In this document: piece after piece, positions 1 to 64,000 of the stretch
Layout: each line of letters opens with the position of its first letter
How positions within the stretch are numbered: the stretch's first letter is position 1
Source of the DNA: a virus
Lineage: Duplodnaviria; Heunggongvirae; Uroviricota; Caudoviricetes
Virus record (IMG/VR): IMGVR_UViG_3300026980_000004
Length of the DNA stretch: 64,000 nucleotides
Direction: 5' to 3' (one strand)
Notes under the pieces: model-generated
The model's database searches: none
What the model saw: the letters and a program-made list of their open reading frames with translations, nothing else
What the model was told of the DNA's origin: nothing
Made by a program: the position numbers and the translations under genes

Positions 1-29
1 GTTTTAAACGGTTTATAATTTAAAGTATT

Positions 30-3000
30 TTGAGTAAGAAAAGAATCATAAGAGATAGTATATTTAATGAAAACGTTGTCAATACTTCGTTTTCAAATCC
101 GAGTACATCAACAGTATATAGACTCGGTGAATTCACACTTGACACCAATCTAGATGATCGGGTTATTGGTGATTTTACCAATAAAATTTCTTCTTTCTCA
201 AAAGAATATACACTCGAAACAATTGGTATTGATACCATAATATCACAAAAAATATATGAAACTGGTAATAAGTTAAAAATTAATGTAGATTACAATAATA
301 TAAGATCGTATTCTAGATATGGTTCTGTTGAAGATTTATTTAAATATACGATTAAAAATATTGTTGAAAAATTTCCATATTCAATATATTTAACAAGTGA
401 ATTAAATACTGGTAATATTAATTCAATCACAAATTTTCAATATGATGAGATAAATAATACATCAACATTTAATATACCAGTTATTTCAATAATAAATAAA
501 GGTAATTTAATTATTGATTCTACAAACTTTGTTGAAAATGATATAAAGAATTTTAACATATCAAAAACAAAATATGTTATATGGGATTTTGAAAATCCAG
601 ATACAGAATATCCAATAATTGATTTTAGTGGTAATATTAATACCGATTCATTTATTACAATAACCGCAGCTGGTAGAGTTTTTGATTTAACAAATAGTAC
701 ATTATCTAAAAATTTTCATATTAAACCTAATAAAGATGAATATAATAGGATTATATATGAATTTAATGATATTGAAAAATATTTTTTATCTAATAAAACA
801 AACGAGGGTTTTAAATTTAAATTAAAGGTATTAAATGAAAGAGCAATAGATAGATTTAACAATAAATCAATATTATGGCCAACAACAGATGGATATAATA
901 TTGATTATGAAGATGTTATCTATAATAATTTTGTTAATGATTTAATCAAGATTGGTATTTTATATGATGAATATAAGACTGATTTAATATATAGGATGTA
1001 TTTACCACAATCAATCAAAGAATTTGATTTAACATCCGATAGTAAATTAAAAAAGCTAATTAGAACATATGGATATAATTTTGATAATATAAGAAAGTTA
1101 ATTGATGGATTTGCAACGTTAAATAATTTAACATATAAAAAAGAAGGTTCAATACCTGATATACTCGTAAAAAATCTTGCAAAGGTACTTGGATGGAATG
1201 TAAATGATATCTTAACAGAAGATGATTTAATGTCAAAAATATTTACAACAAAAACACAAGATATATCAAATAGTTTATTACCTTCCGAAATCAATATTGA
1301 ATTATGGAAAAGAATTTTAATCAATACCAAATGGTTTTTCAAATCAAAGGGTACTAGAAAATCTATTGAAACAATATTTAAATTAATTGGAATACCAGAG
1401 GATTTTATTAACTTAAATGAATATGTTTATCTTGCAGATAAGGAATTAAATGAAAATGAAAGAATAGATTCAACAAGAACAAATGTATTGGGTAATGTAG
1501 TTGTTAACGATCCTTCATATGATACTAATGGTTATCCGATTGCACCGCAAGAGAATAATCAATATTACTTTCAAGTGTCTGGAAATACAGATTCTGGACA
1601 AACATATATCAATAGATTTAGAGAAAATGGTTTTAATATAAAAACACAAGAAGATAATAAAAAATCATGGGTATATGTTGAAAATTATCATATAAGAACT
1701 GATGAGAATTCTATTTATTCAAGTAATGATTCTAGACTCGTAATCAATACAAAAGAAATTGATTTAGGTATTGATCCATCAAAAGCATTGTTGTTTGATA
1801 TTTTTAGATTCAATAAATCAAATAACTATCCAGTTTGTTCTAATGGTATATCGTTAAGTGTATTATATTTAAACGTATTATCAAACCCAGATCAGTTAAA
1901 TGTATTTGAAATACCAGATGTTCCAGATGGTGATATACAAGTTATATTAAACGGTATTGTATTGGTTGAAAATACTGATTATACCGTAACTGGTGTTGAT
2001 AATAATATAATTGAAATTACAAAGTCTGGATTTAATTATATTAATGATGTTGTAACAGTAACATATGTTGTTAATAATACAACTAATCAAGTTGATTATA
2101 ATATATTTAAACCAACAATAACATCAAACGGACAAACAATCATAACATTACCAGTTGAACCATCTGGTGATATTCAGTTGGTATTAAACGGATATACACT
2201 CGTTAATGGAAAAGACTTTTATATAAACCCAAATAATAGAACACAATTAATATTAACAAATGTTAATATATTAACAACAGATATATTGTCTGTTATGTAT
2301 ATTAATGAGTTGAGTGGTTTAAATACCATTAAATATTCGGATAATTATACAGTATCTAATTATTACAATGATAAGTTATTTTATAATAATTATAATAATA
2401 GATATGTATTTGTTAGTGATTATATAATACCAAACAGTGCAAATGTTAAGGTTATTTTAAATGGTAGAACACTTGTAAATAATTCGGATTTTACCGTTAA
2501 TCAATCAAATAAAAAACAAATAATTTTTGATAAAAAGATTAAAATAAATATTAACGATGAAATAAATGTATTTTATCTATTAAACAATTCAGAAAATCAA
2601 GATTGTATAAATTTGGGTATTGATATAAATAATATTGAATTTTTTGAGTATGTTGATAAGGTATATAAAAATTTAATTAATGTAAGAAATAGAAAGATAA
2701 TAACAAATAACAGAGGTGGGGAATATCCAACATTATCTAAAATATATGATTTATATGTAAAATATAATCAGAATAATAGAACATATAATGGGTTGTATAG
2801 TTTTGTTAAAAATTTCGATAATCACTTTATTAGTTTTGTAGACCAATTATTACCAGCAACTACAATATTAAGAAAAAGTGGATTAATTGTAAACAATTCA
2901 ATACTTTCAAAACAAAAGTATAAATTCATTAGAGGTATTAACGATGGTGCTGAATATTTATCAGAATCATTAGTATATTCTTGTGATTTATTTGGAATTA

Positions 3001-4220
3001 GTGGTGTAACTAAAACACCAGCAACAACATCCCAAGATTTAGGGTCTGTTACATTTACAGTAACTGGTGATAATACAACAGTTGGACCAACTGAATTCTC
3101 AATAAATAATTTAATTTGGGAAGAGGGTATTACAACGAGTGGTGTAACCGAATACACATTGACTGGTTTAACATATGGTGAATATGAAATGTCAATCAGG
3201 GATGGTATTAATTGCCAATTATTGGAACCATTTGAAATTGAAAAAGATTGTACTTTATTGGAAATTACAGAAATTAATACAACAGATAAAATATCATCAA
3301 CGTTATTGGGTAGTATTGAAATTGTTGCAACTGGTGATACTAATATAACATATTCTATTGATGGTGGATTGAATTATTTTACAAATAATACGTTTACGGG
3401 TCTTGATATTGGTGATTATGATATTTATGTTAAAAATTCGATTGATTGTATTGTAACTGGTACAACATCAATAAGTGGAGTGTGTGATATAACCATTACC
3501 GATATTGAAGTTATTAATTGTACACCGAATGGATATGAAAGTAGACTTGATAGTGGTTTGATTTACGAAAATAATACATTATCAGTATTTTTAAATTATG
3601 ATTTTACAATTGATAATAATTTTAATAAATATGTAAGAGACAAGATTACAATAACAGAAACAACAACAAATGAGGTTATATTGGAAAAATGGATCGAATT
3701 TGATGTTGAGACTGGACAGGATACAATAGAATTGGGTATTGTTTGGGAATATGAAAATGTTCCAACCTATTCCAATTTTAATTTTGAAATAGCATATTTA
3801 TCAGAACCAGAAATATCTTGTGAGCCATTTACAACGCCATTACCAGCCGAAGTATTTAACCCAATACCAGAACAACCACAATTGCAAGTTGTGGCCGTAA
3901 ACGCATTAACAGGACCTTGTGGCATAGGTGGTGAAGATGATGTATATATTGGTGCTAGTGTTGAATTGAATGTTGCAACACCAAGTAGAATTGAAGTTGG
4001 TGTGGATGTTAAATATTTGGTTGATGGTGATACGAATTGTTCAAATCCTGGTATATTCCAAACTGTATATTTTGCAATTGAAGCTGGTGAAAAAATTGGT
4101 GAATTAAACGAATGTGATGGATTGTATGTTGAGAATTTATCACAAGTATGTGATAATGGAACTTGTATATCTTATATAAGTGATAGTAATGTTGATTTAA
4201 ATGGATTTGGTTGCCCATGA
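30..4220 (+). CDS. Large baseplate wedge-like structural protein (P2 gpI/T4 gp7-like segment, three small beta-repeat domains, SprB-like repeat)
   Basis: 1396 aa, TTG start. PDILVKNLAKVLGW...KSKGTRKSIETIFKLIGIP resembles Tail_P2_I-type wedge proteins; three VILNG/LVLNG..L....D[YF] repeats; GSIEIVATG...YSIDGG...FTGLDIGDYDIYVKNSIDC resembles a SprB repeat. Confidence 0.55.
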   Translation: MSKKRIIRDSIFNENVVNTSFSNPSTSTVYRLGEFTLDTNLDDRVIGDFTNKISSFSKEYTLETIGIDTIISQKIYETGNKLKINVDYNNIRSYSRYGSVEDLFKYTIKNIVEKFPYSIYLTSELNTGNINSITNFQYDEINNTSTFNIPVISIINKGNLIIDSTNFVENDIKNFNISKTKYVIWDFENPDTEYPIIDFSGNINTDSFITITAAGRVFDLTNSTLSKNFHIKPNKDEYNRIIYEFNDIEKYFLSNKTNEGFKFKLKVLNERAIDRFNNKSILWPTTDGYNIDYEDVIYNNFVNDLIKIGILYDEYKTDLIYRMYLPQSIKEFDLTSDSKLKKLIRTYGYNFDNIRKLIDGFATLNNLTYKKEGSIPDILVKNLAKVLGWNVNDILTEDDLMSKIFTTKTQDISNSLLPSEINIELWKRILINTKWFFKSKGTRKSIETIFKLIGIPEDFINLNEYVYLADKELNENERIDSTRTNVLGNVVVNDPSYDTNGYPIAPQENNQYYFQVSGNTDSGQTYINRFRENGFNIKTQEDNKKSWVYVENYHIRTDENSIYSSNDSRLVINTKEIDLGIDPSKALLFDIFRFNKSNNYPVCSNGISLSVLYLNVLSNPDQLNVFEIPDVPDGDIQVILNGIVLVENTDYTVTGVDNNIIEITKSGFNYINDVVTVTYVVNNTTNQVDYNIFKPTITSNGQTIITLPVEPSGDIQLVLNGYTLVNGKDFYINPNNRTQLILTNVNILTTDILSVMYINELSGLNTIKYSDNYTVSNYYNDKLFYNNYNNRYVFVSDYIIPNSANVKVILNGRTLVNNSDFTVNQSNKKQIIFDKKIKININDEINVFYLLNNSENQDCINLGIDINNIEFFEYVDKVYKNLINVRNRKIITNNRGGEYPTLSKIYDLYVKYNQNNRTYNGLYSFVKNFDNHFISFVDQLLPATTILRKSGLIVNNSILSKQKYKFIRGINDGAEYLSESLVYSCDLFGISGVTKTPATTSQDLGSVTFTVTGDNTTVGPTEFSINNLIWEEGITTSGVTEYTLTGLTYGEYEMSIRDGINCQLLEPFEIEKDCTLLEITEINTTDKISSTLLGSIEIVATGDTNITYSIDGGLNYFTNNTFTGLDIGDYDIYVKNSIDCIVTGTTSISGVCDITITDIEVINCTPNGYESRLDSGLIYENNTLSVFLNYDFTIDNNFNKYVRDKITITETTTNEVILEKWIEFDVETGQDTIELGIVWEYENVPTYSNFNFEIAYLSEPEISCEPFTTPLPAEVFNPIPEQPQLQVVAVNALTGPCGIGGEDDVYIGASVELNVATPSRIEVGVDVKYLVDGDTNCSNPGIFQTVYFAIEAGEKIGELNECDGLYVENLSQVCDNGTCISYISDSNVDLNGFGCP

Positions 4221-4873
4221 TAAATAAAGTTAAATTTACGGTAAATACCAGTTATGATGGTACTGCAATATATGAAATATATAGTGGGAGTACATGTAAT
4301 GTTGGTGGAACATTAATTACATCAGGTACTACAGAAGTTATTGATGGTGTTTCTGATGTGATTGTTGATAATGTTGATTTGAATGATGACATGTCGGTTA
4401 GAGTCATTGATTCGATACAATGCGAAACATGTGAATCATTTAATGTTACATTTGCAAATTGTACACCATTTAGTGGTACTGCAGAATATATTGCAACAAT
4501 ACCAGTTGTAAATCCTGATGTTTATTATGATTATACATCAAACGGATTTGGTACTGGTAGTTTTACAATTGATTATATTGCCGCATCAAATAATCAACCA
4601 GCACAATTAGATCTTAATCATACAGATACTCAAAATTCGGAGAGTTCAACAGGCAATCTTGCACCAAGAGGTGGAACCAATTTAGAAATTGCCGTAACAA
4701 ATACATCACAAATTAAAACTGTAACAAGTTTAGTTATATCTAAAAACGGTGCAGTTGTATATAATTCAGGAAACACTGTAGATCAACCAATTATAATTCA
4801 ATTTGCAGTTGCAAATCAAGATGTAATTGCAATAACAGCAGTTACTGACGGTGATAACCCATTAGCACCATAA
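4217..4873 (+). CDS. Putative virion structural protein (beta-rich)
   Basis: ATG at 4217 overlaps the upstream stop (ATGA), preferred over TTG 4211; T/S/N/V-rich; structural operon context. Confidence 0.5.
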   Translation: MINKVKFTVNTSYDGTAIYEIYSGSTCNVGGTLITSGTTEVIDGVSDVIVDNVDLNDDMSVRVIDSIQCETCESFNVTFANCTPFSGTAEYIATIPVVNPDVYYDYTSNGFGTGSFTIDYIAASNNQPAQLDLNHTDTQNSESSTGNLAPRGGTNLEIAVTNTSQIKTVTSLVISKNGAVVYNSGNTVDQPIIIQFAVANQDVIAITAVTDGDNPLAP

Positions 4874-4885
4874 AACATATAAATT

Positions 4886-5128
4886 ATGAATGTTAGAATT
4901 AAATTAAACGAACCATTAGGGTCTGATTTGGGACCATTCGATTTAACAGCAAATGTTGGGGTTGTTAGTCCATTACAAATATCACGTAATGATGCGATAA
5001 ATGGAGTTATCGTTGATATTGATGATAGTGCAACAACCGTTACAGTAACTTCTGTTACAACAAGTAACTGTAGTGGTAGTTCAATTACGTTGAATATAAC
5101 AGGCATACCAGAAGAACCAATTGTTTAA
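4886..5128 (+). CDS. Small structural hypothetical protein
   Basis: 80 aa ORF with A-rich leader, tightly packed in operon. Confidence 0.55.
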   Translation: MNVRIKLNEPLGSDLGPFDLTANVGVVSPLQISRNDAINGVIVDIDDSATTVTVTSVTTSNCSGSSITLNITGIPEEPIV

Positions 5129-5141
5129 GTATTTATAAAAT

Positions 5142-6422
5142 ATGTCATTTATACAAAAAATAGATCCAACAGTCATTTCGATTAAACTAACCAATGCTGG
5201 TAGAGAAAAATTAGCTAATGGTAGTTTTAATGTTTCCAGTTTTGCTATTGGTGATAGTGAAATTAATTATGATTTTTATAAAAGGAATGAAATAAATCCT
5301 AATAATTCGAATGTTTTAATACCATTTGAAAACATAAATGATATTAGATATAAAATAAAAAAATCATTTAATGATGAAAATTATATATATGATATTTCAC
5401 CAATTTCCTCAAAAGATATTGTATATAATGACGTGAATATGGGTTTTTTTGATGGTGATAATATCGAATTAATGAAATTCAATAGAGATAATGACAGGGT
5501 AAAAGAATCGGGTATAAAAATAGATATATCAACATTGACAACAAATACAAATATCGTAAATGTTATTCAAGATGATGATTATGTTGCAGGAACTGGTGTT
5601 GAAGTTGGTGATTATATATTAATAGGATGGACTAATCCATATACCGATTCATTTAATACAGATCAATTAAATTCAGAAGTTTATACACCATATATTTTTT
5701 ATAAGATTACTGCAATATCTGGAACAATTGGAGGAAATAATTTATCGTTGACACTAGATAGAAATGTACCAAATTTTGGTAGTGGTATAACATCGGATAC
5801 ATATTATGCATATTGTTTTATTTATCCTAAATATGATTCGATAAAAGATTATTATGGTACAGAATTTTTAAGTGATTATTGGAATTTTACCGATACTAAT
5901 TATATTGAAAATTGTTATAATCCGAACAATAAAGTTTATGTATGGAATTATACATTATTTTATCCTGAAAAATATATTGGTGTAAAGGATACTGATAAAA
6001 TACCAAATGATCTATATTCATATAAATATAAAAGTTTTTTGAATTATATATCAGCAACAAGTAAACAAGATGTGTATGGTATTATACATTATACAAATTC
6101 ATTACCAGATAATAATGTGGGTGAGGGTTTTTATGAAAATACTGCAGAATTATGGATACCAACATTGATGTGGCATAAGGGTAATACGAATAAATTGGGT
6201 GCTAAATTCGTATGTGAAGAAAATTATAATAATCTTACAGATATTGGTTTAAAATATTATAATTTGGTTGATGAAAATAATAATTATGTTGGTAAATGTT
6301 TTAGTGATTTAAAAATATTTTTAATTGAAGACCAAGAATTGGTACAAGTACTTGCATTTAAATCAAATAGAAATTGGACATTACCACAACCAGTTGTTGG
6401 TATTTCTAGTTTAGAATGTTGA
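5142..6422 (+). CDS. Baseplate/tail-collar protein, paralog of 7203..8897
   Basis: N-terminal IKLTNAGREKLANG...FAIGDSE resembles tail-collar fibre N-termini; shares motifs with 7203..8897 (DRNVPNFG/DRDLPNFG, GIIHYTN, PT.LWHK, DQEL, KSNRNWTL). Confidence 0.55.
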   Translation: MSFIQKIDPTVISIKLTNAGREKLANGSFNVSSFAIGDSEINYDFYKRNEINPNNSNVLIPFENINDIRYKIKKSFNDENYIYDISPISSKDIVYNDVNMGFFDGDNIELMKFNRDNDRVKESGIKIDISTLTTNTNIVNVIQDDDYVAGTGVEVGDYILIGWTNPYTDSFNTDQLNSEVYTPYIFYKITAISGTIGGNNLSLTLDRNVPNFGSGITSDTYYAYCFIYPKYDSIKDYYGTEFLSDYWNFTDTNYIENCYNPNNKVYVWNYTLFYPEKYIGVKDTDKIPNDLYSYKYKSFLNYISATSKQDVYGIIHYTNSLPDNNVGEGFYENTAELWIPTLMWHKGNTNKLGAKFVCEENYNNLTDIGLKYYNLVDENNNYVGKCFSDLKIFLIEDQELVQVLAFKSNRNWTLPQPVVGISSLEC

Positions 6423-6441
6423 TAGTATTTATATTAAAAAA

Positions 6442-7200
6442 ATGGCACAACCTTCAACAGTTTTTGTTACATATTTATTAGAGAATAATACAGCTTTATC
6501 GGAAAATGTAGGATTTGGATATAAAACACCAATTCATTGTAATTATATTCAAAGAATTGAAACAGAGGATGATTATACAAATAAAACAATAATCGTTAGT
6601 TTTCCAGATACTGAAATTTTTAGATTTATGAGGGGTCCATCTGAAATTACATCATCTAATGATGGGTATGGTTGGTCTGCTGATAAGTTTTATTTATTGA
6701 TACAGATAGTTTCAGGTATCGGTGATGATGTTAGACCCTTACCAAATATGTGGAAAAAATTTGATAAAACATCATCAATAAATAATTATAGTACATGGAT
6801 TAATACAGCAATACCACCGAGTGATTTAAAAATATCAAAATTTTTTGTAACTGGGGATGAATATGATAATAATAATATTTTCTATGATTTGAGTTATTTA
6901 AATTATCCGATTTCAACAGATGACAGTAATTTACAATTTGGTGAAGAGGTTTTTTTCTTTGGTAATGTTAAAGCAAAAATTGAAGCAACAATACATTCAA
7001 TGACAATAAATACAGTATTACCATTGAATGAATTCAATACATCACAAAATCCAACATGGACAGAGGGTGATACTGTTTATGTTACAGAAGTTGGAATATA
7101 TGATGAGGATGGGACATTATTGGGTATTGGTAAATTAAATGTTCCAATAGATAAAAATAGTGATAAATATAGAACAATTGAATTTAAGTTAGATTTTTAA
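6442..7200 (+). CDS. Baseplate/tail-collar protein
   Basis: C-terminal VYVTEVGIYDEDGTLLGIGKLNVPIDK...EFKLDF resembles the tail-collar/baseplate anchor domain. Confidence 0.55.
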   Translation: MAQPSTVFVTYLLENNTALSENVGFGYKTPIHCNYIQRIETEDDYTNKTIIVSFPDTEIFRFMRGPSEITSSNDGYGWSADKFYLLIQIVSGIGDDVRPLPNMWKKFDKTSSINNYSTWINTAIPPSDLKISKFFVTGDEYDNNNIFYDLSYLNYPISTDDSNLQFGEEVFFFGNVKAKIEATIHSMTINTVLPLNEFNTSQNPTWTEGDTVYVTEVGIYDEDGTLLGIGKLNVPIDKNSDKYRTIEFKLDF

Positions 7201-7202
7201 TA

Positions 7203-8897
7203 ATGGGATTTATATTAAAAGAGGATAATAGTGAAAGTACGTATGTTTACTGTAAATTAACAGAACAGGGTAGAATCAAAATTGCACAAGGTAATTTTAG
7301 ACCCGCATTTTTTTCTGTTGGTGATAGTGAATACCTATATGGTTTTTATAATGACGGTGAGGGTGCTGTTGATCCATTATCTGAAGATTCTTTAATATTA
7401 AAACCAATAGATGGATATAGGAAAATCAAAAATCCTATACTAAATACAACCGATGGTGAATCTAGAAATGTGTTTAATCAATTAACAACTAACTTAATAA
7501 CATATGAAAATGAAGTAGATGATACTGGATTTTTTTCAGGTACAACTTATAACCATATATTAAATAATAATAGTGACTATGTTGTACAGGGTGATATTAG
7601 AATTGATATATCTCAGTTAGATTCAAATAATAATAGGGAACTTGATATTGTTAAAAACACAACATACGGTTCAAATACAAATGAACCGAGTATTGGTGAT
7701 TATTTATTGGTTAATTGGTCAAATCCATATATAACATCAAATAATAATTTCAATGATGGTGTTATAAACGGTAATGCATTAATGGTATTTTTATGGTATA
7801 AAATTACAGAAATCAATGGACAATTATCCGATAATACATTAACAGTTACAGTAGATAGAGATTTACCTAATTTCGGTACAGGTGTTACAACACAATATTC
7901 ATATGGGGCGATATTTCCCAAATTTAATTCAATGGAGAATTTCTATAATAGTCAGTATAAATCTGATTATTGGGAAGATGGTATTTTGAATTTTGATAAA
8001 AATTGTAATACCCCACCACTTGAATCAAATATATGGAATTTAAATATTTTATATACTCAAGATATTGCAGGTATTAAAGAAAATAACAAACAATTAAAAA
8101 ATCAAAATTCGTCCAAATATGCTGGTTTTTTAAACTATATAACAACACCCGAATTTAATCATAAAAATATTGGTATTATTCATTATACAAATTATAATCC
8201 GTCAAATAAGTATGGTGAAAAATTTGTGGATGATATTTTTATTAATCTACCAACAATATTATGGCATAAAAATCAGGATGATAAAATTGGTGTACAATTT
8301 AAATCAGATAATGTGTTAAAAACATATACCGAAAATAATTTCACATTAAACTATTATTATTTAGTAGATAATTGGGATAATGTTGTTGGGTATATTTTCA
8401 ATGATTTGAAAATAATAACAATTACAGATCAAGAATTATTATATGCAATGAGTTATAAATCAAATAGAAATTGGACATTGGTTGAGCATGACGCACAATT
8501 TTCGGATTTTGGTTGTCCTGTGGATATTGGTGATATTGGAACATATTTTTACGGTACATATGAGGTACTTGGTGGAAATGTAACAATACCAACAGAGAAT
8601 GATATTGATATTTCGACAGGTGTTGCAGTGAATAATGTTAATTTAAATGATTTTGCAATAACAATACCTTTTAATTCTGGTGTAAATGATTTTATTTGGT
8701 TTGCAATACCATCCGCATTTCCGTTAAGAACTGAATGGTTTGTTACAATATTAAATAAGGGTATAATTGGTGGTGATAAAATAATAAGTGGAAATTTATT
8801 TCCTGATCCTGTTACAGTCACATATAATAATATTGAATATAGATTATATATAAGTAACTATAGAACTAATGCTGAATTTATTGATGTTTTAACATAA
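7203..8897 (+). CDS. Baseplate/tail-collar protein, paralog of 5142..6422 with extra C-terminal domain
   Basis: CKLTEQGRIKIAQGNFRPAFFSVGDSE N-terminus and shared internal motifs. Confidence 0.55.
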   Translation: MGFILKEDNSESTYVYCKLTEQGRIKIAQGNFRPAFFSVGDSEYLYGFYNDGEGAVDPLSEDSLILKPIDGYRKIKNPILNTTDGESRNVFNQLTTNLITYENEVDDTGFFSGTTYNHILNNNSDYVVQGDIRIDISQLDSNNNRELDIVKNTTYGSNTNEPSIGDYLLVNWSNPYITSNNNFNDGVINGNALMVFLWYKITEINGQLSDNTLTVTVDRDLPNFGTGVTTQYSYGAIFPKFNSMENFYNSQYKSDYWEDGILNFDKNCNTPPLESNIWNLNILYTQDIAGIKENNKQLKNQNSSKYAGFLNYITTPEFNHKNIGIIHYTNYNPSNKYGEKFVDDIFINLPTILWHKNQDDKIGVQFKSDNVLKTYTENNFTLNYYYLVDNWDNVVGYIFNDLKIITITDQELLYAMSYKSNRNWTLVEHDAQFSDFGCPVDIGDIGTYFYGTYEVLGGNVTIPTENDIDISTGVAVNNVNLNDFAITIPFNSGVNDFIWFAIPSAFPLRTEWFVTILNKGIIGGDKIISGNLFPDPVTVTYNNIEYRLYISNYRTNAEFIDVLT

Positions 8898-8898
8898 T

Positions 8899-10449
8899 AT
8901 GGCGATATTTGAATTTAATGATAGTTTATTAATTTTAGCTGGGAAACCAGTTGATGATAAATTTGGTCCTTATGTATCTATAGCTGCAGCAAATACAGCA
9001 ATACCACAAGCAAGAAGATATGCTGGATTGATATTTGGTGTTTATACAAATCCATCCGATATTCCAAATTCCGATATAGAATATTATTATTATTACGGTG
9101 ATTTCTCAGATTCAGAAGTAAAAAAACTTGTCGAATTAACACTACAGGAAATTACAGACAATAATAATACAACTACTACAACAATTGTACATGCAGATGC
9201 TGTAAACAATAATGAATCGACCACACTGGGTCAGGTTATTACACTAATAAATAATGCAACTGGTGGTGTTAGTGGTGATTTTGTACCATATACTGGTGCC
9301 ACAAAAACAGTTGAATTAGGTGATCAGGGTATTGAATCTGATTATATTGATATAGATTTAACACCCACATCAACAATACAAAAGGGTAGATTAGTATGGA
9401 GTGAATCTGATGGTAGTATTAAACTAGGTTTAAATACAAATATTAATACAAATCTTGGTTTGGATAATTATGTACTCGTTAAAAATCAAACGGGTAGTAC
9501 AATATCTAAAGGTAGAGTCGTAAAATATATTGGTAGTTCAACTACGGATGAAAAATTATTAGTATCATTGTCTGCGGGTACTGATGATGGTAAAAATATT
9601 TTAGGGATTGTTGGTGAAAATATTTCAAATACTCAAAAGGGTTTTGTTATAACAAATGGTTATATTAGTGGTATTAATACAACTGGTTCTTTATATGGTG
9701 AAACTTGGATAAATGGTGATTATTTATATGTGAGTAGTTCAGTTTCTGGTGGTCTTACAAAATTTAAACCAAATGGACCTAATATTAAAATACCAATTGC
9801 CATTGTTATAAAGGTCGGTTCATCTGACGGTATTTTATATGTTAAACCAGTAATATCACAAAATTTAGAAGATATAAATAACACATTTATATCAACAATA
9901 ACTCTAGCAAATAAAGATTTACTTGTTTATAATTCTTTTACTGGTAATTGGGAAAATGAATCACTTGAAGATTTATTAAATGGTGATGATACACAATTTG
10001 TTAAAGGTGATGGTAGTTTAGATTCTACAGCATATCAAACAGAGATTACTGGTGCCGCAACAACTATCACGGATGATGATTTAAATACCAACTTAGTTGT
10101 TGTTAGTGATGGTAGTGGGAAGATTGCAACGACAGGTATAACAACAACTGAATTAATTGCATTATCTGGTGTAACTGGGAATATACAAGATCAATTGGAT
10201 GAGGCATTAATTAAACCAGTTATTGGTGATATTATTAAAAAAGAAGATTTTGTATTTGTTAGTGGTGATACTTTTACTTTATCTGAAACTGCCGATTCGA
10301 TTAATACAATATTTGTCAATGGACAATTTATTCCTGATGATTACTATAGTTTAAGTGGTGATACTATAACATTTACTGGTGATATTATATTTGAAACAGA
10401 TCCAGAACCAGACCAAATACATGTTTATTATATTAAAGAAATGACATAA
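8899..10449 (+). CDS. Tail fibre-like structural protein
   Basis: Shares the VPYTGAT..V.LG...VKNQTGSTI.KG.VV module with 15716..21496; C-terminal IFVNGQ beta-repeat. Confidence 0.6.
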   Translation: MAIFEFNDSLLILAGKPVDDKFGPYVSIAAANTAIPQARRYAGLIFGVYTNPSDIPNSDIEYYYYYGDFSDSEVKKLVELTLQEITDNNNTTTTTIVHADAVNNNESTTLGQVITLINNATGGVSGDFVPYTGATKTVELGDQGIESDYIDIDLTPTSTIQKGRLVWSESDGSIKLGLNTNINTNLGLDNYVLVKNQTGSTISKGRVVKYIGSSTTDEKLLVSLSAGTDDGKNILGIVGENISNTQKGFVITNGYISGINTTGSLYGETWINGDYLYVSSSVSGGLTKFKPNGPNIKIPIAIVIKVGSSDGILYVKPVISQNLEDINNTFISTITLANKDLLVYNSFTGNWENESLEDLLNGDDTQFVKGDGSLDSTAYQTEITGAATTITDDDLNTNLVVVSDGSGKIATTGITTTELIALSGVTGNIQDQLDEALIKPVIGDIIKKEDFVFVSGDTFTLSETADSINTIFVNGQFIPDDYYSLSGDTITFTGDIIFETDPEPDQIHVYYIKEMT

Positions 10450-10474
10450 TAGTATTTATATAAAAATTATATAA

Positions 10475-11050
10475 ATGGCTATTTTGTTAGAAAAGGATAA
10501 ACTTAAAAGAGGTCAAATTGTTCAATACCAACCTGAACAGATACCTGCAAATTCATTCAGTAAACTATTATTCGATAAAGAAGAGGGGTATATTGTTGGT
10601 ACCGCAACTCAACCATTATCGGCAAATACCATTACACTGGATTTAACAAATGCATTTATTGGTTCAGAATCCGAAATTTTTCATCAGGGGTCGATATTAC
10701 CCACATATTCACCATTTAGTGGTTCAATTGGAATTGTTTCAGAATTTGGTAAATATACTGTTAATGAATTAAATATTATCACAATAAAATATATCGGTAA
10801 TGATAGTATAAAAATTACATATAATAGAAATATAACACAAGAAGATGTAACTGGTGATAAAAACTATGTTCATCTACAGGGTCCTCCATCAAATACTTGG
10901 TCATTTACACATAATTTAGATAAAAAACCATCTGTAACCATAATCGATAGTTCTGGAAATATGGTTGTTGGTTCGTTAACATACGTAGATTTAAATAATA
11001 TTACCCTACAATTTGCTTCACCCATCAGTGGTGAGGCTATTTGCAATTAA
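10475..11050 (+). CDS. Tail-associated structural protein
   Basis: C-terminal WSFTHNLDKKPSVTIIDSSG domain seen in phage fibre-associated proteins; upstream GTATTTATA motif. Confidence 0.5.
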   Translation: MAILLEKDKLKRGQIVQYQPEQIPANSFSKLLFDKEEGYIVGTATQPLSANTITLDLTNAFIGSESEIFHQGSILPTYSPFSGSIGIVSEFGKYTVNELNIITIKYIGNDSIKITYNRNITQEDVTGDKNYVHLQGPPSNTWSFTHNLDKKPSVTIIDSSGNMVVGSLTYVDLNNITLQFASPISGEAICN

Positions 11051-11054
11051 TTAG

Positions 11055-14000
11055 ATGGCTTTAAATAAACATATATTTTCGGTTAATGTCGATTTTTCTC
11101 AACGAGAACTATTAAATGCTGTATTACAGAATTTATTTCAAGCACCTTTAGTTCCAATAGAGGGACAAGTATATTATGATAGTTTTTATAATGTACCATA
11201 TTATTGGAATGATAATGAATGGATACCTTGGGAAAGACCAATACATAAAAAATATACTTCAGAGGCCGAAATGATAGCTGATCAACAATATCAGCTTAAA
11301 CAATTTATTTATTATGATGGATCGGTTTATTGGGAATATTTGGGTACAACAAACGGAGATATAACCGATTATAATATATTTAGTTCTCCACAATATGTAC
11401 ATCCAACATATACACCATATAACCTAACATTAACAGGTGCAACTGTAATTCAGGATATCGAGACTGATTCTATTGGTAGTGTTGTAAATTTAACAGTAAG
11501 AGAATTAAATTTATCCGATTTAGGATATTCTGGGTCAACAAATGCTGATTTTTATAGTAATTGGGTTTTAAATATTAATGACACTGAATTTTATGTTGTT
11601 GAATCTGAAAATATATTAAATATTAATGCTGGTGATAATGTAACTTTAGATACATCTGGAAATACATTAACAATATCATCACAAGATACGATATATATAC
11701 ATCCAAGCTATACAGATTTTGATATTACATTTACGGGATCAACTGTGATATCAAGAATTGTAACAGATAATATTGGTAGTGTTGTTAATATTGAAACAAG
11801 AACATTAACACCTGAAGATATTGGTGCAGAACCAGCTTTTTTGAAGGGTGATATAATAATACCACCAAATAGTGGATTATCCGTTACAGGTAATACAACA
11901 GAAAGATTAGTTGGTGATGGTGATATTATTTTTGAAAATGACGATAAGGGTTCTGATCAGAATATTTTTAAAGAAATAAGAGATATTAGCGGTACAACTG
12001 CAATATCCGCAACAACCAATAATGATTTTATTCAAATTGAGGGTAGAAACGGTACGGAGGTTACTTTTGAATCTGGTAATAAAGTTGTTATTGAATCTTC
12101 AGAACAAGATAATATTGTAAGAGTCTTAGAAATACCACAATCAGAAATTGATTTTGATCAACCAATTGCAACACAAATTGTAACTTATATAAATAATTTA
12201 CAAACACCCTATGAAATTACCGAAACTGATAGTAAATTAAATATTTTAATAAAAAAAACAAATTTTAATGTTGTTTGTGGAGCAACTACATTATTTAGCG
12301 GTGGACAATCGTATCCACAGACTGATACAGTATTCATGGGTGAAGATACTGGTGAGGTTACTTTAAATTATAATGCATATACGGTACCTGACAGATTTAT
12401 TGTTAAATATAATGATTTTATTTTAATCGATACTGGTTATAGAGGTAGTTCAGCATATGATTTTGGTGGTGCAAATAGACAAACATTTATAAACTCATTA
12501 AGTGGATTAACAGATCCTGTTTTAGGTACAACATACCCAGATTTGGTTAATTTTACAGATGATGGATATCCTAGAATATTGGGTAGTGGATTAGGAAGTT
12601 TATCATATACTAAATATAACACAGATCCACTTATTACCATTGAAGTATATGGTCCTATTAGTGGTACTGCTTGGGAATATAATATAACATGTCCAGATGG
12701 GGTTACACCAACACCAGATGAGTGTGATATTATATTTGAACTAATTAATAATGGAAAGGGATTATACGGATTAAATGAAAATACAATAACGGAATCTGAT
12801 TTATTATTAATATCAGATCGTTGTAATGTTTGTTGTGATGCATTTGTACAGGATAACTTTGTTAGAGTGTTAAACATACCATGCGATTCGATTAATTTTT
12901 CGTTTCCAGTTAAACCACAAATTGCTTCATATATAAATCAATTAGATCCACCACTAATAATAAATGATACCGATAGTAAATATAATGTTGTAATTGAATG
13001 TGATGAACCTGGTGTACCAGAAAGTTGTGATAACGGTGTTGATATATTATTTGTGTTGGATTATACAGATAGTATGGGTAATGTTATTGAAGAGATTAAA
13101 AATGATTTATTATCACCGAGTGGATTTACTAATTCGATAATAAATAATAGTGGTGGTGATTATAGGATTGGATGCGTATTGGTGGATGAATATACTAAAA
13201 CAATTGATGACGACAATCCAAATTATAGTGGTTCTACTTTTTATCAGGAGTTACTAAATGACGGTAAAGTGTATATTAATATTGGTGAAAATAATCGTAA
13301 ACAATTTATAACAAATATTGTTGATTTTTCCGATCAGAATGTAAATGAATTTATTACAAATATAAATAAAATATATATAACAGATGATCAAGATCCTGAT
13401 TATTTTCCATTGGGTGGTGGTGCGAGTGCACCTGAACCATATGATTTGGCAATAGATATATGCGTTAATGGTATTCCTTTTACTGGCACCACAAGAACCG
13501 ATTTTATAACGCCATTTAGAGAAAATGTAAGTAAACAAATTATAGTAATAACAGATAATCCACCATCAAGTAACCAAGATTTATATAATCAAATTACAAT
13601 TAATTTTATAAATACATCTTTAAGAGATACGATATCGAATAATAACATTAAATTAAGTATTTTAGCCGAAAGAAATATATTACCAACAACACCTGTTAAT
13701 AATAATTATGGTGTATATTTAGATGGTTTTGTATTTGATGGTTTAAATAGGAAATTTTTATTAAATAATCCATTATTTAGTAATGTTGTTATTTTAACAA
13801 TAAATGATGATATATTATCACCAACCAATTATATTATCGAATATGATAATAACACAATAACAATTAAAGATACAGTATCTTTAAATATTAATGATAATAT
13901 CAAAATAAAATATTATGCAAATATATTATTAAATATTGTAGAAGAAAGTACTGGAATATTTTCTAGAGATTATTCACCAAATGGTATTAAAAATTTAATT

Positions 14001-15281
14001 GATGATAGTTGTCAAGGTGAGACAACCGAAGTTATATATGAAATAACAGGATATGGTTTTGGTGATACAGAAATTGATTCATGTCTCGCATACGATGCAA
14101 ATTCAAAATTATATACTTTTTGTGAAACGATACAAGTTGGTTGTAATCTTTATTATGATGATTTTGGTAATTTACCTGTAATTGGTATAAATTATGTATC
14201 AATAGATAATACCGTATATGGGTTAGATCCAAATGGTAAAATAATTAGCGTCAGTTCTTTAAATTGTAATGATATAATCGAAACGACATTATTTATTTAT
14301 AGTGGATATGGAAATACATCTAACGAAGCTTGTGATGATGCCAATACGAATAATAGAACATTATATTCTGATTGTTCATTAATTACGACTGGTTGTACTA
14401 TATATATTGATACATATGGGTTAAATCCTTTAACTGGTTTTACTAACGTATTTATCGATGATCAAGTTTGGGATATTAATTCAACGACAGGTGTACTCGA
14501 ATCTGTATCTTCAACACAATGTAGTACACAACAAATAATTACGTTTAATAATACTGGTTATGGTAATACAGTTAGTGAGGCTTGTGATGATTCTAATTTG
14601 AATAATAGAACATTATATTCTGATTGTCCAGTTATTGTAAGTGGGTGTACAGTTTATATTGATGATTTAGGAAATACACCATTAACAGGTTTTACGAATG
14701 TATTTATCGATGATCAAGTTTGGGATATTAATTCAACAACTGGTGTTATTGATTCATTATCATCCATACAATGTCCAACACCTGTTTATTATAGCTTCAC
14801 TAATTCAGGTAGAGGCAATAGTGTTAATGATGCATGTAATGATGCAACATTCAATAATAGAACATTTTATTCAGATTGTCAGACATTAAGTGCTGGTTGC
14901 TTTATATATACAGACTCTAATGGTAGTAATCTGTTAACTGGTTATATTTATGTTGTCCTTAACGGTACTGTATGGAATATTAGTAATTCAACTGGTGAAT
15001 TAATATCAATATCAACTATTCAATGTCAATCATCGAGTGTTCAACAATTTGATAATTGTGGTTATGGTAATACATCGATTGAAGCATGTAACGATGCAAC
15101 ATCATTTAGTAGAACATTATATTCTGATTGTATTATTATAGATGTTGGATGTACCGTATTTACGGATATTAACGGTAGTATACCGTTAACTGGTTTTGAT
15201 TTTGTATTTATCGATAGTATTGTTTGGAATATTAATTCAACCAATGGTGAGATAACATCACAATCACCAACACAATGTTAA
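11055..15281 (+). CDS. Multidomain tail adhesin with vWA domain and five C-terminal Cys-rich repeats
   Basis: VDILFVLDYTDSMG (MIDAS-like DxTxS) near 13038, later IIVITDNPP; fibre modules shared with 15716..21496. Confidence 0.65.
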   Translation: MALNKHIFSVNVDFSQRELLNAVLQNLFQAPLVPIEGQVYYDSFYNVPYYWNDNEWIPWERPIHKKYTSEAEMIADQQYQLKQFIYYDGSVYWEYLGTTNGDITDYNIFSSPQYVHPTYTPYNLTLTGATVIQDIETDSIGSVVNLTVRELNLSDLGYSGSTNADFYSNWVLNINDTEFYVVESENILNINAGDNVTLDTSGNTLTISSQDTIYIHPSYTDFDITFTGSTVISRIVTDNIGSVVNIETRTLTPEDIGAEPAFLKGDIIIPPNSGLSVTGNTTERLVGDGDIIFENDDKGSDQNIFKEIRDISGTTAISATTNNDFIQIEGRNGTEVTFESGNKVVIESSEQDNIVRVLEIPQSEIDFDQPIATQIVTYINNLQTPYEITETDSKLNILIKKTNFNVVCGATTLFSGGQSYPQTDTVFMGEDTGEVTLNYNAYTVPDRFIVKYNDFILIDTGYRGSSAYDFGGANRQTFINSLSGLTDPVLGTTYPDLVNFTDDGYPRILGSGLGSLSYTKYNTDPLITIEVYGPISGTAWEYNITCPDGVTPTPDECDIIFELINNGKGLYGLNENTITESDLLLISDRCNVCCDAFVQDNFVRVLNIPCDSINFSFPVKPQIASYINQLDPPLIINDTDSKYNVVIECDEPGVPESCDNGVDILFVLDYTDSMGNVIEEIKNDLLSPSGFTNSIINNSGGDYRIGCVLVDEYTKTIDDDNPNYSGSTFYQELLNDGKVYINIGENNRKQFITNIVDFSDQNVNEFITNINKIYITDDQDPDYFPLGGGASAPEPYDLAIDICVNGIPFTGTTRTDFITPFRENVSKQIIVITDNPPSSNQDLYNQITINFINTSLRDTISNNNIKLSILAERNILPTTPVNNNYGVYLDGFVFDGLNRKFLLNNPLFSNVVILTINDDILSPTNYIIEYDNNTITIKDTVSLNINDNIKIKYYANILLNIVEESTGIFSRDYSPNGIKNLIDDSCQGETTEVIYEITGYGFGDTEIDSCLAYDANSKLYTFCETIQVGCNLYYDDFGNLPVIGINYVSIDNTVYGLDPNGKIISVSSLNCNDIIETTLFIYSGYGNTSNEACDDANTNNRTLYSDCSLITTGCTIYIDTYGLNPLTGFTNVFIDDQVWDINSTTGVLESVSSTQCSTQQIITFNNTGYGNTVSEACDDSNLNNRTLYSDCPVIVSGCTVYIDDLGNTPLTGFTNVFIDDQVWDINSTTGVIDSLSSIQCPTPVYYSFTNSGRGNSVNDACNDATFNNRTFYSDCQTLSAGCFIYTDSNGSNLLTGYIYVVLNGTVWNISNSTGELISISTIQCQSSSVQQFDNCGYGNTSIEACNDATSFSRTLYSDCIIIDVGCTVFTDINGSIPLTGFDFVFIDSIVWNINSTNGEITSQSPTQC
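14046..15278 (+). repeat. Five tandem ~84-aa Cys-rich coding repeats
   Basis: G[YR]GN motifs at 14301, 14553, 14805 and 15057 are spaced exactly 252 nt; a diverged first copy starts at 14046; conserved [ED]AC, SDC, GC and QC cysteines. Confidence 0.85.
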
Positions 15282-15285
15282 TATT

Positions 15286-15684
15286 ATGAAAAAGATTATA
15301 CATGAAATAATAGATTTAGGAAAAGGTATATACGGTGCTGGTTATAGTCAAATCACTAATGACAATCTTTTAAAGATATATGATGATAATGTAACCAACA
15401 ATGGCGGTGGTACAATAATTGATGATTCTATTGACGGTCATGTTATTATTGATTCTGCAAATAATCAAATGTTTCAACAACCCAAGTTAAAGTTTGACAG
15501 AATGGTTGTAACAAATGATAATGTGAATCAACGAACAATTGTTTCAAGACCAGCACCAATAACAATTTCAACATCAGCACCCACAAATCCATTAGTTGGT
15601 GATAAATGGGTAAATAATACAACGTGGAAAAAATATATATATTATGATAATTTTTGGGTTGAAGAAACTACAAATCTTATTTGA
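15286..15684 (+). CDS. Small fibre-associated protein
   Basis: EIIDLGKGIYG matches internal ELINNGKGLYG of the upstream adhesin; C-terminal APTNPLVGDKWVN fibre-like motif. Confidence 0.55.
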   Translation: MKKIIHEIIDLGKGIYGAGYSQITNDNLLKIYDDNVTNNGGGTIIDDSIDGHVIIDSANNQMFQQPKLKFDRMVVTNDNVNQRTIVSRPAPITISTSAPTNPLVGDKWVNNTTWKKYIYYDNFWVEETTNLI

Positions 15685-15715
15685 ATAATTGTATTTATAT
15701 ATATAAATTCATAAT

Positions 15716-18700
15716 ATGAGTATTTTTACATTTCCACAGTCACCTACTGTGGGTGAAATTCATACACAAAATAATATATCTTGGATATGGACTGGTAGTA
15801 CTTGGGATCATTATACTGAATACCCAACAAAACCAATACATTTATTATATAACACACTAAATGATTTATATAATGGTCAACAAGACCAGTATGAAAATTT
15901 TATATATTATGTTGCGGAAAATGACACATATTATGAATATTTAGGTACTACAAATGGTGATTTAAGTGATTATAATCCAATTAATGAATATATACATCCA
16001 GCTTATACTCCAATAAATGAAACACTTTCTGGAGCAACTGTATTAGCAAATTTTACTACTGACTCAATTGGTTCAGTAACAGGATTTACGACTAGAACAC
16101 TTACTGCTTTAGATTTAGGTGTTAATGTATCATTATATGTTCCATATACGGGTGCGACTAATAATGTTGATTTAGGTATATATGGTTTAACAACTGAATA
16201 TATTAAATTTAATACGAATCCAACATTGGGTGATGTTGATCCAGGTGAATTAATTTGGAGTTCAGATGATGAAACATTATTTTTAGGATTAGATACCAAT
16301 GTTACACATAAGATAGGACAGGAAACATTTTTTTATGTCAAAAACCAAACAGGTAGTACAATACCAAAGGGTACTGTTGTTAGAGCTGATGGTACATTAG
16401 GTAGTAGTGGTAGAATATTAATAGCACCATTTATTGCAGATGGATCATTTCCATCAAAATTTTTAATTGGAGTTACAGCGGAATCAATTCCGAACGGTTC
16501 AGATGGATTTGTAACTTCATTTGGTAAAATAAGAAAAATCGATACATCACTATATCCAGAGGGTACAATTTTATATGCATCACCATTAACTTCAGGTGGT
16601 TTTACCGATATTGTACCAGTTGCACCAAATAATATTATTACAGTTGCAATTGTTATTACATCTGATAATATTAATGGTGAGATCTTTGTAAGACCAACAT
16701 TTGGTTCAAATATAAATGATGATGAGGGTGTTAGTATTGTAACACCAATGTCTAACCATTTGTTGGTATATGATACGAATACGGAATTATGGGTTAATAG
16801 ATCATTAACTGATATTAATGGTGTTTTAAATACAACAACTTTAACTTTTATAACAAATAATGGTATAACTGGTGGTGCGACACAAACACTTGAAAATAAT
16901 AGAACATGGACATTTGGTTTAACAGGACAAGCATTAGCACTACATAATTTAGGAACAAATGGTTTTATTGTTAGAACTGGTACAGATAGTGTAACTTCTA
17001 GAACATTGATTGCAGGGGCTGGTATATTAATAACTAATGGGGATGGTGTTGATAATAATCCTATTATAACATCTACAATTACACAATATACCGATGCATT
17101 AGCAAGAACATCCATATCATTAACTACAAACGGTAATTCTGGTGTATCAACATATAATAATATAACAGGTGTATTTAACATACCTAATTATACACTCGAA
17201 GGGTTAGGTGGAGAACCAGTATTCAATAAAGGAACTATTATTCAAGGTAATGGTATATCTTTAAGTGGTACATTAACAAATAGATTAGTTGAAAGTGGCG
17301 ATCTTACTATAACACATGCTGATACTAGTACACAAACAAGTGTAACAAATACTGATGGTACTGTAATACAAAGTATTCAATTAGATGAATTTGGTCATAT
17401 TACTTTACTAAATACCCTAAATCTAGATAATAGATATTATACACAATCAATAATTGATTCAACTTTATTAAATTATCAATCATTATCTGAAAAGGGACAA
17501 CCAGATGGATACACACCATTAGATTCAAATGGGAAAATACCTTTAATTCATATATCTGATAGTATATTAGGTCAAGTAAAATATATTAGTACATGGAATG
17601 CTACAACAAATACACCAACATTATCTTTAACACCAGATTCAACAACAAAAGGTGATTATTATGTTGTATCAACTCCAGGAACATTTGCTGGTATTGATTT
17701 TGAAATCGGTGATTGGATTATAAGTAATGGAACTTCATGGGAAAAAGTTGATAATAGTGATGCGGTAACAACAGTTTTTGGTAGAATAGGTAATATATTA
17801 GCTATTGCAACTGATTACCAAAATTTCTATGTAAGACATGATATTAATTCACAAGGTTTAACAACCACACAACAAGGTAATGCCAGAACAAACATAAATG
17901 CTCAAATCACAATAAGTGGTGGAGCATCAACAATAACAACAACTAATTTAACAGCTAATAGTGTATTGGTATCAAATAGTTCTGGTAAAGTAGCCGTATC
18001 TAATATTACAACAACAGAATTAAATTATTTAGATGGCGTAACATCAAATATACAAAATCAATTAGACTCAAAATTAGAGGGGAATGAACCAATTACATTA
18101 TCTGGTGATGTAACTGGTACTGGTACCACAACAATCCCAACAACCATATCAAATAATGTTGTTACCGATAACAAGTTAAGACAATCTGTTGCATATTCTG
18201 TAATTGGTAGATCAAATAGTACAACTGGTAATGTTAGTGATATTATTGCTGGTGCTAACGGTGTTTTAAGAAGATCAGGTACTGGTGATTTGATATTTAG
18301 TACATTGGTCACAGGAAATATAGGAGATTCACAAATTACCTATGCAAAAATACAGAATGTAACAGCAGATAGAATATTAGGTAGAATCACAACAAACGGT
18401 GTTGTACAGGAATTAACACCATCACAAGTTAGAAATTTAATAAATGTTGAAGAGGGTGCTAATTTATATATACACCCTACTTATACAACAATTAATCAAA
18501 CATTTACGGGAGCCACCGTATTAGCAAGTATAACCACAGATGCAATTGGTTCTGTAACTGGTTTAACTACAAGAAGTTTAACACCTGCTGATATTTCTGC
18601 AGTACCAACATCCAGAACATTAACATTTACAACAAATAATGGTATAACTGGTGGTTCATCACAATCATTAGCTTCAAATAGAACATGGACATTTGGTTTA

Positions 18701-21496
18701 ACAGGACAAGCATTAGCACTACATAATTTAGGAACAAATGGTTTTATTGTTAGAACTGGTACAGATAGTGTTACCTCTAGAATACTAGTTGCTGGAGATA
18801 ATATTGAAATTACAAATCCAGATGGTGTGGGAGGTAATCCTACAATATCCTTAGCTGCATCAACATATTCATTTGATGAAGAAGTATTTAATTATACTGG
18901 TTCTACAAATTTCACGTTATCAGTCACAACACCATATGCTGTAGAGGTATATCTTAATGGTCAAAGATTAATAAAAACTCTTGATTGGACTATTGCGGGT
19001 AATGTTGTTACAGTTACAGATCCTCTTGATACTGATGATGAAATCACAATAACATATTTTTATAATACACCTGATATTGTACTACCAGGATTAACGGGTT
19101 CTGGTACAACAAATTTTATTACTAAATGGGGTAGCTCATCTAGTTTAACATCATCTTCTATACAAGATGATGGAAATACTGTCACAATTGGTGGTAGTGA
19201 AATATTAATACCAAATATTGGTACTGTAACTTCAGGTACTACATTCTTTACGAATACATCTACAGGAATTAAATTAATTACGGCAACTAATTTACTCACA
19301 AGTATTGGTGCACAACCTGCTGGTGATTACGCATTGGTATCACAACTTCATGATCCAGTAATATTAGGAACTGCAAACGGCCTATCACTTTCAGGTCAGC
19401 AATTGTCTTTAGGTCTTGCAAGTAGTGGCGTTACAGGTGCATTAAGCGGTACTGATTGGGATACGTTTGATAGTAAGATTGGGGGGAGTGGAACAACCAA
19501 CTATATTCCTAAATTCACAGGAGCAGGTACGATTGGGGATAGTTTGATATTTGATAATGGTTCAAATGTGCTTATAGGAACTACTACTGACGCAGGACAA
19601 AAACTTCAAGTAGCAGGTAACATCCTAGTGAACACCAATGGTCAAGGTGGATTAATATCAACATATTATGGAGCTAATTCTGATGGTAATAACATCTTCA
19701 TTGGTGGTGGAGGATTAAGTAGTGTAGGTGTTATAGGTGCAACTAATAGAGGTTCAGGTAACACAGCTGTAGGGGTTGAAGCTTTACAAAGTAACACTAC
19801 TGGTTATAGAAACACAGCTAATGGATATTTAGCACTCTACTTTAACACTAGTGGAAATAACAACATAGCTAATGGATACGCAGCACTATATAATAACACT
19901 ACTGGATATTATAACATAGCTAATGGAGTTGGAGTACTATTAAATAACACTACTGGATATGGAAATACAGCTAATGGGTACTTAGCACTATTTAATAACA
20001 CTACTGGCTATAACAACACAGCTAATGGATTAGATTCAGGAAGATACATCAACTCAGGGGCAGCAAATCAAACATCAAACAACTCTTTATATCTAGGATA
20101 TGACACAAGAGCATCTGCATCTGGCAACACAAATGAAATTGTAATAGGAGCTAGTGCAAGAGGTGTGGGTAGTAACAGTGTTATATTAGGTAATTCAAGT
20201 ATTACTAAAACTGTATTACAAGGAAATGTTTTAATAAATACAACAACTATACCATCGATAATATCAACTGGTAAGGTATTTAATATGGATGCTGGTGGTA
20301 ATGGGGATGCATATGCTATTTTTAGTAAAGATGGTTCCACAGGAGGTTGGTTATCCTTTTTTGCTGGTACTCAAGATACTGTAATGTTTTACAAATCTGC
20401 TGGTAATTTTAGATTAGGATCTTCTACAGCATCTGGGGGTTCTGGTTACTCGGAACACTTTAGAATAACAGGTTCTGGTAATGTAGGTATTGGTACAACT
20501 AATCCATCAAGTAAATTAGATGTTGTTGGTAATGTTGAATTAAATGGTAATGTATCAATTGGTAATTCACTTAGTAATATCCATAAGATTGATGGTGAAA
20601 TATTAGTTAATGTAGATACAAAGCTAGGTACAGTTGTTCCTGGTAAAGTATTTAACATGGATGGTGGAGGTGATAGTTCATTTGCAATTTATAGTCAAAA
20701 TGGTTCTACAGGTGGTTGGTTATCCTTTTTCGCTGGTACCAGTGAAACTGTAATGTTCTTTAAAAAGACAACAGGTACATTTAGATTTGGTGCATCAGAT
20801 CAAGCAGGTGGTGCTAATTTTAGTGAATTTTATAGGGTTACTGGTGGTGGTAATTTTATTATTGGCACAACGACAGATAATGGTGAGAAATTACAAGTTA
20901 ATGGTAATGTCACTGCCACAAATTTTATTGGTTCATTAATTGGTAATGCATCAAGTGCAACAATTTTACAAACATCAAGAACAATAAACGGTACATCATT
21001 TAATGGTTCGGCAAATATCACAACCGCTAATTGGGGAACTGCGAGAAATATTACAATCGGTGTTACAAGTAAATCCTTAAACGGTAGTACGGATGTATCT
21101 TGGGATTTAACAGATATTGGTGCATTATCTACCTCTGGGGGTAGTATAACTGGTAATTTATCTATAGGCGGACAAATATATTCACCTACAAATGCTAAGG
21201 GTAATTCTGGTACTGGAACGGTAACATTTAATTGGAATGATGGGAATATTCAAACAGTTACACTAACAGGAAATTGTACTTTTGCATTTTCTAATCCACA
21301 ATCTGGTGCCACATATCAAATAATAATAACTCAAGATGCTACAGGTAGTAGAACAATTACATGGCCTACAATACATTGGGAGGGGAAGACAACACCAACT
21401 CTTACAGGGACAGCTTCTTCAGTTGATGTTGTTACACTAACTTATGATGGGTCTAAATATATAGGAGTGATGGCTAAAAACTTTGGAACACCTTAA
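15716..21496 (+). CDS. Long tail fibre (1926 aa, mosaic of repeated modules)
   Basis: G/T/S/N-rich; repeated YIHP.YT, LTGQALALHNL and GGWLSFFAGT modules; 17-aa beta-roll repeats; followed by LamG protein and fibre chaperone. Confidence 0.8.
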   Translation: MSIFTFPQSPTVGEIHTQNNISWIWTGSTWDHYTEYPTKPIHLLYNTLNDLYNGQQDQYENFIYYVAENDTYYEYLGTTNGDLSDYNPINEYIHPAYTPINETLSGATVLANFTTDSIGSVTGFTTRTLTALDLGVNVSLYVPYTGATNNVDLGIYGLTTEYIKFNTNPTLGDVDPGELIWSSDDETLFLGLDTNVTHKIGQETFFYVKNQTGSTIPKGTVVRADGTLGSSGRILIAPFIADGSFPSKFLIGVTAESIPNGSDGFVTSFGKIRKIDTSLYPEGTILYASPLTSGGFTDIVPVAPNNIITVAIVITSDNINGEIFVRPTFGSNINDDEGVSIVTPMSNHLLVYDTNTELWVNRSLTDINGVLNTTTLTFITNNGITGGATQTLENNRTWTFGLTGQALALHNLGTNGFIVRTGTDSVTSRTLIAGAGILITNGDGVDNNPIITSTITQYTDALARTSISLTTNGNSGVSTYNNITGVFNIPNYTLEGLGGEPVFNKGTIIQGNGISLSGTLTNRLVESGDLTITHADTSTQTSVTNTDGTVIQSIQLDEFGHITLLNTLNLDNRYYTQSIIDSTLLNYQSLSEKGQPDGYTPLDSNGKIPLIHISDSILGQVKYISTWNATTNTPTLSLTPDSTTKGDYYVVSTPGTFAGIDFEIGDWIISNGTSWEKVDNSDAVTTVFGRIGNILAIATDYQNFYVRHDINSQGLTTTQQGNARTNINAQITISGGASTITTTNLTANSVLVSNSSGKVAVSNITTTELNYLDGVTSNIQNQLDSKLEGNEPITLSGDVTGTGTTTIPTTISNNVVTDNKLRQSVAYSVIGRSNSTTGNVSDIIAGANGVLRRSGTGDLIFSTLVTGNIGDSQITYAKIQNVTADRILGRITTNGVVQELTPSQVRNLINVEEGANLYIHPTYTTINQTFTGATVLASITTDAIGSVTGLTTRSLTPADISAVPTSRTLTFTTNNGITGGSSQSLASNRTWTFGLTGQALALHNLGTNGFIVRTGTDSVTSRILVAGDNIEITNPDGVGGNPTISLAASTYSFDEEVFNYTGSTNFTLSVTTPYAVEVYLNGQRLIKTLDWTIAGNVVTVTDPLDTDDEITITYFYNTPDIVLPGLTGSGTTNFITKWGSSSSLTSSSIQDDGNTVTIGGSEILIPNIGTVTSGTTFFTNTSTGIKLITATNLLTSIGAQPAGDYALVSQLHDPVILGTANGLSLSGQQLSLGLASSGVTGALSGTDWDTFDSKIGGSGTTNYIPKFTGAGTIGDSLIFDNGSNVLIGTTTDAGQKLQVAGNILVNTNGQGGLISTYYGANSDGNNIFIGGGGLSSVGVIGATNRGSGNTAVGVEALQSNTTGYRNTANGYLALYFNTSGNNNIANGYAALYNNTTGYYNIANGVGVLLNNTTGYGNTANGYLALFNNTTGYNNTANGLDSGRYINSGAANQTSNNSLYLGYDTRASASGNTNEIVIGASARGVGSNSVILGNSSITKTVLQGNVLINTTTIPSIISTGKVFNMDAGGNGDAYAIFSKDGSTGGWLSFFAGTQDTVMFYKSAGNFRLGSSTASGGSGYSEHFRITGSGNVGIGTTNPSSKLDVVGNVELNGNVSIGNSLSNIHKIDGEILVNVDTKLGTVVPGKVFNMDGGGDSSFAIYSQNGSTGGWLSFFAGTSETVMFFKKTTGTFRFGASDQAGGANFSEFYRVTGGGNFIIGTTTDNGEKLQVNGNVTATNFIGSLIGNASSATILQTSRTINGTSFNGSANITTANWGTARNITIGVTSKSLNGSTDVSWDLTDIGALSTSGGSITGNLSIGGQIYSPTNAKGNSGTGTVTFNWNDGNIQTVTLTGNCTFAFSNPQSGATYQIIITQDATGSRTITWPTIHWEGKTTPTLTGTASSVDVVTLTYDGSKYIGVMAKNFGTP
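16898..18771 (+). repeat. Perfect 95-bp direct repeat inside the long fibre gene (16898-16992 and 18677-18771)
   Basis: AATAGAACATGGACATTTGG...ACAGATAGTGT is identical in both copies, 1779 bp apart. Confidence 0.85.
19760..20029 (+). repeat. 51-bp (17-aa) tandem repeats N[TI]A[NV]G..AL..NT[TS]G, beta-roll/autotransporter-head-like
   Basis: Five full copies plus a partial, read directly from the sequence. Confidence 0.8.
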
Positions 21497-21510
21497 AAAT
21501 ATATAAAAAT

Positions 21511-22341
21511 ATGAGTTTAATACCATTTGGGTTTTGGGGAACTAGAAATTATTCAAGGGAAGGGTTAAAATTGTATTATGATTTTGCATCTTCTTCATCC
21601 TACCCAGGAACTGGATCAACAGTATATAATCTAGCTAAAAATGATTTTAACGGAACGATCAACGGAGCAACTTATGATGGTTCAGATTCAGGGGGTTGCT
21701 TTGATTTTGATGGTGTTGATGATAGAATAGAACCATCCCCAGTTTCATTTTTCAATAATGAGATTTGGGGTCCTAATCAAACATGGGAATTTTGGTTTAA
21801 AACAACAAAGACTACGGAACAAATGAGATTAATTGGTCTATTTGATACATTAGCAACCCCTGTAAATTTTACAGGGCATATTCAGGTAACATTGAATCAA
21901 GGAATAAATAGTTACCAAAACGGGGCGGTTTATGTTCACGTGAGGGATAACATTGGTACAACTACTTGGAGGGAAAGGAGAGCCTCTTCAGGTTCAAATG
22001 TTGGTGTAATTGATGGAAATTGGCATCAAATTATTGGAACTTGGGAAAATACCGATACTTACGTTTCAAACGCTAATTATACAACGCAATTTAGAATTTA
22101 TATTGACGGGGTTGAACTTTCTTCTTACCAACTATCGGGGGAGAGTGCAATAAACAATAATGCAATTCAATACAGTGACGTTGATTTTGTTCCTTGGATT
22201 GGTGCTGCAAATTCAAGAGGATCTTTAGCATTATATCCCTTTGATGGTAAGATTGGTGTTGTACGAGGATATAATCGTTCGTTATCGGATACTGAAATAT
22301 TATTAAATTTTAATCAATATAAAGATAGATACGGCTTATGA
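21511..22341 (+). CDS. LamG/concanavalin-A-like lectin domain protein
   Basis: LYYDFASSSSYPGTGSTVYNL, FDGVDD, WHQIIGTW, YIDGV, FDGKIGVVRGYNRSLSDTEI. Confidence 0.8.
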   Translation: MSLIPFGFWGTRNYSREGLKLYYDFASSSSYPGTGSTVYNLAKNDFNGTINGATYDGSDSGGCFDFDGVDDRIEPSPVSFFNNEIWGPNQTWEFWFKTTKTTEQMRLIGLFDTLATPVNFTGHIQVTLNQGINSYQNGAVYVHVRDNIGTTTWRERRASSGSNVGVIDGNWHQIIGTWENTDTYVSNANYTTQFRIYIDGVELSSYQLSGESAINNNAIQYSDVDFVPWIGAANSRGSLALYPFDGKIGVVRGYNRSLSDTEILLNFNQYKDRYGL

Positions 22342-22796
22342 AATATTTAAAAATAAATAATCAGGGAGAAATAATATACCCATACAAACTAGATCTGTTA
22401 AAACTTGATTATCCCAATACGTCTTTTCCTGAATATCTAACAACACAAATACTAGAAGACTATTCAGTTTATAGGGTAAATCTTGTAAATATTCCACAAG
22501 ATTATACAAAAGATTATTCAGAGGGAACACCAGAGTTAATTGATGGTCAATACTATCAAAACTGGATAGTAACTGATGCAAGTCCTGAAGAGATACAACA
22601 ACGAATTGAATCTCAATGGTCAACAATTCGATCAATTAGAAATGAATATCTTCAGGAATGTGACTGGACACAACTAGCCGATTCGCCATTAACTGATGAA
22701 GAAAAACAGGAATGGAGTATTTATAGACAAAAATTAAGAGATATTACTTTACAAGAAGACCCTTTTAATATAAATTGGCCAACCAAACCAAATTAA
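22338..22796 (+). CDS. Tail fibre assembly chaperone
   Basis: W..IRSIRNEYLQECDWTQLADSPL...W..YRQKLRDI...WP.KP signature. Confidence 0.85.
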   Translation: MKYLKINNQGEIIYPYKLDLLKLDYPNTSFPEYLTTQILEDYSVYRVNLVNIPQDYTKDYSEGTPELIDGQYYQNWIVTDASPEEIQQRIESQWSTIRSIRNEYLQECDWTQLADSPLTDEEKQEWSIYRQKLRDITLQEDPFNINWPTKPN

Positions 22797-22851
22797 CAAA
22801 TGAAAAATATAACACCCATCACAATATTGTTAGATGATATAATAGAATAAA

Positions 22852-25800
22852 ATGGCAAAAAGAAGACAAATATTTAATTTATCACAGTTACCTGATGGTG
22901 TTTCTGGTGGGGTTGATAATTTTATTAGTTTATTAGATACACCCTCTAGTTATACAGGACAAGCTGGTAAATCATTAAGAGTTAATCTTGCTGAAAATGC
23001 ATTGGAATATTATACACCTAGTGAAGTTGGTAGTAATATCGCTTTTTTGGATTTAACAGATACGCCCCCAACATTCACTTCTAATGCACTGTTAAGGGTT
23101 AATAGTGGTGGAACTGCAATTGAATATGATACGACTTCTTATACGCCAACAACAAGATCTATATTATCTGGTACAGGATTAACTGGTGGTGGTAATTTAA
23201 CGGCAAACAGAACATTAAGCTTAACAGGTCAAGCATTGGCACTACATAATTTAGCAACTAATGGATTTATTGTTAGAACTGGTACAGGAACTGTTACTGC
23301 AAGAACGTTAACTTCAGGTACTGGAATAACCGTAACAAATGGTGATGGAGTTTCTGGTAATCCTGTTATTACAATAAATGCAAGTTTATCTAATCTATCC
23401 GATGTTGTTTTAACATCCCCCACATCTAATCAAACTATTTTTTATAATGGTACTAATTGGGTTAATGGTACATACACAACGGGTACTGTAACAAGTATCA
23501 CAACTGATACTGGATTAACAGGTGGTACAATAACATCTAGTGGTAGTATTGGTTTTGATATATCTTGGGGTGATTCTCGTTATGTAAACAATAGAGAGGT
23601 ATTAAATACGAGTTCAGAATGGTCACATGTTACATTGGTTGATGGTGTTGATTTAACATCTTATACTACAGGTTCTAGTGGATTTCCATCTACATTAGGT
23701 TTTGCCGTTGCTTTTTATGCAAATACATCCGATAGTACATCTGGTTATGGTAGAGCATTTGCAATAAACAGAGCATATAATACAGAAAGTTATTATTTAG
23801 GGTCTCCAAACATATCAGGTGTACATAATGGATGGAAATTAATATATCATTCTGGTAATTTAACAATATCTACATTAGGTGGTGTTCCTGAATCAAGAAC
23901 ATTTACAATAAATGGTACAACATTTGACTTATCAGCAAATAGAACATATAATGTTGGTACTGTTACAAGTATTGTTGCAGGTAGTGGCTTAACTGGTGGT
24001 ACTATAACGACTTCTGGAACAATAGCATTAACAGGACAAGCACTTGAACTACATAATTTAGCCACAAATGGATTTATTTATCGAAATGGTACTACTATTG
24101 GTAGTAGAACAATAATTGGTGGCAGTTTTATAACAGTAACAAATGGCAGCGGTGCGTCTGGGAATCCAACAATATCGTTAAGTACGTTTAATTTAGGTGA
24201 CGTTTCTAATGTAGTATTAACATCTCCAGCGAGTGGACAAGTATTAACATATAATGGGACTAATTGGGTTAATGGGACTATTACTGGCGGTGGTGGTGGT
24301 ACTGTTACTGAAGTAAATACAGGTGTTGGTTTAACTGGTGGTCCTATTACAACAACTGGAACAATATCAGTTGTATTTGGTACAAGTTCGGATACGGTAG
24401 CCGAGGGTAACGACAGTAGAATAATTAATGGACAAACGGCATTTGGATGGGGTGATCATTCACTTGTTGGATATTTATTATCTTCTACTGCGGCAGCAAC
24501 ATATGTACCACAAACCAGAACAATAACAATAAACGGTACCACATTAAACTTATCTGCAAATAGAACATGGAATGTTGGTACTGTAACTTCTGTTGCAACT
24601 GGAACTGGTTTGATTGGTGGTAGTATAACAACATCTGGTACAATATCGCTAACAGGACAAGCACTAGCACTACATAATTTAGCAACAAATGGTTTTATTG
24701 TTAGAACTGGGTCAGGAACTGTTGCAGCAAGAACAATAACTGCAGGTACTGGGATTTCAATTTCTAATGGTACTGGGGTATCTGGTAATCCTGTTATATC
24801 ATCTACAATTACACAATATACAGATTCAGATGCAAGAAATGCGATATCATTAACAACTAATGGTAACTCAGGCTCATCAACATACAATACAAGTACTGGT
24901 ATCTTAAATATACCAACATATACTTTAACTGGTTTGGGTGGTCAACCACTTAGTAATAACCTAACATCACTTGCAGATTTAACATATGTATCTAATTCAT
25001 TTGTTAAAATGACTGCTAATGGCACATTTACATTAGATACGAATACATATTATTTATCTAGTAACCCAAATGGGTATACATCAAATACGGGAACCGTAAC
25101 ATCGGTCTCATTATCAGTACCAACTGGTTTATCTGTTAGTGGCTCACCTGTTACTTCTTCAGGAACTATAACAATTGGATTACAATCAGGGTATTCAATA
25201 CCAACAACAGCAAGCCAATCTAACTGGAATACCGCATATAATGATAAAATAAATTCAGCTAGTTTTAATACTGGAAATGGTATTTTAACTTTAACACAAC
25301 AAGACACAAGTACTATTACTGTTGATTTAGATGGTAGATTTTTAACATCATTATCACACAATCATGGTATTGCGAATTCGGCAGGTACTCAACAATTCAC
25401 ATTTGGGGTAAATGAGAATGTTAGATTTGCAGGTTCTGGTGCAACATCCGTTTCATTTAATGGTACAACTAAAACTGTTACAATTTCATCAACAGATACA
25501 AATACTACTTATTCTGCTGGAACTGGTTTATCTTTAGCTAGTGGTGTATTTTCATTTGATACAACATTTGGTGATGCTAGATATACTAATATCACTGGTG
25601 ATACCATGACGGGTGATTTAATTATTGTCCCGAATGCAATTGGTTCTGGTTCTGGAACTAATGTAGCGAATGCCACATCAATATATCGTGTTTCGGGTGG
25701 ATCTGTTATTACAATGACAAGTACTACAACAGGCTCATTTGCAACCATTATTAGGTCATATGGTGGAGGTACAAATAATTTATATCAATTAGAATTAAAT

Positions 25801-26559
25801 GCTGGTGGAATAAATACAAATGGGAATATTCATTTTAATGATAATGCATTAATTTCTAATGATAATAATGGTAGTTCTAGTAATATTGACCATATTTGGC
25901 ATAATGATAGTCCATATAATGGTTTTGGTGGTGTTTGGCATTTTGTTAGTGATTCAACCTATAAAGCATCAGGAAATAGTGCAATAAATGCGGGAGGTAT
26001 TTTTGAAAATAATGTAAGAGTTGTTAATCAAAATAGAACAATATCAACAGGAACTGGATTAACAGGAGGTGGTAATTTATCTACTGATAGAATAATATCT
26101 TTCGACACCGCTTGGGGTGATGCAAGATATTTACAAACGCAAACAGAAGGAACATTTACACCAGTATTAAAAGGTACAATCTCAAACCCTACATATACAC
26201 CAAGTACACCAGTTGGAAGATGGACAAGGTTCGGTAATTTAATTAGAATTTTTGTTAGAATTGGATGGAATAGTTATAGTGGTGGTTCTGGTAGTCTATA
26301 TATTGAATTACCGTCATTACCAGCTGGTGAGGATTATGATTATGATTTTCATGGTAGTTTAACATTTCAGGGTATTACATGGAGTACAACACCAGCAAAT
26401 GTCGTTGTAGATGGTTTTAGTGGACAATTAAGTGGGGCATTGATAAGGGCTTCGTTAAATAACACCCCAAGTAGACCAGTAGCTACAACAGGTTCGTTAA
26501 GTTCTAGCGGTGTTATTGAATTTCAAATTTTTACAAGAATTGTAAGTGCCCCAGTATGA
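22852..26559 (+). CDS. Second long tail fibre (1235 aa)
   Basis: G/T/S-rich; three LTGQAL.LHNLATNGFI modules; GTVTS..TG.GLTGG.IT.SG repeats. Confidence 0.8.
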   Translation: MAKRRQIFNLSQLPDGVSGGVDNFISLLDTPSSYTGQAGKSLRVNLAENALEYYTPSEVGSNIAFLDLTDTPPTFTSNALLRVNSGGTAIEYDTTSYTPTTRSILSGTGLTGGGNLTANRTLSLTGQALALHNLATNGFIVRTGTGTVTARTLTSGTGITVTNGDGVSGNPVITINASLSNLSDVVLTSPTSNQTIFYNGTNWVNGTYTTGTVTSITTDTGLTGGTITSSGSIGFDISWGDSRYVNNREVLNTSSEWSHVTLVDGVDLTSYTTGSSGFPSTLGFAVAFYANTSDSTSGYGRAFAINRAYNTESYYLGSPNISGVHNGWKLIYHSGNLTISTLGGVPESRTFTINGTTFDLSANRTYNVGTVTSIVAGSGLTGGTITTSGTIALTGQALELHNLATNGFIYRNGTTIGSRTIIGGSFITVTNGSGASGNPTISLSTFNLGDVSNVVLTSPASGQVLTYNGTNWVNGTITGGGGGTVTEVNTGVGLTGGPITTTGTISVVFGTSSDTVAEGNDSRIINGQTAFGWGDHSLVGYLLSSTAAATYVPQTRTITINGTTLNLSANRTWNVGTVTSVATGTGLIGGSITTSGTISLTGQALALHNLATNGFIVRTGSGTVAARTITAGTGISISNGTGVSGNPVISSTITQYTDSDARNAISLTTNGNSGSSTYNTSTGILNIPTYTLTGLGGQPLSNNLTSLADLTYVSNSFVKMTANGTFTLDTNTYYLSSNPNGYTSNTGTVTSVSLSVPTGLSVSGSPVTSSGTITIGLQSGYSIPTTASQSNWNTAYNDKINSASFNTGNGILTLTQQDTSTITVDLDGRFLTSLSHNHGIANSAGTQQFTFGVNENVRFAGSGATSVSFNGTTKTVTISSTDTNTTYSAGTGLSLASGVFSFDTTFGDARYTNITGDTMTGDLIIVPNAIGSGSGTNVANATSIYRVSGGSVITMTSTTTGSFATIIRSYGGGTNNLYQLELNAGGINTNGNIHFNDNALISNDNNGSSSNIDHIWHNDSPYNGFGGVWHFVSDSTYKASGNSAINAGGIFENNVRVVNQNRTISTGTGLTGGGNLSTDRIISFDTAWGDARYLQTQTEGTFTPVLKGTISNPTYTPSTPVGRWTRFGNLIRIFVRIGWNSYSGGSGSLYIELPSLPAGEDYDYDFHGSLTFQGITWSTTPANVVVDGFSGQLSGALIRASLNNTPSRPVATTGSLSSSGVIEFQIFTRIVSAPV

Positions 26560-26604
26560 TATAAAAAAAATACTATTTATAATAAATAGAGATAATATTT
26601 AAAA

Positions 26605-26913
26605 ATGAAAACAATCCAACCTATTCAAATTTGGAAAAATGGAGCTTCATTTGAAGCTTCCGTTTTAGATGCCAGAATTATTAATGATGATTTAAAATCA
26701 TCATGTACATTTTACTATTACTTAAAAAAGGCAGATACTGTAATACCTTCTGAAGTTGAAGGGGAACCAGATAAAGTTATTAATGGGGAAATTTTAGTAG
26801 ATGGTAATGTTATAATATCTGGTGAAGATTATATTAATTGGGATGGTAGTAATGATTTTGCCTTTGAATATATTGCAAATGATTTAAACCTCGTACTTGT
26901 AATTGAAGATTAG
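26605..26913 (+). CDS. Small fibre-associated protein/chaperone
   Basis: 102 aa directly after the fibre; LVDGNVIISGEDYINWDGSN motif; upstream CTATTTATA. Confidence 0.5.
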   Translation: MKTIQPIQIWKNGASFEASVLDARIINDDLKSSCTFYYYLKKADTVIPSEVEGEPDKVINGEILVDGNVIISGEDYINWDGSNDFAFEYIANDLNLVLVIED

Positions 26914-27012
26914 ATAGTACCATAAAAAATATTTATACATTATTATTCTTTTAACAAACATTTAATATAAAATATAAAAAAATATAGTATTTATAATTAA
27001 ATAACAAAAATC

Positions 27013-27147
27013 ATGAACGAGCAAAATATAACAATCGAAATCACTGCAGAAGTAAAAGTAAATGGTGTTGTAATGCCAGATGCACAGGTAGAAGTTAGTA
27101 AAGTTGTAATAGGTGAAATTGTATTACCAAATATAAATGTTTCTTAA
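27013..27147 (+). CDS. 44-aa beta-strand microprotein (not in ORF track)
   Basis: MNEQNITIEITAEVKVNGVVMPDAQVEVSKVVIGEIVLPNINVS; upstream GTATTTATA motif; paralog follows. Confidence 0.65.
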   Translation: MNEQNITIEITAEVKVNGVVMPDAQVEVSKVVIGEIVLPNINVS

Positions 27148-27157
27148 TTAGGTAAGC

Positions 27158-27325
27158 ATGAGAAAAGAGGTAATAAAAATTAATATAATATCCGAAGTAA
27201 AAGTAAATGGTATATTAATACCTCAATCTAATATAGAAGTAAAAAAAATATCTATAGATGAAATTATATTACCTAATAAATGTATATTTAAAAATTTCTT
27301 TACTTGGCTATGCAACTTACTATAA
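27158..27325 (+). CDS. 55-aa microprotein, paralog of 27013..27147 (not in ORF track)
   Basis: VIKINIISEVKVNGILIPQSNIEVKKISIDEIILPN aligns without gaps to the previous ORF. Confidence 0.65.
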   Translation: MRKEVIKINIISEVKVNGILIPQSNIEVKKISIDEIILPNKCIFKNFFTWLCNLL

Positions 27326-29001
27326 AATTAAATGTTAAATGGTTTGGTGATCAGGTTATCGTAACACAACCAGAATTAGAAAATTCGGAAAATAATATAA
27401 ATACAAAACCAATAATTGATACTGAAAAACAAATTAATGAAATTATTAATTTTACCGAAGAATTTTATAGGTTAGTGAATGATTTATCAGTAGATGAAAT
27501 ACATTTACCAGAGAATAAAATATACAGAATAGATGATATAAAAACAATTGATTTATCAAGAAAATTAACAATAAAAAGCAGTAATAAAAGGGCAACATTA
27601 TTAGTTGGAAAAGAAAACTATAGATCTGATATTGATGAAAAACAAAATGGTTTTTTATTTAAATTATTAGACGGTGCAGATCTTACAATTAATAATATAA
27701 ATATATGTTTACCTCCACAAATTAAAACAACAAATACATATAATCCAAGAATTGCAGTTTCAGAAAAAGATGAAAATTCGAAATGGAGATTGGTAATAAC
27801 AAATTGTGATACAACATATCTTGGCAAAAATGGTGGGTTTGGTATTGGTGTTTTATGGGGTTCTAATAGAGGTAATTATGTAAGGGTTGAAAATTTTATA
27901 CATGCGGGTCCTTTTTTAATCGATGCAAAAAATAGCATTCAAAACGGTAAATTACAGTTAGTATTTGATAATGTTAAAACTGATTTAACTAATGAAAATG
28001 AATGGAATCCATATATATATGAATCAAGGGTTAGATTAACCAATGATAAAAGTGGGTTTGATAAAGAAATAATAAATGGTAATTATCCTGAGTATGTTTT
28101 TGAATTAGATAAAGATATAACACCAAATGGTTTTTATCCGTTCACATTATTATCATTATATAATAGAGGATGGGATAATCGATTTTTTGCGGTTACAATC
28201 GACAAATTCTTTTTCTTATTATACCCTTCAAGATTTTTTGAAAGAATTTATGATGTGGCACATAATAATAATACCGAATGGAATGTAAACGATTATAATA
28301 CAAAAACGGTAAGTAATGATTATATAAAAGCGATGTTTGGTACAATACCGAGAGTAGGACAAAAATATAAAATAGTTAATCATTATAGAATATCTACAAA
28401 CCCAATAAAAAAAATTGATATATCAAAAAATGTAATAAGAACTGTTGGTAATCCTGCATTTGGTGATATGACAGATATTATAGAATGGCAGGTTGGGGAT
28501 CAATTTAAAATTAATCAGGAAATATATACTGTTATAGGTAAACAAAAACCAGGATGGTGGGAAATGGTTGAAGAATTTAGAAATACTAGTGAATTAATTG
28601 GTAAAAGACACGCAGCACAGATGCCATTTAGTTCAATTATATTAGACAAAGATTTACCAGAGGGTAATATACATGATGTTGAGGTTGTTAAATCTAATAG
28701 TGAATATTTATTAGATGGTGAATTTAGAGATTGTTATTATATATATAAATCTAATGCTAATTGGAGAATTAACGATAATGAATTTGACGTATTTCATGGA
28801 AATCCATATGGACATTTGAGTTATAATCATAAAGAATTAGATATTTGGTTTAAAGATTTTGAACATAATGGATATTATAGACAATCAAGTGGTGGTGATT
28901 TGAATCAATCTGTAAGCTATAATATTATTAATTTTACTGGATTTACTGGACAATGGAACCCACCAGTAGAAATTACAACAGATAAAGAAAAACCATTATA
29001 A
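27310..29001 (+). CDS. Putative receptor-binding/depolymerase-like protein A
   Basis: Starts MQLTIKLNVKWFGD, identical to the next gene; beta-rich; shared C-terminal motifs with 29013..30590. Confidence 0.45.
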   Translation: MQLTIKLNVKWFGDQVIVTQPELENSENNINTKPIIDTEKQINEIINFTEEFYRLVNDLSVDEIHLPENKIYRIDDIKTIDLSRKLTIKSSNKRATLLVGKENYRSDIDEKQNGFLFKLLDGADLTINNINICLPPQIKTTNTYNPRIAVSEKDENSKWRLVITNCDTTYLGKNGGFGIGVLWGSNRGNYVRVENFIHAGPFLIDAKNSIQNGKLQLVFDNVKTDLTNENEWNPYIYESRVRLTNDKSGFDKEIINGNYPEYVFELDKDITPNGFYPFTLLSLYNRGWDNRFFAVTIDKFFFLLYPSRFFERIYDVAHNNNTEWNVNDYNTKTVSNDYIKAMFGTIPRVGQKYKIVNHYRISTNPIKKIDISKNVIRTVGNPAFGDMTDIIEWQVGDQFKINQEIYTVIGKQKPGWWEMVEEFRNTSELIGKRHAAQMPFSSIILDKDLPEGNIHDVEVVKSNSEYLLDGEFRDCYYIYKSNANWRINDNEFDVFHGNPYGHLSYNHKELDIWFKDFEHNGYYRQSSGGDLNQSVSYNIINFTGFTGQWNPPVEITTDKEKPL

Positions 29002-29012
29002 AATAATAAATT

Positions 29013-30590
29013 ATGCAACTTACTATAAAATTAAATGTAAAATGGTTTGGTGATGAGGTTACTGTAACACCAGTGATACCAAATCCAACAATACCACAAC
29101 CAGAACCCGATCCAATTCCAGTTGAACCAACAACACCAGAAGAGGTACTACCTGATAATTATATAACATTAGAAGAATTATCTAATGATGTAAATGAAGC
29201 ATGGAGAATTGCGTTACAGCAAACAAATAAAATATTAAAGTTAAAAGATAATAAAATATATAGAATTACCGAACATACAACGGTAGAACCTAAATTAAAA
29301 GCAATTATAGGTAATTTAGATAAACAAAAAAGACCCACACTGGAAATTGGTAGATGGGATAAACCATTTACATCTAGATTATTTTTATTCGAATCGGAGT
29401 TTTGTGAATTTGCGATTGTTGGTGTAAACATGGTACAACCAATGGGGCAGTTATTTAAAACTGCAATTCAAATGAAAACAATATTTAATACAAAACCAAA
29501 CACTGTTAAATCTGGAAATTTTGCATTAATTGGCAGTGAACCATCTAATAAAAATCAATTATCATGGGCACTGGCTGGATTTGTTTATTCACCCAATGAT
29601 AATGATGGTTATATCAATGTTATTGCAAAAGATGTTGTACATAATGGACCAGTTTTCCAACAATTAAAGTGTAACACAAATAACAGATTGAGAAGTATTT
29701 GGGATAATGTTACAATACATAATCCAAGAGATTCCTATTTTAATGGTAATGTTGAATATTTTTTACCGACACATTATTATAATCCAACTAAATTTATAAA
29801 TAAGTCATTTGTATCACACGGAAAGATAGTATCTTTAGGTGAACCATTTGATTTGGTTAAAACACATCACGGATATGAGGCTATTGGTGTTAGAACAATA
29901 TTACAAGTTGATAGATTCGTATTTAACGTATATGATGATTCTATTAGTGATGATGGGATGACATTTAATTTTAATAGAGTTAATGTGGGTGATAATTATG
30001 AATATGACACCAATACTAATTATGGACCAAGAGGAAGAACAATCGTATCAAATGCTGAATTACAAGCTGGTGATGAAATTAATTTTGGAACAGTAGATGA
30101 ACCACTTAAAAGGACTGTTGTTGAGAAACAAATACAAAACGGTGCAACAAATGGTAAATGGTTTAGATGGAGTTATGTTCTAGATTCAGATATTTCTGAA
30201 AATTTAAAAAATGGTACATTTACAGTACTGAAATCAACATTTAATATTACGGGCGAACATGATGTGTTAATCGCATATAAATATAATGCAATGTTTAGTA
30301 GTCCATTTTTAACGGAAAAAACAAAATTTAATGATTGGTATATACCACATACTGGTGGTATTGGATGGACAATATATGACCATAGACAAATAAATATCTT
30401 CTGGAAAGATTCAACCATAACTGGTTTTGTAAGAATGTCAAGTAACAATGATTCATTAAAAACAATTGGCTATAATGTTGAAAATGTAAAATTTGAACAA
30501 ACAGAGGGAGAATATAAACAATTAGAACCGTTTTCAGATAAAGTGATATTACCATCAGATGTTGATAATTTTATAAAAAAATATTTTTGA
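29013..30590 (+). CDS. Putative receptor-binding/depolymerase-like protein B
   Basis: Same 14-aa N-terminus, Pro-rich linker, then a diverged body. Confidence 0.45.
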   Translation: MQLTIKLNVKWFGDEVTVTPVIPNPTIPQPEPDPIPVEPTTPEEVLPDNYITLEELSNDVNEAWRIALQQTNKILKLKDNKIYRITEHTTVEPKLKAIIGNLDKQKRPTLEIGRWDKPFTSRLFLFESEFCEFAIVGVNMVQPMGQLFKTAIQMKTIFNTKPNTVKSGNFALIGSEPSNKNQLSWALAGFVYSPNDNDGYINVIAKDVVHNGPVFQQLKCNTNNRLRSIWDNVTIHNPRDSYFNGNVEYFLPTHYYNPTKFINKSFVSHGKIVSLGEPFDLVKTHHGYEAIGVRTILQVDRFVFNVYDDSISDDGMTFNFNRVNVGDNYEYDTNTNYGPRGRTIVSNAELQAGDEINFGTVDEPLKRTVVEKQIQNGATNGKWFRWSYVLDSDISENLKNGTFTVLKSTFNITGEHDVLIAYKYNAMFSSPFLTEKTKFNDWYIPHTGGIGWTIYDHRQINIFWKDSTITGFVRMSSNNDSLKTIGYNVENVKFEQTEGEYKQLEPFSDKVILPSDVDNFIKKYF

Positions 30591-30629
30591 TAGTATTTAT
30601 ATAAAAAAATATAAAATTTTATATAAATC

Positions 30630-30770
30630 ATGAAGGAAAAAACAAAATCGGTTCAGATAAATGAACAAGTACACAATATGGCTAAATTGTATTGTGAAAA
30701 GAAATTTTTAAAATTGGGAAAATTCATTGAAAAACTAATTCTTAAAGAAGTTAAGGATAGTAATGAATAA
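30630..30770 (+). CDS. Ribbon-helix-helix-like small DNA-binding protein (not in ORF track)
   Basis: MKEKTKSVQINEQVHNMAKLYCEKKFLKLGKFIEKLILKEVKDSNE: strand-helix-helix pattern; overlaps the start of the next gene. Confidence 0.55.
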   Translation: MKEKTKSVQINEQVHNMAKLYCEKKFLKLGKFIEKLILKEVKDSNE

Positions 30771-31365
30771 AAAATATTATCTATCGTTGGACATATCAAC
30801 AACAAATGTTGGTATGTCTATTTTTGATGACAAGGGTAAATTAATCGGGCTAAAGCATTTAAAATTAACAACAGATAAAAAGGTACCAGAATATCAGAGA
30901 TATATTGCAAAGTCTATATTATTTAAAGAATATATAACAAATGTTAAGGATTATATCGAGAAAGATTTTAATGGTGATATTTCTGGAATTTTTGTTGAAG
31001 AGCCATTAATTATGTCAAATAATTCATTTACTTCGGCATTACTACAAAAATTTAATGGTATTTGTTGTTATATAATATACGATATTTTTGATATAATACC
31101 AGAATTAATCACAGTACATGATTCAAGAAAAGTATTTTGTCCTGAATTTGTTACAACAAAATATAGAAAAGGTGAGAGAGTTGATGTATTATCATTTCCA
31201 AAAGGAATTGATAAAAAGGTATATATATGGGAAAAGGTAAATAAAATTGAAAAGAATATCGAATGGTTATATAATAAAAAGGGTGATTTAGCAAAGGAAT
31301 CATATGATTTGAGTGATAGCTATTGTGTTGGATATTCAATGCTAAAGATTAAAGGAATTATATAA
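30763..31365 (+). CDS. RuvC-like Holliday junction resolvase
   Basis: LSLDISTTNVG, IFVEEPL and DLSDSYCVG acidic RNase H-fold motifs. Confidence 0.75.
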   Translation: MNKKYYLSLDISTTNVGMSIFDDKGKLIGLKHLKLTTDKKVPEYQRYIAKSILFKEYITNVKDYIEKDFNGDISGIFVEEPLIMSNNSFTSALLQKFNGICCYIIYDIFDIIPELITVHDSRKVFCPEFVTTKYRKGERVDVLSFPKGIDKKVYIWEKVNKIEKNIEWLYNKKGDLAKESYDLSDSYCVGYSMLKIKGII

Positions 31366-31369
31366 TGAA

Positions 31370-31666
31370 ATGTTTGTCTATTTGATTAGATTATCCGATA
31401 ATTCAAATTATAAAATTGGCGTTACAAAAGACATACAAAAAAGAATTAAACAACTACAAACTGGTAATGCGGAAGAAATATATTTAATTGATAAATATGA
31501 ATCTAAAAATGCATATAAAATTGAAAAAGCATTACATAATTTTTTCTCATACAATAATAAGTTAAATGAGTGGTTTGAATTATCTATACAAGACGAAATA
31601 AAATTTAAAGAACTTTGTATTAAAATTGATAATAATTTAAAATATTTAGAAGAAAATAAAATATAA
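31370..31666 (+). CDS. T5orf172/GIY-YIG-like domain protein
   Basis: VYLI...YKIGVTKDIQKRIKQLQTGN...EKALH...EWF. Confidence 0.8.
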   Translation: MFVYLIRLSDNSNYKIGVTKDIQKRIKQLQTGNAEEIYLIDKYESKNAYKIEKALHNFFSYNNKLNEWFELSIQDEIKFKELCIKIDNNLKYLEENKI

Positions 31667-31719
31667 ATTTGGATACATAATAAATATTAATTACTATTGC
31701 ATTGTTAAATAAAATATAA

Positions 31720-33312
31720 ATGAAGTTTAAAGATTTATCAGAGAAAGATATTGAATATATTAAATATAGTTATTTAAATAGAGGTGATGTTTCGTGGGAG
31801 AAGATGGCCCATATTTTGGGTGAAAAGTTCTCAGTCACTGAAAGAACTATTCGTAAATGGGTATCAACTAAGCTAAATTTAAAAGAAAAACCAGAAGTAG
31901 AATCTGAACAATTTTTAATTGCAAAAGAAAAGAAATATGATAAAACGAAAAAAAGATTTATCATAACATATGCACAAAATGCAACAAAAGTACACACAAA
32001 ATTTTTTGAAAATATAAAAGCTTATGCGGAATTTATTAATGCGGATATTCATGTTATTGCGGGTAGATATAAAAATCCAACGTCTGTATGGTCAGATAAA
32101 CAAGAAACTGATGAATGGTGGGATAATTCAGTACTACCCTATCTTGATGCAAATAGACATGATATTCATAAGTATGTTTCAATTTTATCTGATGTTAAAA
32201 TTCAACCCACTGCAGTAAATCCAATGACTGGTATGCAGGGTTTATCGGGAATCAACTCATGTATATTTGGTAGTCCAAAGGTACAAATGGAAATGATACC
32301 CGTTTTAGAGGGCAATAAGCCCAAGATGATGTTAACCACTGGTTCTGTTACATTAAAGAATTATACAGACTCTAAGGCAGGTAAAAAGGGTGAATTTCAC
32401 CATACTTTTGGTTTTGCTATTGTAGAAATAAAAGATAATGACACATTTTTTATTAGACAGGTAACTGCCAACGACAGAACAGGTGCATTCACCGATTTAA
32501 TATATCATGTTAACGATGCTGAGGTGAATAAAATCGATAAAATCGAAGGGATTGTGTTGGGTGATATTCATTGTGGTGTACATGATGAAAATGTAATAAA
32601 ACAAACAAAAAAATTCATTTCAAAATATAATCCAAAACATATTGTATTACATGATATTTTTGATGGTAATTCAATAAACCATCATGAAATGAAAGATCCA
32701 TTTATTCAATATAATAAAGAAGTAAATAATAAAAATAATTTAGAAAATGAATTAACAACGATGTTAAAATTTTTAGAAAATTTTCAAGATTATAAAAATG
32801 TTGTTATTGTTAGATCGAATCACGATGATTTTTTAGATAGATGGTTAAAAAATGAAGATTGGAAAAAACAACCAACATATAAAAATTCTTTATTGTATAT
32901 GGATTTAAGCTCTAAATTATTGAAACAATATAGTGGTGATTTAGCAAAGGTAAAGGGTATTATACCTGAATTAATAAATGAAAAATTTCCTAATTATATA
33001 ACATTAGGTAGAAATTCATCGTATAGGATTAAAGGATATGAATGTGGTTTACATGGTGATATTGCAAGTAATGGATCAAGAGGATCTGTAGAGAATTTTA
33101 GAAAATTAAATACAAAAATGATTGTGGGTCATTCACATTCTCCGTCAAGAAAAGATGGGTTTTTATGTGTGGGTACATCGACAAAATTAAGACTCGGTTA
33201 TAATGTAGGACCATCATCATGGTTACAATCACACGTTATTATTCACCAAGATGGTAAAGCACAACACATAAATTTCATAAATGATGAATTTACAACATTT
33301 GATCTTGAATAA
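31720..33312 (+). CDS. HTH plus calcineurin-like metallophosphoesterase
   Basis: N-terminal HTH (FSVTERTIRKW); GDIHCG, HDIFDG, SNHDDFL, HGD, GHSHSP motifs. Confidence 0.75.
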   Translation: MKFKDLSEKDIEYIKYSYLNRGDVSWEKMAHILGEKFSVTERTIRKWVSTKLNLKEKPEVESEQFLIAKEKKYDKTKKRFIITYAQNATKVHTKFFENIKAYAEFINADIHVIAGRYKNPTSVWSDKQETDEWWDNSVLPYLDANRHDIHKYVSILSDVKIQPTAVNPMTGMQGLSGINSCIFGSPKVQMEMIPVLEGNKPKMMLTTGSVTLKNYTDSKAGKKGEFHHTFGFAIVEIKDNDTFFIRQVTANDRTGAFTDLIYHVNDAEVNKIDKIEGIVLGDIHCGVHDENVIKQTKKFISKYNPKHIVLHDIFDGNSINHHEMKDPFIQYNKEVNNKNNLENELTTMLKFLENFQDYKNVVIVRSNHDDFLDRWLKNEDWKKQPTYKNSLLYMDLSSKLLKQYSGDLAKVKGIIPELINEKFPNYITLGRNSSYRIKGYECGLHGDIASNGSRGSVENFRKLNTKMIVGHSHSPSRKDGFLCVGTSTKLRLGYNVGPSSWLQSHVIIHQDGKAQHINFINDEFTTFDLE

Positions 33313-33335
33313 TTATTAAAATAAATAAAAATAAA

Positions 33336-33740
33336 ATGCCTAGAAAAAGTAAAAAACAATTAGAAGAAGAAGCAAAAATGAAAGCAGCAACAGATGAATC
33401 TACAAAAGTAGTGGATGAACCCGTAAAAGAAGAGGGTCAACAAGAAGAACCTGTTGTAGAACAACCAACAGAAGAGGGTGATAATACCGATGATAGACTT
33501 TTAATGGATGTATCTGATTATGGTTCGGATATGAGTGAAGCTGAAACATTTGTAAAAACTGCAGTTATGTTCTACCTCGAAAATAAATCAAAAGTATTTG
33601 TTGAGGAAGATACCGTAAAAAAAGATTCATTTGGTTATGATGAAATTGTGAAGAAGATTGAAGAATTTAAAAAATCCACAAAGTTTAATCAGTATATTCC
33701 AAAGGGTACTGTTGATAAATTTTTAAATTCATTAAAATAA
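33336..33740 (+). CDS. Hypothetical acidic protein
   Basis: 134 aa ORF with A-rich leader. Confidence 0.6.
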   Translation: MPRKSKKQLEEEAKMKAATDESTKVVDEPVKEEGQQEEPVVEQPTEEGDNTDDRLLMDVSDYGSDMSEAETFVKTAVMFYLENKSKVFVEEDTVKKDSFGYDEIVKKIEEFKKSTKFNQYIPKGTVDKFLNSLK

Positions 33741-33741
33741 T

Positions 33742-34200
33742 ATGAGACAAAAAAAAGATATAAATAAACAATCGTTAATAAAATTATTTGAACCAATTTC
33801 AGAATATTTAATTGGAATTGATACAATATTTATAAGTGAGACTGAAACACAATTCGCATATAAATTAGGCGTACCCAAAAATTGGGTAATGAATACAAAT
33901 TTGATTGATATTGAATTAATGGGTGAAACAGATGATTTAATGTTATTAAAGGCAAGTCCCATAAATAATGAAAAAAATAAAGATGAGTTTTATGGATATC
34001 TTGTCAACTTAATTAATAAAAATGTTGTAATCGATAAGAAAAGAATTGAACTTGAGAATAAAATAAACGATCTTAAAAGTAAATTTACTAAAGAACAGGA
34101 TAATTTAATGAATGAATTAAATAAAGAACTAGAAGCTCAAGAATCAAAACAAAATGTAGATTCAACAGATAATATTAAACCTAATGAAGGAGAAAAGTAA
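33742..34200 (+). CDS. Hypothetical protein with C-terminal coiled coil
   Basis: 152 aa ORF in operon. Confidence 0.6.
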   Translation: MRQKKDINKQSLIKLFEPISEYLIGIDTIFISETETQFAYKLGVPKNWVMNTNLIDIELMGETDDLMLLKASPINNEKNKDEFYGYLVNLINKNVVIDKKRIELENKINDLKSKFTKEQDNLMNELNKELEAQESKQNVDSTDNIKPNEGEK

Positions 34201-34411
34201 GTTATTTGAAAATATAAAGAATTTAGAAAATGAATTAGAATCGTTTAATAACGATATCGAAGATACTAATATTGAAAATCAATTATCAAAAAAAAAGATA
34301 ATTGAAGAGATTAAATCTGGTGAATTCGATAATATGTTGAATGAAATTCAAGAACGAAAAAATAATAAGAAAAAAGAATCATTATTAGAAAAATTATTTA
34401 AAATATTTTAA
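34184..34411 (+). CDS. Hypothetical protein
   Basis: 75 aa ORF overlapping the previous stop region. Confidence 0.55.
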   Translation: MKEKSKLFENIKNLENELESFNNDIEDTNIENQLSKKKIIEEIKSGEFDNMLNEIQERKNNKKKESLLEKLFKIF

Positions 34412-34412
34412 A

Positions 34413-34640
34413 ATGAAAATTGAAGTAGATACAAAAAATAGAACAATCAAACTCTTGGAAGATATTCCATTTAGTGAATTGGCTGAATTTATGTCAACAA
34501 TCAAAAAATCGGAAGAATATACGATTGTTAAATCCTTTGAATATTACCCATATTATTACCCATATTACCCAACAACTGGTATAACATACACTAGTAGTAG
34601 TACTGGGGGTTCTTTTTCGGTTAGTAATAACAATGATTAA
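34413..34640 (+). CDS. Hypothetical protein
   Basis: 75 aa; YPYYYPYYP low-complexity tail common in small phage proteins. Confidence 0.55.
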   Translation: MKIEVDTKNRTIKLLEDIPFSELAEFMSTIKKSEEYTIVKSFEYYPYYYPYYPTTGITYTSSSTGGSFSVSNNND

Positions 34641-34927
34641 TCAGTAGAAGGGGGGTTTGAAACACTCCCTTTTTTGTTTACACTACTATAATCACGATTA
34701 GGGCTGAAATTTTTAAAACCTAATAATGTTAATATAAAGAACATTAATTCACCAACCATAAAATGATCGATTTCTTTATTAACGATCATTATATATATTG
34801 CAATTAATATAATAAAAATCAATAATATAAATGATATTAATGCAATAGTCTTGGTTATACTATATTTTTCAGAATCCTTATCTCTAAGAATATCTGTCAT
34901 AAATTTACTAGTTAATAATCGATACAT
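34637..34927 (-). CDS. Two-TM membrane protein (holin-like)
   Basis: Two hydrophobic segments; own CTATTTATA motif on the minus strand (34941-34949). Confidence 0.5.
   Translation of the reverse strand: MYRLLTSKFMTDILRDKDSEKYSITKTIALISFILLIFIILIAIYIMIVNKEIDHFMVGELMFFILTLLGFKNFSPNRDYSSVNKKGSVSNPPSTD
34648..34675 (+). terminator. Intrinsic terminator
   Basis: AAGGGGGGTT-TGA-AACACTCCCTT hairpin followed by a T tract, at convergent gene ends. Confidence 0.6.
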
Positions 34928-34976
34928 TGCATTTTTTATATATAAATAGTAAATTTGTAGAATAATAAAAAAAATT

Positions 34977-35603
34977 ATGGGAAGAAAGAAAATATATAAT
35001 ATTGATAGAGAAACATATAATGTTGATAATAATTATTATTATGATAATGAATATGAGAAATCATTAATAATATTAGGTTCAACAAATAGACAAAATAATA
35101 ATCATATTATAAGAGAATTAAATAAAAACGATAAAAATAAAAAAACACTAAATACATATACAATTACAAGAGAGGGTATAATATATGAACATTATAATCC
35201 AATATACTATAGTAATTTCATAGGTGATCATTTAATTGATAAAAGATCTGTTTCTATTTTGTTAGAAAATATGGGTCATTTATATTATGATGATGATACA
35301 GATATATATTTTAATGATTTAAATGAAATATACAATCAAAACGATAATATATTTAAAAAAGAATGGAGGGGTTATGAATATTATGAACCATATACAAAAG
35401 AGCAATATGGGGCTGTTGTTTATTTATGTCGAATATTATGTTTAGAATTAAACATAAATGACGATAGCATTGGTCATAATGCATATGATGATATTACAAA
35501 AACATATAATGGAATTGTTAGCAGATCAAACTTCGATGTAAATTTAACAGATTTAAACCCATCTTTTGATTTTAAGAAATTTTTGAAAGATTTGAAAAAA
35601 TAG
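34977..35603 (+). CDS. N-acetylmuramoyl-L-alanine amidase-like protein (possibly inactive)
   Basis: YTITREGIIYEH, SVSILLEN.G, YTKEQY.AV..LC and TDLNPSFDF follow the Amidase_2 pattern. Confidence 0.55.
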   Translation: MGRKKIYNIDRETYNVDNNYYYDNEYEKSLIILGSTNRQNNNHIIRELNKNDKNKKTLNTYTITREGIIYEHYNPIYYSNFIGDHLIDKRSVSILLENMGHLYYDDDTDIYFNDLNEIYNQNDNIFKKEWRGYEYYEPYTKEQYGAVVYLCRILCLELNINDDSIGHNAYDDITKTYNGIVSRSNFDVNLTDLNPSFDFKKFLKDLKK

Positions 35604-35630
35604 GATAGTATTTATATTAAAATAAATATT

Positions 35631-36062
35631 ATGAATATGCATGATATGCGAAATTTGTTGGGTATTATGAGAAATACAAGGATTCTCATAAATGAAGAAG
35701 AAGAGGAATCTGAAGATAATAAAACACTCCAAACAAATTTAAATGATCAAGATAAGGAATCGATACTTGAATCGATTAATTCTATTAAAACATATAGAAT
35801 TTTTGTTAATAATATCAATATGGATGATAATAAGATAATTATTAATGGTACATACACACATGATAATTATGATTATTCCATATACATGATATTTGATTCA
35901 GGAAATAGAGACTCATCAACATTAGATATTCAATTACCAGAACAGAGCAAAAGAGTATTAGATGCTAATAACCAAACAACAATATATGGTTTCTGTGATC
36001 AGGTATATAATCTATTTGCTAACGAGCTATTTGATAAATGTAGTTCAATCTTACAAAACTAA
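35631..36062 (+). CDS. Hypothetical (putative head-internal) protein
   Basis: N-terminal MRNLL...LINEEEE motif; upstream GTATTTATA. Confidence 0.55.
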   Translation: MNMHDMRNLLGIMRNTRILINEEEEESEDNKTLQTNLNDQDKESILESINSIKTYRIFVNNINMDDNKIIINGTYTHDNYDYSIYMIFDSGNRDSSTLDIQLPEQSKRVLDANNQTTIYGFCDQVYNLFANELFDKCSSILQN

Positions 36063-36066
36063 TAAA

Positions 36067-36264
36067 ATGACAAAAACCGAAATCAAAGATATTGTAAATA
36101 GTGAAGTAAAAAAAGTTCTTAAAGATATTTTGAAGGATGAAGTTTTAAAACTTTATAAAAAGAAAGAGAATAAAGATATATTTAAGGATGTTATAAGAGA
36201 AGCTATGATTAATTTTTATCGTTTTCTTTGGGCACAAAGAACACAATGGGAAAATAAATTATAA
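36067..36264 (+). CDS. Hypothetical protein
   Basis: ATG at 36067 (MTKTEIKDIV...) after the previous stop, preferred over the longer track ORF. Confidence 0.55.
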   Translation: MTKTEIKDIVNSEVKKVLKDILKDEVLKLYKKKENKDIFKDVIREAMINFYRFLWAQRTQWENKL

Positions 36265-36265
36265 T

Positions 36266-37756
36266 ATGAAAACTGAAAAAAATAAACCATCAAAAAAAGA
36301 TGATCTAATTCTAGATTACTATTACCGTAATAGGTTGAATATAAACGAAAAAGACGGTGATACAAAATTAAAGGATGATGCGTTAAAATCCAAAAGGGAT
36401 ATATGGTCATTAAATAAGATGGAAAATCTTGTTAGAAATGATGAAACATTAACAAATGAATATAATAGAATGGCTGTTGATGGACCATTTAAATTTGGTT
36501 ACCATTGGAATGAGGTTATTATGAATATTTTGTTTAATGAATATGTTTTGGCTGATAATAAATATATGACAAAATATAAAAATACTATTGAAGTCCCTAA
36601 AAAAAGAAGAGGTAATCCAGACGGTAAAATAGACGATAGTGATTTTGTTGATTATGACAAAAGAACTAAACATAAAAAATCATATAAAAAGAAAGAAGAT
36701 AAAATGAAAGATAATAAAAAAGTTGTAAAAAAGAAACCAAAAAAAGTTGAAACTAAAGAAAAAAATATTGAAGAAACAACAACTACGGGTAGTGCTGGTG
36801 GTGCTGCAGGATATGTTGGATATTTAACACCACATGCATTTGCTAAAAATCCAGAAAGTTCAAGATTTTCTAAAAAGGTTCCTTATATGCCTGATGGTAG
36901 TGTGATTGTCGAATCTGAAAATTATCTAACAAATTCTAGTTTGTTTGAGAGTATTGTAATGGAACTGGAAGAAGAAAAAAGACATTCTGCAATGATATTA
37001 AAAGATAGATTATCAAAAGAGAATGAAAAGAATTTTTACAATGATTTAAAAGTTAATAAAGAAATATCTGATGCAGTTAAAGATGCGGTAAAAAAAGATA
37101 AGGAAGATAAAATCAAATCATCTCAAGATATCGAGAAGGAACAAATGAAAGATGAGTTTAAGCCCGTTAAATTTGATCAAAAAGAAGATTTTGATTCCGA
37201 ATATGATGATATACCAAAGGGTATGGAAGATTTGGATTATGATATCGAACCATCCGAAAAATATAAGGAAAGAGTTAAAAATGAAATGGGTGAGGATATT
37301 TATGATAAGGGTCGTGAAAGAATTGAGAAAAGAAAGAATCAATCATTATATAATAAAGATACACAACCGACAGAAACCGAATCTAAATATAAAGAGAAAT
37401 TTGATGAATCATATATGGTATCGGGTAAATATATTAATAAATTAAATAAGAGTACATTTGTTAATTTTAGATTAAATGAGAGTACTCAAGTTGAGGATAT
37501 TACAAATAATTTAGTAATAATCAGAATGGATGGTATTGGTAATACATATACCAATAAAGTAGAATTAAATGAATCAGTTACCGATATTATGGATAACTAT
37601 GAATTCTATTATGATTTGGATACTGGTAATATTTATCATTGTATTAAAAATAGTAACCTTAATGAAGGATTGGATTTATCGAAATTCAAACATTTATCTG
37701 GTTATGATAGTAAAAAATATTTATCAAAAGGAAAAAATATTAAATATAAATTTTAA
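36266..37756 (+). CDS. Charged putative head-internal protein
   Basis: 496 aa K/E/D-rich; multiple [LI]-x-E sites (IEETTT, IVESE, LNEST, LNESV, LNEGL). Confidence 0.5.
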   Translation: MKTEKNKPSKKDDLILDYYYRNRLNINEKDGDTKLKDDALKSKRDIWSLNKMENLVRNDETLTNEYNRMAVDGPFKFGYHWNEVIMNILFNEYVLADNKYMTKYKNTIEVPKKRRGNPDGKIDDSDFVDYDKRTKHKKSYKKKEDKMKDNKKVVKKKPKKVETKEKNIEETTTTGSAGGAAGYVGYLTPHAFAKNPESSRFSKKVPYMPDGSVIVESENYLTNSSLFESIVMELEEEKRHSAMILKDRLSKENEKNFYNDLKVNKEISDAVKDAVKKDKEDKIKSSQDIEKEQMKDEFKPVKFDQKEDFDSEYDDIPKGMEDLDYDIEPSEKYKERVKNEMGEDIYDKGRERIEKRKNQSLYNKDTQPTETESKYKEKFDESYMVSGKYINKLNKSTFVNFRLNESTQVEDITNNLVIIRMDGIGNTYTNKVELNESVTDIMDNYEFYYDLDTGNIYHCIKNSNLNEGLDLSKFKHLSGYDSKKYLSKGKNIKYKF

Positions 37757-37802
37757 TATTTAAAATAATATAATTATATTTGTAATATTAAATAACAAAA
37801 CA

Positions 37803-38291
37803 ATGTCAGATTTAAATCAAAAGAATTATAATAAACTTTTTGTAAATATTACTGAAAATCTTAAAAGTCACGAAATTGTGAAGGAATATAAAAACAACAA
37901 TATTAATAAAATAAGATTAGAAACCTATAGAGATTTTATTATTAGTCTATGTAATAATATTGGTGATACGTTTTTGGGTCATGAATATATCAAAACCAGA
38001 AAGAATAAAAGAGATCATTTTAAATGGGCATTTAATAAAGTTTGTGATGACTTTATTGAGGAAGGTTTAAATTTTAAAGATAATTATGAACTGTTTGATT
38101 ATTTCTTTGAATATTTTCTCGCAACCTTTTATGATAATGATATTGATGATATTGACTTCTTGATTGATTATTGGGAAGAAACATTAGAATATTCATTAGA
38201 CAAAACAAGATCGGATATCGAAGGAATGATTGAAGTATATAAGATTTTTGATATTTCAATCAATAATAAATTAAATTTAGAAACAATCTAA
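37803..38291 (+). CDS. Hypothetical protein
   Basis: 162 aa ORF, TATATTTG motif upstream. Confidence 0.6.
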   Translation: MSDLNQKNYNKLFVNITENLKSHEIVKEYKNNNINKIRLETYRDFIISLCNNIGDTFLGHEYIKTRKNKRDHFKWAFNKVCDDFIEEGLNFKDNYELFDYFFEYFLATFYDNDIDDIDFLIDYWEETLEYSLDKTRSDIEGMIEVYKIFDISINNKLNLETI

Positions 38292-38296
38292 AAGTA

Positions 38297-38515
38297 ATGG
38301 GATTATTTAACGGAATTTTATTTTTTTTATTCTTTTTATCCATAACATTTATCATATATATGTTGGGTAGATTTACTTATTTATTAATTGGGTTAAAGAA
38401 TGATTTTATAAAAAATAAGGATTTCATAGATATTAAGAATCAATTATTCAATAGAGATAATTTGATGATTTTGTGGTTTTCTGTTTCATATTTTTTGTTT
38501 TTCTTATTTTTATGA
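38297..38515 (+). CDS. Small two-TM membrane protein
   Basis: Two hydrophobic segments. Confidence 0.55.
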   Translation: MGLFNGILFFLFFLSITFIIYMLGRFTYLLIGLKNDFIKNKDFIDIKNQLFNRDNLMILWFSVSYFLFFLFL

Positions 38516-38546
38516 TATAAATTTGTGCCAAGTAAAAAAAATTGGC

Positions 38547-39287
38547 ATGTTATCAAAGAAAGAACTAAAAAGTCTATTATTTATAGACATTGAAACTATT
38601 ACAGAATTTGAATTCTTTAGCGAATTTGAGGAATCTAGACCAGAACTAAGTAAACTTTTTATCGATAAAATGATAAAAAAGAATAATTTAGATTCTAATT
38701 ACACACCAGATGATCTTCAAATTTGCTATAGAAATAATGCATCATTATACCCAGAATTTTCAAAAATCATTACAATATCATATGGTATGGTTAAAATTGA
38801 TGATGATTCAAAAGGATATAATAAGATTATTAAAAACATAACAGATACGAATGAGGTTAATATTTTAGCAAGATTTGCAAATGTTTTAAATAAAATATAT
38901 GAATCAAATTCCAACCTTAAACTGTGTGGACATAATATAGAAGGTTTTGATATTCCTTTTTTAATTAAAAGATATATCATCAATTTATTGGAGTTACCGA
39001 AAATTTTACATATTTTTAATTTAAAACCTTGGGAGAGTCCAATTGTTGATACTATGAAAATTTGGAGATTTGGATCGTTTGAACCAACATCTTTGGATAT
39101 TCTGTGTAATGTATTGAACATTGAATCACCAAAATCTGTTGAGGTTAATAATAAAATTATATCAAATATTTATTATAATGATAACGAAAATGGGTTAGAT
39201 ATAATTTCGGAATATTGTACTAAAGATGTTGATGTACTTATCGATATTTTACATCGTTTTCTAATCTCACATGGCACTCATTATTAA
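38547..39287 (+). CDS. DEDD 3'-5' exonuclease (PolB-exonuclease-related)
   Basis: LFIDIET, GHNIEGFDIPFL, EYCTKDV; ATG 38547 preferred over TTG 38523. Confidence 0.8.
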   Translation: MLSKKELKSLLFIDIETITEFEFFSEFEESRPELSKLFIDKMIKKNNLDSNYTPDDLQICYRNNASLYPEFSKIITISYGMVKIDDDSKGYNKIIKNITDTNEVNILARFANVLNKIYESNSNLKLCGHNIEGFDIPFLIKRYIINLLELPKILHIFNLKPWESPIVDTMKIWRFGSFEPTSLDILCNVLNIESPKSVEVNNKIISNIYYNDNENGLDIISEYCTKDVDVLIDILHRFLISHGTHY

Positions 39288-39297
39288 ATAAATAATT

Positions 39298-40269
39298 ATG
39301 GCATATGGCTTTTTAAAAGATTTACTTAATACTGCATTTGGTGGTATTAAAAATAAAAACAATAGTGAACAGATACAAGTAAACTGTCCACATTGTGCTA
39401 AATTATATAATAATTATGAACCAGATGAGAAATATAATTTAGAGATAAATCTTAAAAAAAGAGTATATAAGTGCTGGAAATGTGAGATATCTGGTCCGAT
39501 ACCAAAACTATTAAAGTATTATTCAACAAAGTCAATATATAATACATATATTGATAATTACGATGGAATTGATTATAGGATTTTAAATCCAGAGAATGCT
39601 GAGGATGATGAGATACATAAAGAAATAATATTACCCAAAGAATTTATTAAATTTAGTGAAATTGATAAAGATTTACCATCACATAATGAAGCATATAATT
39701 ATATAACATATATAAGAGGTTTTGATATTAATCTTATAAATAAATTAAATATTGGTTTTTGTGTTGATGGTTTTTATAAAAATAGGATAATAATACCATC
39801 ATATGATAATAATAAAAAATTAAATTATTTCATCGCTAGAACTTATATTAATGACAAAATAACATATAGAAAACCTAAGACCACTCAAAATATCATATTT
39901 AATGAATATAACATTGATTGGTCGTCAACGGTATATGTTGTTGAGGGTGTTTTTGATTACATGTCAATACCATTTAATACATTATGTTTATTGGGAAAAG
40001 AATTCATTCCATATGTTTTTGAAAAAATTATAATGTATAAACCACAGTTGGTTTTTATATTAGATTCTGATGCAATAAAACAAACGATAAAATATATTAA
40101 TATTTTTGAAAATTTATCATTAAAAAACATTAAATTTGTGGAATTACCACCAAAGACAGATATCGATGAACTAAGAAAAAAAATTGGTTCAGATAAATTA
40201 CCTGAATACATATTAAATAATATAAAATATTTAACAGATAACGAGATTATAAAATATCAAAGCTTATGA
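39298..40269 (+). CDS. DNA primase-like protein (Zn finger plus TOPRIM)
   Basis: CPHC...CWKC; RIIIPSYD; YVVEGVFD; ILDSDA. Confidence 0.75.
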   Translation: MAYGFLKDLLNTAFGGIKNKNNSEQIQVNCPHCAKLYNNYEPDEKYNLEINLKKRVYKCWKCEISGPIPKLLKYYSTKSIYNTYIDNYDGIDYRILNPENAEDDEIHKEIILPKEFIKFSEIDKDLPSHNEAYNYITYIRGFDINLINKLNIGFCVDGFYKNRIIIPSYDNNKKLNYFIARTYINDKITYRKPKTTQNIIFNEYNIDWSSTVYVVEGVFDYMSIPFNTLCLLGKEFIPYVFEKIIMYKPQLVFILDSDAIKQTIKYINIFENLSLKNIKFVELPPKTDIDELRKKIGSDKLPEYILNNIKYLTDNEIIKYQSL

Positions 40270-41030
40270 ATATAAACAATAAAATAATAACAATATTAGT
40301 AGTATTCTCAGTAATAACAACGATTTTATTTATAATTGAAAATACAAAATCAAATAATTTAAAGAAAGACAATGAAATTCTATCCTTAGAATTGAATAAA
40401 ATCGATAATAAATTACAAACATTTGTAGATGAAAATGGTTTTTATAGAGCAAAAGCCGAATCAGCAGAGAGTGATTTAAAAACATTAAAAGTTGTATATG
40501 AAAATGAATTAGATAGGCTAACACAAGAATTTTCAAATATTAATAAAAATTATAAAAACTTAAATGGATTATATAGAACATCTTTAACAACGATTGGTGA
40601 ATTAAGATTGAAATTAGATTCTGTTAATTCAACTAATGATACAACATATAACAATGACGGAACAATTAACAATGTAAGGATTAGTAGAAATTTTGGTTAT
40701 AATGATGATTGGATTGATGTTAATGGTAAATATGTTTTTAATACTGTAGATTCAAATAATGATGATATTTATTTTAATTATAATGTAAAAGATTCACTAA
40801 CATTAGTCTCATATTATAAAAGAGATAATTTATTCGGTAAACGATATCTATATGTTGAGGGTATTTCACATAATCCTAATACAAAAATTGTTAATCTGAG
40901 TGAAATAAAAATATCTAATCATAAAGAACCAAAAATCTCAATAGGTTTTCAAGGTGGTTATGGTTTAACAGAAAATGGATTTGGTTGGTATGTTGGTGTA
41001 GGGATTAGTAATAAAATTTCAATTTGGTAA
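40266..41030 (+). CDS. Membrane-anchored coiled-coil protein with beta-strand C-terminus (spanin-like)
   Basis: N-terminal TM, coiled coil, terminal ISIGFQGGYGL...GWYVGVGISNKISIW. Confidence 0.4.
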   Translation: MNINNKIITILVVFSVITTILFIIENTKSNNLKKDNEILSLELNKIDNKLQTFVDENGFYRAKAESAESDLKTLKVVYENELDRLTQEFSNINKNYKNLNGLYRTSLTTIGELRLKLDSVNSTNDTTYNNDGTINNVRISRNFGYNDDWIDVNGKYVFNTVDSNNDDIYFNYNVKDSLTLVSYYKRDNLFGKRYLYVEGISHNPNTKIVNLSEIKISNHKEPKISIGFQGGYGLTENGFGWYVGVGISNKISIW

Positions 41031-41042
41031 AAATAATAAAAT

Positions 41043-41711
41043 ATGATTAATAAAATTGCACATACGGCAGATTGGCATATTAGAATGTCAACAAATAGAC
41101 ATGAAGAATATAAACATGTTTTTGATAATTTTATAAATGATTTGAAAATTACTAAGCCAGATTTAATTGTGGTATCTGGTGATTTATTTCATGATAAATT
41201 AAATACATCAAATGAAATGTATGTATTGGCAAAAGATATTATGTATAAAATTACACAAATCGCACCAATTGTATTGATCAGGGGTAATCATGATTTAAAT
41301 ATTAAAAATAGAAAAAGATTGGATTCTGTTGAGACTCTTGTTAAAATATGTGATGATACTGTAAATAATATTACATATTACAACAAATCTGGTTTTTATT
41401 TTTATGATGAAAATATTATTTTTGTTGTACATGATCATATTGATGGTATTAATCCTTGGAATGAAATTAACAAAAAGAAAAGATCGTCTGGGTTTTATTC
41501 TAAAGAGATTGATGAACAATTTAATAATGGTGAGAATTTCGAATCATTAGAGAAAAAAGGACATACCTTTATTAACCTTTTTCATGACCCTATTAGCGGT
41601 TCTGTAACGGATACTGGCGAAGTATTGGATTCGCCAAGATATCGCAAATTAGGGGACTTTAAAGGTCATATATTAATGCTTGGGGATATACATAAATATC
41701 AAGAATTTTAA
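41043..41711 (+). CDS. sbcD: SbcD/Mre11-like nuclease, N-terminal part
   Basis: ADWHI, SGDLFH, RGNHD, FHDP and GDIH motifs; stops five residues after GDIH. Confidence 0.8.
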   Translation: MINKIAHTADWHIRMSTNRHEEYKHVFDNFINDLKITKPDLIVVSGDLFHDKLNTSNEMYVLAKDIMYKITQIAPIVLIRGNHDLNIKNRKRLDSVETLVKICDDTVNNITYYNKSGFYFYDENIIFVVHDHIDGINPWNEINKKKRSSGFYSKEIDEQFNNGENFESLEKKGHTFINLFHDPISGSVTDTGEVLDSPRYRKLGDFKGHILMLGDIHKYQEF

Positions 41712-41723
41712 AATAATAATAAT

Positions 41724-42032
41724 ATGGAACAAGTTGAATTTATTAAACAAATTGAAGAAAAAAGAAAACAGATTGATGATTTAAAAAAAGATATTAAAAA
41801 TTTAGAAAATGAATACGGTAAAATTAATAGTAAATTTAAAAAGGATGACATTGTAACTTCACATCTTTTTAAAAATGATAATATAACAATAAAATGTACT
41901 GGTGAATATCAATACACGTATTACGATAATTCAATTGTTGTTGTATTACTTGTAATACAATCAGATAATACAAAATATCCAGTCGGACAAAATTTTGCAA
42001 TTTCTGAAAAATATTTAACTAAATCTAAATAA
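41724..42032 (+). CDS. Hypothetical protein inserted between the two SbcD parts
   Basis: 102 aa ORF filling the gap. Confidence 0.6.
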   Translation: MEQVEFIKQIEEKRKQIDDLKKDIKNLENEYGKINSKFKKDDIVTSHLFKNDNITIKCTGEYQYTYYDNSIVVVLLVIQSDNTKYPVGQNFAISEKYLTKSK

Positions 42033-42034
42033 AT

Positions 42035-44809
42035 ATGCCAAGATTAAAAAAGAAAATAGAATCAAATATTAAAGCAATATACCCATCATCATTAATTGCA
42101 CAAAATTTTGCCGAGGGTGATGATTCTTTTCATGGTTATGTTTTATGGGATGTTAGTGATAATAAAAATATTACACACGAAAAAAGAGAAATTAAATCCG
42201 AATATAGTTATAGAACTGTAAAAGTAAATAGATTTACAGATTTTTCGTACTTGGATTTTGAAATCGAAAACCCAACAAAATATATGAATATTAGAGTCAT
42301 TTGGAATGTATTTCCATCTGATTATAATACTGAAAATATTTCATTGGTAAATAAATATATTAAAAATACATATGGTAACACACATGTTATTACACACCCA
42401 AAAGATTTTATTGTAACAGAAGAAATCGAAATTGAAAATAAGAGTGATTTAAAACTTGAAAACATTGTTTCAAAAGATGTTCAGCAAAAGATTTTTAAAA
42501 ATTATTTAGAGGAATTAGGTTGGGGAAATGATTTTATCCAAGATATATTTAAATTGGATGATGAAATTTCAAAAAGAGTTGTTAGTGGTGATGTCGAAAA
42601 CATTATATGGAAACCAATAAAAATTCAGGGAAGAAATTTTAGATCATATGAAAATATTGATTTGGATTTTAGAAATTATATTGGTACTACTCAAATAGGT
42701 GGAAAAAATAGGGGTGGTAAATCATCTATCATTCAACTATTAATGTATGTTTTGTATGGTAAAACTATTGAGACTGAAAAAACTCAAAAAAATGGTGATA
42801 ACCGATTTATTAACAATAAACTAGATGCTGATTTTTGTAATGGATATGCTGTTATTGAAGCAAATGGTGAATATTATGGTGTTTTTAGACAAACAAATAG
42901 AAAATGGAATAGAGGTAAAACAGAAATTACTGGATCACCTAGTATTGTAAAATATTATAAATTATCATCACCAGATGAAATATATTCTGAAAATAATGAA
43001 ATATCTGAAGATAATCAAAATCTATCCGAAGAAGATAGAATAAAAACACAAAAGGTAATCAATAAAATTATTGGTGATTATGATAATTTTAACAGACTTG
43101 TTTTAACAACTGCAGACACCCTAAATAGAATTTTATCTGTAAATAAAGCTGATTTTATTGATAATCTATTGTATGATTTAGGTTTGGATATTTTCGATAA
43201 AAAACTAGATGAATTCAAACAATATAAAAATGAGTATCAAAAAAATACAGAAAAACTTGTAATCAATATCGAATCAACAGAAGAAAAAATATTAAAATAT
43301 AAGGAAGAAATTGCAGATATTGAAAATGAAATTGGTGAAATAAAAGATGTAAAAATTAAGGAACTTGAAGAATCAATATCTAAAGGAGTAGATTTTAAAA
43401 ATGATTTAATTAAAAAACTTCATAAAATAAACAAAGATATTGAGACCCTAAACCCCGATGTTATTAATCAAAATATTAATAGATTTAATGATGATTTAAC
43501 AAATAAAAAAACAAAATTAAATACAAATCTTAATAAGATTAAAACACTAAGAGATACTTATGATAAAGAAAGATTAGAAAAATTAACCAATGAAAAAGAT
43601 GATTTTAAAACATTGGTATATAAAAATAAAGATTTGATTAATGGTAAGAAAGATCAAATAAGAGAGGTACAAGATGCTAAAAGTAAATTACAAACAAAAA
43701 TATTTTTAATTGAAAAAGAAATTAAATCGTTAAAGAGTGAAAATGATAATCTTGAACATAGCAAAACTTGTCCAACATGTAATCAAACATTAAGACCAGA
43801 AGATATTGATGTTATTAAAGTTAAAATAAATAATAATAATACTCTGATTAATGAAAAACAGTTAAATATTGATCACATTAATAATAGATTGCCCGATGCA
43901 GATCGAAAAATTGATGAAATTAATAAAGAAATTAAAAAGATAAATGATGAAATCGACCAACTAAATTTAGATATGGAAAAAACACTGGAAGATATTGGTG
44001 TTTTAACCAATCATAAAAATGAGGTTGATGAACGTGATAAATTGATTCTAATCAATAATACGATTAAAACAGAAATCGAAAATACAGAATTAAAAATTGA
44101 TAATGAAAACGCTAAATTAAACGAATATAATAATTCACTTAAACAAATTGAAGAGAACAAAAAGATTAATAATAAAATTAAATTATCAGAAGAAAGATTA
44201 GCTGTTCTTAACGAAGAAAGGGATAATCAAATATTAAATATTAGTAACCATAATAATAATATTAAGAATTTAGAAAATTCTATCAAAGAATCTAAAGAGA
44301 GTATTGATAAATTTAAAAAACAAGAATATACAGATAAAATATTTAAAACTTATCAATCTTTAATACATAGAGATGGAATACCATCAAAATTACTTAAAGA
44401 ACACTCAATACCAGTTATTAATAAAACACTTGGAAAACTATTGGAAAATGTTACATTTACAGTTTGGCTGGACCCAGATGATATTACACTGAAAATGGCT
44501 GATATTAGTAAAACAGATTCAGTTATTGATTGTATTTCAGGTTCTGGAATGGAAAGAACATTTGCAGCAATCGCATTTAAGTTTTGTTTAAATGAACTCA
44601 ATATTAAATCAAGACCATCTATCATTATATTGGATGAAGTAACGGGTAAATTGGTTGACGAATCTGTTGAATTATTCTTAGATTTACTAAATGTAATTAA
44701 GAAAAAAATACAGAATATTCTAATAATCGAACATACACATGATGTACAACCAGATTATTATATTGAGGTTCAAAAAAATGAAAAAGGAATATCTAAACTA
44801 ATTAAATAA
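42035..44809 (+). CDS. sbcC: SbcD C-terminal fragment fused to SbcC/Rad50-like ATPase
   Basis: N-terminal AIYPSSLIAQNF.E...HGYVLWD (SbcD end); Walker A GKNRGGKSS, zinc hook CPTC, signature SGSGMER, Walker B IIILDE. Confidence 0.85.
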   Translation: MPRLKKKIESNIKAIYPSSLIAQNFAEGDDSFHGYVLWDVSDNKNITHEKREIKSEYSYRTVKVNRFTDFSYLDFEIENPTKYMNIRVIWNVFPSDYNTENISLVNKYIKNTYGNTHVITHPKDFIVTEEIEIENKSDLKLENIVSKDVQQKIFKNYLEELGWGNDFIQDIFKLDDEISKRVVSGDVENIIWKPIKIQGRNFRSYENIDLDFRNYIGTTQIGGKNRGGKSSIIQLLMYVLYGKTIETEKTQKNGDNRFINNKLDADFCNGYAVIEANGEYYGVFRQTNRKWNRGKTEITGSPSIVKYYKLSSPDEIYSENNEISEDNQNLSEEDRIKTQKVINKIIGDYDNFNRLVLTTADTLNRILSVNKADFIDNLLYDLGLDIFDKKLDEFKQYKNEYQKNTEKLVINIESTEEKILKYKEEIADIENEIGEIKDVKIKELEESISKGVDFKNDLIKKLHKINKDIETLNPDVINQNINRFNDDLTNKKTKLNTNLNKIKTLRDTYDKERLEKLTNEKDDFKTLVYKNKDLINGKKDQIREVQDAKSKLQTKIFLIEKEIKSLKSENDNLEHSKTCPTCNQTLRPEDIDVIKVKINNNNTLINEKQLNIDHINNRLPDADRKIDEINKEIKKINDEIDQLNLDMEKTLEDIGVLTNHKNEVDERDKLILINNTIKTEIENTELKIDNENAKLNEYNNSLKQIEENKKINNKIKLSEERLAVLNEERDNQILNISNHNNNIKNLENSIKESKESIDKFKKQEYTDKIFKTYQSLIHRDGIPSKLLKEHSIPVINKTLGKLLENVTFTVWLDPDDITLKMADISKTDSVIDCISGSGMERTFAAIAFKFCLNELNIKSRPSIIILDEVTGKLVDESVELFLDLLNVIKKKIQNILIIEHTHDVQPDYYIEVQKNEKGISKLIK

Positions 44810-44877
44810 AATTTATAAAAAATAAGAGCTAATTCATGGAAAATATATTATTGAATTTGGGTGTTAAAAGGGATGAT

Positions 44878-44939
44878 GCATAACGATGTAGCTATGCCAT
44901 CGGCTGAGGAACGAAGCTGGGGTATAGCGTGTGTTGGCT
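44878..44939 (+). repeat. attC-like site 1 (62 bp)
   Basis: GCATAAC 44878-84; arms GCTATGCC(A)TCGGCT / AGCTGGGGTATAGC; GTTGGCT 44933-39. Confidence 0.7.
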
Positions 44940-44946
44940 AAATGAA

Positions 44947-45077
44947 TGCCAACGGACGAGTATATGATTTCGGTGGCGATTGATTGCAGGACTTTTCGCA
45001 TACTGACAAACTTTCAAGACTGCACAGTGGTTTAAATTAAGCAGTATAACCCCACTGAATTATATACATTGTTATGC
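44947..45077 (+). repeat. attC-like site 2 (131 bp)
   Basis: TGCCAAC; arms 44960-76 / 45052-67 (16 bp, 2 G-T, 1 bulge); GTTATGC 45071-77. Confidence 0.75.
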
Positions 45078-45089
45078 TGCGTTAATTGT

Positions 45090-45272
45090 ATGAGTAATTT
45101 AAGACTGAATATTAGAATACTAATGTGGCATATACAGATAAGCTACAATTGGAAAATAAGTGTAACCTATAATGACTACCATAAAGGATTAAATTATGGT
45201 TGGTTTGCTGTTTATGAATATAAAAGACTATTTGAAAGAAGTAGAAATTTTGATAGGGATAATGCAGCATAA
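45090..45272 (+). CDS. Cassette gene, 60-aa hypothetical
   Basis: ATG 45090; stop TAA lies inside the GCATAAC box; flanked by GTTATGCTGC/GCAGCATAAC. Confidence 0.6.
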   Translation: MSNLRLNIRILMWHIQISYNWKISVTYNDYHKGLNYGWFAVYEYKRLFERSRNFDRDNAA

Positions 45273-45394
45273 CGGTACTCAGCTATGAATAGTGCGATTT
45301 AAAAACAAAAAATATAAAATTATGGCAAAATCAAATAAAGAATTACAGGATGAAATAGATAATAGCAGAGCATTATTTATAGCTGATGTTATGC
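45267..45394 (+). repeat. attC-like site 3 (128 bp)
   Basis: GCATAAC; arms 45279-95 / 45370-86 (17 bp, 2 G-T); GTTATGC 45388-94. Confidence 0.8.
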
Positions 45395-45537
45395 GCTGTT
45401 TGAAATCTGACCCTGATGCAAATGATGGAACTAAAAATTATAAAGAATTACCCCAATATTTGAGTGAATTAATAGATAAGGATGGGAGTTTAATGGGTGG
45501 GTTAATTATCGCAATTGAACACTATCTGGAAAAATAG
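45322..45537 (+). CDS. Cassette gene, 71-aa hypothetical starting inside the site 3 loop
   Basis: A-rich leader then ATG 45322; reads through the right arm and GTT as ..FIADV|MRC. Confidence 0.65.
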   Translation: MAKSNKELQDEIDNSRALFIADVMRCLKSDPDANDGTKNYKELPQYLSELIDKDGSLMGGLIIAIEHYLEK

Positions 45538-45538
45538 C

Positions 45539-45746
45539 GCATAACGTAGGTGGCTAAACGCTGATTTTTAACCGATTTAAAAGACGAAAACAATGAAAGA
45601 TATTAAATGTGTAAATGGATGTAAGTACTTTAATGGTGGTGAAATTAAACACCACGAAGATTGCCCACACTATCCTGAATCAATGAGTAAAATGTATGAT
45701 GACCTCAAAAGCGAGGTTAAAAATTTGCGTTTAGCTAATGTTAGGC
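45539..45746 (+). repeat. attC-like site 4 (208 bp)
   Basis: GCATAAC; arms 45551-73 / 45715-37 (23 positions, 2 G-T, 1 T-T); GTTAGGC 45740-46. Confidence 0.8.
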
Positions 45747-45844
45747 TTTCGTTGCTTAATAAGGTTCAGGAAATAGCATTTGGCGATGGTTCTGCTCAGG
45801 AGCGTATGGTAGATATAAAGGCATTATTCAGCAATGAAGTCTAA
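45593..45844 (+). CDS. Cassette gene, 83-aa hypothetical (Cys/His-rich N-terminus) starting inside the site 4 loop
   Basis: CVNGC...HHEDCPH; reads through as ..LRLANV|RLS; stop TAA inside GTCTAAC. Confidence 0.65.
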   Translation: MKDIKCVNGCKYFNGGEIKHHEDCPHYPESMSKMYDDLKSEVKNLRLANVRLSLLNKVQEIAFGDGSAQERMVDIKALFSNEV

Positions 45845-45960
45845 CGGTTTGTATATGGCACGTAGCCATTCACTAACCTAAGTAGAAGAGAAACAAATTT
45901 AATAACCGCACATAGTTTCAAAAATAGCCTAACAGCTATGTGCTATATACTTTGTTAGGC
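45839..45960 (+). repeat. attC-like site 5 (122 bp)
   Basis: GTCTAAC; arms 45851-66 / 45935-50 (16 bp, 2 G-T); GTTAGGC 45954-60. Confidence 0.8.
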
Positions 45961-45970
45961 TTAGTTGATT

Positions 45971-46192
45971 ATGGAACTTACAACAGAACAAATATTAGAG
46001 ATGAACGAAAAGCGTTTTATTTCTCATAGCACTGGAATGAAATGTGCAAAGTGTGGTAGTGATTTTAAAGTAAACAATAGGCACTTACTACCATTTGAAT
46101 TTGAGAAACTTAATGACACAATTGGTAAGGTTTGGATACCTTGTCCAAGATGCGATGAAAAGTATGATTTAGGGATATGTAGGCACAATTAA
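45971..46192 (+). CDS. Cassette gene, 73-aa zinc-ribbon protein
   Basis: CAKC...CPRC; flanked by GTTAGGCTTA/TAAGCCTAAC. Confidence 0.65.
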   Translation: MELTTEQILEMNEKRFISHSTGMKCAKCGSDFKVNNRHLLPFEFEKLNDTIGKVWIPCPRCDEKYDLGICRHN

Positions 46193-46368
46193 GCCTAACT
46201 ATTATATAGATATAATAGTTCACAACTAACTGAAAATAAAACACTTAAATCATGAAAAAGATTGATTATTACGAAATTTAAAAACAAAAATTGAAGTAAT
46301 ATGGTTATTTAAAATATTACATTAACTTTTTTCTATATTAACTATTTATATATACTAATCAAAGTATT

Positions 46369-46992
46369 ATGTCTCTAGTTAATATACAAAAAAAAGTAGG
46401 TGCAACACCTGATGATATTTTTGGTCCGAATACTGCAAATCATATTTTAAATTATTATAATTTAAATAAAATACATGGGGCGATATTTTTAGGTCAATGT
46501 TCACATGAAACAGGTAATTGGAAACATTTTGAAGAAAATTTAAATTATTCAGCAGAGAGACTTGCAAAAGTATGGCCTCATAGATATTCAGAAAATAAAG
46601 AACCAAATGAATTAGCAAAAAGATTACAAAGAAACCCAGAAATGATTGCAAATAATGTATATGCAAATAGAATGGGAAATGGTTCTGAAGAGTCTGGTGA
46701 TGGATGGAGGTATAGAGGTAGAGGTGCAATACAATTAACTGGAAAATTTAATTATAGTGAATTTTCTAGATATACAAAAGATCCTGAAATTATTGAAAAT
46801 CCAGATAAAATAATAACAGAATATATCATCGATTCTGCAATTTGGTTTTTTAATAAAAATAGATTGTGGAGTTTATGTACCGATATTAGTAATGAAACAA
46901 TAAAAAGGGTAACAAAAAAAATCAATGGTGGTTTTAATGGTCTTGATGATAGGATTGAAAAAATAAACAAATATTATAATTGGATTAAATAA
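46369..46992 (+). CDS. Endolysin, glycoside hydrolase family 19
   Basis: FLGQCSHETG, EENLNYS, GDGWRYRGRGAIQLTG..NY, VTKKINGG.NGL.DR; short N-terminal PG-binding-like segment. Confidence 0.88.
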   Translation: MSLVNIQKKVGATPDDIFGPNTANHILNYYNLNKIHGAIFLGQCSHETGNWKHFEENLNYSAERLAKVWPHRYSENKEPNELAKRLQRNPEMIANNVYANRMGNGSEESGDGWRYRGRGAIQLTGKFNYSEFSRYTKDPEIIENPDKIITEYIIDSAIWFFNKNRLWSLCTDISNETIKRVTKKINGGFNGLDDRIEKINKYYNWIK

Positions 46993-48506
46993 TGAGTGGA
47001 TATATAAAAAATAATTTAATTGTTGATTTTGATATTAATGATATTGATGAAAATACATTTAGTGTCAAATCAAAACATAAATGGAGTGGCACGAAATTTA
47101 ATTCAATTGAAATAAATGATTATGGATTAAATCAATATGATGTTGGATTATCAACTGATTTAAAAAATAGTAAAACATTAAATAGTGAATATTTTACATT
47201 AGATAGAATCGGTGAACCAAATCAAAATGGTACGATTAGTTATAGTAATTATCCATTAACGATAGTAGATTCACCAACAATCGGTAAATATCTTAAATCA
47301 ACTGGTGGATATCTTATAAACCCATTTAAATTACATGAATATGGTATTGAATATATTCCAAGAAAATTTAATAATGGTTTTACATTTGAATTAACATTAT
47401 ATGTTGATGATACAACATTTACTGGAACCACAAGTAATTCAAATTTCTTCCTATCTTTAGGAACAAGAGCAGAAGATAAATTTTCAAATACCTATTCGGG
47501 AAATACATCATATATAACATCAGAGGGTGCAACACTTGATAATAGTTATAAAGTATATGATATATTAAACTTAAAAGAAAATACACAATATCTTGAAAAT
47601 ATAACAACATTTTTTGAAACGGAAAATCTTTATATTAAAAACGTTGACCAGAAAGATTTTATTTTTGAAGATATTAATGATGACACTTTTAAATTAGTAT
47701 ATAATAATACGTTACTTATTTTAGATACCGACTATACAGTTGATCTAAGAACAAAAACAATTACATTATTAAATATTGATATAAAAACAACTGATACTCT
47801 TACAATCAATTATTATAAACAAATTGACGATACTAATTTAGTTAATATTAACTTATCTGAAATAGATAATAGTGCAGGAAACCAAGAATACGGTATTGAA
47901 AATAATATAATCGGTTTTAGATTTGATAAATTTGGAAAAATTGGATATAAAAAAGTAGACCAAAATGGTAATATTGAAGAGTATTATTCTGATAATCAAG
48001 CAGTCTATGAAAATTGGAATCATATTGTTATTACATTTCAACCAAATCAAACATATTCAGAAAATAACACAGAAATTGATGATGAGTGTCCTTTAACAAA
48101 CCCAAGAGAAGGTACACTGAAAATATTTGTTAATGGACTTTTATATATGAAAAAAGATGATTTTATAGAACCACAGTTTAATCCATACCCAATTGATAGA
48201 TCAAAACAAGTGGGTGTACCCTATAACATTTCATGGGGCGGTGGATTCCCTGGTTTAAAACATTCATATAACTTTAATGGAACTGATGATCAAGTACCAT
48301 TTGAATTAAATCCTAATAATGAAAATTTAATTATTCAAAATAATTTTGATGGTTATTTTAAAGGGGGTATTCAAAAATTAAGAATATACGATAATAATTT
48401 TACATTTTCAAATGTAAAATATAATTATGATTTTGAGAGTGATTATTATAATATCGAATATAATAAAGGTGGAAGATTAATACATATTAATAATTATATT
48501 GTTTAA
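46992..48506 (+). CDS. Structural protein with LamG-like fold
   Basis: FTFELTL, NWNHIVITF, LKIFVNG, FKGGIQKLRIYD. Confidence 0.55.
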   Translation: MSGYIKNNLIVDFDINDIDENTFSVKSKHKWSGTKFNSIEINDYGLNQYDVGLSTDLKNSKTLNSEYFTLDRIGEPNQNGTISYSNYPLTIVDSPTIGKYLKSTGGYLINPFKLHEYGIEYIPRKFNNGFTFELTLYVDDTTFTGTTSNSNFFLSLGTRAEDKFSNTYSGNTSYITSEGATLDNSYKVYDILNLKENTQYLENITTFFETENLYIKNVDQKDFIFEDINDDTFKLVYNNTLLILDTDYTVDLRTKTITLLNIDIKTTDTLTINYYKQIDDTNLVNINLSEIDNSAGNQEYGIENNIIGFRFDKFGKIGYKKVDQNGNIEEYYSDNQAVYENWNHIVITFQPNQTYSENNTEIDDECPLTNPREGTLKIFVNGLLYMKKDDFIEPQFNPYPIDRSKQVGVPYNISWGGGFPGLKHSYNFNGTDDQVPFELNPNNENLIIQNNFDGYFKGGIQKLRIYDNNFTFSNVKYNYDFESDYYNIEYNKGGRLIHINNYIV

Positions 48507-48540
48507 TATTATATAATAAGTATTTATATAAAAAATAAAA

Positions 48541-48798
48541 ATGAAACTATTACCAAACCAAGATACATTCGAAAAAACACAATTATCAGTAATAGAAGAT
48601 GTACCAAATATTATCGATGAAAGTACAGAAGGTACTACATATATTGGATATGCAAAAAGAGGTACCGCACTTGACCAACCAAATTGGAGAATTAAAAAAA
48701 TTGTAACCGTAGATGGTATAACCACAGTTGGTTATGTTGATGGAAAATTAAATTTTAATTATATTTGGAACAATAGAGCAAGCTACACATATCTTTAA
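48541..48798 (+). CDS. Small virion-associated protein
   Basis: TYIGYAKRG...WRIKKI...W.NRASYTY motif; upstream GTATTTATA. Confidence 0.5.
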   Translation: MKLLPNQDTFEKTQLSVIEDVPNIIDESTEGTTYIGYAKRGTALDQPNWRIKKIVTVDGITTVGYVDGKLNFNYIWNNRASYTYL

Positions 48799-48801
48799 AC
48801 T

Positions 48802-50211
48802 ATGGTTGTACTTTTTGATAAAATATCCTCAAAATTATTATATTTAATTAATATAAATGGCACTCTCAGAGATCTTAACGGAATGCCATACACAATTGTT
48901 GGTGAAGGGAAAATAAAAGACCTTAATGGAAGAATATATTTGGTTGATAATAATAAATTGGTTAATACCGATATATATGGTGTTGAATGGGATCTGAATG
49001 ATGCCACAACATTATTAACAAGAGTTGGTAAAATGTCTCTCCATAATGCAAATACTGGACTCCCAATTCAAAATAAAATGAAAAGATGTCTATTATTGGA
49101 TAACGGAAATGTCAATTATTATCTAAATCCTAATAATAGTCTGCAAAAAGAAGATGGGTCTGCATCAGTATTGGACGGTACAGACGGACAGGTAATGGTT
49201 GAAATACCCGAACATTATAGAAAATTCGAATTTGAGGGTACTAAAAGAAGAGTACTAATATCTGAAAGATCGTTTGACGGGGCACACTTGGTTCCTTTAC
49301 AATATGTCTCAGCTTTTGAAGCAACAGTTTATAGACCTGAAAATAAACTTTCTTCGGTCATAAATACAACAGCTGATTATAGGGGTGGAAATAACAACGC
49401 CTCTTGGGATGGACAAGATAATAGTCTGTTAGGTAAACCAGCTTCTTTAATATCCAGAATAGACTTTACTGATTATGCCACAAATAGAGGTCCTAAATGG
49501 TTTCAATTATTATATCAAACATATAAAGATATCATATGGTTATATATGATTGAATATGCACAGAGGAATTCACAAACAGCTTTTGATTCAAATCTAACAA
49601 TTGAAGGATATAGACAAGGTGGTTTAGGTGCTGGGGTGACAAATATTAATTCTACTGATTGGAATAATTTTAATAGTTTTTACCCTTTTATTAACTGCGG
49701 ACAGGGGACTATGGATAATTATACATCCTCTACACCATTTACACATCCTGTGTTGGGTGGAACACAAATACCACAATATAGAGGAATTGAAAATCCGTTT
49801 GGACACATATGGTCGTGGGTTGAGGGTATAAACTTAAGAGCTTTACCAACTGACATTGAAGTATACACCGCAAACGGATATAGTTTCTCAAATAATGATT
49901 ATGTAGGTTATAGTTTACAAGGGAGTACACCTACAACAAACTCATATATAAAAACACTCTTAAATGGTTCATCGAGTGGGCATATAGAGATTGTACCATC
50001 AGAAATCGGAGCATCTTCAACAACATACTGGTCAGATTTTTATAACCAATCGACACCCTCAAGCGGAGAAAGTCTGAGGGCCTTGCGCGTTGGTGGTTCT
50101 GCGCTTACTGGCGTTGCTGCGGGTTTGCTGGGCTCGGCTTCGTCTCTCGCCCCCTCGTCTTCGCTCTCCGCGTCTGTCGGTGCCCGTCTTTGCTTCATCC
50201 CGAGTGCGTAG
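48802..50211 (+). CDS. DGR target protein, C-type-lectin-like fold, probable receptor-binding tail protein
   Basis: YRGIENPFGHIWSWVEG and GARLCF C-terminus; VR at the 3' end. Confidence 0.85.
   Translation: MVVLFDKISSKLLYLININGTLRDLNGMPYTIVGEGKIKDLNGRIYLVDNNKLVNTDIYGVEWDLNDATTLLTRVGKMSLHNANTGLPIQNKMKRCLLLDNGNVNYYLNPNNSLQKEDGSASVLDGTDGQVMVEIPEHYRKFEFEGTKRRVLISERSFDGAHLVPLQYVSAFEATVYRPENKLSSVINTTADYRGGNNNASWDGQDNSLLGKPASLISRIDFTDYATNRGPKWFQLLYQTYKDIIWLYMIEYAQRNSQTAFDSNLTIEGYRQGGLGAGVTNINSTDWNNFNSFYPFINCGQGTMDNYTSSTPFTHPVLGGTQIPQYRGIENPFGHIWSWVEGINLRALPTDIEVYTANGYSFSNNDYVGYSLQGSTPTTNSYIKTLLNGSSSGHIEIVPSEIGASSTTYWSDFYNQSTPSSGESLRALRVGGSALTGVAAGLLGSASSLAPSSSLSASVGARLCFIPSA
50078..50193 (+). repeat. 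DGR variable repeat (VR), 116 nt
   Basis: Identical to TR at all non-A positions, plus one 3-nt insertion. Confidence 0.95.
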
Positions 50212-50214
50212 CAC
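50204..50214 (+). promoter_or_regulatory. Short hairpin downstream of VR (GTGC-GTA-GCAC), candidate homing/target-recognition element
   Basis: 4-bp stem with GNA loop overlapping the target stop; the position matches DGR post-IMH hairpins, but the stem is short. Confidence 0.45.
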
Positions 50215-50275
50215 GAGCGAAAACGGAAGGAAAATTTTTTTTCATAAAATTATTGTTTTTTAAAATAAAACCTAT

Positions 50276-50283
50276 TACATTTG
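50276..50283 (+). promoter_or_regulatory. Bacteroidota-type -7 element TAnnTTTG upstream of TR-RT
   Basis: TACATTTG; the same motif occurs at 31664, 34950, 37775, 38518 and 52151 upstream of non-structural genes. Confidence 0.5.
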
Positions 50284-50309
50284 TAATGTTAATTAAAGGA
50301 TATGTTATG

Positions 50310-50422
50310 GGGCCTTGAACGTTGGTGGTAATGCGAATAATGGCGTTAATGCGGGTTTGCTGAACTCGAATTCGAATAACGCCCCCTCGAATACGAACAC
50401 GAATGTCGGTGCCCGTCTTTGC
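50310..50422 (+). repeat. DGR template repeat (TR), 113 nt
   Basis: 12 AAY and 2 ACG codons in the VR frame; no start codon in that frame. Confidence 0.95.
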
Positions 50423-50536
50423 AAGTAAAATAATTAAAATTTATAACATATTCCTTACCTCTTGGTAAAAAAACACGAATATTAAAATATCTTATTGGTA
50501 GGTTAAATTTCGAAGATAAGATTTTATGAAGCAAAA

Positions 50537-51766
50537 ATGAAAAGATATGGTAATTTATATGAAAAGGTTTGGCATATAAAAAATTTAATTGAAGCAGATA
50601 AGAAAGCTAGGAGTGGTAAAAAAAATAAATCAATAAGAGAATTTGATAAAAGTAGAGGTTGTAATTTAATTACATTACAAAATATTTTAATAAACAATGA
50701 ATATAATACATCAGTTTATAAAACATTTAAAATATTTGAGCCAAAAGAAAGAATAATTTCAAAATTACCATATTATCCAGACAGAATAATTCATCACGCA
50801 ATTATAAATATTTTGGATAATATTTGGATTAAGCAATTTAATTCAGATGTTTATGGAAATATAAAAGGAAGGGGAATTCATAAAGCATTATATAAAATTA
50901 AGGATGATTTAAAAGATATTGATGGTACAAAATATTGTTTAAAATTTGATATAAAAAAATATTATCCATCTGTTAATAATTCGATTTTAAAAAATATTAT
51001 ACGACATAAGATAAAAGACAATAAATTATTAAGATTATTAGATAATATAATTGATAGTTCACAAGGAATTCCGATAGGAAATTATTTATCACAATATTTT
51101 GCTAATTTATATTTATCTAAGTTTGATAATTATATTAAACATAATTTAAAAATCAAATATTATTATAGATATGTTGATGATATAATAATATTAAATAATA
51201 ATAAAGTTGAGCTACATAAAATATTTAAATTAATTAAAGAATATATTGATGTTAATTTAAAATTAATAATAAAAAATAATCATCAGATTTTTCCAATAAA
51301 TAAAAGAAACATTGATTTTGTTGGATATGTTATAAATAGAGATTATATTAGAATAAGAAAAAAAATAAAAAAATCCTTCATAAAATCATCAACATCAAAC
51401 AATAGATCATCAATATATTCATATTTAGGTTGGTTAAAACATGCAGATTCAAAAAACTTAATTAAAAAATATTTAGATATGAAAAAATTTTCAGAATTTA
51501 AAATAGATAATAAATTAAAATTCAATGGAGATAAAATATCTATAAATGATATTTTGAATAAAAAAATATCAATACATCGATATTCAATATCAGAAAGTAA
51601 ATATAATGGAAACTATCTAACAATACAAATAGAAATCGATAATAAAGATATGGTAATTTTCACTGGTTCAAATAATTTAATTCAAGTGATCAAACAAGTT
51701 AAAAATGAAAATTTTCCATTTGAAACAATAATAAAGAAAAAATATAAACAATATATATTTACATAA
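50537..51766 (+). CDS. DGR reverse transcriptase with ~95-aa C-terminal extension
   Basis: YYPDRIIHHAI, FDIKKYYPSV, GIPIGNYLSQYFANLYL, YVDD, IDFVGY. Confidence 0.93.
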   Translation: MKRYGNLYEKVWHIKNLIEADKKARSGKKNKSIREFDKSRGCNLITLQNILINNEYNTSVYKTFKIFEPKERIISKLPYYPDRIIHHAIINILDNIWIKQFNSDVYGNIKGRGIHKALYKIKDDLKDIDGTKYCLKFDIKKYYPSVNNSILKNIIRHKIKDNKLLRLLDNIIDSSQGIPIGNYLSQYFANLYLSKFDNYIKHNLKIKYYYRYVDDIIILNNNKVELHKIFKLIKEYIDVNLKLIIKNNHQIFPINKRNIDFVGYVINRDYIRIRKKIKKSFIKSSTSNNRSSIYSYLGWLKHADSKNLIKKYLDMKKFSEFKIDNKLKFNGDKISINDILNKKISIHRYSISESKYNGNYLTIQIEIDNKDMVIFTGSNNLIQVIKQVKNENFPFETIIKKKYKQYIFT

Positions 51767-51803
51767 ACTGTGAATATATAAAAGTTAAGTATTTATATAT
51801 AAC

Positions 51804-52079
51804 ATGAATATATTGCAAAAATCAAATCGTGTACACAATCCACCTCCAATAATTGAAAGATTATCACAATTACACAGTTATTATAATTTTAATATAATTA
51901 AAACAAATCGTGAGGATGATAATGGTATAAAATATGATCATTATGAATATAATCAAATTTGGTTAGATAACCCAGTCACAAGAGAGAAAATAAAAAATAC
52001 AATGATAAAAGTTGGATTAGGTGATCAAACATATATTGATATGGTTGACAGTGATTGCAATAAGCTCGGAATTGATTAA
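51804..52079 (+). CDS. Small hypothetical protein after the DGR RT
   Basis: 91 aa; upstream GTATTTATA. Confidence 0.6.
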   Translation: MNILQKSNRVHNPPPIIERLSQLHSYYNFNIIKTNREDDNGIKYDHYEYNQIWLDNPVTREKIKNTMIKVGLGDQTYIDMVDSDCNKLGID

Positions 52080-52101
52080 AATAATATAATTTAGATAGTT
52101 G

Positions 52102-52129
52102 AAACCACATATTTTTATGTGGTTTTTTT
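52102..52129 (+). terminator. Intrinsic terminator closing the DGR region
   Basis: AAACCACATA-TTTT-TATGTGGTTT 10-bp stem plus T tract. Confidence 0.7.
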
Positions 52130-52190
52130 GTTTTTAAGGATATTTTTGGATAGTTTTGTAGGACTATTAACAATAATATAAAATTCACAG

Positions 52191-55100
52191 ATGTTTAAAA
52201 AATCACTAGAGCAAGAAAATATTTTTGAAGAGATTAAAAATGGTACGGGTAATGTGTTAGTAAATGCTAAAGCTGGTACAGGTAAATGTTTGGGGTATGA
52301 TACTGATGTTATTTTATTTAGTGGGGATAGGGTAAAAGTACAGGATATAAAGGTTGGTGATAAATTGATGGGTGATAATGGGGAACCTAGAAATGTATTA
52401 TCGGTAAGTAGGGGTCGGGGTAAACTGTATAAGGTGATTATACCCTTAACTAATGAATATTTTATTTGTAATGAAGATCATATTTTAACATGTACAAATC
52501 ACACCTCTAAAATCAGACCATTAGATATATCATTAACAGATATTTTTTCACAATATAGAAAGAGTAATATAAATAATCACGATACTTATAAGGGGTTATA
52601 TTTATACAGGTATATTCCAGATTTTAATATTATTAAAGATACTAAATATTATAGGATTGGGTATTATTTTTTTGATGAGCAAAAAAAATATAATACCACA
52701 ATAAAAAATGCTTTAAAGAATAGATTATTAATTTTATCTGCAATTGTTGACAGGTATTGTATTCCACAAAAGCATACGATATTATTAAGACATAACTTTA
52801 GAAATCATAAAAATTTTGAGTTATTTAAATCATTGGTAAGAAGTTGTGGTTTTGAATATGACAAGAAATTAAATTTAATTGATGGGGATTTCAGTAAATT
52901 ATCATTAAAAAACGAAGAATTTTTACAATATTTAGATAAATCATTAAAATCCAATATTTTAATTAAGAAATTTCGTATTGAAGAATATTCAGATGATGGT
53001 GATTATTATGGATTTACACTAGATGGTAATGGTAGATTTTTGGTTAATGATTTTATTGTAACCCATAATACAACGACTATTGTAAATAGTCTGGAATATA
53101 TTCCGAGTGATAAGAGTATTATGATGCTTGCATTCAATAAGCACATTGCAAAGGAATTATCAACAAGGGTTCCAAATCGAGAAGGATTAAGAATATCTAC
53201 AACACATGCATTGGGATGGGGTGCTATCAAAAGAAAACATAAGGATGCGATATTGGATGATGATAAAGCATATAAGGTTATACGCAGAAAATTGGCAAGA
53301 TGGAATACAGATTGGGTTGATAATATTGATAGATATGTTAATGACATAAAAAAAATGGTTGATTTATGTAGGGTAACATTAACAACCAGAAGGGAATATG
53401 TATTAAGATTGGCAGAAAATCATAGTATTACAATTACTGATGAAGATGCGAGAAGGATTTTATCGGTGATGGAAGAAATGTATAATGATAGAAAAACATT
53501 TGATTTTGTCGATATGGTATATATTCCAGCCATTGATAATAAAATTTGGTTATTTCCTAATGATTATGTATTTGTGGATGAGTGTGTTAGTGGTGAGCAT
53601 AATTTATTACTTAAAAATGATAAATATATTACTATAAAAGAATTATATGAAAAACATGTTGACGAAAATGGTAATATAAAAGATAAGGATGAATTACCTG
53701 ATGTTTTAAGTCTTGATGTTGAAAAAAACCATACAACATATAAGAAAATTTTAAATATTGTTAAAAAAGGAAAGAGAAAACTTAAACAAACTAAATTAAA
53801 TTATATCCATAGTTGTTATACGACTGAATCACATTTATTTTACACAACAGAGGGTTGGAGAGAACAAAAGGATCTGAAGAAGGGTGATTTGGTTATTGCG
53901 AATGAATATAACCCATTAATGACATCAATATTGCCAACAGATCAACAATTAGATTTTATATATGGGTTTATGTTAACATTTGGTTTATTAAATGAAAAAA
54001 ATAATAGTTATAAATTTAGGATGTATGTGAGACACAATGAGAATAGAAAAGCTACTTTTATTAATAGTATTATTCCATTATATAAAAGATATAGCAATGA
54101 TAAATTAAAACTAAATGAATATGTAACATATAAGTTTTATATCAATTCTGAAATTTTCAATAAGGAAGATATTATTAAAAATTTAACATTTAAACAATTG
54201 GCAATAACATATATTGGTGGTTGTAAATATTTTGATGATATTGAAAGGTATGGTTTTTATTTGTCGGTTAATACATTTGATGAGATTGTATATGCAAAAG
54301 AGTTGTTTGAACAAAGGTTTAATATGATATTTGATATTAAACATCATAGAAAGGGATCATATTTGGTTCCTAAAAATCAGGATTGGTTTTTTGAAAATAT
54401 TTCAGAATATTTACCATTATTTATGAAAAAATATGTACCAGAAAAATTCCATAGTATAATGGGAAAAGAACATTATAGAAAGAATTTAAAACATACATAT
54501 TGTACAATGGTAACGAATTTGTATGATGTTAAGGGTGAACATGATGTATATGATCTTGAAGTAAAAAACACAAATACGTTTTTCTTATCACATTATAATA
54601 AAACATCGACAATAGAAAAAAGAAAAAAATATCGTTTAGGTTATTTAGTTCATAATTGTCAGGATTATAACAGAGCACAACAATTTATTTTAAATAAGGT
54701 TGTTAAGAAGGATACTGGCAGATTGATATCTTTTGGGGATGAAAGTCAGGCAATCTATGGTTTTAATGGGTCTGGAACTGATTCATTTAATTGGTTTAGA
54801 AATAAAGATAATACGACTGAATTACCTTTAACAACATCATATAGGTGTGCAAAAAGAATTATTGAATATGCACAAAATATTGTACCAAATATTAGATATA
54901 AACACGATGCCGAAGATGGTGAGGTTATTAATGGTTCAGTACTTGAGTTAGCAAAAGCAGGTGATTTTGTATTGGCAAGAAAAAATAAACCATTGGTTGT
55001 TTTATTGTTTGATTTATTAAGGCAAAATAAGATGGCAACAATTAGAGGTAATGATATTGGTTTAAAATTGGCAAATACAATTAAAGAATATAAAACAATA

Positions 55101-55505
55101 CCAGAATTAAATGAGGGCTTGGTTAGAAAATTAAATGAAATGAGAGATTATTTGTTAAATACAGTAGGAGTTGTTGATTTTAATCAAGATCCAAGATATA
55201 TTAATTTGGAAGATAATATAGAAATTATCAGATATTTAATGAATAATTCAAGTTCAATTGAAAGAATATTAGAAAAACTAAAATATATATTCACCGATAA
55301 ACCAGAGGGTATTATATTATCAACAGTACATAAATCAAAAGGATTGGAAGCTGATAGGGTTTTTATTATAAGACCAGATGAAATTAGATTAAAAACACCA
55401 ATACCTGAAATGGCAATTCAAGAAAAACATTTAGAATATATTGCTATTACAAGAGCAAAAAAATCACTAGTTTTGGATACTGAATGGACTGACGAAAGAG
55501 ATTAA
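52191..55505 (+). CDS. UvrD/Rep-like SF1 helicase precursor with two inteins (about 485 aa spliced)
   Basis: Spliced motifs AKAGTGK|TTT and VFVDE|CQD; FGDESQAIYGFNG, LTTSYRC, LSTVHKSKGLEADRV, YIAITRAK. Confidence 0.9.
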   Translation: MFKKSLEQENIFEEIKNGTGNVLVNAKAGTGKCLGYDTDVILFSGDRVKVQDIKVGDKLMGDNGEPRNVLSVSRGRGKLYKVIIPLTNEYFICNEDHILTCTNHTSKIRPLDISLTDIFSQYRKSNINNHDTYKGLYLYRYIPDFNIIKDTKYYRIGYYFFDEQKKYNTTIKNALKNRLLILSAIVDRYCIPQKHTILLRHNFRNHKNFELFKSLVRSCGFEYDKKLNLIDGDFSKLSLKNEEFLQYLDKSLKSNILIKKFRIEEYSDDGDYYGFTLDGNGRFLVNDFIVTHNTTTIVNSLEYIPSDKSIMMLAFNKHIAKELSTRVPNREGLRISTTHALGWGAIKRKHKDAILDDDKAYKVIRRKLARWNTDWVDNIDRYVNDIKKMVDLCRVTLTTRREYVLRLAENHSITITDEDARRILSVMEEMYNDRKTFDFVDMVYIPAIDNKIWLFPNDYVFVDECVSGEHNLLLKNDKYITIKELYEKHVDENGNIKDKDELPDVLSLDVEKNHTTYKKILNIVKKGKRKLKQTKLNYIHSCYTTESHLFYTTEGWREQKDLKKGDLVIANEYNPLMTSILPTDQQLDFIYGFMLTFGLLNEKNNSYKFRMYVRHNENRKATFINSIIPLYKRYSNDKLKLNEYVTYKFYINSEIFNKEDIIKNLTFKQLAITYIGGCKYFDDIERYGFYLSVNTFDEIVYAKELFEQRFNMIFDIKHHRKGSYLVPKNQDWFFENISEYLPLFMKKYVPEKFHSIMGKEHYRKNLKHTYCTMVTNLYDVKGEHDVYDLEVKNTNTFFLSHYNKTSTIEKRKKYRLGYLVHNCQDYNRAQQFILNKVVKKDTGRLISFGDESQAIYGFNGSGTDSFNWFRNKDNTTELPLTTSYRCAKRIIEYAQNIVPNIRYKHDAEDGEVINGSVLELAKAGDFVLARKNKPLVVLLFDLLRQNKMATIRGNDIGLKLANTIKEYKTIPELNEGLVRKLNEMRDYLLNTVGVVDFNQDPRYINLEDNIEIIRYLMNNSSSIERILEKLKYIFTDKPEGIILSTVHKSKGLEADRVFIIRPDEIRLKTPIPEMAIQEKHLEYIAITRAKKSLVLDTEWTDERD
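52287..53069 (+). mobile_element. Intein 1 (261 aa) in Walker A
   Basis: Starts CLGYDT, ends YYGFTLDGNGRFLVNDFIVTHN, +1 Thr. Confidence 0.9.
53583..54656 (+). mobile_element. Intein 2 (358 aa) in Walker B
   Basis: Starts CVSGEH, VYDLEVKNTNTFFL, ends LVHN, +1 Cys. Confidence 0.9.
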
Positions 55506-55535
55506 AAATAAAAATTAACATTAAATAAATTAAAT

Positions 55536-56045
55536 ATGTTTGACGAAGTAATTATAGATTTTTCATATATTGATAAATATTTTGACATGATTATGTCAAA
55601 AATTAAAACAACAGGTACTATTACCATGTTTAATGGTATCGAAAATTTAGTTTTTTTTCTAGAAAAAAAAGAGGATAAAATTCAAATATATTATTATGAT
55701 GTTGTGGAAAATGAAAACATATACATTGAATATAATGATTTAGTTGGTGAGTTTATGGAATTGTTTAAAAATTCTATGGGTACAATTAACATAATGTATA
55801 GGGTATATGTTGGTCAATATAATAAAAATACAGATGGTGAATTTAGAGAACTATGGGGTGATATATTATTTATCGATCAAGATGATTTTTCATTAAAAAG
55901 CCATAATATATCATCAGATAAATTATCTAATGCAATGATTAATATTAACTTGACCGAAGAAGAAATAAAATACTTTGGCAAACCAGAGGAATATGTCTTT
56001 ATGGATGATAATGGTGATATTATAATGGGGCTTGATTTAATTTAG
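55536..56045 (+). CDS. Hypothetical protein
   Basis: 169 aa ORF. Confidence 0.6.
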   Translation: MFDEVIIDFSYIDKYFDMIMSKIKTTGTITMFNGIENLVFFLEKKEDKIQIYYYDVVENENIYIEYNDLVGEFMELFKNSMGTINIMYRVYVGQYNKNTDGEFRELWGDILFIDQDDFSLKSHNISSDKLSNAMININLTEEEIKYFGKPEEYVFMDDNGDIIMGLDLI

Positions 56046-56078
56046 AAATAGTATTTATGTTTATAAAACTAAACATAA

Positions 56079-57197
56079 ATGGCAACCATTATATCAAAAA
56101 GGGATAAGGAAGAATTATACACAAAGGTAAAACACCAATTAGGTTATCCGATAAATGTTTTCGAACTTAAAGATGAAATGCTTGATAGCTATTTAAAAAT
56201 AGCATTAGAAGATTATTCATCATACATTAATAATTGGTTGATAGAACAACAATGGTCAACTTTACAGGGTGTTGGTACTACACCAGAAGAAATCACATTT
56301 GCATTAACAACAAAATCAAATGATTTTGAAAGATCATTTACATATGCATATTCAAAACAAGTTGGATTGGGTGCAGGTGTAAAAGGCGAGGGATGGGAAC
56401 TAAAAAAAGATTATGTAACAATTGTTAAAGATCAACAAGTATATACAATTCCAAAAGATAGGGAAGTAAATGAGGTATTATGGTTTACACCACCAATGTT
56501 GGATCAGGGAATTATAGATCCTTTTGCTACAACAAACTGGGGTGCCTCATCATTTGGTTGGCAATTTATGGGTAGACCAGCCCAATATATGCAACCCACC
56601 TACTCAATATTATTATCAGCACAAGATAGGTCATTTAAAAGAAGATTAGTACAATCAGATTTAACATATAGAATAACTGGTGGTCCTAATGGTACCAAAT
56701 TATTATATTTATACCCATTACCTGGTTCTAGATGGGAGATTACGGGTAGAGAGGGTAAACACTTAGAGGGTGCAAAAGTATGGTATTTTTATTATGATAC
56801 ATCAAAAGAATCTAGAAAAAAGTGTTTAAAACAGAATGAAGATGTTGTTAAATTACCATCAGATGTTAAAATAGATAACCTAACATGGGATAAATTAAAT
56901 ACCGTTGCACAAACAAGAGTTAGAAAATTATTTCAAGCCGAAGTTTTAATGGGTATTGGTAAAATTAGAGGATTTTTTAGTGGTGATATTAATCTACCCG
57001 ATGTATCTGTTACTATGGATTATAGAATGCTTTTAGATAGAGGTGAAGCACTTAAAGAAGAAATAATAACAGAAACTAAAGACTCATTGGAAAAAATGAG
57101 TTACAAACAATTAATGGAAGACAGAGCAAATATTGCCGAAAATCTAAATACAACACTCGGATTCCAAGCAATGCCATTTCCTATTATTAAATTCTAA
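56079..57197 (+). CDS. Neck protein (T4 gp13-like head-tail adaptor)
   Basis: N-terminal VKHQLGYPINVFEL.DE.LD.YL..ALEDY pattern; near gp14-like and gp15-like genes. Confidence 0.6.
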   Translation: MATIISKRDKEELYTKVKHQLGYPINVFELKDEMLDSYLKIALEDYSSYINNWLIEQQWSTLQGVGTTPEEITFALTTKSNDFERSFTYAYSKQVGLGAGVKGEGWELKKDYVTIVKDQQVYTIPKDREVNEVLWFTPPMLDQGIIDPFATTNWGASSFGWQFMGRPAQYMQPTYSILLSAQDRSFKRRLVQSDLTYRITGGPNGTKLLYLYPLPGSRWEITGREGKHLEGAKVWYFYYDTSKESRKKCLKQNEDVVKLPSDVKIDNLTWDKLNTVAQTRVRKLFQAEVLMGIGKIRGFFSGDINLPDVSVTMDYRMLLDRGEALKEEIITETKDSLEKMSYKQLMEDRANIAENLNTTLGFQAMPFPIIKF

Positions 57198-57203
57198 ATA
57201 GCT

Positions 57204-58781
57204 ATGGATATCAATAAAATAATAAAAGAAATATTAAACGAAGTTAGATATCTAGATACTAAAGCATATAACATACCAAAAGAAAAACCAATTAAAGATA
57301 CTGAAACTATTAGAGTTTATCATGGATTTTATTCATTTGATACGGCACTTGAAGTAATTGGTAAAGGTTTATCTGGTAAAGAAAAAGCAAGACGAATTTA
57401 CTCATATGAATCGGGAAATAACCCATATGGGCTTTTTGTTACAACTGATTTTAAAGTTGCCGATAACTTTGCATCATCTGGTATTATTATTGAATTTACC
57501 ACTAAAGTAAGTGATCTAGAGGCACCAGTATGGGTCGATGGTAGAAGTTATTTTGTTCAAGGTGAATATACAAAATCATTTAAAGATTTAAGTGATAGGG
57601 AAAAACAAAGACTAATAAATAGACAAAAAGCTGGCGAATCACCTTACGATACAATATCTAAATCAGATAGACCAGAACTTGCAGATACTTTATTTGATAA
57701 CCCAGAAAGACAAGCATTATATATAGGGGATTTAAACCCAAATATGATTAAAAGAGTTTGGTATTCTGAAAGTAGACATAAAGAAAGAAGATATGGACCT
57801 TGGGAAAAATATTCAGTAAAACAATTTATATCTAAAAATAAAATAGATTTAAATAAAAATAAGAAAAGAATTAATTTCAAACCAAATGATGATTTTACAA
57901 TTGAAAAATTTAGTTCTTTTTTAGATGACGATAAAAGATCATTGAATGCATATATCGATCAAATAATTTATGATATTGATAATGATTATACGTTATCTAA
58001 TTATGGGTTTTGGCCAAAACAAATAAAACAAATAAGAGATTTACATAAAAAGGGTTATTTTGATAAATATTTAAATGAGGGTATAAATTTTTTATCAATA
58101 AAAAAAATAATAAAAGAAGAATCGATAAAAAAAATACCACCAACTAAATTTTCAAATGAAAAAATAGTTGAGGATATTATAGAATATTTATATAATAATA
58201 ATGAATATAATATAAAAAATGGTTTCATAAAAAGTGAAGATTATAATGACAACGATAATAAGATAAAAAAAATTAATATACATGGAAAATATGGTGGACC
58301 ATATACAGATAATAAATTTTCAATATATCCAAATATTAGTTTTTTAATTATCGGATCAAAAAATAATTACAATATTGAGAATATCGAAATTTTAGATGAT
58401 GGACATGGATTATATAAAGATATAAAAAATAAAAATGGTTATCATAATCAAAAATTGAAACCATTTGATAAAAATTTTTATAATATATTAAAAAGGGAAA
58501 TAATTAGTAATTTTAGATTTGATAATAAAAACAATAAATTTACAAAATCGAAACAAAACATTAATGATGATTATCCAATTGAATGGGATTTAAAACCCAA
58601 TAACTATAGAATGGATGAAGGATATGTTAGATATATCGAAAAATTAGCAAAAATGGATTCAAATATGTTTAGAAGAAATAAAATATTAAAACATATAAAT
58701 AGAATTAGAAAACAAAATTATTATACAACAATAGAAATGTATTATTATTTTGAAGATTATAGAAAAGGTAATATAAAATAA
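57204..58781 (+). CDS. Multidomain protein with ADP-ribosyltransferase-like N-terminal domain
   Basis: IRVYHG...YGLFVTTDFKVADNF; N-terminal IIKEILNE and internal LNEG..IIKEE motifs. Confidence 0.5.
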   Translation: MDINKIIKEILNEVRYLDTKAYNIPKEKPIKDTETIRVYHGFYSFDTALEVIGKGLSGKEKARRIYSYESGNNPYGLFVTTDFKVADNFASSGIIIEFTTKVSDLEAPVWVDGRSYFVQGEYTKSFKDLSDREKQRLINRQKAGESPYDTISKSDRPELADTLFDNPERQALYIGDLNPNMIKRVWYSESRHKERRYGPWEKYSVKQFISKNKIDLNKNKKRINFKPNDDFTIEKFSSFLDDDKRSLNAYIDQIIYDIDNDYTLSNYGFWPKQIKQIRDLHKKGYFDKYLNEGINFLSIKKIIKEESIKKIPPTKFSNEKIVEDIIEYLYNNNEYNIKNGFIKSEDYNDNDNKIKKINIHGKYGGPYTDNKFSIYPNISFLIIGSKNNYNIENIEILDDGHGLYKDIKNKNGYHNQKLKPFDKNFYNILKREIISNFRFDNKNNKFTKSKQNINDDYPIEWDLKPNNYRMDEGYVRYIEKLAKMDSNMFRRNKILKHINRIRKQNYYTTIEMYYYFEDYRKGNIK

Positions 58782-58790
58782 AAAAATAAT

Positions 58791-59093
58791 ATGAAATACT
58801 GGATCGTACAATCAAAATTTTTTACAGAAATTATACTGGGTGTTAGAGGTATAGTCTTATACCCATTTGTTTTTGTAAATGATAAAACAAATAAAAGATT
58901 GGTAAATCACGAACTAATACACATAGAACAAATAAAAGACTGTGGTGTGCTGAAATTCTATATACTATATCTTTGGTACTGGATAAAATTAGGATTTAAA
59001 TATAGAGAAAATCCATTCGAAATTGAAGCATTTGATAATGATAATGATTTCGATTATATTAAAAATAGAAAACCAAAAAAATGGAAATTTTAA
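58791..59093 (+). CDS. HExxH motif protein (putative Zn metallopeptidase)
   Basis: LVNHELIHIEQ...NPFEIEAF. Confidence 0.6.
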   Translation: MKYWIVQSKFFTEIILGVRGIVLYPFVFVNDKTNKRLVNHELIHIEQIKDCGVLKFYILYLWYWIKLGFKYRENPFEIEAFDNDNDFDYIKNRKPKKWKF

Positions 59094-59117
59094 ATATTTA
59101 ATATACTATTTATAGAT

Positions 59118-59642
59118 ATGAATAAGAAATCTCAGTCAGAGGAAAATAGTAGAGTAAATTTGTTTTATAGTGACTCTAGAATAGAATTAGAATCAACATA
59201 TAGTAGATTTTATTTAAAAAGAGATTTAAATCAAGAAATTACCTTATATAGAGTTTCGTATAACGAAACCAAGAAAAAAAATATATATGGTGAAACAAAA
59301 GCAAAGGATAAGGTATTTCAAACACCAATAAATTTAACAGCAATGGTTAATTTGGGTGATTCTGAACATGAATATGTTGGTGAGGGGGGGATTAGAAGAG
59401 AAGATGTAACAACAGTTATTGTTGGGGTATTTTTGGATGAATTAAAAGAAAAAAACATAGAAATTAATGCGGGTGATTATTTCAGATATAATCCAGATGG
59501 TGAGAGGTTTAGATATTTTGAAATAACAAATCCTAATTATGTTAATTATTCAACGGGACAAACTCTTGCGGGCATTAAACCATTATATAAAAGATTTACT
59601 GCAAGACCAGTACGTGAAGATGAAATTGAATTATTTAATTAA
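59118..59642 (+). CDS. Head-closure protein (T4 gp14-like)
   Basis: ITLYRVS...NIYGE...F.TPINL; context between neck and tail terminator. Confidence 0.5.
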   Translation: MNKKSQSEENSRVNLFYSDSRIELESTYSRFYLKRDLNQEITLYRVSYNETKKKNIYGETKAKDKVFQTPINLTAMVNLGDSEHEYVGEGGIRREDVTTVIVGVFLDELKEKNIEINAGDYFRYNPDGERFRYFEITNPNYVNYSTGQTLAGIKPLYKRFTARPVREDEIELFN

Positions 59643-59648
59643 AATTAG

Positions 59649-60053
59649 ATGAAAAAAATAATATTCATATTCTATTTTTTTTTATTATTTAGTTTTAAAA
59701 CCAATGCACAATCATATGCGAATGAAATCCCGTATATTAATTGGGTTCAACAATATCAATCTGTCAACTGTAATCCATCTTTTTATTGGTCTGTAACAAG
59801 AACGAATATATATAATAAATCAAATCAAGAATTATATAGAATATATTTTTTAAGTAATTCTAGATACTGTAATGGATCTTGGGCTGGTACATATATTAGT
59901 GGTATAAATATCTTTGTTAACGGAGAATTAATTAATAAAAATGGAAAGTATTGGGTGGTATTTAAAGATATTTACCATAATTCAGCATTTTCTTTTTGGT
60001 CATATCCAAATCCAAAAATAATATTAACTTGGGATAATGTTACAATAAACTAA
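59649..60053 (+). CDS. Secreted hypothetical protein
   Basis: MKKIIFIFYFFLLFSFKTNAQ signal peptide of Bacteroidota style. Confidence 0.6.
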   Translation: MKKIIFIFYFFLLFSFKTNAQSYANEIPYINWVQQYQSVNCNPSFYWSVTRTNIYNKSNQELYRIYFLSNSRYCNGSWAGTYISGINIFVNGELINKNGKYWVVFKDIYHNSAFSFWSYPNPKIILTWDNVTIN

Positions 60054-60373
60054 TGAAAATTGATTACGAACTATTAAACAAATATTGGCACGTTGGGTCG
60101 ATAATATTCAGTCTAGTATTATCATTAGTTTATTTTATTATTGAAAATAAAAATGCTAATAAAACAATTCAACAATTATCTGAATCCAATAAAATATTAT
60201 CTGAGAAGGTATCAAAATTAGAGGGTCATAAAGAGGGTGTTGATAATGTAGTCAGGATGTTTATGGAGAATCCTCCAGGTCAATTAGATTATAGATTAAA
60301 ACAATTGGAAAATAAAGTTTTTGGAAATAATAATAATATTATAATAGAACCACCTAAACCACCAACATTCTAA
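60053..60373 (+). CDS. Single-TM coiled-coil protein
   Basis: N-terminal TM then heptads. Confidence 0.55.
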   Translation: MKIDYELLNKYWHVGSIIFSLVLSLVYFIIENKNANKTIQQLSESNKILSEKVSKLEGHKEGVDNVVRMFMENPPGQLDYRLKQLENKVFGNNNNIIIEPPKPPTF

Positions 60374-60388
60374 GTATTTATATTTAAT

Positions 60389-61141
60389 ATGAGTTACGAA
60401 TTAGTACATCCAGTCGCACAAAGAACATCAGTTTTTGATGAATATATAAATGAAGAAACTAAAGATATCGATTTATCATATATTAAGTTCAATGAAACAT
60501 TAAATAAAGATGTTTTTGATGGTGAAAAAATAAAAGATTCAGTAAGAAAATTATTAATACAAATTGTTGATTATTTTATGACATCAATTGATTCTGATGT
60601 TATTATATCTGATGTTACATTGACTGGTAGTATTGTTAATTATAATTATAATAAATATAGTGATATTGATATCCATATAATAATTGATAAAAATGATTAT
60701 AAAACCGATGAAGAGTATGATAATGTATATGAATTATTATCTGCAAAGGCTAAAATATGGAATTTTGAGCATGAGAATATAAAATTATTTGATCATAATA
60801 TAGAAATATATATACAGGAAATTGATGAAAGACATAGATCCACTGGTGTATATGATATTATACAAAATAAATGGATTAAAAAACCAATTAAAGAATATAA
60901 AGAAATTGATAAAGAATTTTTAAAAAAGAAATTAAATTCAATTATTTATAAAATAAATAAAGTTCTTGAAACCGATGATTTAGATACTGTTGTTAATTTT
61001 ATTGACAATCTGAAATTATACAGAACAAGAGGTTTGGAAACTGAGGGTGAATATTCATATGAGAATCTAATATATAAATATATCAAACATAATAAATATA
61101 TCGAAAATTTAATTAATCTTAAAAGAAAATTATCGATATAA
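60389..61141 (+). CDS. Pol-beta-superfamily nucleotidyltransferase
   Basis: DVTLTGSIVNYNYNKYSDIDIHII (GS...DxD) and IEIYIQ. Confidence 0.75.
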   Translation: MSYELVHPVAQRTSVFDEYINEETKDIDLSYIKFNETLNKDVFDGEKIKDSVRKLLIQIVDYFMTSIDSDVIISDVTLTGSIVNYNYNKYSDIDIHIIIDKNDYKTDEEYDNVYELLSAKAKIWNFEHENIKLFDHNIEIYIQEIDERHRSTGVYDIIQNKWIKKPIKEYKEIDKEFLKKKLNSIIYKINKVLETDDLDTVVNFIDNLKLYRTRGLETEGEYSYENLIYKYIKHNKYIENLINLKRKLSI

Positions 61142-61167
61142 ACTATTTATAAATAAAGAATAAAACA

Positions 61168-61425
61168 ATGGGTAAATTAACAGAATTAAAAAACGAAATA
61201 AGAAGTTTGGTTAAAGAAGAAATTCTTAAAGAAGCTGATGATTCTTTAAAAAAGAATAAAACAATTATAAAACTTCAAAGAATTACTGGTGATCGTAAAA
61301 AAGCTGAAGATTTATTAAAAAATAATATGGATATTTTTGATATGCATAAAGATGATCGTAATTTTGATACGGTAATCGCATCTAAAATACAAGCAAAACA
61401 AAATATAGAAAAGAGCGGTAAATAA
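61168..61425 (+). CDS. Small putative head-internal protein
   Basis: EIRSLVKEEILKEA N-terminal motif; upstream CTATTTATA. Confidence 0.55.
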   Translation: MGKLTELKNEIRSLVKEEILKEADDSLKKNKTIIKLQRITGDRKKAEDLLKNNMDIFDMHKDDRNFDTVIASKIQAKQNIEKSGK

Positions 61426-61438
61426 AATACCGCTTTTT
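61414..61438 (+). terminator. Intrinsic terminator
   Basis: AGCGGTA-AATAAAA-TACCGCT plus TTTT. Confidence 0.6.
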
Positions 61439-61446
61439 ATTTTAAT

Positions 61447-61962
61447 ATGAAAAAATTATATATATTTATTATTTTACTATTTTTATTTAAATCATGTGAT
61501 TTTAAAAATAATAATCTAGATAATAAAATCACTAAAAACAATAAAGTTTATAATTTATCGACAATTAATAATATAGATAAATATGTTTATCATAGTTTAG
61601 ATTATTTAGAGATTGATTCAGTATCTGTTTATCTATATAATATACCGAATATTTTTAAGGTAACTGAAGATAACAATGATTATTATATTGTTAGAGGATT
61701 TATCATTGAAAATAATGAAAATTCATATAATATATATTTAAATAACGATATTTCAAATAATGATATTATTTTAACAATTGCACATGAAATGATCCATTTA
61801 AAACAATATAAAGATAATAGGTTAGAAATTTCAAATTTTAATAACGGTATTTTTTTTGATAGTATATTTTATTTTACAGATTTTTTGAAATATGATAAAA
61901 GACCCTGGGAAATTGAGGCATTTAATGAACAAGATGAATTAATGGAAATATTAAATCCCTAA
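61447..61962 (+). CDS. Putative lipoprotein HExxH metallopeptidase
   Basis: Hydrophobic leader ending FKSC; IAHEMIHLKQY...RPWEIEAF. Confidence 0.6.
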   Translation: MKKLYIFIILLFLFKSCDFKNNNLDNKITKNNKVYNLSTINNIDKYVYHSLDYLEIDSVSVYLYNIPNIFKVTEDNNDYYIVRGFIIENNENSYNIYLNNDISNNDIILTIAHEMIHLKQYKDNRLEISNFNNGIFFDSIFYFTDFLKYDKRPWEIEAFNEQDELMEILNP

Positions 61963-62691
61963 TTCTACTTTAGTATATTTAACTGTTTTAGTTATTTCAT
62001 ATTCTTCTGGGTTTTGCAAATATCCCATTACTTTAATTTCATATGATGTTTTATAGAGTCTATTACCATCAACATCATCAATATCATCTGTAATATCAAT
62101 ACCTTCTCTAACGACAGGAAAATAATGTCCATATACATTTATATATTCTTGTCTAGAGGCAAATCTTGTCATCATTAATTCATCAAAAATATTTACATCT
62201 TCTTGATATTTACTAAATAGCGTAACATCATATGTTAAATCAATTGGAACTGGCTGAGGAATTTTATATCTGGTAAAAATATAATATCCATCTTCCAAAG
62301 TGGGAATATCAACATAATTAAAAGTCTTTCTGTTTGCAACCGTAAACATTCCACCGTATATAGTACCAGGTTCTTTATTTACTCTTTTAATGGTAATAAA
62401 TGGTGTTAATAATAATTTATCATCATCCTGATATTGCCAAGTTCTTTCAAACTCACCCCATCTTTCATTTGTCATATAAATAACAGGAACTTTTTTACCA
62501 TCCATAACTATTGACAAATTACCCTCATCAAATTTTTCGAAAAATGATGTATCAATATCTTCTATTTTAATTGCTCTTGGAAAATAAGTTGTATTTTCAT
62601 CTGAATTTAAAACCAATTCCTTTAACCTATCAATACCGATTTTTTTTATATTTGTATCTACAACTGGTTGCTTTTTTTTTGGGATAGCCAT
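61951..62691 (-). CDS. Tail terminator/sheath stabiliser (T4 gp15-like)
   Basis: IEDID, VPVIY...ERW, IPQPVPIDLTYDV motifs. Confidence 0.55.
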   Translation of the reverse strand: MAIPKKKQPVVDTNIKKIGIDRLKELVLNSDENTTYFPRAIKIEDIDTSFFEKFDEGNLSIVMDGKKVPVIYMTNERWGEFERTWQYQDDDKLLLTPFITIKRVNKEPGTIYGGMFTVANRKTFNYVDIPTLEDGYYIFTRYKIPQPVPIDLTYDVTLFSKYQEDVNIFDELMMTRFASRQEYINVYGHYFPVVREGIDITDDIDDVDGNRLYKTSYEIKVMGYLQNPEEYEITKTVKYTKVELGI

Positions 62692-62706
62692 TGAATATTT
62701 GTTTAA

Positions 62707-62723
62707 TATAAATAGTATTTATG
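62707..62723. promoter_or_regulatory. Back-to-back [GC]TATTTAT motifs serving divergent genes (example of the putative late promoter)
   Basis: TATAAATAG (minus-strand CTATTTATA) overlaps GTATTTATG on plus; 18 such placements listed in findings. Confidence 0.6.
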
Positions 62724-62737
62724 TTTAAAACAGAATT

Positions 62738-63943
62738 GTGAATATAATTAACATAATAAAAGAAGAATATAAGAATATATTAAAAGAAGAAACTGATTAC
62801 AGAGGGGAACATGAGGCACCATCAAGAGATTATGGTAGTCCATTACATGATGTTACTGAAATGTTTGGTAATGACTTTTATGATTTATCTGTAAATGAAA
62901 TCGCAAGACAATTTGGAGGTGGTACTAATTATGATTATAAAACAGCTTCAATAATAAAATCATATCATAATAAACCGAATGCAAAAATTAAAATATTTAG
63001 AGCTGTACCCGATTTAAATAAAGAAAATAAGGATAAACAAAAAGACTTACTTTTTATTGTAAGATTCTACGACAAATTTAATTTTTATCCAACAACTGGA
63101 AAATATAAAAAATATGCAGAAATCGTTCACGAATATGAGAATATAATAAAAAATGAAAATAATGATATTGATTATGATTCTCTTCAAAATGAAATTTATA
63201 AAAGAATATATGTGGATATTCAAAAACTTGAATCAACTAAAACAAAATTAACTATAAATCATGGTGATTGGGTTTCTATCATAAGAGAATATGCTGTGGA
63301 TCACGGAAAAAATAATTTAAATAATAATTATGTGATTTTAACAAAAACTGTGAAAGCAAAAGACATATATACTGAAGGATATATGGAAGAATGGGGATAT
63401 GACCCAAGTGGAAATATAAACGAGGATTATAGACAAACACCAGAAGAAACAGAAGAAGATATACAATCATTTTATGATATGATTGATTTAAATCCAGATT
63501 CCTTAAGAGCAAAAGAATATATTAATACATTAAAAGTAAAATATAATCATGAATATGTACCATATAATATTAGGTTTGGTAAAGATATGGAAATTGTAAA
63601 TAAATTAATAAATAAGAAACATAAGGTCACAACAAATAAAGGATTTGATTTTTATTTTACAACAAAACATAAAAACAATCTACCAAGAACAGTTGCTATT
63701 GATATATTTAATATGAATGGGGATCAAATCGGTGGCGTTGGTTTTAATATTGATACAAATAAAAAAGAAATTAAAATTGGTGGTGCACTTGTCTATGAAA
63801 AATATCGAAGAAAGGGTATATATTCCTCAATTGTTGATTATATTGAAGATATTGGTGATAAATTTGGATTAGAAATTGTTGAAGCAGGGAGAAGTACGGA
63901 TGCGAAAGAATTTTGGAGAGATAGATTAAATAAATCCTTATAA
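62738..63943 (+). CDS. Polyvalent protein: ART-like domain plus C-terminal GNAT acetyltransferase
   Basis: IFRAVP...INHGDWVS..REYA..HG...EEWGYDP; VYEKYRRKGIYS...STDAKEFW. Confidence 0.6.
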   Translation: MNIINIIKEEYKNILKEETDYRGEHEAPSRDYGSPLHDVTEMFGNDFYDLSVNEIARQFGGGTNYDYKTASIIKSYHNKPNAKIKIFRAVPDLNKENKDKQKDLLFIVRFYDKFNFYPTTGKYKKYAEIVHEYENIIKNENNDIDYDSLQNEIYKRIYVDIQKLESTKTKLTINHGDWVSIIREYAVDHGKNNLNNNYVILTKTVKAKDIYTEGYMEEWGYDPSGNINEDYRQTPEETEEDIQSFYDMIDLNPDSLRAKEYINTLKVKYNHEYVPYNIRFGKDMEIVNKLINKKHKVTTNKGFDFYFTTKHKNNLPRTVAIDIFNMNGDQIGGVGFNIDTNKKEIKIGGALVYEKYRRKGIYSSIVDYIEDIGDKFGLEIVEAGRSTDAKEFWRDRLNKSL

Positions 63944-63963
63944 AGGTATTTAAAGTACCTTTT
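63942..63963 (+). terminator. Intrinsic terminator
   Basis: AAAGGTA-TTTAAAG-TACCTTT plus T. Confidence 0.5.
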
Positions 63964-64000
63964 GAATGTGAAAAATAAACTAATAAAAAAAAATGAATAT

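Follow-up and report, generated by a model that had tools for sequence, protein, structure and literature searches.

Integrons are seen as bacterial devices defined by the integrase IntI and its extra domain, and it is the insert specific to IntI that touches the extrahelical bases in VchIntIA. At the attC sites of integrons, the R pairing spans 7 nt and often 9-11 nt (PMC2727003). Clusters of attC sites have also been published in phages (Qi et al. 2023), including P12002L_attC1 (Table S3), which was predicted by HattCI only and was the only one of six sites without verified recombinants with IntI1 and attI1 (PMC9892861). The other close neighbours among phages are the PeSLs, which their own authors compare with integrons (PMC2839356, PMC4122927). 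The first-pass annotation of the DNA analysed here had no knowledge of a description of an integron-like architecture in jumbo phages of Bacteroidota; this holds for the recombinase platform set out below, which published work does not describe, but not for attC clusters in phages, which are in print (PMC9892861).

The window, meaning the whole stretch of 64,000 nucleotides that was analysed, belongs to a phage genome (G000) of 265,845 bp, which is T4-like and has a T4-type capsid. In the sbcC–endolysin interval of this 266-kb phage lies a short series of mini-gene cassettes bounded by hairpins. Positions 44878-46281 are likely to represent a five-unit integron-like array with a decayed attI and a recombinase stub, the third and most degraded of three platforms; this grading covers the whole explanation, i.e., the array and platform reading together with the recombination scheme given below. 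The five integron-like cassettes comprise four small ORFs and one empty unit, and have a GC content of 0.30-0.41 compared with 0.20-0.25 in the flanks. Searches of Pfam and PHROGs assigned no function to ORF2-5. The nearest gene relatives occur in phages of Flavobacteriia and in an Aquimarina prophage; together with the T4-type capsid, these relatives make the Bacteroidota jumbo phage named in the first annotation a plausible source, the host being a prediction.

All five hairpins run AAC…GTT and measure 62, 131, 128, 208, and 122 nt, each length being the AAC-to-GTT interval (48, 117, 114, 194, and 108 nt) plus two 7-nt boxes. Every inter-hairpin segment, or body, is bracketed by its own GTT…/…AAC inverted repeat, with cognate repeat lengths of 6, 10, 10, 9 (one G·T), and 10 nt, and the ORF stops (45270-45272, 45535-45537, 45842-45844, and 46190-46192) fall inside or abut the AAC boxes. 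Hairpins, boxed segments, lengths, and stops are thus confirmed to the base as first annotated. Strict GTTRRRY is present in only two of the five hairpins (GTTAGGC). Of the 14 copies of the motif GTTAKGC on the + strand of the genome, four lie in the array, as do five of the 13 copies of GCMTAAC in the 265,845-bp genome.

Such an architecture greatly exceeds what chance would give. The array region contains four GTT/AAC inverted repeats that are 9 nt or longer, whereas 2000 dinucleotide-preserving shuffles of it average 0.07 and never exceed 2; the shuffled control proposed with the first annotation is thereby answered in its favour. Over 33 bodies from the arrays of this genome, the median cognate repeat is 10 nt and the mean non-cognate repeat 3.7 nt, and the cognate-repeat sum was matched in 0 of 10,000 permutations. 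Repeats of 8 nt are near background genome-wide (205 versus approximately 165 in shuffles), so only repeats of at least 9-10 nt that contain G or C are informative. A generic AAC–stem–GTT scan of the genome was set aside as evidence, the background being AT-rich and the shuffles giving around 90 matches. Folding energy by itself departs only weakly from expectation, in some of the hairpins (z −0.9 to −3.3), and is not the basis of support, which lies in the architecture that the hairpins have in common and in their homology to other arrays.

Read along the + strand, to which all coordinates refer, the array begins with a 15-codon ORF (44837-44884) whose stop lies inside the first AAC box. This orphan box, GCATAAC (44878-44884; AT plus 7 nt plus AAC spans 44873-44884), has no cognate GTT box upstream and would mark the attI-distal end of the array, as fits a far-end remnant left by insertions at attI. 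Hairpin 1 (44885-44932) has the spacer GATGTA and a stem formed by 44891-44898 and 44921-44928 (GCTATGCC / GGTATAGC), which carries the G·T wobble typical of the hairpin family. The gene-free body 1 (44933-44953) consists of GTTGGC (44933-44938), a 9-nt loop, and GCCAAC (44948-44953); similar empty units, of 29 and 38 nt, are present in the main array of this genome, which adjoins the recombinase gene. Hairpin 2 (44954-45070; spacer GGACGA) has an ORF-free loop and an L stem (44960-44969 / 45058-45067) of nine Watson-Crick pairs and one G·T, and has the motif AACGGACGAGTATA in common with one main-array hairpin. Body 2 (45071-45273), bounded by GTTATGCTGC (45071-45080) and GCAGCATAAC (45264-45273), contains ORF2 (45090-45272; 60 aa), which matches no known family.

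In hairpins 3 and 4, a gene starts within the hairpin itself. Hairpin 3 (45274-45387) has an L stem (45279-45295 / 45370-45386) of 15 Watson-Crick pairs and two G·T, homologues in the main array and in locus L054, and the start of ORF3 (ATG 45322) in its loop. ORF3 (45322-45537; 71 aa) reads through GTT as an in-frame Val, so that body 3 (45388-45545; GTTATGCGCT 45388-45397 / AGCGCATAAC 45536-45545) forms its C-terminal part; in the L054 homologue of body 3, the repeat is kept by compensatory changes (…GCGTA / TACGC…). Hairpin 4 (45546-45739; L stem 45551-45573 / 45715-45737, with 20 Watson-Crick pairs, two G·T, and one mismatch) likewise contains, in its loop, the ORF4 start codon (ATG 45593) together with a Cys/His leader of 49 aa. 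Hairpin and leader recur in L046 and in L052, the latter with a different body. Body 4 (45740-45845; GTTAGGCTT 45740-45748 / AAGTCTAAC 45837-45845, one G·T) supplies the 33-aa C-terminal module of ORF4 (45593-45844; 83 aa). Hairpin 5 (45846-45953; spacer GGTTT; L stem 45851-45866 / 45935-45950 with 14 Watson-Crick pairs and two G·T) is around 85% like one main-array hairpin and 75% like one hairpin of L068, and body 5 (45954-46199; GTTAGGCTTA 45954-45963 / TAAGCCTAAC 46190-46199) contains the zinc-ribbon-like ORF5 (45971-46192; 73 aa), which belongs to phrog_1315 (function unknown).

The right end bears on the claim, made in the first-pass annotation, that no integrase lies nearby, and corrects it, since a relic is present. 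Directly after the last AAC lies a decayed attI-like site (46200-46251; TATTATATA), followed by a recombinase-gene stub (46252-46281; ATGAAAAA…) of nine codons (MKKIDYYEI) and a stop. The start of the attI-like site is 52 nt from the stub ATG, the same offset as in the intact platform, and the right end of the array aligns ungapped with two other platforms of this genome. An attI profile built from the platforms of 20 other phages matches window positions 46186-46259, albeit weakly (E 3.2e-5, 22 bits); within this genome it matches only the intact platform, a second copy, and the right end of the window array, the next match having an E of around 6. Longer recombinase stubs, of 19-38 codons, are found in IMG/VR loci L090-L094. 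The attI match and the stub at a conserved offset identify the window array as a third, decayed platform, and the genome seems, from these sequences, to hold one live platform and two decayed ones.

The intact recombinase gene, encoding 267 aa, is located at 262963-263766 of the genome, 69 kb from the window array, and adjoins a main array of around 28 units; the intact platform is at 263.8 kb. A recombinase encoded elsewhere in phage or host had been expected, and one does reside in this phage, as the only tyrosine recombinase of the genome; it is, judged by its sequence, Xer-like and not an IntI. Its catalytic-region motifs align to XerA, XerD, and IntI4. Membership of the IntI family was judged by the NCBIfam integron-integrase cut-offs (TIGR02249 / PRK15417), and the protein scores below them: 157.6 bits against 265 for TIGR02249 and 103 against 435 for NF011946. 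The best model is XerA_Arch (177 against a cut-off of 220) and the best solved relative is Pyrococcus abyssi XerA (4a8e). Residues 173-209 lie opposite residues 175-259 of VchIntIA (2a3v), and so around 48 residues, corresponding to the IntI-specific insert, are missing.

Related platforms are found at 40 IMG/VR loci, in which a recombinase homologue (62%-81% identity) is preceded by …TAAC|TATWTTATATA, around 55 nt from the ATG, and repeat-bounded units occur only upstream of the recombinase gene. L082 matches L081 at 100% identity from TAAC|attI onwards into the gene but bears no relation to it further upstream, which places the break at AAC|attI. A scan of species-representative bacterial genomes, which detects close relatives only, returned a single close recombinase homologue (70%), on a 2-kb MAG contig. 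The window array has no ORF in common with the approximately 40 platform loci and matches them in one hairpin only; with the other arrays of its own genome it has the architecture and some hairpin sequences in common.

Unit-wise comparison of the window array was attempted among endolysin and SbcC relatives, and syntenic relatives were not found there: the endolysin relatives (31 loci, approximately 50% identity) are non-syntenic, as are the SbcC relatives (L035-37, G001, and G002; 30%-40% identity), which have no array after sbcC. A search for ORF4 homologues in GenBank phages found none. The array is unchanged in an independent assembly of 265,825 bp, and ORF4 occurs on seven contigs with the same neighbours in all; signs of turnover are thus absent at this array. 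It is probably an old copy, from which excision of cassettes in trans may still be possible.

Homologues in other marine phages give evidence of exchange: hairpins and bodies vary independently of each other, and the breaks coincide precisely with AAC and GTT. The body 4 module is 85%-95% conserved in at least 20 proteins with around ten unrelated N-termini, the break falling exactly at the GTT codon, and GTT is translated as Val in 49 of the 62 ORFs that begin within a hairpin. The notion that each gene lies wholly within one cassette, with crossover only at AA|C, agrees with ORF3 and part of the ORF4 data and is contradicted by body 4 with its ten or so leaders. As the site is translated, crossovers at G|TT would swap loop-encoded N-terminal domains against body-encoded C-terminal domains. 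It is possible, if doubtful, that the system also shuffles protein modules in frame, as a recombinase-driven analogue of exon shuffling that makes chimeric small proteins.

Such exchange might instead be the work of PeSL-like regulatory cassettes, i.e., conserved terminator and promoter hairpins between small early genes, with modules shuffled at these repeats by the general homologous or short-homology recombination of the phage and with no site-specific recombinase, as is known from T4-type coliphages. The phage is T4-like, and PeSLs shuffle modules and form mini-circles in T4-type phages (PMC2839356, PMC4122927); moreover, the hairpins group into sequence families, the same units occur in siphovirus-like contigs whose examined flanks lack a recombinase (one, L054, encodes Rad52), and some breakpoints are at stem-loop borders (L042 and L054), for which one site-specific crossover is an insufficient explanation. 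In unrelated phages, however, module borders fall exactly at GTT/AAC, many of them between non-homologous sequences, and the covarying inverted repeats of individual bodies would be needless for homologous recombination. The arrays are also tied, on one side only, to a conserved attI and a recombinase gene at around 40 loci. Neither expected motif is enriched: promoter-like sites number 6 versus 10.0 ± 3.1 in shuffles (under a sigma-70-type model, not a Bacteroidota-type one), and no terminator-like sites are found at the hairpins. This explanation is accordingly unlikely.

The hairpins have a consistent internal order. The R stem is the cassette-specific pair of GTT plus 7 nt and 7 nt plus AAC, lengthened by a G·T, and R-stem covariation, as compensatory changes, is seen in the L054 homologue and in main-array paralogues. 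The spacers are asymmetric: AAC is followed by 4-6 nt, the first of them G, and GTT is preceded by 1-3 nt, with measured values of 5-6 versus 1-4 nt in the window array. The L stems, of 10-23 bp in this general order and 8-23 bp as measured in the window array, enclose loops of around 20-150 nt in the window array and up to around 280 nt in the system. Among 139 hairpins of 18 related platforms, the 5′ spacer is the longer in 129 versus 7, and G directly follows AAC in 120 of 139. The ungapped search, which could miss single bulges beyond the scored stem, found no extrahelical bases: the stems are bulge-free, with two stereotyped G·T wobbles where attC has extrahelical bases. G·T exceeds A·C in the stems of this genome (64 versus 12) and on the recombinase strand of the 139 related hairpins (268 versus 52). 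An RNA structure would be equally compatible with wobbles of the G·T type on the ORF strand. The ORFs of the array all read toward attI and the recombinase stub, and the 18 related platforms are alike, with their ORFs on the recombinase strand. Relative to attI and the recombinase, the ORF strand is therefore equivalent to the integron 'bottom' (folding) strand, and the R′′/R′ labels first given to the boxes must be swapped.

The same strand bias could be expected if the hairpins were mainly RNA structures of a polycistronic transcript, acting as terminators, processing sites, or translational couplers, with GTT and AAC in long-range RNA pairing: on the transcribed strand, G·T (as G·U) far outnumbers A·C, AAC boxes hold stops and loops hold start codons, and fold z-scores reach −3.3. 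We nevertheless consider this account very unlikely, as the hairpins match no Rfam family (a single sub-threshold match is taken as chance), the link to attI and recombinase belongs to the DNA level, as do the cassette-by-cassette differences from phage to phage, and an RNA function would give no reason for empty units or orphan boxes. The hairpins can have a role in RNA and one in DNA at the same time. That the repeats flanking each body are DNA-inversion targets (invertons or a shufflon) switching small genes on and off is hardly credible, for although each body is bracketed by an inverted repeat of 9-16 nt and a tyrosine recombinase is present, the bodies keep one orientation throughout every array inspected, homologous bodies elsewhere keep theirs despite different neighbours, and the repeats differ from body to body whereas invertase sites have a common sequence.

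In the integron-like reading that we favour, every junction would be a single-strand folding site composed of R stem, asymmetric unpaired spacer, L stem, and variable loop. Such sites would most likely be recombined by the phage's own 267-aa Xer-like enzyme, which may act on folded DNA of the ORF/recombinase strand and cross over at AA|C, the junction seen beside attI. Many genes begin in the site loop and continue across the L arm and GTT (Val) into the body. With no extrahelical bases at the sites, the other strand may occasionally be used, as the extrahelical-base mutants of Bouvier 2009 (PMC2727003) suggest by analogy, giving a second crossover at G|TT that would account for the independent assortment of hairpins and bodies. 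Since both the IntI insert and the extrahelical bases are missing, integron-type single-strand chemistry is an assumption here. The zero recombinants of P12002L_attC1, a site of the same hairpin family, with IntI1 fit a different enzyme and are not positive evidence (PMC9892861).

The phage examples in print are either borrowed fragments or attC clusters of small size, among which this recombinase platform is not described. What emerges here is a lineage of large, lytic-type phages that seems to possess its own counterpart, built on a simpler Xer-like enzyme, bulge-free sites, and reversed gene polarity. The window array would be a satellite of this system, and the window relic shows platform duplication, movement, and decay within one phage genome. 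If the enzyme works as proposed, the definition of integron-type single-strand recombination would widen; the system would also explain how the hyperplastic regions of big phages gather accessory, possibly anti-defence, mini-genes, and would provide a compact recombinase/site pair for engineering.

Among known systems, the dif modules of Acinetobacter plasmids resemble the platform, at the level of the published abstract, in that genes lie between Xer-type sites and are thought to be mobile as modules; the abstract describes conserved, double-stranded 28-bp XerC/XerD sites and host enzymes, in contrast to the unit-unique flanking repeats and long folded hairpins seen here (PMC7399989). PeSLs (Arbiol 2010, PMC2839356; Comeau 2014, PMC4122927) are alike in having stem-loop elements at exchange points, small accessory genes, and plastic T4-like regions, but are motifs made of a strong sigma-70-like early promoter and a terminator stem-loop that recombine by homology, with no recombinase found, and lack the cassette-specific covarying repeats, attI, and dedicated tyrosine recombinase of the phage platforms. 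P12002L_attC1 of Polaribacter phage P12002L belongs to the family of hairpin 4 (AAC, a 6-nt spacer, GGCTAAACG… …CGTTTTAGCC, ATT, and GTTAGGC), flanks a gene bracketed by GTTAGGCAC / GTGCCTAAC, and comes from a phage whose host is a marine member of Flavobacteriia; that phage, however, is a siphovirus of 49 kb for which two sites were predicted and a recombinase platform was not reported (PMC9892861).

The likeness to integrons and to CALINs, the attC clusters that lack an integrase (Bouvier 2009, PMC2727003; Cury 2016, PMC4889954), extends to the invariant AAC…GTT ends, R and L stems, unpaired spacer, and variable loop, to the cassette-specific R pairing of up to around 10 nt and the G after AAC on the recombinase-sense strand, to an attI lying directly at the 5′ end of the recombinase gene, the cassettes being on its far side, and to small, mostly unknown genes of foreign composition alongside empty cassettes. 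The attC signature read from the locus at first thus stands for array type, boxes, and stems, and fails in two respects: attC has two or three extrahelical bases on the R′′-L′′ arm, which direct strand choice, whereas the phage sites have none and carry conserved G·T instead; and the phage ORFs face attI, whereas classical promoterless ORFs face away and are expressed from Pc, making Pc-type expression impossible here. The phage recombinase also lacks the IntI-specific insert and scores under the family cut-offs. Finally, phage genes start in the site loop and their ORFs cross L and R boxes, with loops of up to around 280 nt, exchange is seen at both R boxes, and the carriers of the platform are large T4-like phages.

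The five AAC…GTT hairpins described in the first-pass annotation are exact to the base. They occupy the interval that separates the SbcC-like ATPase gene (42035-44809) from the glycoside-hydrolase-19 endolysin gene (46369-46992), and their lengths, 7-nt boxes included, are the 62, 131, 128, 208, and 122 nt originally given. All five segments (bodies) between or after the hairpins have individual GTT…/…AAC inverted repeats at their ends, which measure 6, 10, 10, 9 (one G·T), and 10 nt, and the stop codons of the four ORFs fall within or beside AAC boxes, as had also been described. The IMG/VR virus record (265,845 bp, 26% GC, 97-bp terminal overlap), in which the window spans positions 148,969-212,968, encodes a T4-type Gp23 capsid protein; GC content in the sbcC-endolysin interval is 0.30-0.41 versus 0.20-0.25 in the flanks.

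Chance does not account for this number of repeats: four are 9 nt or longer, whereas dinucleotide-preserving shuffles of the region (n = 2000) contain 0.07 on average, and none of the 2000 reaches the observed value. On the array strand, 4 of the genome's 14 GTTAKGC motifs and 5 of its 13 GCMTAAC motifs lie in the window array. The arrays of this genome contain 33 bodies, whose cognate boxes have a median pairing length of 10 nt; non-cognate boxes average 3.7 nt, and the observed cognate sum was reached in 0 of 10,000 permutations. R stems follow a fixed format in all arrays, one arm being GTT+7 nt+GT and the other AT+7 nt+AAC (for example, 45071-45084/45260-45273 in the window), and hence have a conserved G·T at position 11 followed by one more T-A pair; 16/33 perfect repeats end at exactly 10 nt.

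The same boxes cluster at both ends of the whole record (G000), where a main array of about 28 units with identical architecture runs on the minus strand from ~6938 through the record ends to 263819. It stops 52 nt ahead of the ATG of the genome's only tyrosine recombinase gene (G000 262963-263766, 267 aa), with the junction '…AAC|TATTATATA…ATG'; the earlier prediction of a recombinase encoded elsewhere in the phage or host is supported, for the phage. At the attI-distal end (G000 ~6,734-7,031), a body abuts AT-rich, phage-like sequence directly at its GTT, and no hairpin intervenes; this body is a paralogue of another array body, and their repeats covary (GTTATGGGTA versus GTTATGTATA).

An attI profile built on the corresponding platform region of 20 other phages matches the genome at exactly three places (next-best E about 6): a second copy at G000 243.9 kb (E 7e-10), the intact platform at 263.8 kb (E 1e-8), and window 46186-46259 (E 3e-5). 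The second copy (G000 243,811-243,959; ~2310-2460, minus strand, in locus L038) lies outside the window and is 90% identical to the intact platform over 104 nt, including ~50 nt of the gene; ahead of it stands a small number of units in partial decay, AAC having changed to AAT in one instance. The third, more diverged junction copy has TATTATATA after the last AAC of the window array and 'TCATGAAAAA' at the same 52-nt offset, where it starts a 9-codon ORF. The profile match and this ORF show that the array is more than an orphan: it carries a relic attI and a relic recombinase gene, and the window copy is a decayed satellite platform. The statement that no integrase lies nearby therefore holds only for an intact gene, which is found elsewhere in the genome. 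Directly past the recombinase stub, a 14-nt exact repeat, TTTAAAAACAAAAA (46276-46290), recurs from the hairpin 3 loop upstream of the ORF3 start (45297-45311). In IMG/VR loci L090-L094, on large viral contigs of 96-430 kb, only the first 19-38 recombinase codons are present behind an attI-like site; decayed platforms resembling the window's thus seem common.

The recombinase falls under all NCBIfam cut-offs: its best model, XerA_Arch, scores 177 bits (cut-off 220 bits) and TIGR02249, the integron integrase, 158 bits (cut-off 265 bits). Alignment with VchIntIA (2a3v) flanks the IntI-specific insert on both sides, with ~48 residues of the region absent, and the closest solved structure is P. 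abyssi XerA. By these comparisons the enzyme is Xer-like and is not an IntI. Homologues with 62-81% identity occur at 40 IMG/VR loci, several on 100-290 kb contigs that also encode Gp23. All 40 carry '…TAAC|TATWTTATATA' ~55 nt ahead of the ATG and have repeat-bounded units only upstream of the gene. When 185,579 species-representative bacterial genomes were scanned by pattern, a method that detects close relatives only, one close homologue emerged.

In classical (class 1) integrons, the bottom strand reads cassettes, attI, integrase gene. The recombinase strand here reads cassettes, AAC|attI, ATG, a layout that corresponds to that bottom strand. Bottom strands of attC sites are defined in PMC2727003, and their R' box has a G after AAC; a matching G follows AAC in all 32 main-array and window-array hairpins and in 120/139 of those from relatives. 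With G·T and A·C weighted equally in stem scoring, wobbles on the recombinase strand, at stereotyped positions, number 64 G·T versus 12 A·C in the phage itself and 268 versus 52 in 18 related platforms, making this strand a good folder and its complement a poor one. These two independent features agree with the bottom-strand assignment. Two related loci, L081 and L082, share 100% identity that runs from 'TAAC|TATTATATA' on into the gene; their sequences upstream of it are unrelated. This places the attI crossover at or beside AAC.

The start codons of ORF3 and ORF4 lie within the loops of hairpins 3 and 4, and both frames continue across the 3' L arm, then GTT, to enter the following body. Such read-through ORFs occur in 62 of the 159 hairpins in all arrays examined, with GTT an in-frame Val codon in 49/62. 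Loops mostly open with TTAAWA, then an A-rich run ahead of the ATG, a possible expression signal. ORF4 homologues share a 33-aa C-terminal module that is exactly body 4, from GTTAGGCTT to AAGCCTAAC; it is 85%-95% conserved in at least 20 proteins with about 10 unrelated N-termini, and the break falls at the GTT codon. DNA differences within it are mainly synonymous (including CGT to AGG), so the fusion proteins are evidently under selection. This module, RLSLLNKVKEIAFGDGSAQERMVDIKALFSNEA (window 45740-45845; L039-L046), is common among the small proteins that marine Flavobacteriia-type phages and an Aquimarina prophage encode; in L039 and L049 it lacks any boxes, as fossil fusions.

In five phage contigs (L040, L041, L042, L045, and L046), the flanking sequences diverge fully right at the boxes, on the 5' side of GTT and the 3' side of AAC. 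Hairpin 4 with its Cys/His leader also precedes a different body, with its own repeat, in L052, and hairpin 3 plus body 3 form a single unit in L054, the 10-nt repeat being altered compensatorily on both sides; some breaks lie at stem-loop borders (L042, L054). Body 4 behind varied leaders and hairpin 4 before another body suggest that hairpins and bodies are distinct modules, with exchange falling exactly on the two boxes. L054 (JGI 3300041074, 32 kb) is a contig of an ordinary phage that encodes a Rad52-type recombinase and Sf6-type terminase; its early region (4630-5900) has at least four units built in the same way, and no tyrosine recombinase was found within 5 kb of them.

Hairpins and bodies could not move independently if there were only one crossover, at AA|C. 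Classical attC sites deprived of extrahelical bases recombine through the top strand, with the crossover moved to the other R box (PMC2727003), and extrahelical bases are absent from these phage sites. The mechanism we infer for the arrays is that both strands would thereby be usable; independent exchange at both R boxes could plausibly follow. No turnover was seen at the window array, an independent 265,825-bp assembly being identical over 8.2 kb around it; ORF4 occurs in seven contigs with unchanged neighbours, and distant T4-like relatives have no comparable array after sbcC.

Literature searches found no description of this recombinase platform, and to that extent the supposition that the architecture is undescribed stands; phage attC clusters (CALINs) are, however, already published, Qi et al. 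2023 (PMC9892861) having reported temperate phages with integrons and 17 CALINs in phages. One of their sites, P12002L_attC1 (Table S3), belongs to the hairpin family of hairpin 4, and the gene it flanks has its own 9-nt bracketing repeat; it was the sole site of six without verified IntI1 recombinants. The IntegronFinder 2.0 survey recorded almost no integrons in Bacteroidetes. The integron-type array proposed earlier is real and integron-like, in a variant outside the family's definition. Its ORFs lie on the recombinase strand and point toward attI, the reverse of classical integron cassettes, and among phage systems operating without a recombinase its closest analogue is the PeSL cassettes of T4-type phages.

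Follow-up and report, generated by a model that had tools for sequence, protein, structure and literature searches.

Hairpin cassette arrays of a T4-like jumbo phage suggest an integron-type system with genes on the putative recombining strand

In canonical integrons (IntI, attI, attC), whether mobile as class 1 or sedentary and chromosomal as in Vibrio cholerae, promoterless cassettes are considered to end up correctly oriented behind one promoter because it is the non-coding strand that recombines. In the ‘inverted-integrase’ integrons of the Treponema denticola type, recombinase and cassette genes are co-directed; the array follows the integrase gene, and each attC site comes after its gene. 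A folded single strand is also the substrate when CTX phage recombines at dif: an insert-less Xer-type recombinase exchanges one strand of a folded ssDNA hairpin and replication resolves the junction, with a single attachment site per genome, host enzymes and a host dif site, and without cassettes or arrays. According to Nivina et al. 2016, neither mobile nor chromosomal integrons have ever been observed to contain reversed cassettes, and canonical attC sites are biased toward the recombining strand (1.24 versus 0.39 G:T pairs per site; PMC5027507). Clusters of attC sites with no integrase nearby (CALINs) have been described in the lytic genomes of virulent phages, one of which infects the marine flavobacterium Polaribacter (Qi et al. 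2023, PMC9892861); these sites were found with canonical attC models and recombined by IntI1 mainly via bottom strands, and no phage recombinase was linked to them (PMC9892861). The promoter-early stem-loops (PeSL) of T4-type phages combine an early promoter with a terminator and recombine by homology (Arbiol et al. 2010, PMC2839356; PMC4122927). Our literature search found no publication describing reversed-polarity arrays of the kind reported here.

The stretch analyzed (hereafter the window) is a 64-kb portion of a 266-kb T4-like jumbo phage genome. At 44878-45960 it carries five imperfect hairpins, E1 to E5, of the form xxxxAAC-spacer-stem...stem-spacer-GTTxxxx (Table 1). We interpret this locus as a satellite array without an integrase, made up of five integron-type cassettes and served in trans by the phage's own recombinase, with a probability of roughly 0.7. 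Somewhat more cautiously, we think it probable that the system represents a phage-encoded integron-type lineage with a gene polarity opposite to that of every described integron, where an insert-less Xer-like recombinase acts on sense-strand hairpins, where site and start codon constitute the 5' leader of the cassette, and where the hairpin may have a further role at the mRNA level and provides many cassette proteins with the same N-terminal peptide.

Table 1. Hairpins, cassettes and junctions of the window array (window positions).
Feature	Position	Strand	AAC..GTT span	Characteristics
Left junction of array	44837..44883	+		15-codon ORF remnant ending GATGATGCATAA; its stop codon TAA forms part of the first TAAC
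Hairpin E1	44878..44939	+	44882-44935	GCATAAC-GATGTA-stem...stem-GTGT-GTTGGC; 3 G·T pairs, one bulge; covariance model 26.6 bits on +
Cassette 1	44884..44952	+		No ORF; 69 nt; 51% GC; complementary flanks GTTGGC / GCCAAC
Hairpin E2	44947..45077	+	44951-45073	GCCAAC-GGACGA-GTATATGATT...AATTATATAC-ATT-GTTATGC; covariance model 82 bits on +
Cassette 2	44953..45272	+		ORF 45090-45272 (60 aa); stop is the TAA of GCATAAC; flanks GTTATGCTGC / GCAGCATAAC complementary over 10 nt
Hairpin E3	45267..45394	+	45271-45390	17-bp stem plus paired R box; ATG of downstream gene in loop; covariance model 90 bits
Cassette 3	45273..45544	+		ORF 45322-45537 (71 aa), start in E3 loop; 3' arm and GTT translated as ALFIADV
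Hairpin E4	45539..45746	+	45543-45742	Long loop; ~20-bp stem GCTAAACGC(T)GATTTTTAACC / GGTTAAAAATT(T)GCGTTTAGC; one T·T mismatch
Cassette 4	45545..45844	+		ORF 45593-45844 (83 aa), start in E4 loop; stop is the TAA of GTCTAAC
Hairpin E5	45839..45960	+	45843-45956	16-bp stem, 2 G·T pairs; covariance model 85.6 bits on + versus 2.2 on -
Cassette 5	45845..46198	+		ORF 45971-46192 (73 aa); flanks GTTAGGCTTA / TAAGCCTAAC complementary over 10 nt
Right junction, attI-like insertion site	46193..46222	+		GCCTAA|C-TATTATATAGATATAATAGTT

The sole PF00589 gene of the genome (262963-263766) lies about 69 kb from the window array and encodes an Xer/IntI-like tyrosine recombinase of 267 aa. R133, K158 or K161, H217, R220, H243 and Y252 are all present, so far as sequence can tell an intact catalytic set; catalysis itself is inferred. 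Alignment to VchIntIA, the Vibrio cholerae integron integrase (PDB 2A3V), pairs residues 20-172 with 19-174 and 210-258 with 260-308, leaving 37 residues where VchIntIA has 85; about 48 residues of the IntI insert are missing, and the additional domain specific to the IntI clade is hence not found. No NCBIfam Xer/IntI model is matched at its curated cut-off, including TIGR02249 (157.6 bits, in two pieces, versus 265), XerA_Arch (177.1 versus 220), XerD (146.9 versus 329.6) and XerC (144.2 versus 335), and the protein cannot be assigned to the XerA, XerC or XerD families on this basis. Its closest models are XerA, XerC and XerD, and its closest solved structure is the XerC-like protein 4A8E (E = 1.7e-32). 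The nearest cultured-phage recombinases belong to Cellulophaga phage Ingeline (38% identity), where no array was found upstream of the recombinase gene, and Polaribacter phage Freya (36%). A scan of bacterial species genomes for the recombinase, limited by its peptide patterns and hence of little weight, gave only distant matches (<50% identity) without adjoining arrays, the one exception in identity being a 2-kb contig that is probably phage.

The main array, which comprises about 27 such hairpins, adjoins the recombinase gene and an insertion site and lies on the recombinase's coding strand, a layout common to approximately 35 related phage contigs. The insertion site is conserved and reads TAA|C-TATTATATA. 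In this phage and in 28/28 related loci, the recombinase-proximal junction xxxTAA|C-TAT(T)ATTATATA is found ~55 nt upstream of the recombinase gene, while the sequence upstream of the junction TAAC is unrelated between loci; loci L032 and L033 share 100% identity beginning at TAAC and diverge before it. No hairpin is present between the last gene and this site. The definition of an attI, namely an insertion site beside the integrase with variable cassettes on one side, is met in the genome outside the window and in the 28 related loci. The window itself has no more of such a platform than the 12-mer AACTATTATATA, which closes its array and is one of three copies in the 266-kb genome, each located at the 3' end of a cassette array. 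With five attC-type sites, a terminal site and no integrase gene nearby, the window array satisfies the definition of a CALIN (at least two attC-type sites without integrase in the vicinity).

The resemblance to canonical integrons is extensive: imperfect hairpins of 54-200 nt with inverse cores (GCCTAAC/GTTAGGC, GCATAAC/GTTATGC), one strand with more G·T pairs and lower folding energy, a core behind each site that is complementary to the one ahead of the following site, an insertion site just upstream of a tyrosine recombinase gene, a hairpin folding strand that is the recombinase's coding strand, and the occurrence of ORF-less cassettes and integrase-less satellite arrays. Unlike in integrons, the phage genes lie on the putative recombining strand with the site 5' of the gene and often holding its start codon, the recombinase lacks the IntI insert, the spacer is asymmetric (5-6 versus 1-3 nt), its additional bases being located on the AAC arm, and the carrier is a T4-like jumbo phage. 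Since the array is read toward the recombinase, the canonical outward attI-side promoter (Pc) could not drive it. Recombination of the non-coding strand, with each gene followed by its own attC, is not what we observe, given the G·T bias, the folding energies, the sharing of the upstream hairpin and the gene starts in loops; nor are there extrahelical bases opposite the cleaved AAC, the 3-5 unpaired nt being beside AAC on the same arm. The first-pass annotation had described the arrangement as the reverse of normal cassettes, which holds for the genes, these being flipped, but not for the hairpin strand, which is the canonical one when judged against the insertion site and the recombinase gene. 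Like the phage CALINs described previously (PMC9892861), the window array is an attC-type cluster without a nearby integrase, but the present phage has its own platform and a reversed gene polarity. As in the Treponema denticola type, recombinase and cassette genes point the same way, with the difference that the phage recombinase is downstream of the array and the sites precede the genes. With PeSL the phage arrays have in common small accessory ORFs of T4-like phages split by repeated stem-loops, modules that are shuffled and, for PeSL, the existence of circular forms (PMC2839356); PeSL, however, have no AAC/GTT cores, flank complementarity or dedicated recombinase, and in the phage array ORFs read through the hairpins.

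Both the hairpins and their strand bias are demonstrated. Stems are 14-21 bp long, with cores GCATAAC, GCCAAC or GTCTAAC on one side and GTTGGC, GTTATGC or GTTAGGC on the other, and they conform to the attC core pattern (imperfect hairpin, RYYYAAC / GTTRRRY), GCATAAC departing from the strict RYYY at one position. As counted in the first-pass annotation, the core stems of E1 to E5 contain 3, 2, 2, 2 and 2 G·T pairs, i.e. 11, and no C·A; a looser local alignment adds three C·A, all outside the stem ends. Base composition predicts that G·T should make up 54% of transition mispairs, and both the 11/11 of the window (p = 0.001) and the G·T:C·A ratio of 43:4 in the main array (p = 3e-8) depart from this value. 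The spacer is always longer on the AAC side than on the GTT side (6/4, 6/3, 8/4, 7/4 and 5/3 nt for E1 to E5), again as previously claimed; when the AAC/GTT pair is enforced, this asymmetry becomes a 3-5 nt bulge on the AAC arm facing 0-3 nt. Inner single-base bulges are mostly on the 5' arm (eight 1x0 loops versus one 0x1).

The + strand folds better than its complement in all five window hairpins, by 5.3-16.1 kcal/mol when RNA parameters are used and by 0.3-5.4 kcal/mol when DNA parameters are (DNA folds of E3, -12.9 on + versus -7.5 on -; of E4, -22.5 versus -18.9), and the coding strand is the more stable one in 23-24 of 25 main-array elements. These results support, by inference and with no single-stranded DNA shown, the earlier proposal that the + strand plays the role of the recombining strand; bottom-strand folds of equal or higher stability would have refuted it and were not obtained for the window hairpins with either parameter set, although with DNA parameters the difference is small for E2 (1.4 kcal/mol) and only 0.3 kcal/mol for E5 (both strands equal). 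Compared with shuffled sequence, DNA folds are better only for E3 (z = -2.4) and E5 (z = -2.7), not for E1 and E2, and the unconstrained minimum-energy DNA folds of E2 and E5 omit the long-range stem. Compensatory changes were found in 13 of 14 consensus pairs across 22 elements, and the structure is better supported by this covariation than by DNA folding energies. One consensus column is G·U in 13/22 elements, and codon constraint is no explanation for it because its G lies in the non-coding 5' arm.

The six nt following GTT match the complement of the six nt preceding the next AAC at 5.2/6 positions (window) and 5.4/6 positions (main array), versus 2.8/6 and 1.7/6, respectively, for the AAC flank of the same hairpin. 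Complementarity with the next AAC and not with the hairpin's own is the integron-cassette signature, which we read as the footprint of a circular cassette; complementarity between the two flanks of a cassette is useful only in circular form. Taken alone, the window array is symmetric and AA|C cannot be separated from G|TT there; what can be deduced on the crossover comes from the main array and the relatives, not from the window's own five cassettes. Three whole-cassette matches, all beginning at the AAC before the upstream hairpin and leaving out the stem and loop of the downstream hairpin, demonstrate borders at AAC. Two extend as AAC-hairpin-gene-AAC (main array 5611-5928, coding-strand copy, locus L005, versus L034, 91% identity; L031 versus L039, 96%), the next element in the second case being the attI-like site in L031 and another hairpin in L039; the third (L020 versus L032, 93%) starts at AAC and ends 24 nt past the next AAC, in the 5' arm of the neighboring hairpin. 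Among whole-cassette matches between relatives, none started at GTT with the downstream hairpin. As whole cassettes run from AAC to AAC with the upstream hairpin, the unit is a hairpin plus the downstream gene. A crossover at AA|C with this unit, as advanced in the first-pass annotation, is thus supported by 3/3 whole-cassette matches and by the TAA|C junction of the 28 relatives, whereas natural breakpoints at G|TT, which would have contradicted it, were not seen for whole cassettes; the five unit intervals it gave coincide with those derived here (Table 1).

Partial homologies are less informative. The left ends of BLAST segments between relatives cluster at AAC (66/118 in one set, 26/54 in another), and right ends lie mostly near start codons or elsewhere, so that most shared segments are hairpin-plus-leader modules and only the whole-cassette matches are informative; six of the 54 partial homologies start at GTT, so not all mosaic borders are at AAC. 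Synonymous and non-synonymous counts on shared cassettes suffered from too few differences, with non-coding sequence mixed in. Genes start inside the hairpin in 16/25 cases in the main array, 47/114 in relatives and 2/4 in the window, and a G|TT crossover would sever these genes from their start codons. The start codon lies anywhere between 135 nt upstream and 44 nt downstream of GTT and, in relatives, is in the loop or at most 80 nt after the loop in 100/114 elements. ORFs of at least 50 aa cover 66-77% of the fold strand versus 10-12% of its complement. All that the insertion site has in common with the hairpin sites is (T)AAC, which fits a single-strand exchange and not a double-strand overlap of 6-8 bp.

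In the integron-type reading that we favor, a cassette would have the form C-hairpin-GTTxxxx-(gene)-xxxxAA on the coding strand. Once this strand is single-stranded, the hairpin would fold, xxxxAAC and GTTxxxx would pair into an R box, and the Xer/IntI-like recombinase encoded ~69 kb away would cut within 5'-AAC-3' on the 5' side of the hairpin. Exchange of one strand with another hairpin would excise the cassette as a circle, exchange with the attI-like site would insert it, and replication would resolve the junction. The reaction by this particular recombinase, the single-stranded substrate and the exact phosphodiester cut within TAAC are all inferred from sequence analysis. Because the recombining strand would be the sense strand, the site would move as the 5' leader of the gene, often with the start codon in its loop; the gene ends at or just before the next TAAC, and cassettes are read in the same direction as their neighbors, toward the recombinase and not outward from an attI-side promoter. 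Several features count against this reading: extra unpaired bases on the AAC arm are the geometry of the canonical non-recombining top strand (PMC5027507), and G·U-biased sense-strand stems would also suit an mRNA element. The missing IntI insert, the small DNA-parameter margins of E2 and E5, the mosaic borders at GTT and the reliance on relatives and the main array for the borders weigh on the same side.

The hairpins could be mainly mRNA elements, exposing the start codon in an A-rich loop or serving as stability or processing signals, while shuffling proceeds by PeSL-like homologous recombination. The G·U bias on the sense strand, the larger strand difference with RNA than with DNA parameters, the proximity of start codons to the loop and the many hairpin-plus-leader modules all fit such a role, and PeSL-type shuffling with mini-circles is documented in T4-like phages such as this one (PMC2839356). 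We nevertheless find it unlikely, as homologous recombination predicts neither complementary flanks for each gene that differ between cassettes, nor sharp TAAC borders, nor a conserved TAAC junction beside the recombinase in every relative. The start codon is moreover variable in position, known RNA families (Rfam) gave no match at threshold, and the early promoter and terminator stem-loop of PeSL are not enriched (sigma-70-like promoter sites, 5 versus 10.1 in shuffles; terminator-like, 1 versus 0.6). A secondary RNA role beside recombination remains possible, and the additional mRNA function raised as an alternative in the earlier annotation is not excluded. It is quite unlikely that the recombinase acts on a double-stranded AAC core, as Xer does at dif or plasmid dif modules, with accessory or regulatory hairpins: although the enzyme most resembles XerA, XerC and XerD and has no IntI insert with which to recognize extrahelical bases, the shared TAAC is too short for a 6-8 bp two-strand overlap, the partner half-site GTTxxxx would be 50-200 nt off unless the DNA folds, and strand-biased wobble pairs with strong covariation point to a folded single strand. 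Xer proteins do use folded single-stranded DNA in the case of CTX phage, which counts against an exclusively double-stranded substrate.

Canonical polarity would mean that the non-coding strand folds and is cut, with crossover at G|TT and each gene owning its downstream hairpin, start codon and leader being supplied by the preceding site. We consider this very unlikely. It would deprive 16/25 genes of their start codon, and the complement, which folds worse, holds the C·A mismatches; in addition, the upstream hairpin is in and the downstream hairpin out in 3/3 whole-cassette matches, and no hairpin separates the last gene from the recombinase-proximal site. The extra bases on the coding AAC arm do lie opposite the complement's AAC, as in canonical bottom strands (PMC5027507), and the symmetry of the window array on its own leaves room for this polarity, as do the few GTT-starting homologies, but the latter end at start codons, so that even with this polarity they would not be whole cassettes. 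The elements might finally be miniature transposable hairpins (MITE, REP/RAYT or IS200/IS605-like) that spread by themselves without any link to the tyrosine recombinase. E5 shares 87% identity with a main-array hairpin (genome 4003-4117, - strand), the homology being confined to the hairpin and bounded by AAC and GTTAG, and a survey reports MITEs common to Flavobacterium phages and hosts (PMC11602168). Such an origin is extremely improbable, since strong elements occur in this genome only in co-oriented arrays ending at an attI-like site, and the chain of flanks and whole-cassette mobility are foreign to transposons.

If the integron-type reading with reversed polarity is correct, the principle of hairpin recombination would be separable from single-promoter expression logic, the IntI insert would be dispensable for it, and large lytic phages would own a device for swapping small accessory genes. 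The textbook rule of cassette orientation would then not be universal among such systems. The arrays would also offer a test case for what determines strand choice, the candidates being the asymmetric spacer and the two G·T pairs that are conserved, and not extrahelical bases. Software built on the premise that the attC comes after its gene would place these cassette borders one hairpin out of register.

Within the window, the array forms a compositional island (34% GC versus 24-28% in the flanks). All five copies of the heptamer GCATAAC and all four of GCCTAAC fall inside 44878-46199, a clustering that is not due to chance. A covariance-model search of the whole window on both strands with filters off gave four matches only, all on the + strand at 44875-45963; with default filters, even the three window training sequences were missed. 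Viral contigs searched for relatives of the cassette proteins gave none for ORF4 and one weak match for ORF5, which left no way to follow the window cassettes into other contexts. An unoccupied copy of the window's insertion site was not found, relatives of the upstream SbcC-like gene being only 28-41% identical and not syntenic. At the left junction, the hairpin begins directly 3' of the first AAC, and we take the ORF remnant there to be the original insertion site's left half. In E5, an inner GCCTAAC makes a 9-bp mini R box, and the ORF of cassette 5 encodes a zinc ribbon with a weak match to PHROG 1315.

The window array, which we interpret as a variant of integron-type cassette systems with reversed gene polarity, consists of five hairpin elements (E1 to E5), all on the + strand and built as xxxxAAC-spacer-stem...stem-spacer-GTTxxxx; the array is flanked by genes for an SbcC-like protein (42035-44809) and an endolysin (46369-46992). 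In the whole 64-kb window, the heptamers GCATAAC (5/5) and GCCTAAC (4/4) are confined to positions 44878-46199, and the GC content of the array block is 34% against 24-28% in its flanks. The window is a portion of a 265,845-bp virus record, where a whole-genome scan found strong elements at two places only, namely the window array (+) and a main array (-) of ~27 elements, which extends from ~genome 6740 through the record ends to 264100 and stops ~55 nt before the start of the sole tyrosine recombinase gene of the record (PF00589; genome 262963-263766, - strand). The main array terminates in CCACAAC-TATTATATATAC and the window array in GCCTAAC-TATTATATAGAT. The 12-mer AACTATTATATA has three genome copies, each closing a cassette array. 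The third copy is an attI-like site at genome 243958 (- strand); behind it, the upstream region of the recombinase is repeated together with no more than the first eight codons of the gene. Upstream of this site, in the same region (genome 243900-245400, - strand), lie some GC-richer cassettes, few in number, with flanks GTTGGCAAA and TTTGCCAAC. The record self-closes within the main array via a 97-nt overlap (1-97 and 265749-265845) beginning exactly at the AAC of an element; a branch of the assembly at a cassette junction is probable, leaving the order of elements across the joint uncertain.

Positions of the window elements and of the whole cassettes shared between related viral loci (L numbers)
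Feature	Position	Strand	Remark
E1	44882-44935	+	AAC..GTT span
E2	44951-45073	+	AAC..GTT span
E3	45271-45390	+	AAC..GTT span
E4	45543-45742	+	AAC..GTT span
E5	45843-45956	+	AAC..GTT span
Shared whole cassette	main array 5611-5928 (coding-strand copy, locus L005) vs L034 107-424		91% identity
Shared whole cassette	L031 9699-9951 vs L039 12899-13151		96% identity
Shared whole cassette	L020 7206-7609 vs L032 1169-1572		93% identity

The hairpin observation of the first-pass annotation was confirmed in its counts, spacers and strand bias: G·T pairs number 3, 2, 2, 2 and 2 in the core stems of E1 to E5, where C·A mismatches are absent, and the spacers, always longer on the AAC side, are 6/4, 6/3, 8/4, 7/4 and 5/3 nt. 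All 11 transition mispairs of the window core stems are G·T (p = 0.001), given that 54% would be expected from base composition. In each of E1 to E5, the + strand gives the more stable fold, with a margin over the complement of 5.3-16.1 kcal/mol under RNA parameters and 0.3-5.4 kcal/mol under DNA parameters. On its own, the energy evidence with DNA parameters is modest: E1 and E2 fold no better than shuffled sequence, both strands of E5 fold equally well, and the unconstrained folds of E2 and E5 favour local stems. The hairpin structure is better supported by covariation than by folding energy, with compensatory changes at 13 of the 14 consensus pairs in an alignment of 22 elements. One paired column is G·U in 13 of these sequences, which codon constraint does not explain since its G lies in the non-coding 5′ arm. 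A covariance-model search of window positions 1-64000 (cmsearch, default filters) recovered none of the three window training elements, which score 82-90 bits with filters off; its negatives are therefore untrustworthy in such AT-rich DNA.

The gene flanks carry a signature of their own. The hexamer following each GTT is complementary to that preceding the next AAC at 5.2/6 positions in the window and 5.4/6 in the main array, against 2.8/6 and 1.7/6 for the hexamer preceding the hairpin's own AAC. Each gene is thus bracketed by a private inverted repeat, which meets a hairpin only when the unit is circularised. Integron cassettes classically leave this footprint.

As this signature cannot assign a hairpin to a gene, relatives were compared: of 40 viral contigs retrieved with the recombinase as query, about 35 (62-81% identity) display the same layout, with co-oriented hairpins upstream of the recombinase and on its coding strand. 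Some 55 nt upstream of the recombinase start codon, this phage and 28 related loci share the junction xxxTAAC-TAT(T)ATTATATA, conserved from TAAC on and unrelated before it; L032 and L033, for instance, have 100% identity from TAAC on, over 1,229 nt, and are wholly different upstream. In all three shared cassettes (Table), homology begins at the AAC before the upstream hairpin and covers both hairpin and gene. The right border is the next AAC in the L005/L034 and L031/L039 pairs, while the L020/L032 homology continues 24 nt beyond it, into the 5′ arm of the neighbouring hairpin. What comes after the L031/L039 cassette differs: the insertion site and recombinase gene in L031, another hairpin in L039. 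None of the whole-cassette matches starts at GTT and carries the downstream hairpin along. These borders define the unit as C-hairpin-GTTxxxx-gene-xxxxAA, in line with the hairpin-plus-downstream-gene unit inferred by the first-pass annotation, whose proposed cassettes (44884-44952, 44953-45272, 45273-45544, 45545-45844 and 45845-46198) fit. Its placement of the crossover at AA|C holds as to the border at TAAC, beyond which resolution does not go, the cut between A and C being only inferred from integrons. Cassette 1 (44884-44952; 69 nt, 51% GC) has no ORF and is barely more than a short hairpin with its flanks.

The gene content supports the same unit. The folding strand is 66-77% covered by ORFs of ≥50 aa, compared with 10-12% for its complement, and relatives are alike. 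The gene starts inside the hairpin loop in 16/25 cases in the main array, 47/114 in relatives and 2/4 in the window; in such genes the 3′ arm is coding and GTT is read in frame as valine, so that a G|TT crossover would cut them from their starts. The stop codon is the TAA of TAAC in 10 of 25 genes. Translation of loop, 3′ arm and GTT endows many cassette proteins, unrelated in other respects, with a shared N-terminal peptide, seen as M-S/K-K-E...ALNIADV, ALFIADVMR and LRLANV (window 45322-45394 and 45593-45746; main array in L005, -).

The hairpins could instead be mRNA elements shuffled by homologous recombination, like the promoter-early stem-loops (PeSL) of T4-type phages, which would account for the G·U bias of the sense strand and for start codons in loops. 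However, neither homologous recombination between repeats nor mRNA structure would produce the private flank repeats, and the sharp TAAC borders and the conserved junction beside the recombinase gene also remain unexplained. An RNA role on top of recombination is possible.

The 267-aa recombinase, with a complete catalytic R, K, H, R, H, Y set, is nearest to XerA, XerC, XerD and the integron integrase IntI, scoring under every curated cut-off. Xer-type exchange on double-stranded DNA is unlikely because the insertion and hairpin sites have only TAAC in common. The interpretation of coding-strand hairpins, each mobile with its downstream gene, is supported, although the recombination mechanism itself is inferred by analogy and not demonstrated. 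Against Vibrio cholerae VchIntIA (PDB 2A3V), 37 residues of the recombinase stand opposite 85, indicating that the IntI-specific insert is absent.

On the coding strand of the recombinase, the order is array, insertion site and recombinase gene, and the hairpins fold on that strand, both as in canonical integrons. In canonical attC sites, it is likewise the recombining strand that is richer in G:T pairs and lower in folding energy (PMC5027507). The phage differs in that its genes lie on the recombining strand, so that the site precedes its gene. The term “mirror-image attC” is hence fair as a short name; strictly, site polarity toward the enzyme is kept and the cargo is flipped. A bulge of 3-5 nt, mostly GG(T/C)T, adjoins AAC on the same arm, whereas the unpaired bases of canonical recombining strands are on the opposite arm. 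The IntI insert is the domain that reads the extrahelical bases of attC. Since the phage recombinase lacks it, bulge placement is no argument against recombination, and strand choice must depend on other features. Small integrase-less attC clusters, recombined with IntI1, were described in a few virulent phages by Qi et al. 2023 (PMC9892861); a full-text literature search found no published description of a platform of this kind, encoded by a phage and with cassettes of reversed polarity.

Some mosaic borders lie elsewhere than at AAC. Of the 54 array-internal homologies that relatives share, 26 begin at AACG and 6 at GTT, and 12 terminate at a start codon, hence hairpin-plus-leader and leader-only modules exist too. 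Most inter-array homologies (L012-L039, upstream of the recombinase) are hairpin-plus-leader modules ending at the start codons of unrelated genes; this pattern suggests that cassettes arise when new ORFs are attached to a common 5′ module. At ~5610-5625 of L018, the junction CTAAC-ACTT-GTTAT places AAC and GTT four bases apart without an intervening hairpin, and is followed by a leader module common to three other cassettes. Hairpins of the E5 type (window 45926-45961; genome 4003-4117 and 264400-264514) have an inner GCCTAAC immediately 5′ of the 3′ arm, which forms with GTTAGGC a 9-bp mini R box (the AAC/GTT core pairing) and thus offers a second possible AAC inside one element.

Follow-up and report, generated by a model that had tools for sequence, protein, structure and literature searches.

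In the DNA analysed here (the window, a stretch of 64,000 nucleotides from a large phage genome), it was confirmed that genes begin inside the loop of a hairpin and continue across the GTT box at its 3' side. The comparisons described below support the conclusion that the same DNA serves as hairpin arm and as coding sequence. This overlap was also confirmed to be general, as it extends to approximately 80 sites in more than 30 phage contigs. Judging from sequence comparisons, these hairpins probably belong to an integron-like array in which crossover would fall at AA↓C of the folded coding strand and cassettes would be whole genes with their own starts; we hold this reading with moderate confidence.

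The array occupies window positions 44878-46199, contains five cassettes (44884-46199) and ends at a decayed docking site. It has a gp46-like SMC/AAA gene on one side and a lysozyme gene on the other. The G+C content of approximately 44800-46300 is 0.30-0.41, compared with 0.20-0.27 in the surroundings, and GCMTAAC, which matches nine times in the 64-kb window, does so exclusively within 44878-46199, with strands alternating. AAC boxes begin at 44878, 45267, 45539, 45927 and 46193, with a further GTCTAAC at 45839, while GTT boxes begin at 45071, 45388, 45740 and 45954; long inner inverted arms separate each AAC box from the next GTT box. When 1732 AAC/GTT pairs from the whole genome were ranked by arm-duplex energy, the top three were all window sites: 45539-45746 (site 4, rank 1), 45839-45960 (site 5) and 45267-45394 (site 3, rank 3). 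Cassettes are also complementary at their own two ends, and the repeats that show this in the window (I18, I19 and I25) are each 14 nt in length and 93% complementary.

All of the array features described here are on the + strand. Cassette 1 (44878-44953) contains no ORF and consists of GCATAAC (44878-44884), a short hairpin with an arm duplex of -21.4 kcal/mol, GTTGGCT (44933-44939) and a mini hairpin closed by TGCCAAC (44947-44953). Cassette 2 (44947-45273) starts with a leaderless hairpin site (44947-45077, with GTTATGC at 45071) and carries orfA (45090-45272), which starts 19 nt past GTT and has its TAA stop inside GCATAAC 45267-45273; the ends of this cassette pair through I18 (45071-45084 with 45260-45273). 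Site 3 (45267-45394, 128 bp) is made up of GCATAAC, a 5-nt spacer, 17-nt arms (45279-45295 and 45370-45386, 88% complementary), 1 nt and GTTATGC, and its loop holds an A-rich leader, ATG 45322 and the first codons of orfB. Site 4 (45539-45746, 208 bp) is made up of GCATAAC, a spacer, arms of 21-22 nt (45553-45573 and 45715-45735, 21 nt at 90% complementarity), TAAT and GTTAGGC, and its loop holds a leader, ATG 45593 and approximately 40 codons of orfC. Site 5 (45839-45960, 122 bp) is leaderless, with GTCTAAC, 16-nt arms (45851-45866 and 45935-45950) and GTTAGGC at 45954, and is homologous from AAC to GTTAG with one site of the main array of this genome. It is followed by orfD (45971-46192), which starts 17 nt past GTT and encodes a zinc-ribbon-like protein of 73 aa. 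The array end (46193-46281) consists of GCCTAAC (46193-46199), an attI-like sequence beginning TATTATATA, 52 nt and a 9-codon stub ORF (46252-46281) that begins ATGAAAAA. The coding strand folds better than its complement at cassette 1 (-12.3, z -2.65, versus -9.2), site 3 (-12.9 kcal/mol, z -2.44, versus -7.5, z -0.39) and site 4 (-22.5 versus -18.9 kcal/mol). A shufflon or other inversion system was rejected because all site-to-site ORFs of at least 40 aa in 45060-46200 are on the + strand.

Upstream of the first AAC box is an ORF of 15 aa (MENILLNLGVKRDDA, 44836-44883, +) whose tail resembles the 3' end of orfA (repeat D9). The initial annotation had offered this ORF as a further case of coding through GTT. 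Its GV-KR junction at GTT 44863-44865 is indeed in frame, but the site finder did not call the GTTAAAA box, which lacks arms, and the ORF was rejected as a third example for want of inner arms.

The same window array is carried by seven independent contigs, and no array variants were seen among the seven orfC-bearing contigs, in all of which the neighbourhood is the same. tRNA and Rfam scans of the window returned no match, nor did a blastn search of the window against GenBank phages. Pfam and PHROGs searches returned nothing for orfA-orfC, and for orfD only weak matches to zinc-ribbon proteins or proteins of unknown function. Relatives of the adjacent lysozyme gene are approximately 50% identical at best. 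In related complete genomes, gp46 is 29-32% identical and is followed by no array, so these genomes provide no empty-site comparison for the window platform.

orfB (45322-45537, +) encodes 71 aa. Twenty-two codons precede GTT 45388-45390, which is read as codon 23 (..FIADV-MRC..), and an in-frame ATG (45391) follows immediately. One homologue (L015, 3300-3570) has the same flanking boxes and is 64-65% identical over both halves. orfC (45593-45844, +) encodes 83 aa, with a Cys/His-rich N-terminal half of 49 codons, GTT 45740-45742 as codon 50 (..RLANV-RLS..), a conserved C-terminal tail of 33 residues and a TAA stop inside GTCTAAC. In homologues of orfC the ORF is preserved in full, and the tail diverges chiefly at synonymous positions. 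The coordinates and frames given for both ORFs in the initial annotation hold, as does the placement of both ATGs between the arms of their sites. The suggestion that this DNA is at once structure and protein is likewise borne out, as the arms of the hairpin are coding.

The generality of this arrangement was surveyed in the window, the main array and 40 related loci, with outer boxes required to pair with the box of the neighbouring cassette. This gave a set of 185 unique sites. At 80 of these, an ATG-initiated ORF starts in the loop and crosses GTT; at 10 the ORF starts upstream of the AAC box, and the remaining 95 have no crossing ORF. In sites of this last kind the gene usually begins 16-36 nt past GTT. 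GTT is itself a codon (frame 0) in 58 of the 80 crossing ORFs, is read as xxG-TTA (frame 2) in 14 and is in frame 1 in eight. The prediction that the GTT frame would prove non-random is upheld whether sites are counted singly or collapsed into sequence clusters, of which 44 of 58 are in frame 0 (p = 4e-11). Loops fall into size classes of approximately 40, 80, 117 and 185 nt. Frame-0 loops fall into two groups, 103-128 nt (with 13-36 codons ahead of GTT) and 173-194 nt (with 41-49), and orfB and orfC are one example each of these two classes. The frame-2 family includes lipoprotein signal peptides that are begun in the loop and continue past GTT. Frame-0 and frame-2 modules are mixed inside single arrays.

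Arms in the survey are 15-23 bp in length, with spacers of 5-6 nt after AAC and 1-3 nt before GTT. Arrays of dif modules (double-strand Xer sites) were rejected on the basis of these unequal spacers and of arms that are cassette-specific. Mismatches in the arms comprise 289 G.T on the coding strand versus 32 A.C, an asymmetry that is somewhat favoured by the site finder, which folds the coding strand and allows G.U. Only 36 bulged bases were counted in the 185 sites. The box flanks are ..(A/C)TAAC-G and T-GTTA(T/G), with AAC and GTT invariant by construction across the 185 sites. Their match to RYYYAAC/GTTRRRY is partial (position -2, where Y is expected, is A in 63% of sites), and the R stem reaches approximately 11 positions in the consensus.

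It is very unlikely that the loop starts are unused, with translation beginning at GTT or later and the upstream frame being a by-product of conserved DNA. orfB would allow this, given the ATG directly after its GTT (GTTATGC), and V-M junctions occur in approximately 12 of the 58 frame-0 sites. Short leaders differ by 18 synonymous versus 96 non-synonymous codon changes, indicating barely any peptide constraint, and leaderless sites of the same size class yield similar pseudo-peptides (..PLFWVYA-V..) despite being interrupted by stops. Five observations argue against this explanation. First, orfC has no ATG for 22 codons past GTT, and a start there would leave only 12 codons. Second, the 49-codon N-terminal half of orfC is conserved as protein in P0002-P0004 and P0006-P0008. 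Third, most frame-0 junctions are V-S, V-I or V-R and provide no start codon. Fourth, the lipoprotein signal peptides of the frame-2 family begin in the loop. Fifth, an independent gene caller chose the loop ATGs as starts, and the leaders are A-rich, as the initial annotation had noted (53% A in the 20 nt before loop ATGs, n = 80). A-rich leaders are expected in hosts that do not use Shine-Dalgarno sequences, such as Bacteroidota.

The phage genome is an AT-rich, complete virus record of 265,845 bp (266 kb) whose two ends overlap by 97 bp. It contains a single tyrosine recombinase gene, the sole Phage_integrase match in the genome, located approximately 68 kb from the window array. The 267 aa product is Xer/IntI-like, but scores below the cut-offs of both relevant NCBIfam models (XerA_Arch, 177 bits against 220; integrase_gron, 158 bits against 265). 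Its match to integrase_gron spans profile positions 5-207 of 315 alone and its PDB match to IntI4 ends at residue 172; approximately 50 residues of IntI are missing, and the IntI-specific extra segment is among what is absent. Upstream of the recombinase gene and on the same strand is the main array, in which approximately 35-40 small ORFs are separated by AAC..GTT hairpins. Many of these ORFs likewise start in a loop and read ..LNIADV.. through the site, and the complementarity of each cassette's own end boxes holds in a chain along the array.

Three platforms in this genome share the same end, in which AAC is followed directly by the 12-mer TATTATATA, a spacing of 52 nt and ATGAAAAA. They lie at genome position 263821 (-, with the full recombinase gene), genome position 243958 (-, with a stub) and window position 46197 (with the 9-codon stub). 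Outside the 12-mer and the spacing, the window stub and attI-like sequence resemble the main platform only weakly. The layout of AAC adjoining attI beside a recombinase start was found in at least 20 related contigs, and in the arrays examined neither a hairpin nor a GTT box lies between the terminal AAC and the docking site.

The position of cassette-variable junctions points to AAC as the place where recent exchange occurred. In L007 and L018, attI and the recombinase start are 97-99% identical while the sequences are unrelated from 13 nt to the left of AAC; a similarly sharp change of cassette near AAC is seen between L004 and L005. Units that appear to have been shared recently (86-100% identity) span AAC to AAC and include the hairpin on their upstream side but not the one that follows them. 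Such pairs link the main array with L030 (91%), L016 with L028 (93%) and L035 with L027 (96%), and AAC-to-AAC units are also shared by orfB with its L015 homologue and by orfC with L077, an unrelated Mu-like phage contig that carries the complete orfC unit (88% identical as protein). For the two best pairs, identity is 0.86-0.95 across the upstream module and 0.64 over the 130 nt that follow the stop; random module pairs give a background of 0.55. Among the shared units compared, none extended from GTT to GTT at high identity. Of the two crossover points raised in the initial annotation, these attI junctions, array ends and AAC-to-AAC units favour AA↓C, at which genes stay whole and carry their own start. 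The better folding of the coding strand, with its G.T mismatches and unequal spacers, points to the same position.

Based on these comparisons, we propose that each cassette is a unit whose first base is the C of one ..TAAC box and whose last bases are the AA of the following one; its parts, in order, are spacer, 5' arm, loop, 3' arm, GTT, gene body and stop, with the stop codon often supplied by the TAA of the next box. The hairpin site thus stands on the coding strand and in front of its gene, at the 5' end, the mirror image of a classical cassette. Because the site is in the gene front, there is room in its loop for an A-rich region of translation start and for the first 13-49 codons, and the 3' arm and GTT box are then read as protein (..NIADV..). 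The recombinase would cut the folded coding strand at AA↓C, as IntI does on the bottom strand of attC, and cassettes cut in this manner would move as whole genes with their own starts. The IntI mechanism is applied to these sites as an analogy and not as a demonstration. Viewed from the recombinase gene, the geometry would be that of an ordinary integron, with the folding strand equivalent to the classical bottom strand and the gene direction reversed.

The other crossover point, G↓TT in the downstream box of the non-coding strand, would imply bodies without starts and hairpins carrying leaders, with each rearrangement generating a new in-frame fusion. We regard this as unlikely. It would account for the excess of frame 0 among loop-starting ORFs and clusters, for the occurrence of the 33-residue orfC tail behind unrelated N-terminal halves, for the several C-terminal partners of the orfC N-terminal half and for a body that two genes share from V onward behind different leaders (all three described below). 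It conflicts with arrays that end in AAC and attI with neither hairpin nor GTT before attI, with cassette-variable attI junctions that fall on AAC, with the lack of high-identity units from GTT to GTT and with the poorer folding of the non-coding strand. In addition, since frame-0 and frame-2 modules occur in one array, exchange at GTT would often cause a frameshift; the 14 frame-2 and eight frame-1 ORFs, and the 95 sites with no crossing ORF, argue against the claim that every rearrangement makes an in-frame chimera. Routine generation of chimeras is also not supported by the short leaders, which are barely constrained as peptides. The valine bias can be explained otherwise. Frames 1 and 2 would be closed by stops within the conserved arm and box at only approximately one third of sites, so the bias also needs common descent or selection. 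It is probably due mainly to common descent of leader-bearing hairpin modules together with stops in the other frames, and would not be required by each recombination event.

It is quite unlikely that the hairpins are transcript-level or regulatory elements, shuffled by homologous recombination with no site-specific crossover. The model for this explanation is the PeSL of T4-type phages, promoter and terminator motifs that act through homologous recombination and for which swapping is documented (PMC2839356, PMC4122927). PeSL are the nearest phage-specific analogue of the sites described here: both are conserved stem-loops found around small variable ORFs where the genomes of large myoviruses are plastic, and both mark gene swaps. 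In keeping with this explanation, gp46/gp47-type genes adjoin the array, stems tolerate G.U on the sense strand, and hairpin modules alone (AAC to GTTA) are 75-94% identical between otherwise unrelated cassettes whose bodies differ on both sides, which would make them good substrates for homologous exchange. Unlike PeSL, however, the present sites have AAC/GTT boxes, complementarity of a cassette's own ends, a dedicated recombinase and docking site, and coding through the stem; by eye, the stems lie inside coding sequence and have no T runs, and the loops contain no conserved promoter. The TAAC and GTTA cores show little or no variation. Complementarity of approximately 8-14 nt between the ends of a cassette is not something that homologous exchange would maintain, nor does such exchange fit a tyrosine recombinase gene and conserved docking site that stand at the very end of the array in more than 20 phages, or breaks at attI that are sharp to within a few nt of AAC.

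Crossover at AA↓C, which we prefer, does not account for the whole history of these genes. At least 16 protein clusters, distinct from one another at the 50% identity level, contain the 33-residue orfC tail at 67-94% identity; their N-terminal halves, which are unrelated, meet the tail at V or no more than a few residues away. In turn, the Cys/His-rich N-terminal half has at least three other C-terminal partners (P0004, P0006 and P0007). The search for separate partners of the two halves proposed in the initial annotation was thus positive for orfC, as both halves have other partners. When the DNA of five tail genes was compared with the window, similarity began within a few nt of GTT in L081 and L075. 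Most of the changes in the tail fall on third codon positions, which argues for a real, selected peptide; for the same reason, the tail was rejected as a conserved non-coding element read by accident. Matches of the tail to giant RTX-repeat proteins were taken as low-complexity resemblance. An Aquimarina prophage carries the tail but neither arms nor GTT, with T in place of V. L079 matches orfC in its arms, leader and tail and differs in the loop interior alone, which does not fit G↓TT crossover.

Junctions at GTT are not limited to the orfC family. L015_1935 and L031_8663 share a body from V onward (66% identity) with different leaders, and in the MELRKF gene family, which has its own 5' region, similarity starts at GTT behind different hairpins. 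Because some bodies are shared from exactly GTT with unrelated upstream modules, AAC is not the only historical junction. As read from these sequences, re-pairing at GTT over evolutionary time is real: recent movement looks AAC-bounded, and the older history includes re-pairing at GTT. The source of this re-pairing may be rare recombination on the other strand, the initial making of cassettes or ordinary domain fusion. We consider it possible, although doubtful, that GTT is a second, rarer exchange point at which (for example, through other-strand recombination) an N-terminal domain in a loop is paired anew with a body in frame. If so, the orfC family would be a product of this exchange, and the valine bias would be kept by selection for compatible fusions.

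Phage integrons, single attC sites and clusters of attC sites (CALINs) have been published previously, with recombination assays using IntI1 and with a Polaribacter phage among those listed (Qi et al. 2023, PMC9892861). The arrays described here resemble integrons in several respects: cassettes are small and promoterless-looking, with imperfect hairpins made up of outer AAC/GTT boxes and inner arms; the ends of a cassette are complementary to each other and one strand folds better; the recombinase gene has a 5' docking site next to which the cassette varies at a fixed junction; and there are satellite clusters with no recombinase gene. The window array corresponds to a CALIN (at least two sites with no integrase nearby), as judged from its boxes, six AAC boxes being present in 44878-46199. 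There are also clear differences. Genes in these arrays lie on the folding strand and point to the recombinase, whereas a classical ORF lies on the top strand upstream of attC. The site is at the 5' end of the gene, and approximately 40% of sites hold a start and 13-49 codons in the loop. Unlike attC, the stems carry G.T mismatches and asymmetric spacers in place of extrahelical bases, and the box consensus is ..ATAAC / GTTA(T/G) rather than RYYYAAC / GTTRRRY. Unlike IntI, the recombinase is only 267 aa in length, lacks the extra segment and falls below the NCBIfam cut-offs for both XerA and integron integrases.

Two other known arrangements are similar in part. Sedentary chromosomal integrons contain reverse-oriented cassettes, such as those of Vibrio toxin-antitoxin genes, which have their own expression signals and are exceptions in their array. 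As in these cassettes, the genes described here are on the opposite strand relative to the site; in contrast to them, the whole array is reversed and the site overlaps the gene front, while the ORF of a reverse-oriented cassette is not known to begin in the attC loop. In class 1 integrons, ORF-11 of attI1 and the fusion of cassettes to attI-encoded codons aid translation. There, too, a recombination site gives a start or leading codons to a cassette gene, but this involves a single attI and occasional fusions, not a leader that forms part of every cassette's own hairpin. Our search of the literature on phage integrons found no description of a start codon and leader in the hairpin as a regular feature, and none of entire arrays whose genes lie on the folding strand.

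The integron cassette is the textbook example of a gene that is kept apart from its recombination site. In these large marine phages, the site instead forms the front of the gene and supplies its start codon and leader. Annotation of such cassettes should change accordingly, as finders that assume an ORF upstream of attC could misplace both boundaries and starts. It also indicates that an Xer-like recombinase without the extra segment of IntI can be associated with hairpin sites that have G.T mismatches and no flipped-out bases. As the same cassettes occur singly in unrelated flavobacterial phages, they may represent a shared pool of mobile microprotein genes. Finally, these arrays provide a concrete case for asking whether a recombination site also acts as an in-frame protein joint; if exchange at GTT does take place, it would constitute a natural, site-specific device for shuffling the domains of phage microproteins.

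A third docking platform, now decayed, is found at the array end in the window (46193-46281). The last AAC box is directly followed by the 12-mer TATTATATA, which is identical to the 12-mer at the recombinase gene, and then by a 52-nt spacing and a ATGAAAAA start, both as at that gene. The start opens only the nine-codon stub MKKIDYYEI, whereas at the main platform it opens the recombinase gene.

In the main array, at genome 3200-2900 (- strand), a 71-aa gene lies wholly within the loop, between the inner arms of the hairpin site, and the GTT..AAC interval that follows is an empty 38-nt hairpin. A cassette has two hairpin intervals, and either one can therefore hold cargo. The window also contains a mini cassette without an ORF (44878-44953), in which a 62-bp hairpin site precedes a 21-nt hairpin, GTTGGC..GCCAAC, whose interior is empty.

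Several frame-2 sites, where the ORF starting in the loop reads the GTT box as xxG-TTA, among them those of the related contigs L028 (1548-1662) and L014 (5285-5406), have the box spanned by lipoprotein-type signal peptides (..LLAVVLSSCG..); the loop encodes their charged start, and their hydrophobic part comes after GTT. In a family of genes starting MELRKFIATTIREYLNE (L014 5622-5799, L023 5921-6099 and 8436-8610, and L031 9306-9481), a non-coding 5' region of approximately 125 nt is conserved, and its first nucleotides are exactly GTT. Within it are a hairpin and a promoter-like stretch rich in AT, and the hairpin modules that precede it differ. The approximately 25-nt motif (..ATAAC TACTSGCTAAGTATAACGC..) common to the ends of consecutive genes in another phage contig, L075 (2940-2965 and 3250-3275), is a different intergenic repeat, also with TAAC boxes.

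The conserved C-terminal module of orfC, an 83-aa window ORF, is approximately 33 residues in length (..LSLLxKVKEIAFGDGSAQERMVDIKALF..; P0001:50-83 and relatives A2; P0033-P0040 in the homologue search) and forms the C-terminus of many small proteins, which come from flavobacterial phages and from an Aquimarina prophage. Single orfC-family cassettes with complete boxes and arms occur in contigs L077 (3948-4252), L078 (3948-4252) and L079 (2948-3249). Their neighbours are ordinary genes of smaller, unrelated phages that carry Mu-like portal and terminase genes, and these cassettes look like orphan insertions.
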